Shown here: in pieces, positions 1 through 6,328 of the stretch
How positions within the stretch are numbered: position 1 is the stretch's first letter
Layout: each line of letters opens with the position of its first letter
Source of the DNA: a virus
Taxonomy: Duplodnaviria; Heunggongvirae; Uroviricota; Caudoviricetes
Virus record (IMG/VR): IMGVR_UViG_2698536651_000002
Coordinates: 1-6,328 of that record
Strand: one strand, 5' to 3'
Length of the DNA stretch: 6,328 bases
The notes under the pieces: generated by a model
Told to the model about the DNA's origin: nothing
Database searches by the model: none
The model's input: the letters and a program-made list of their open reading frames with translations, nothing else
Made by a program: the position numbers and the translations under genes

Positions 1-1059
1 CTGACAGCAGATGAAAAAAGCGTGCTGGCGCATAAGGATGAACTGATTCAGGCGCTGACGCTGCTGGATGCAAAACAGCAGGAGCTGCAGAAGCAGACGG
101 CGCTGAATGACCTTAAGAAAAAATCTATTCAGCTTGCCAGCCAGCTGGCGGAAGAGGAACGGACTCTGCGTCAGCAACATGACCTGGATATCGCCACGAC
201 AGGGATGGGGGATAAACAGCGTCAGCGATACCAGGCGCAGTTCAGTCTGCAACAAAAATACCAGCAGCAACTGGAACAGCTGGAGCGTGACAGTAAGCAG
301 AAAGGAACATACGGCACAGATGAATACCGGAATGCTGAGCAGATGCTGACAGACAGTCTTAACCGGCAACTGAATGAAAACAGACGCTACTGGCAGGAAC
401 AGGAACTGATGCAGGCAGACTGGAAAAACGGTGCCATGCGGGCGTTTCAGAATTTTACAGAGAGTGCGGATAACGCGGCAGGTACCGCTGAGCAGATGTT
501 TACAGCGGCATTTAACAGTGCAGGTAATGCACTGGCGACGTTCTGTACCACCGGAAAACTGAACTTCAAATCTTTTACCGCCTCGCTCCTTTCTGATCTG
601 GCAAAAATCATGTCGCAGATGGCCATGATGCAGGCAGTTAAGGGGATTGGTTCGGCGTTTGGCTGGGGGAGTGCAGCAACTGCCAGTGTGACGCCCAATG
701 CTGATGGTGGTGTTTATCAGTCTGCTGATTTGAGTCGCTACAGTGGCACGGTGGTTAACCGTCCTACGTTTTTTGCTTTTGCAAAAGGCGCGGGGGTGAT
801 GGGAGAAGCAGGCCCTGAAGCCATTCTGCCATTGCGTCGTGGTGCTGATGGCAAGCTGGGTGTTGTGGCGGATATTGGTGGTGAAGGTATGGTGATGTTT
901 GCCCCGCAGTACAACATCGAGATCAATAACGATGGTACGAACGGGCAGATAGGTCCGGCTGCCCTGAAGGTGGTTTATGACCTCGGGAAAAAAGCAGCAG
1001 CGGACTTTATGCAACAGCAGTCCCGTGATGGTGGTCAGTTAAGCGGAGCATATCGGTAA
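1..1059 (+). CDS. H: Tail tape measure protein, C-terminal part (5'-partial; reading frame is open from base 1, stop TAA at 1057..1059)
   Basis: Frame-1 ORF open from the window edge (track shows it from the first in-frame ATG at 22). The translation has a Gln/Glu/Lys-rich coiled-coil-like segment (LQKQTALNDLKKK...QQKYQQQLEQLERDSKQK), then a hydrophobic and Gly-rich tail ending ...GQLSGAYR. It sits directly upstream of M-L-K-I-J, as in lambda. Recognised from memory as the gpH C-terminus; not verified by search. Confidence 0.88.
   Translation: MTADEKSVLAHKDELIQALTLLDAKQQELQKQTALNDLKKKSIQLASQLAEEERTLRQQHDLDIATTGMGDKQRQRYQAQFSLQQKYQQQLEQLERDSKQKGTYGTDEYRNAEQMLTDSLNRQLNENRRYWQEQELMQADWKNGAMRAFQNFTESADNAAGTAEQMFTAAFNSAGNALATFCTTGKLNFKSFTASLLSDLAKIMSQMAMMQAVKGIGSAFGWGSAATASVTPNADGGVYQSADLSRYSGTVVNRPTFFAFAKGAGVMGEAGPEAILPLRRGADGKLGVVADIGGEGMVMFAPQYNIEINNDGTNGQIGPAALKVVYDLGKKAAADFMQQQSRDGGQLSGAYR
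1045..1048 (+). promoter_or_regulatory. Shine-Dalgarno (GGAG) for M, embedded in the 3' end of H
   Basis: GGAG 10 nt upstream of ATG 1059, which overlaps the H stop codon. Confidence 0.45.
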
Positions 1060-1388
1060 TGGAAACTTTTCACTGGAAAATTCGCCCTGATATGGCTGTG
1101 GCATCGGAACCGAAGGTGTTGACGGTAAAGCTGGGGGATGGCTATGAGCAGCGGCGACCGGCAGGGCTGAATAATGTATTGCCCGTTTACAGTGTGACTA
1201 TCCGGATACGTAAAGGAGAACATCAGTCGCTGGAGGATTTTCTGGTGCGACATGGCGGTGTCAGAGCGTTTCAGTGGACACCACCTTATGGCTGGAAACC
1301 TGTCAGGGTGGTTTGTCGTAAATGGTCGGCAAGCGTTGGTGCGTTATGGGTAACTGTAACGGCAGATTTTGAGCAGGTGGTAAACTGA
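1059..1388 (+). CDS. M: Minor tail protein M (tail tip assembly), 109 aa
   Basis: ORF of 109 aa (METFHWKIRPDMAVASEPKVLTVKLGDGYEQRRPAGLNNVLPVYSV...), the same length as lambda gpM and recognisably the same sequence. ATG overlaps the H stop (TAATG); GGAG at 1045..1048. Confidence 0.92.
   Translation: METFHWKIRPDMAVASEPKVLTVKLGDGYEQRRPAGLNNVLPVYSVTIRIRKGEHQSLEDFLVRHGGVRAFQWTPPYGWKPVRVVCRKWSASVGALWVTVTADFEQVVN
1375..1380 (+). promoter_or_regulatory. Shine-Dalgarno (AGGTGG) for L
   Basis: AGGTGG 7 nt upstream of ATG 1388. Confidence 0.55.
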
Positions 1389-2086
1389 TGCAGGATATAC
1401 AGCAGGAAACACAGAATGAGTGTACAAAATCGGAGCAATCCGCGCAGGTCGAGCTCTGGGAAATCGATCTGACAGAGGTCGGTGGAGAACGTTATTTTTT
1501 CTGTAATGAGCAGAACGAAAAAGGTGAGCCGGTCACCTGGCAGGGGCGACAGTATCAGGCGTATCCCATTCAGGGGAGCGGTTTTGAACTGAACGGCAAG
1601 GGCAGTGCTGCCCGTCCGACACTGACGGTCTCTAACCTGTACGGTACGGTCACCGGAATGGCGGAAGACCTGCAGAGTCTGGTTGGCGGAACGGTGGTCC
1701 GGCGTAAGGTTTACGCCCGTTTTCTGGATGCGGTGAACTTCGCAAACGGAAACAGCGAAGCCGATCCGGAGCAGGAGATTATCAGCCGCTGGCGCATCGA
1801 GCAGTGTAGCAATTTAACAGCGGTAAGTGCCTCCTTTGTACTGTCCACGCCGACGGAAACGGATGGCGCTGTTTTTCCGGGACGTATCATGCTGGCCAAC
1901 ACCTGCACCTGGACCTATCGCGGTGATGAGTGCGGTTATCACGGTCCGGCGGTCGCGGATGAATATGACCAGCCGACGTCCGATATCACGAAGGATAAAT
2001 GCAGCAAATGCCTGAGCGGTTGTAAGTTCCGCAATAACGTCGGCAACTTTGGCGGCTTCCTTTCCATTAACAAACTTTCGCAGTAA
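1388..2086 (+). CDS. L: Minor tail protein L (tail tip assembly; lambda gpL is reported to bind an iron-sulfur cluster), 232 aa
   Basis: ORF of 232 aa (MQDIQQETQNECTKSEQSAQVELWEIDLTEVGGERYFFCNE...), the same length as lambda gpL. C-terminal Cys cluster (NTCTW, DECGYHG, KDKCSKCLSGCKF). ATG overlaps the M stop (TGATG); AGGTGG Shine-Dalgarno at 1375..1380. Confidence 0.92.
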   Translation: MQDIQQETQNECTKSEQSAQVELWEIDLTEVGGERYFFCNEQNEKGEPVTWQGRQYQAYPIQGSGFELNGKGSAARPTLTVSNLYGTVTGMAEDLQSLVGGTVVRRKVYARFLDAVNFANGNSEADPEQEIISRWRIEQCSNLTAVSASFVLSTPTETDGAVFPGRIMLANTCTWTYRGDECGYHGPAVADEYDQPTSDITKDKCSKCLSGCKFRNNVGNFGGFLSINKLSQ

Positions 2087-2091
2087 ATCCC

Positions 2092-2835
2092 ATGACACAG
2101 ACAGAATCAGCGATTCTGGCGCACGCCCGGCGATGTGCGCCAGCGGAGTCGTGCGGCTTCGTGGTAAGCACGCCGGAGGGGGAAAGATATTTCCCCTGCG
2201 TGAATATCTCCGGTGAGCCGGAGGCGTATTTCCGTATGTCGCCGGAAGACTGGCTGCAGGCAGAAATGCAGGGTGAGATTGTGGCGCTGGTCCACAGCCA
2301 CCCCGGTGGTCTGCCCTGGCTGAGTGAGGCTGACAGGCGGCTGCAGGTGCAGAGCGATTTGCCTTGGTGGCTGGTCTGCCGGGGTGAGATTTATAAATTC
2401 CGCTGTGTGCCGCATCTCACCGGGCGGCGCTTTGAGCACGGGGTGACGGACTGTTACACGCTGTTCCGGGATGCTTATCATCTGGCGGGGATTGAGATGC
2501 CGGATTTTCATCGCGAGGATGACTGGTGGCGTAACGGTCAGAATCTCTATCTGGATAATCTGGAGGCCACGGGGCTGTATCAGGTGCCGTTGTCATCAGC
2601 ACAACCGGGCGATGTGCTGTTGTGCTGTTTTGGTTCATCGGTGCCGAATCATGCCGCCATTTACTGTGGTGACGGCGAGCTGCTGCACCATATTCCTGAA
2701 CAACTGAGCAAACGAGAGAGGTATACCGACAAATGGCAGCGACGCACACACTCCCTCTGGCGTCACCGGGCATGGCACGCATCTGCCTTTACGGGGATTT
2801 ACAACGATTTGGTCGCCGCATCGATCTGCGTGTGA
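2092..2835 (+). CDS. K: Tail assembly protein K; predicted JAMM/MPN metallopeptidase domain (N-terminal) plus NlpC/P60-type papain-like domain (C-terminal). Alternative internal start at ATG 2236 would give the 199-aa form.
   Basis: ORF of 247 aa. The JAMM signature H-x-H-x7-S-x2-D is visible as HSHPGGLPWLSEAD, with a candidate upstream Glu in PAESCGFVV. The C-terminal part has Cys/His residues consistent with NlpC/P60 (DCYTLF ... HAAIY ... HH). No Shine-Dalgarno before ATG 2092 (5 nt after the L stop, so probably translationally coupled); GGAGG at 2220..2224 precedes the internal ATG 2236. Confidence 0.85.
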   Translation: MTQTESAILAHARRCAPAESCGFVVSTPEGERYFPCVNISGEPEAYFRMSPEDWLQAEMQGEIVALVHSHPGGLPWLSEADRRLQVQSDLPWWLVCRGEIYKFRCVPHLTGRRFEHGVTDCYTLFRDAYHLAGIEMPDFHREDDWWRNGQNLYLDNLEATGLYQVPLSSAQPGDVLLCCFGSSVPNHAAIYCGDGELLHHIPEQLSKRERYTDKWQRRTHSLWRHRAWHASAFTGIYNDLVAASICV

Positions 2836-3380
2836 AAACGGGAGCCGAAGCCATCCGGGCGCTGGCTATGCAGTTTCCGGCGTTTCGTCAGAAACTGAGC
2901 GACGGCTGGTATCAGGTGCGCATTGCCGGGCGTGATGCAGGCGAAAACGAATTATCAGCTCGTCTTAATGAGCCGCTGGCAAATGGTGCCGTGATCCACA
3001 TCGTGCCGCGTCTGGCGGGAGCTAAAAGTGGCGGTGTGTTTCAGGTGGTGCTGGGGGCGGCGCTGATTGCTGTGGCATGGTGGAACCCTGTGGGCTGGCT
3101 GGGTGCCGCGGCTGTATCGGGCATGTATGCGGCAGGGGCCAGTATGATCCTGGGTGGTGTGGCCCAGATGCTGGCACCGAAAGCCCGGACGCCCACAGCG
3201 ACCAGCACGGATAACGGTAAGCAGAACACCTTTTTTTCCTCGCTGGATAATATGATCGCCCAGGGGAATCCGTTACCGGTACTGTATGGTGAGATGCGTG
3301 TGGGGTCTCGTGTGGTTTCTCAGGAGATCAGCACGGCAGATGAAGGGGACGGTGGTCAGGTTGTGGTGATTGGCCGCTGA
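2733..3380 (+). CDS. I: Tail assembly protein I; N-terminal ubiquitin-like (beta-grasp) domain ending in Gly-Gly, followed by a Gly/Ala-rich hydrophobic segment and a conserved C-terminal region
   Basis: ORF of 215 aa (MAATHTLPLASPGMARICLYGDLQRFGRRIDLRVKTG...HIVPRLAGAKSGG...LPVLYGEMRVGSRVVSQEISTADEGDGGQVVVIGR), recognisably lambda gpI-like at both ends. It starts inside K in a different frame (overlap 2733..2835). An alternative in-frame start is ATG 2772 (MARICLYG...). Confidence 0.85.
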   Translation: MAATHTLPLASPGMARICLYGDLQRFGRRIDLRVKTGAEAIRALAMQFPAFRQKLSDGWYQVRIAGRDAGENELSARLNEPLANGAVIHIVPRLAGAKSGGVFQVVLGAALIAVAWWNPVGWLGAAAVSGMYAAGASMILGGVAQMLAPKARTPTATSTDNGKQNTFFSSLDNMIAQGNPLPVLYGEMRVGSRVVSQEISTADEGDGGQVVVIGR

Positions 3381-3398
3381 TGCAAAATGTTTTATGTG

Positions 3399-3424
3399 AA
3401 ACCGCCTCCGGGCGGTTTTGTCGT
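3399..3424 (+). terminator. Intrinsic-terminator-like hairpin between I and J: 8-bp perfect stem (AAACCGCC / GGCGGTTT), 4-nt loop (TCCG), then a T-rich tract (TTTTGTCGTTT)
   Basis: Seen directly: 3399..3406 aaaccgcc, 3407..3410 tccg, 3411..3418 ggcggttt, followed by tttt g tcg ttt. It lies in the 60-nt I-J intergenic gap, upstream of the J Shine-Dalgarno. Confidence 0.4.
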
Positions 3425-3428
3425 TTAT

Positions 3429-3432
3429 GGAG
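3429..3432 (+). promoter_or_regulatory. Shine-Dalgarno (GGAG) for J
   Basis: GGAG 8 nt upstream of ATG 3441. Confidence 0.55.
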
Positions 3433-3437
3433 CATGA

Positions 3438-6328
<2,891 letters not shown>

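What the first reader, a model, noticed from the sequence alone, without database searches (positions are those of the whole stretch)
2092..3380. K-I pair looks like a phage-encoded ubiquitin-like module: JAMM/MPN + NlpC/P60 protein next to a Ubl-GG protein
Seen in sequence: K carries a complete JAMM motif (HSHPGGLPWLSEAD, with a candidate upstream Glu in PAESCGFVV) and a Cys/His-containing C-terminal half consistent with an NlpC/P60 fold. The overlapping downstream gene I encodes a ~90-residue N-terminal domain ending exactly in ...PRLAGAKSGG (Gly100-Gly101), followed by a hydrophobic segment. Established knowledge: comparative work on prokaryotic antecedents of ubiquitin signalling (Iyer, Burroughs and Aravind) proposed that lambda tail assembly protein I has a ubiquitin-like beta-grasp domain and that K has JAB and NlpC/P60 domains. 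Inference: the JAB domain may cleave I after the Gly-Gly and the NlpC/P60 domain may act on a thioester or isopeptide. As far as I know, the biochemical role of this in tail tip assembly is still not well characterised. This is the most mechanistically interesting part of the window, but it is a known family, not a new system.
Basis: partly seen in the sequence, partly recalled or inferred. Interest (0 to 1): 0.55.

Follow-up and report, generated by a model that had tools for sequence, protein, structure and literature searches.

The report
Lambda tail-tip K protease and I
These are the phage lambda-type tail-tip assembly genes K (a two-headed protease) and I (a structural plug protein with a removable ubiquitin-like cap); the pairing is real and widespread, but it was predicted in 2006 and is now being confirmed experimentally, so it is not new.

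Summary
K (2092-2835, 247 aa) matches Prok-JAB (E 7.6e-14) and NlpC/P60 (E 5.4e-13). It folds with pLDDT 97 into a JAMM domain most like PfJAMM1, AMSH and Rpn11, plus a papain-like domain most like MepS/Spr. Both catalytic sets (E19, H68, H70, S78, D81; C121, H187, H199) are kept in 97-98 of 98 diverse homologues. I (2733-3380, 215 aa) has an N-terminal domain whose model matches only MoaD, SAMP, CysO, Urm1, ubiquitin and related folds. That domain ends at Gly100-Gly101, and a hydrophobic hairpin and the plug domain seen in lambda virions follow it. Across 17 phages only Gly101 is invariant. K and I co-occur in about 1,750 phage genomes in the order L-K-I-J. Virion structures show only the C-terminal part of gpI and no gpK, and a 2025 conference report states that gpK cleaves the Ubl off gpI as an assembly checkpoint. 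There is no E1 or E2, so this is a precursor-processing module, not a conjugation system. The role of the conserved NlpC/P60 site remains open. The standard 199-aa annotation of lambda K drops the JAMM glutamate. Verdict: already known, low to moderate interest.

The parts
2092..2835 (+). Gene K, 247-aa form (tail tip assembly protein K; JAB + NlpC/P60). It starts 6 nt after the L stop.
   Evidence: ORF; Pfam; AF2 pLDDT 97.2 including residues 1-48; 97 diverse homologues align from residue about 4-10; the first 48 codons show third-position-dominant variation in the K frame.
2098..2385 (+). JAB/MPN+ (JAMM) metalloprotease domain, K residues 3-98.
   Evidence: PF14464 E 7.6e-14; PDB 2kks E 3.7e-6; Foldseek PfJAMM1 5ld9/5lda (the SAMP2 complex) at rmsd 2.6 A, plus AMSH, Rpn11 and CSN5; best NCBIfam hit is desampylase, below its cut-off.
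2146..2148 (+). Codon for Glu19, the JAMM catalytic Glu in PAESCGF.
   Evidence: Conserved in 97 of 98 homologues; aligned to the E of 2kks.
2293..2334 (+). JAMM zinc motif H68-S-H70-x7-S78-x2-D81 (HSHPGGLPWLSEAD).
   Evidence: H68 98/98, H70 98/98, S78 92/98 (plus 5 Thr), D81 98/98.
2236..2238 (+). Internal Met49, the start used for the 199-aa K in lambda records; GGAGG lies at 2220-2224.
   Evidence: Lambda imm21 and PhiR47_1 annotations; sequence. Starting here removes Glu19 and the first beta-strands of the JAB domain.
2422..2763 (+). NlpC/P60 (C40, papain-like) peptidase domain, K residues 111-224. Triad codons: C121 at 2452-2454, H187 at 2650-2652, H199 at 2686-2688.
   Evidence: PF00877 E 5.4e-13; alignment to 8idc places H187 and H199 on the catalytic His residues; C121 97/98, H187 97/98, H199 97/98, D120 98/98; Foldseek hits to MepS/Spr, Acd33800 and 4hpe.
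2733..2835 (+). K/I dual-coding overlap (K residues 215-247, including the C-terminal helix 230-245; I residues 1-34).
   Evidence: Diversity is lowest here (pi 0.025). Positions 2733-2771 are almost invariant; 2772-2835 vary only at I-frame third positions, which are K-frame second positions.
2733..3380 (+). Gene I, 215 aa (tail tip assembly / plug protein I). GAGAGG lies 11 nt upstream.
   Evidence: ORF; phmmer to lambda gpI 8iyk E 1.5e-105; sequence.
2772..3035 (+). Ubiquitin-like beta-grasp domain of I, residues 14-101, ending in G100-G101 (3030-3035).
   Evidence: PF06805; AF2 secondary structure beta-beta-alpha-beta-alpha-beta; Foldseek hits to the MoaD-related protein 1v8c (E 6e-4, rmsd 2.4 A), SAMP1, MoaD, CysO, Urm1, NEDD8, SUMO, ubiquitin and ThiS; G101, P92 and K98 conserved.
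3036..3173 (+). Hydrophobic helical hairpin of I, residues 102-147 (VFQVVLGAAL...GGVAQMLAP). This is the predicted new N-terminus after cleavage.
   Evidence: AF2 helices 102-117 and 121-147; described as transmembrane-like H1/H2 in lambda gpI (PMC11101478); the most variable segment (pi 0.199).
3105..3377 (+). C-terminal plug domain of I, residues about 125-215, equivalent to lambda gpI 134-223 resolved in virions.
   Evidence: 9e7m 90-residue chains align to residues 131-214; PMC10721106 and PMC12617516.
1388..2086 (+). Context: gene L (hub protein with 4Fe-4S cluster), directly upstream.
   Evidence: PF05100 E 1.3e-99.
3441..6328 (+). Context: gene J (central tail fibre), N-terminus [15 protein letters not shown]..., runs off the window.

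Best explanation
K and I are the lambda-type tail-tip assembly pair. I is made as a precursor with three parts: an N-terminal ubiquitin-like (MoaD/SAMP-type beta-grasp) domain, a hydrophobic helical hairpin, and a C-terminal plug domain. The Ubl acts as a removable pro-domain. It probably keeps the hydrophobic hairpin soluble and blocks later assembly steps until I has docked on the J/L hub. The JAMM domain of K then binds the Ubl, threads its flexible tail (P92...G96-x-K98-x-x-G101) into the zinc site and hydrolyses the ordinary peptide bond after the invariant Gly101 (GG|VFQ). This releases the Ubl and exposes Val102 as the N-terminus of the mature plug, which packs around the C-terminus of the tape measure. 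K and the freed Ubl leave and are not part of the virion. No conjugation occurs. In this respect the system resembles the processing of ubiquitin-fusion precursors or of SAMP and CysO by JAMM peptidases. Shown here: the domain identities, the intact and conserved catalytic sites, the Ubl fold, the conserved Gly junction, and K-I co-occurrence and synteny. Taken from the literature: the Ubl and K are absent from mature particles, and K has been reported to cleave I. Inferred: the exact scissile bond, the chaperone and checkpoint logic, and that the equally conserved NlpC/P60 Cys-His-His site carries out a second, still unidentified, proteolytic step in tip maturation.
For: Domain calls: Pfam; 2kks, 8idc; desampylase is the best NCBIfam hit. 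Structure: K has pLDDT 97.2 and matches PfJAMM1 with and without SAMP2, AMSH, Rpn11 and CSN5, and also MepS/Spr. The I N-domain matches only MoaD, SAMP1, CysO, Urm1, NEDD8, SUMO, ubiquitin and ThiS. Selection: JAMM residues and the Cys-His-His triad are kept in 97-98 of 98 homologues at 33-58% identity. G101, followed by [LVI][FLM]Q and a hydrophobic stretch, is invariant in 17 phages from 10 or more host genera. Co-distribution: K is in 1767 phage records and I in 1730, with near-identical per-genus counts. All 15 sampled diverse loci are L-K-(inserted genes)-I-J, with both K domains and the I Ubl present. PHROG 35166 is a JAB-I fusion family. Literature: the 2006 prediction (PMC1779556). Only gpI 134/135-223 (or from 101 onward) is seen in lambda virions, and gpK was not detected by MS (PMC10721106, PMC12617516, PMC11101478). 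The single gpI peptide in virion MS covers 9.87% of 223 residues, i.e. 22 residues, which fits only the C-terminal tryptic peptide (my inference). The N-terminus of F-pyocin PA0640 is present in stalled precursors and absent from mature particles, and PA0639 (the K homologue) is absent from particles. A conference report says the Davidson laboratory showed that gpK cleaves the Ubl from gpI only after gpI has joined the tip complex (PMC12908700).
Against: The only statement of direct cleavage by K is a meeting summary; I found no paper or preprint with the data. The scissile bond has not been mapped. Cryo-EM papers call the gpI N-domain 'unresolved' rather than absent, and one speculates that it is a wall hydrolase. 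[quoted passage not shown] The Ubl model has only moderate confidence (pLDDT 60-72, shallow alignment), and sequence-only searches did not link it to Ubls. I could not model the K-I complex, because the tool returns no coordinates or PAE. The explanation gives the strongly conserved NlpC/P60 active site no defined job.
Confidence: 0.8

Rival explanations
1. True ubiquitin-like conjugation. After release, the Ubl-GG of I is attached to a tail protein (or a host protein), with the K NlpC/P60 cysteine forming a thioester or acting as a transamidase or isopeptidase.
For: The Ubl ends in Gly-Gly in the lambda group. The papain-like fold is shared with many DUBs, and the Cys-His-His triad is conserved. 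Iyer et al. raise a link between the papain-like fold and Ubls.
Against: There is no E1-, E2- or adenylating-domain gene in the window; every ORF is H, M, L, K, I or J. The penultimate Gly is not conserved. Virion and F-pyocin structures and MS show no extra Ubl density or N-terminal peptides. The released Ubl has no known acceptor.
Confidence: 0.04
2. Counter-defence. The K DUB-like domains exist mainly to strip bacterial Ubls (the Bil/ISG15-like system) off the central tail fibre, as Hor et al. speculated.
For: The Bil system conjugates a Ubl to the J-type central fibre, and the authors suggest that DUB domains in siphophage tail assembly proteins are an anti-defence measure (bioRxiv 10.1101/2023.09.04.556158).
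Against: SECphi27, the phage against which Bil was shown to work, itself encodes a full JAB+NlpC/P60 K and a Ubl-I, so K does not prevent Bil defence. K is essential for tail assembly in lambda without any Bil system (PMC12617516). K always co-occurs with its own Ubl substrate.
Confidence: 0.08
3. The NlpC/P60 domain of K is a virion-delivered peptidoglycan hydrolase used during genome injection, and the JAB/Ubl pairing is secondary.
For: The closest structural relatives of the domain are cell-wall endopeptidases (MepS/Spr, RipA-type, Acd33800). The wall-cleaving enzyme of lambda is unidentified (PMC11101478). Databases call K a 'cell wall-associated NlpC family hydrolase' or 'C40 peptidase'.
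Against: gpK was not detected in lambda virions by MS and was not resolved in any of the lambda virion cryo-EM studies read here. PA0639 is absent from mature F-pyocin by proteomics. K has no signal peptide or wall-binding module.
Confidence: 0.05
4. The Ubl of I is not removed but stays attached as a flexible, unresolved domain in the virion, and the K JAMM has a different substrate.
For: Cryo-EM papers say only 'unresolved N-terminal domain'. Virion MS coverage of gpI is a single peptide, so absence of the Ubl is not proven in lambda.
Against: The conference report of cleavage. F-pyocin MS distinguishes the precursor (N-terminus present) from the mature particle (N-terminus absent). The tip lumen leaves little room for three 10-kDa domains (inference). 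The invariant Gly sits exactly at the domain boundary.
Confidence: 0.05

Closest known systems
Phage lambda gpK / gpI (tail tip assembly proteins K and I; TAPK/TAPI of Iyer, Burroughs and Aravind 2006)
   Same: Same genes. DNA is about 95% identical to lambda over M..J. I matches lambda gpI (8iyk) at E 1.5e-105. The window K has the same length (247 aa) as the long K ORF of lambda (L001 1231-1974). The gene order H-M-L-K-I-J and the 103-nt K/I overlap are the same.
   Different: The hydrophobic linker of I is 8 residues shorter and diverged (215 aa against 223 aa). Lambda records annotate K as 199 aa from Met49, whereas the evidence here favours the 247-aa form.
F-type pyocin PA0639 / PA0640 (Pseudomonas aeruginosa)
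   Same: PA0640 is a gpI homologue that forms the tip plug; only residues 127-200 are seen. The N-terminal region is present in stalled precursors and absent from mature particles. PA0639, the gpK homologue, is absent from particles. PDB 25vf_9 matches I at E 6.7e-22.
   Different: It is a tailocin, not a phage. Sequence identity is only about 30%. The protease responsible was not identified there, and host proteases can also trim recombinant PA0640.
Archaeal JAMM1 desampylases with SAMP (PfJAMM1-SAMP2, PDB 5lda; HvJAMM1)
   Same: These are the best structural matches for the K JAB domain (TM 0.67-0.69 normalised to the target, rmsd 2.5-2.6 A, 22-25% identity). SAMP1 is among the top matches for the I Ubl. 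In both cases a minimal MPN+ domain acts on a MoaD-like Ubl with a C-terminal Gly.
   Different: SAMPs are free modifiers that are conjugated through an E1 (own knowledge). Here the Ubl is fused in cis to its 'substrate', no E1 exists, and the bond cut is a normal peptide bond. K also carries a second peptidase domain.
Bacterial JAMM processing of sulfur-carrier Ubls (Mec+/CysO in M. tuberculosis; QbsD/QbsE in Pseudomonas). From my own knowledge, not tested here.
   Same: CysO (3dwg_C) is a top structural match of the I Ubl. A JAMM peptidase trims residues or adducts after the C-terminal Gly-Gly of a MoaD-like protein encoded next to it.
   Different: Those systems expose a Gly-Gly for thiocarboxylate chemistry. 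In I the released part that matters is the downstream structural protein.
Eukaryotic ubiquitin-fusion precursors (e.g. Ub-ribosomal protein fusions) processed by DUBs. From my own knowledge.
   Same: An N-terminal Ubl is fused by a normal peptide bond after Gly to a structural protein and is removed by a DUB; the Ubl acts as a transient chaperone.
   Different: The Ubl class differs (ubiquitin proper against MoaD-like), the proteases are unrelated in most cases, and no assembly-checkpoint coupling is known.
Phage T5 baseplate hub protein pb3 (plug domain)
   Same: The plug tripod closing the tube sits at the same position as the gpI C-terminal domain. L + I + the N-terminal part of J together correspond to pb3 (PMC10721106).
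   Different: In T5 the plug is an insertion within one polypeptide. There is no Ubl and no K-type protease.

Membership tests
JAMM/MPN+ metalloprotease (Pfam Prok-JAB PF14464) | Profile match above the curated threshold | tested here: met
   52 bits against a cut-off of 25, E 7.6e-14, residues 3-98.
JAMM/MPN+ metalloprotease (Pfam Prok-JAB PF14464) | Catalytic motif E...H-x-H-x7-S-x2-D | tested here: met
   E19, H68, H70, S78 and D81 are present and conserved in 97, 98, 98, 92 (plus 5 Thr) and 98 of 98 homologues.
JAMM/MPN+ metalloprotease (Pfam Prok-JAB PF14464) | MPN fold | tested here: met
   AF2 pLDDT 97; Foldseek probability 1.00 to PfJAMM1, AMSH, Rpn11, CSN5 and 2kks.
JAMM/MPN+ metalloprotease (Pfam Prok-JAB PF14464) | Zn-dependent cleavage after the C-terminal Gly of a Ubl | not testable with these tools
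   Rests only on the literature: a conference summary.
NlpC/P60 (MEROPS C40, Pfam PF00877) | Profile match above the curated threshold | tested here: met
   49.3 bits against a cut-off of 23, E 5.4e-13, residues 111-224 over the full profile 1-105.
NlpC/P60 (MEROPS C40, Pfam PF00877) | Cys-His-His/polar catalytic triad in the canonical order | tested here: met
   C121 (DCYTL), H187 (NHAAIY) and H199, aligned to 8idc; each conserved in 97 of 98 homologues.
NlpC/P60 (MEROPS C40, Pfam PF00877) | Papain-like alpha+beta fold | tested here: met
   Foldseek hits to MepS/Spr (8xup, 2k1g), Acd33800 (9ubf), 7v6u and 2hbw.
NlpC/P60 (MEROPS C40, Pfam PF00877) | Peptidoglycan (gamma-D-Glu-mDAP or similar) endopeptidase activity | not testable with these tools
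   The substrate is unknown. K is absent from virions, which argues against a role at the cell wall during infection.
Lambda tail assembly protein I (TAPI; Pfam PF06805) | Profile match and homology to lambda gpI over the full length | tested here: met
   82.6 bits against a cut-off of 23.8; 8iyk E 1.5e-105 over residues 1-215.
Lambda tail assembly protein I (TAPI; Pfam PF06805) | N-terminal ThiS/MoaD-like beta-grasp fold | tested here: met
   All of the top 50 Foldseek hits shown are Ubl-superfamily proteins; the best is 1v8c at E 6e-4, rmsd 2.4 A over 84 columns. Caveat: model pLDDT is 60-72, and sequence-only searches found no link.
Lambda tail assembly protein I (TAPI; Pfam PF06805) | Conserved Gly at the end of the Ubl, then a Gly-rich or hydrophobic linker, then the TAPI-C domain | tested here: met
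   G101 is invariant in 17 of 17 (A4) and 41 of 41 (A6) sequences, followed by [LVI][FLM]Q and a hydrophobic stretch.
Lambda tail assembly protein I (TAPI; Pfam PF06805) | Synteny L-K-I-J | tested here: met
   The window and 15 diverse phages.
Ubiquitin-like conjugation system (E1/E2 + Ubl + DUB; e.g. Bil, type II CBASS, SAMP) | E1-like adenylating enzyme (and an E2) encoded with the Ubl | tested here: not met
   Every + strand ORF in the window is H, M, L, K, I or J, with no ThiF/E1 or UBC domain. Antisense ORFs have no significant domain hit.
Ubiquitin-like conjugation system (E1/E2 + Ubl + DUB; e.g. Bil, type II CBASS, SAMP) | Ubl with a free, or minimally extended, C-terminal Gly available for activation | tested here: not met
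   G101 is followed by 114 residues of structural protein in the same polypeptide.

The most novel reading that the evidence does not exclude
The strongly conserved but unassigned NlpC/P60 Cys-His-His site of K may be the unidentified protease that converts the tape measure gpH into gpH*. The H C-terminal region in this window carries NADGG|VYQ (nt 700-720), with the putative cut leaving about 115 C-terminal residues (about 12 kDa, against the roughly 14 kDa reported to be removed). This echoes the I junction AKSGG|VFQ. The motif NA[DK]GG[VA][YW] recurs in tape measures of four other K-bearing phages. PMC12617516 states that both the gpH cleavage site and its catalyst are unknown. If this reading is right, one assembly factor would perform two maturation cuts on the two proteins that pack together in the tip lumen.
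Probability: 0.07. Interest if true: 0.6.

Novelty: already known. Interest (0 to 1): 0.25.

Why it matters
The K-I pair is probably the simplest natural case of a Ubl plus its JAMM protease working without any conjugation machinery. It is used as a timed proteolytic checkpoint in building a virus tail, and it occurs in about 3.5% of sequenced phage genomes (1767 of 50,697 records) and in F-type pyocins. It bears on the prokaryotic origin of ubiquitin/DUB partnerships and on engineering tailocins and lambda-based vectors. For this window, however, it adds only another close lambda relative. The practical points are two. First, the textbook 199-aa gpK annotation removes part of the JAMM domain and has misled later analyses: a 2020 review saw only 'a peptidase domain'. 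Second, the NlpC/P60 active site is as conserved as the JAMM site yet still has no assigned substrate.

Tried and rejected
1. Programmed -1 frameshift producing a K-I fusion across the 103-nt overlap. The database does hold K-I fusions (P0154, P0199, P0023, P0236, P0004, P0132). Five of the six are single-sequence clusters, one cluster has two sequences, and each fusion has a different junction. They are indel or assembly artefacts, so I rejected the idea.

2. Sequence-only links from the I Ubl to ThiS, MoaD or ubiquitin. Phmmer and a 17-sequence profile against the PDB found only gpI homologues. Structure prediction was needed.

3. The search for related loci with the 98-sequence K alignment failed because it had no conserved 7-10-mer. 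With a 14-sequence alignment it returned only relatives at 94-98% identity. I obtained diversity instead from tblastn 'spread' sampling of the phage collection.

The accepted alignment (A6) holds only two clades, hence the moderate pLDDT.

5. I considered modelling K-I docking with a natural fusion protein (P0154) and dropped it, because the tool returns no coordinates or PAE and the contact could not be evaluated.

6. I searched for a paper or preprint with the gpK cleavage data. Only the conference summary turned up.

7. The anti-Bil DUB hypothesis is weakened because the Bil-sensitive phage SECphi27 has intact K and I.

8. Antisense ORFs, RNA families, promoters and terminators in 1900-3600 gave nothing above chance.

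9. A proteomics paper on mEpimmI phages had no information on K in virions.
Full report
WHAT IS THERE

The 6.3-kb window is the distal part of a lambda-type tail operon, all on the + strand:
- C-terminus of tape measure H, 22-1059
- M, 1059-1388
- L, 1388-2086
- K, 2092-2835
- I, 2733-3380
- J, from 3441 to the end of the window

The best DNA matches are E. coli lambdoid phages: mEp460 and PhiR47_1 at 91.5% over the whole window, and lambda at about 95% over M..J. The antisense ORFs under K and I have no significant domain hits. No Rfam family matches, and promoter- and terminator-like sites occur at chance frequency.

CHECK OF THE OBSERVATION

- K contains PAESCGFVV (Glu19) and HSHPGGLPWLSEAD, i.e. 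H68-x-H70-x7-S78-x2-D81.
- I reads ...IVPRLAGAKSGG, with Gly100-Gly101, followed by VFQVVLGAALIAVAWW....
- Pfam gives Prok-JAB on K residues 3-98 (E 7.6e-14), NlpC/P60 on K residues 111-224 (E 5.4e-13) and Lambda_tail_I on I residues 14-97 (E 2.7e-23). All three are well above the curated cut-offs.
- Phmmer links the JAB half to PDB 2kks, and aligns NHAAIYCGDGELLHH to the catalytic His region of an NlpC/P60 protein (8idc).

STRUCTURE

With a 98-sequence alignment, AlphaFold2 folds K into one compact two-domain protein (mean pLDDT 97.2, pTM 0.91), including residues 1-48 and a C-terminal helix at 230-245. Foldseek against the PDB returns two groups of matches:
- For the N-terminal half: Pyrococcus JAMM1, free and bound to the Ubl SAMP2 (rmsd 2.5-2.6 A), plus AMSH, Rpn11 and CSN5.
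- For the C-terminal half: MepS/Spr, a C. difficile autolysin and other NlpC/P60 peptidases.

The I model is poor overall (pLDDT 50), but residues 11-95 reach 60-72 with the order beta-beta-alpha-beta-alpha-beta. All of the top 50 structural neighbours shown are ubiquitin-like beta-grasp proteins. They are led by the Thermus MoaD-related protein 1v8c (E 6e-4, 24% identity, rmsd 2.4 A), SAMP1, MoaD, CysO and Urm1, followed by NEDD8, SUMO, ubiquitin and ThiS. Sequence-only searches could not make this link. The C-terminal 90 residues are the plug domain solved in lambda virions (9e7m, 8iyk).

CONSERVATION AND DISTRIBUTION

An exhaustive HMMER search found 2801 cluster representatives. I aligned 97 full-length homologues at 33-58% identity. 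Conservation out of 98 sequences:

| Site | Residue | Conserved |
|---|---|---|
| JAMM | E19 | 97 |
| JAMM | H68 | 98 |
| JAMM | H70 | 98 |
| JAMM | S78 | 92 (plus 5 Thr) |
| JAMM | D81 | 98 |
| NlpC/P60 | D120 | 98 |
| NlpC/P60 | C121 | 97 |
| NlpC/P60 | H187 | 97 |
| NlpC/P60 | H199 | 97 |

Both active sites are therefore under strong purifying selection.

In the phage collection, K is found in 1767 records (1722 covering at least 80% of it) and I in 1730. The per-genus counts are nearly identical, for example Escherichia 612 against 608 and Klebsiella 454 against 452. Ralstonia (60), Burkholderia (39) and Shigella (40) have the same count for both.

I sampled fifteen diverse phages, with hosts in Mannheimia, Morganella, Burkholderia, Ralstonia, Pseudomonas, Vibrio, Pantoea, Klebsiella, Shigella and E. 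coli, including HK97-like and T1-like phages and Dhillonvirus. All have L-K-I-J, sometimes with inserted genes between K and I. All their K proteins have both domains, and all their I proteins have the Ubl.

In the I alignment only the second Gly (G101) is invariant. Position 100 is G, S, A, Q, R or I. The junction is ...P92..G96.K98..G101 | [LVI][FLM]Q followed by a hydrophobic stretch. 'Gly-Gly' is thus a lambda-group detail, and the family signature is a single terminal Gly, as Iyer et al. described.

WHAT THE LITERATURE ADDS

- Iyer, Burroughs and Aravind (2006) predicted the Ubl in TAPI and JAB + NlpC/P60 in TAPK, and proposed that JAB releases the Ubl at the terminal Gly (PMC1779556).
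- Lambda virion cryo-EM resolves gpI only from residue 134/135 (PMC10721106, PMC12617516). One paper, PMC11101478, describes the closed state (PDB 8IYK/8IYL of the first study) as resolved from 'position 101 onward'.
- gpK is not detected in virions by MS.
- The virion MS table lists one gpI peptide covering 9.87% of the protein, i.e. 22 of 223 residues. The only 22-residue tryptic peptide of lambda gpI is the C-terminal VVSQEISTADEGDGGQVVVIGR (this is my inference).
[quoted passage not shown] I found no paper or preprint with the primary data.

MECHANISM

The best-supported reading is a precursor-processing checkpoint.
1. I is made with a MoaD-like pro-domain.
2. Once I is docked on the J/L hub, the K JAMM domain cuts after Gly101.
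3. The Ubl and K leave.
4. The new hydrophobic N-terminus and the plug domain remain in the tip around the C-terminus of the tape measure.

This is not a conjugation system. No E1 or E2 is encoded, and the Gly is internal to the polypeptide. The step 'K cuts I' rests on the literature. The exact bond, the chaperone role of the Ubl and any function of the NlpC/P60 site are inference. My confidence in the core statement is about 0.8.

RIVALS
- A real Ubl-conjugation role, with NlpC/P60 handling a thioester or isopeptide, lacks any supporting component.
- An anti-Bil deubiquitinase role was proposed by Hor et al.. It is weakened because SECphi27, the Bil-sensitive model phage, has intact K and I.
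- A virion peptidoglycan hydrolase role conflicts with the absence of K from particles.
- The reading 'Ubl retained but disordered' conflicts with the F-pyocin MS and the conference report.

SIDE RESULTS

1. Lambda records annotate K as 199 aa starting at Met49, which is preceded by GGAGG. That start deletes Glu19 and the first strands of the MPN fold. Four lines of evidence favour the 247-aa form:
   - Pfam matches from residue 3.
   - Distant homologues align from residues 4-10.
   - AF2 is confident over residues 1-48.
   - Among 39 distinct close relatives, the first 48 codons vary mainly at third positions in the K frame (0.023 / 0.014 / 0.081), like the rest of K (0.030 / 0.013 / 0.100).
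   A 2020 review that worked from the 199-aa protein reported only 'a peptidase domain'.

2. The 103-nt K/I overlap is genuinely dual-coding and is the least variable segment (pi 0.025). Positions 2733-2771 are almost invariant. Positions 2772-2835 vary only at I-frame third positions, so the I frame dominates there.

3. The K-I fusion proteins in databases have different junctions and come from clusters of one or two sequences, so they are artefacts and not a programmed frameshift.

4. The H C-terminus carries NADGG|VYQ, with the cut leaving about 115 C-terminal residues. This resembles the I junction and is partly conserved in other tape measures. Because the gpH to gpH* site and protease are unknown, this suggests a low-probability but testable job for the NlpC/P60 site.

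VERDICT

The system is already known: it was predicted in 2006, it fits the recent structural work, and it has reportedly been demonstrated biochemically. Interest is 0.25. The residual open question is the substrate of the conserved NlpC/P60 active site.

Noticed in passing
window 2092-2238 (K start at 2092 against internal Met49 at 2236; GGAGG at 2220-2224): Lambda-type records annotate K as 199 aa from Met49, which removes Glu19 and part of the MPN fold. Homologue alignments, Pfam, AF2 and codon-position variation all support the 247-aa form starting 6 nt after the L stop. Whether a short isoform is also made from the internal SD-ATG is open.
   Followed up: yes
window 2733-2835: The 103-nt K/I overlap is dual-coding and the least variable part of the two genes. 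Its 3' two-thirds vary only at I-frame third (K-frame second) positions, so the C-terminal helix of K absorbs the amino-acid changes.
   Followed up: yes
window 700-720 (H C-terminal region, NADGG|VYQ): A Gly-Gly-Val-Tyr-Gln motif, with about 115 residues between the putative cut and the tape-measure C-terminus, resembles the I junction GG|VFQ. NA[DK]GG[VA][YW] recurs in the tape measures of Morganella IME1369_02, mEp390, Over9000 and Pae CF53a, but not in T1-like or Mannheimia phages. The gpH to gpH* cleavage site and protease are unknown in the literature.
   Followed up: partly
window 3036-3140 (I residues 102-136): The hydrophobic linker of I is by far the most variable segment among close relatives (pi 0.199 against 0.03-0.10 elsewhere). 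It is 8 residues shorter than in lambda, which suggests mosaic exchange or relaxed constraint on the putative membrane-inserting helices.
   Followed up: partly
window 3398-3425 (I-J intergenic region): A GC-rich hairpin (AAACCGCC-TCCG-GGCGGTTT) followed by a T-rich tract sits between the I stop and the J start. The simple terminator scan did not flag it, and its function was not examined.
   Followed up: no
L083 3260-3495; L086 3538-3798; L088 3315-3955; L089 3196-3642; L090 3246-4839: In several phages, unrelated genes are inserted between K and I: a lipoprotein in mEp390, an anti-repressor and a KilA-N gene on the opposite strand in Vibrio pVa-7, and small hypothetical genes elsewhere. K-I adjacency and overlap are therefore not obligatory for function.
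   Followed up: partly
database proteins P0154, P0199, P0023, P0236, P0004, P0132 (K-I fusions); P0143, P0155, P0163 (carry K and L Pfam domains, probable L-K fusions); P0050: Public protein sets contain many K-I chimeras, probable L-K chimeras, and one I protein with an internal 37-residue duplication of the Ubl (P0050). The K-I junctions differ from case to case, so these look like indel or assembly artefacts or decaying prophages. PHROG families 28576 and 30 appear to be built partly on such fusions.
   Followed up: partly
L098 789-2097 (phage SECphi27): SECphi27, the model phage whose central fibre is ubiquitin-tagged by the bacterial Bil defence system, carries an intact JAB+NlpC/P60 K and a Ubl-I. 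The K DUB-like domain evidently does not protect it from Bil.
   Followed up: yes

Follow-up and report, generated by a model that had tools for sequence, protein, structure and literature searches.

In 2003 the K protein of phage lambda already appeared among the proteins with a JAMM motif (PMC300881). In 2006 TAPK was described as a combination of a JAB and an NlpC/P60 domain, with versions reduced to NlpC/P60 in some prophages, and was predicted to act on TAPI by processing its ubiquitin-like domain (Iyer et al., PMC1779556). Cleavage of the Ubl domain of gpI by gpK is stated in a meeting summary, as distinct from a full paper (PMC12908700). Virions do not contain gpK (PMC10721106). A 2020 review was based on the 199-aa entry, and the C-terminal peptidase was the one domain it recognised. 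Literature searches found no mass-spectrometry or N-terminal sequence of gpK. The two-domain architecture has been known, and the link to I predicted, since 2003–2006, and what is presented here is a correction of annotation and not new biology.

The closest described enzymes belong to two families. The JAMM motif has the form E-x(n)-H-S/T-H-x7-S-x-x-D, its Glu being the general base, and in AfJAMM it is made of E22, H67, H69, S77 and D80, residue numbers that are nearly those of K (PMC300881). Like the JAMM/MPN+ proteins AfJAMM, PfJAMM1, Rpn11 and Csn5, K has the full motif, as E-x48-H-S-H-x7-S-x2-D, and PfJAMM1, a Ubl-cleaving enzyme, has a fold like the one predicted for the N-terminal domain of K. 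Unlike these enzymes, K carries a fused C-terminal NlpC/P60 domain and sits in a phage tail operon, and the putative target is not an isopeptide conjugate but the tail protein I, which carries its Ubl as a fusion in cis. With the NlpC/P60 (C40) peptidases MepS/Spr of E. coli and LytE of B. subtilis, K shares the full profile, the Cys-His-His residues and a structural match, but it shows no evident signal peptide or cell-wall-binding module.

The K locus and its two candidate starts

The window, that is, the whole stretch of 6328 nt analysed here, belongs to a lambda-like phage, covers its tail-tip region and has the gene order H-M-L-K-I-J found in lambda. Pfam recognises L, then K, then I, and the J ORF comes next, which is the gene context of TAPK. 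The H-M junction overlaps as TAATG and the M-L junction as TGATG, and I overlaps the final 103 nt of K in a different frame. The region 1900–2900 has 96% DNA identity with lambda and reaches 97% with other lambdoid phages, and the K protein of the window is 98% identical to that of lambda; by sequence, the source phage is not lambda itself. Lambda gpK/TAPK (UniProt P03729, NP_040598) is nevertheless the orthologue, as the 98% identity extends over all 247 residues when lambda sequences carrying one additional G, discussed below, are compared, and in lambda, too, the L-K spacer is 5 nt long and K overlaps I. The difference lies in the lambda reference entry, which begins at the codon equivalent to Met49, whereas the window and the re-sequenced lambdas have an uninterrupted ORF of 247 codons. 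The features of the locus are collected in the table.

Table. Features of the tail-tip region around gene K (positions in the window)
Feature	Position	Strand	Remarks
Gene H, 3' part	upstream of M		
Gene M	1059..1388		
Gene L, tail tip protein L, 232 aa	1388..2086	+	Pfam Phage_tail_L, E 1e-99
L stop TAA	2084..2086	+	5 nt upstream of K start
L-K intergenic spacer ATCCC	2087..2091	+	without Shine-Dalgarno
Gene K, long form, proposed true CDS, 247 aa, 28.3 kDa	2092..2835	+	ORF, Pfam, AlphaFold2, collinear homologues
Proposed K start ATG	2092..2094	+	unstructured A-rich leader
Disputed 48 N-terminal codons	2092..2235	+	predicted helix 3-15 and strands 21-27 and 30-36 of MPN fold
Glu19 codon GAG	2146..2148	+	general-base Glu of JAMM motif; kept in 100/103 homologues; aligns with PNEACG of PDB 2kks
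Internal SD-like GGAGG	2220..2224	+	from codons Pro43-Glu44-Ala45 (CCG GAG GCG)
Internal in-frame ATG, Met49	2236..2238	+	traditional lambda K start
JAMM zinc-binding part H68-S69-H70-x7-S78-x2-D81 (predicted)	2293..2334	+	reads HSHPGGLPWLSEAD
NlpC/P60 domain (papain-like, C40), residues 111-224	2422..2763	+	PF00877
NlpC/P60 conserved codons Cys121, His187, His199	2452..2454, 2650..2652, 2686..2688	+	
Gene I, ubiquitin-like tail assembly protein, 215 aa	2733..3380	+	Pfam Lambda_tail_I, residues 14-97
J ORF start	3441		

The frame of K is closed upstream of 2071, and no ATG, GTG or TTG other than ATG 2092 precedes Glu19 in it, so that any protein containing Glu19 must begin there. Other in-frame starts between 2092 and Glu19 do not exist, and the GTG starts annotated in KT232076 (636 nt) and 2G7b (675 nt), being downstream of Glu19, would truncate the domain too.

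The two ATGs stand in very different RNA contexts. Pairing with the 3' end of 16S rRNA gives an anti-SD duplex energy of 0 kcal/mol in the 22 nt before 2092, compared with -9.5 kcal/mol before 2236. The spacer between GGAGG and ATG 2236 is 10–11 nt, and SD spacers are usually optimal at roughly 5–9 nt; a canonical SD-led start is thus seen at 2236, with a long spacer and in structured RNA, and is not seen at 2092. The 60 nt around ATG 2092, with a minimum free energy (MFE) of -7.2 kcal/mol, belong to the 3% of 60-nt stretches in the window that have the least structure and are comparable to the starts of M (-8.0 kcal/mol), L (-5.6 kcal/mol) and I (-7.3 kcal/mol), whereas those around ATG 2236 reach -22.8 kcal/mol, which makes them more structured than 93% of positions. 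The mean probability of being unpaired is 0.74 at ATG 2092 and 0.28 at ATG 2236. These values agree with an earlier sequence-only reading, which had described the ORF as open from an SD-less ATG 5 nt past the L stop and had attributed the better SD to the internal ATG, leaving its long spacer unremarked.

Conservation, domains and predicted fold of the N-terminal segment

Whether the 48 codons upstream of ATG 2236 are protein-coding can be judged from their relatives. An exhaustive HMMER search over 1.84 billion representatives gave 2801 relatives, and the full-length ones at 35–50% identity are 230–260 aa long, residue ~4–10 of the query aligning to their own residue ~4–15. This N-terminal collinearity was discounted as proof of the start; the N-termini in databases are the output of gene callers, and residue conservation was relied upon instead. 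Among 103 distant full-length homologues, the segment keeps H11 and A12 in 84 each, P17 in 93, E19 in 100, C21 in 94, G22 in 101, N38 in 100 and F47 in 97, and the remaining JAMM residues further downstream are kept to the same degree (H68 in 101, H70 in 100, S78 in 94 and D81 in 100). Separate lists of invariant and near-invariant residues agree with these counts. Residue 49 behaves otherwise: it is Met in 12 of the 103, Ile in 66 and Leu in 14, hence non-Met in 91, and of 87 close protein clusters, 51 have Met there, 34 have Ile, and one each has Leu and Val. No conserved function, then, depends on Met49. Gene calls of close homologues are mostly of 247 aa, with clusters of up to 12,883 members against up to 4,936 for clusters of 199 aa.

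The substitutions are also of the coding type. In 81 distinct 744-nt K sequences, the variable sites of codons 2–48 fall at codon positions 1, 2 and 3 in the proportion 13/8/29, much like the 20/7/36 of codons 49–110. Pairwise dN/dS for codons 2–48 lies between 0.06 and 0.50, which points to purifying selection, although it is somewhat above that of the rest of the JAB domain (typically 0.24–0.50 versus 0.08–0.19). These dN/dS values come from 11 complete pairwise comparisons and from the first two regions of one truncated locus (L053), the related loci having been gathered by single-protein scans and being mostly close relatives. Residues 1–48 of the long form include the peptide ESCGFVVSTPEGER.

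The profile and fold comparisons bear on the same segment. Prok-JAB (PF14464) matches the long form with 52 bits, against a cutoff of 25, over residues 3–98 and profile positions 3–103 of 114; in the short form the score falls to 23 bits, under the cutoff, and only profile positions 63–103 are covered. NlpC/P60 (PF00877), by contrast, is intact in both forms, with 49 bits against a cutoff of 23 over the full profile (1–105 of 105); within it D120 is invariant, and C121, H187, H199 and H200 are at least 90% conserved. The JAMM motif of K, E19 ... H68-S69-H70-PGGLPWL-S78-EA-D81, is complete only in the long form, and PDB 2kks aligns by sequence from residue 7, its PNEACG standing opposite PAESCG of K.

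AlphaFold2, run on a 99-sequence alignment, predicts the long form with a pLDDT of 97.2 and a pTM of 0.91. In this model residues 1–48 are ordered (pLDDT 97–98) and supply the helix and the two strands given in the table. Foldseek against the PDB matches the predicted fold to PfJAMM1 (5ld9 and 5lda) over 107–109 columns, about the length of the whole N-terminal domain of K, with an rmsd of 2.5–2.6 Å and a TM score by target of 0.66–0.69; the matched entries include the complex of PfJAMM1 with the ubiquitin-like SAMP2. Further matches are Rpn11, Csn5 and AMSH, and the C-terminal half of K matches MepS/Spr and LytE. A protein starting at Met49 would, according to the model, lack Glu19 and the first three secondary-structure elements and begin just before helix 51–60, leaving a half-domain exposed; as modelled, the MPN fold needs residues 1–48 for its completion.

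Most of what the sequence-only reading had proposed for the protein is borne out by these results. The 48-residue extension is exactly the sequence it had quoted, the E-x-CG-x-V element that it likened to the Glu-bearing strand of JAMM/RadC-like proteins holds the near-invariant Glu19, and the short form does lack this Glu and has an incomplete domain. The reading had named conservation of 2092..2235 as protein, a bias towards synonymous substitution and a complete predicted MPN fold as ways to check the long form, and each turned out in its favour: the segment is conserved down to 35% identity, 29 of its 50 variable sites are third positions, and the fold is predicted as complete. Its judgement that the long form is the more likely protein is therefore supported by conservation, selection, Pfam and fold alike.

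A one-base gap in the lambda reference

In NC_001416, K is annotated as 14276..14875, with 199 aa, in keeping with the length of about 199 aa that the sequence-only reading had given, although the deletion behind this length had escaped it. In all other lambda sequences the distance between the two ATGs is 144 nt; in NC_001416, which lacks one G after 14266, it is 143 nt, and the two ATGs are thereby out of frame. At this place the reference reads CCGGAGGC-TATTTCC, and the others read CCGGAGGCGTATTTCC. Translated from 14133, NC_001416 gives MTQTES...GEPEA and then runs out of frame, and the frame of K is closed in the reference by TGA 14255..14257, so that ATG 14276 is the only possible start there.

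The G is the sole difference over 2302 nt in nine independent lambda-identical contigs from unrelated genome assemblies. It is also present in OM418625, DE3, LC730321 (48,503 bp), KT232076 and the lambda imm21 hybrid, which brings the independent lambda sequences with the G to at least 16. Among 2.9 million IMG/VR contigs, the version without the G had no match and the version with it occurred in at least 120. A supplier's notes reportedly list an additional G at 14266, and literature searches on this lambda coordinate found nothing relevant. Nine differences from the 1982 sequence, which are not itemised, are common to laboratory strains (Feiss et al. 2022, PMC9119081).

Judging from these alignments, lambda K has its length of 199 aa only through an artefact, the G missing from the 1982 sequence (J02459/NC_001416). 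What the present analysis adds is that the short annotation is explained by this one-base gap and not by a judgement about the start site. Records with an intact ORF have since taken over the short form; these are DE3 and the lambda hybrids of 2022, and the hybrids also mark an RBS. Four K starts are in use for near-identical genes in public records, giving 744, 675, 636 and 600 nt, and the 744-nt K is annotated in phage 21 and PhiR46_1.

Initiation at K and the rival readings

The best explanation of these observations is that K is very probably translated from ATG 2092 as a 247-aa two-domain peptidase, mainly via coupling to L, and that 2236 is not the start of the gene. Residues 1 to ~108 would make up a complete JAMM/MPN+ (Prok-JAB) metalloprotease domain, and residues 111–224 an NlpC/P60 cysteine peptidase with C121, H187 and H199 as its predicted catalytic residues. 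Most initiation at the SD-less start would be by ribosomes fresh from termination on L, in continuation of the H-M and M-L overlaps, and the unstructured A-rich leader may aid initiation. Such coupling would result in a low output of K, as befits an assembly factor that is catalytic and non-structural. From homology and the reported work, the JAMM domain would act while the tail tip is assembled, removing the ubiquitin-like N-terminal domain from protein I, which is the probable substrate of K (PMC1779556, PMC12908700). The GGAGG, in turn, would be there to encode Pro-Glu-Ala, Met49 being an ordinary, replaceable hydrophobic residue.

Coupling to L draws on the position of the two genes. Where the K CDS measures 744 nt, as in 106 related loci, the L-K spacer is 4–5 nt with a single exception of 10 nt; across close relatives the gap between the L stop and the K ATG is likewise 4–5 nt, rarely 10–11. 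Of 11 loci at about 50% identity in other genera, among them Rahnella, Hafnia, Erwinia, Pantoea and Enterobacter, 10 have a K ATG that shares 1 nt with the L stop. Stop and start thus adjoin or overlap in every relative examined, as the position of a coupled start demands. The trpB-trpA pair, with its TGATG, is translationally coupled and has adjacent stop and start codons, and termination-reinitiation was reportedly treated by Adhin and van Duin in 1990. K resembles coupled pairs of this kind in having its start no more than 5 nt from the L stop, without an SD and with an unstructured leader, and in the 1-nt overlap of its distant relatives; it differs from the trpB-trpA type in that the stop and start of the lambda clade are 4–5 nt apart and do not overlap. 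The arrangement is the pattern of termination-reinitiation coupling and supports it without proving it, as SD-independent entry at an unstructured leader would look identical. Of the coupling to L that the sequence-only reading had proposed, the conserved closeness of stop and start has accordingly held, while the mechanism itself is a matter on which the two modes of entry would look the same.

The reading of GGAGG and ATG 2236 as the main start was rejected on conservation, fold and RNA structure, but the internal signal could still be used beside the upstream one, so that K would yield the long active enzyme together with a 199-aa product limited to NlpC/P60, either as a harmless by-product or as a second, functional isoform. 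This is unlikely, even though the SD pairing is strong (-9.5 kcal/mol) and, of the 39 internal in-frame ATGs that the genes of the window contain, none but ATG 2236 has an SD of -8 kcal/mol or better; the ATG and the GGAGG are kept in 76 and 79, respectively, of the 81 distinct close lambda-clade sequences; NlpC/P60 is whole in the short form; and nested in-frame starts are found elsewhere in lambda, in S107/S105 and C/Nu3. With 12 copies of GGAGG on this strand in 6.3 kb, chance would by our own estimate produce about 0.7 SD-ATG pairings of this kind in the window, so that the pairing alone is not significant. The spacer of 11 nt and the strong local structure also speak against internal initiation, as does a protein that would begin inside the MPN fold of the model with a half-domain exposed. 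Codon 49 specifies Ile, Leu or Val in 36 of the 87 close clusters, quite apart from the distant homologues, and GGAGG is still present in five distinct close sequences in which this codon is CTG, ATC or ATA; since it outlasts the loss of the ATG, the GGAGG is at least partly a by-product of coding, explained by its Pro-Glu codons. It is still more doubtful that, in the lambda clade proper, GGAGG-N11-ATG drives an NlpC/P60-only isoform with a tail-tip assembly role of its own. If this were true, K would be a nested two-product gene like S107/S105 or C/Nu3, and the 199-aa K would be real beside the 247-aa enzyme.

Two further readings dispense with the long form in one way or another. That the missing G is real in the strain that was Sanger-sequenced, K being split there into a 76-aa N-terminal fragment and a 199-aa protein and the JAMM domain being dispensable, is very improbable. 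The NlpC/P60-only TAPK of some prophages (Iyer et al., PMC1779556) would be a precedent for such a loss, but the G is all that separates nine contigs from the reference, it is present in DE3, LC730321, KT232076 and old-stock lambda hybrids, and the version without it is missing from IMG/VR. Besides, several differences from the 1982 sequence are common to many laboratory strains (Feiss et al., PMC9119081), and GGAGGCG is a G/C run of the type that may well have been prone to band compression in old gel sequencing. It is hardly credible, finally, that the short form is the sole K, with the upstream 144 nt untranslated or translated without function: it is so annotated in NC_001416, DE3 and the 2022 lambda hybrids, where the RBS is marked, and 2236 does have the better SD, yet that annotation was forced by a 1-nt gap seen only in the reference record, and the upstream segment is conserved at the amino-acid level, including a near-invariant catalytic Glu, shows coding-type substitutions and forms, in the AlphaFold2 model, an integral and confidently folded part of the domain.

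The probable translation of K as a 247-aa protein from ATG 2092 matters for lambda as the reference phage, as the 199-aa K entry (NP_040598, P03729) is still being propagated into new records and analyses. Cloning, mutating or modelling K from the reference, or mapping reads to it, would lead to a protein without the catalytic Glu and three secondary-structure elements, or to a spurious frameshift. The correction changes no concept, but it should be useful to those who work with lambda.

Start annotation of K and the lambda reference

Public records for OL657228, PV340565, NC_049954, KT232076, NC_001416, EU078592 and OM418625 were compared, and among these near-identical K genes four different starts are annotated, giving lengths of 744, 675, 636 and 600 nt. 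Both of the GTG starts (675 and 636 nt) lie downstream of the codon for the catalytic Glu. In the lambda reference, NC_001416, the K reading frame is split because one G is absent. This G was found in all other lambda-derived sequences examined, and no contig in IMG/VR carries the G-less version.

Features of the tail-tip region (window positions)
Feature	Position	Strand	Detail
H-M junction	1057..1061	+	TAATG, stop/start overlap of 1 nt
M-L junction	1386..1390	+	TGATG, stop/start overlap of 1 nt
Gap in lambda RefSeq/GenBank reference	2226 (NC_001416 14266/14267)		1 nt; one G absent, GGAGGC-TAT
K/I overlap	2733..2835	+	I from ATG 2733 covers last 103 nt of K, different frame
End of I ubiquitin-like domain	3000..3050 (I residues about 90-105)	+	ends ...IVPRLAGAKSGG
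Frame antisense to J	4533..6065	minus	510 aa; Arg-, Pro-, Ala-rich

Lambda-identical contigs and the antisense frame

The genome-contig matches include lambda-identical contigs, many at ~1x coverage (related loci L005-L015, L017, L024, L030, L034 and others), from assemblies that carry the names Neobacillus, Pseudoxanthomonas, Shewanella, Bradyrhizobium, Paenibacillus, Desulfosporosinus, Chromatium and further taxa. Almost certainly they reflect contamination by laboratory lambda DNA and are not prophages. The long frame antisense to J is most likely a chance product of GC-rich coding DNA.

Probable gene coupling, the start of I and its likely cleavage region

With the H-M and M-L overlaps and the 5-nt gap between L and K, these successive tail genes would be tightly coupled one to the next. 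Within the K/I overlap, K variation is distributed 9/10/15 over codon positions 1/2/3, a fall in third-position bias that is expected where two frames are coding. In some public records I begins at a GTG overlapping the K stop (GTGTGA, 2832), so that I also has an inconsistency of start annotation, separate from that of K. The GTG start would cut away part of the ubiquitin-like domain, as in the long form of I the Pfam match already starts at residue 14. This domain closes with a Gly-Gly-type C-terminus, IVPRLAGAKSGG, which is followed by a hydrophobic Gly/Ala-rich segment, and this part of I is the likely region of cleavage by K.
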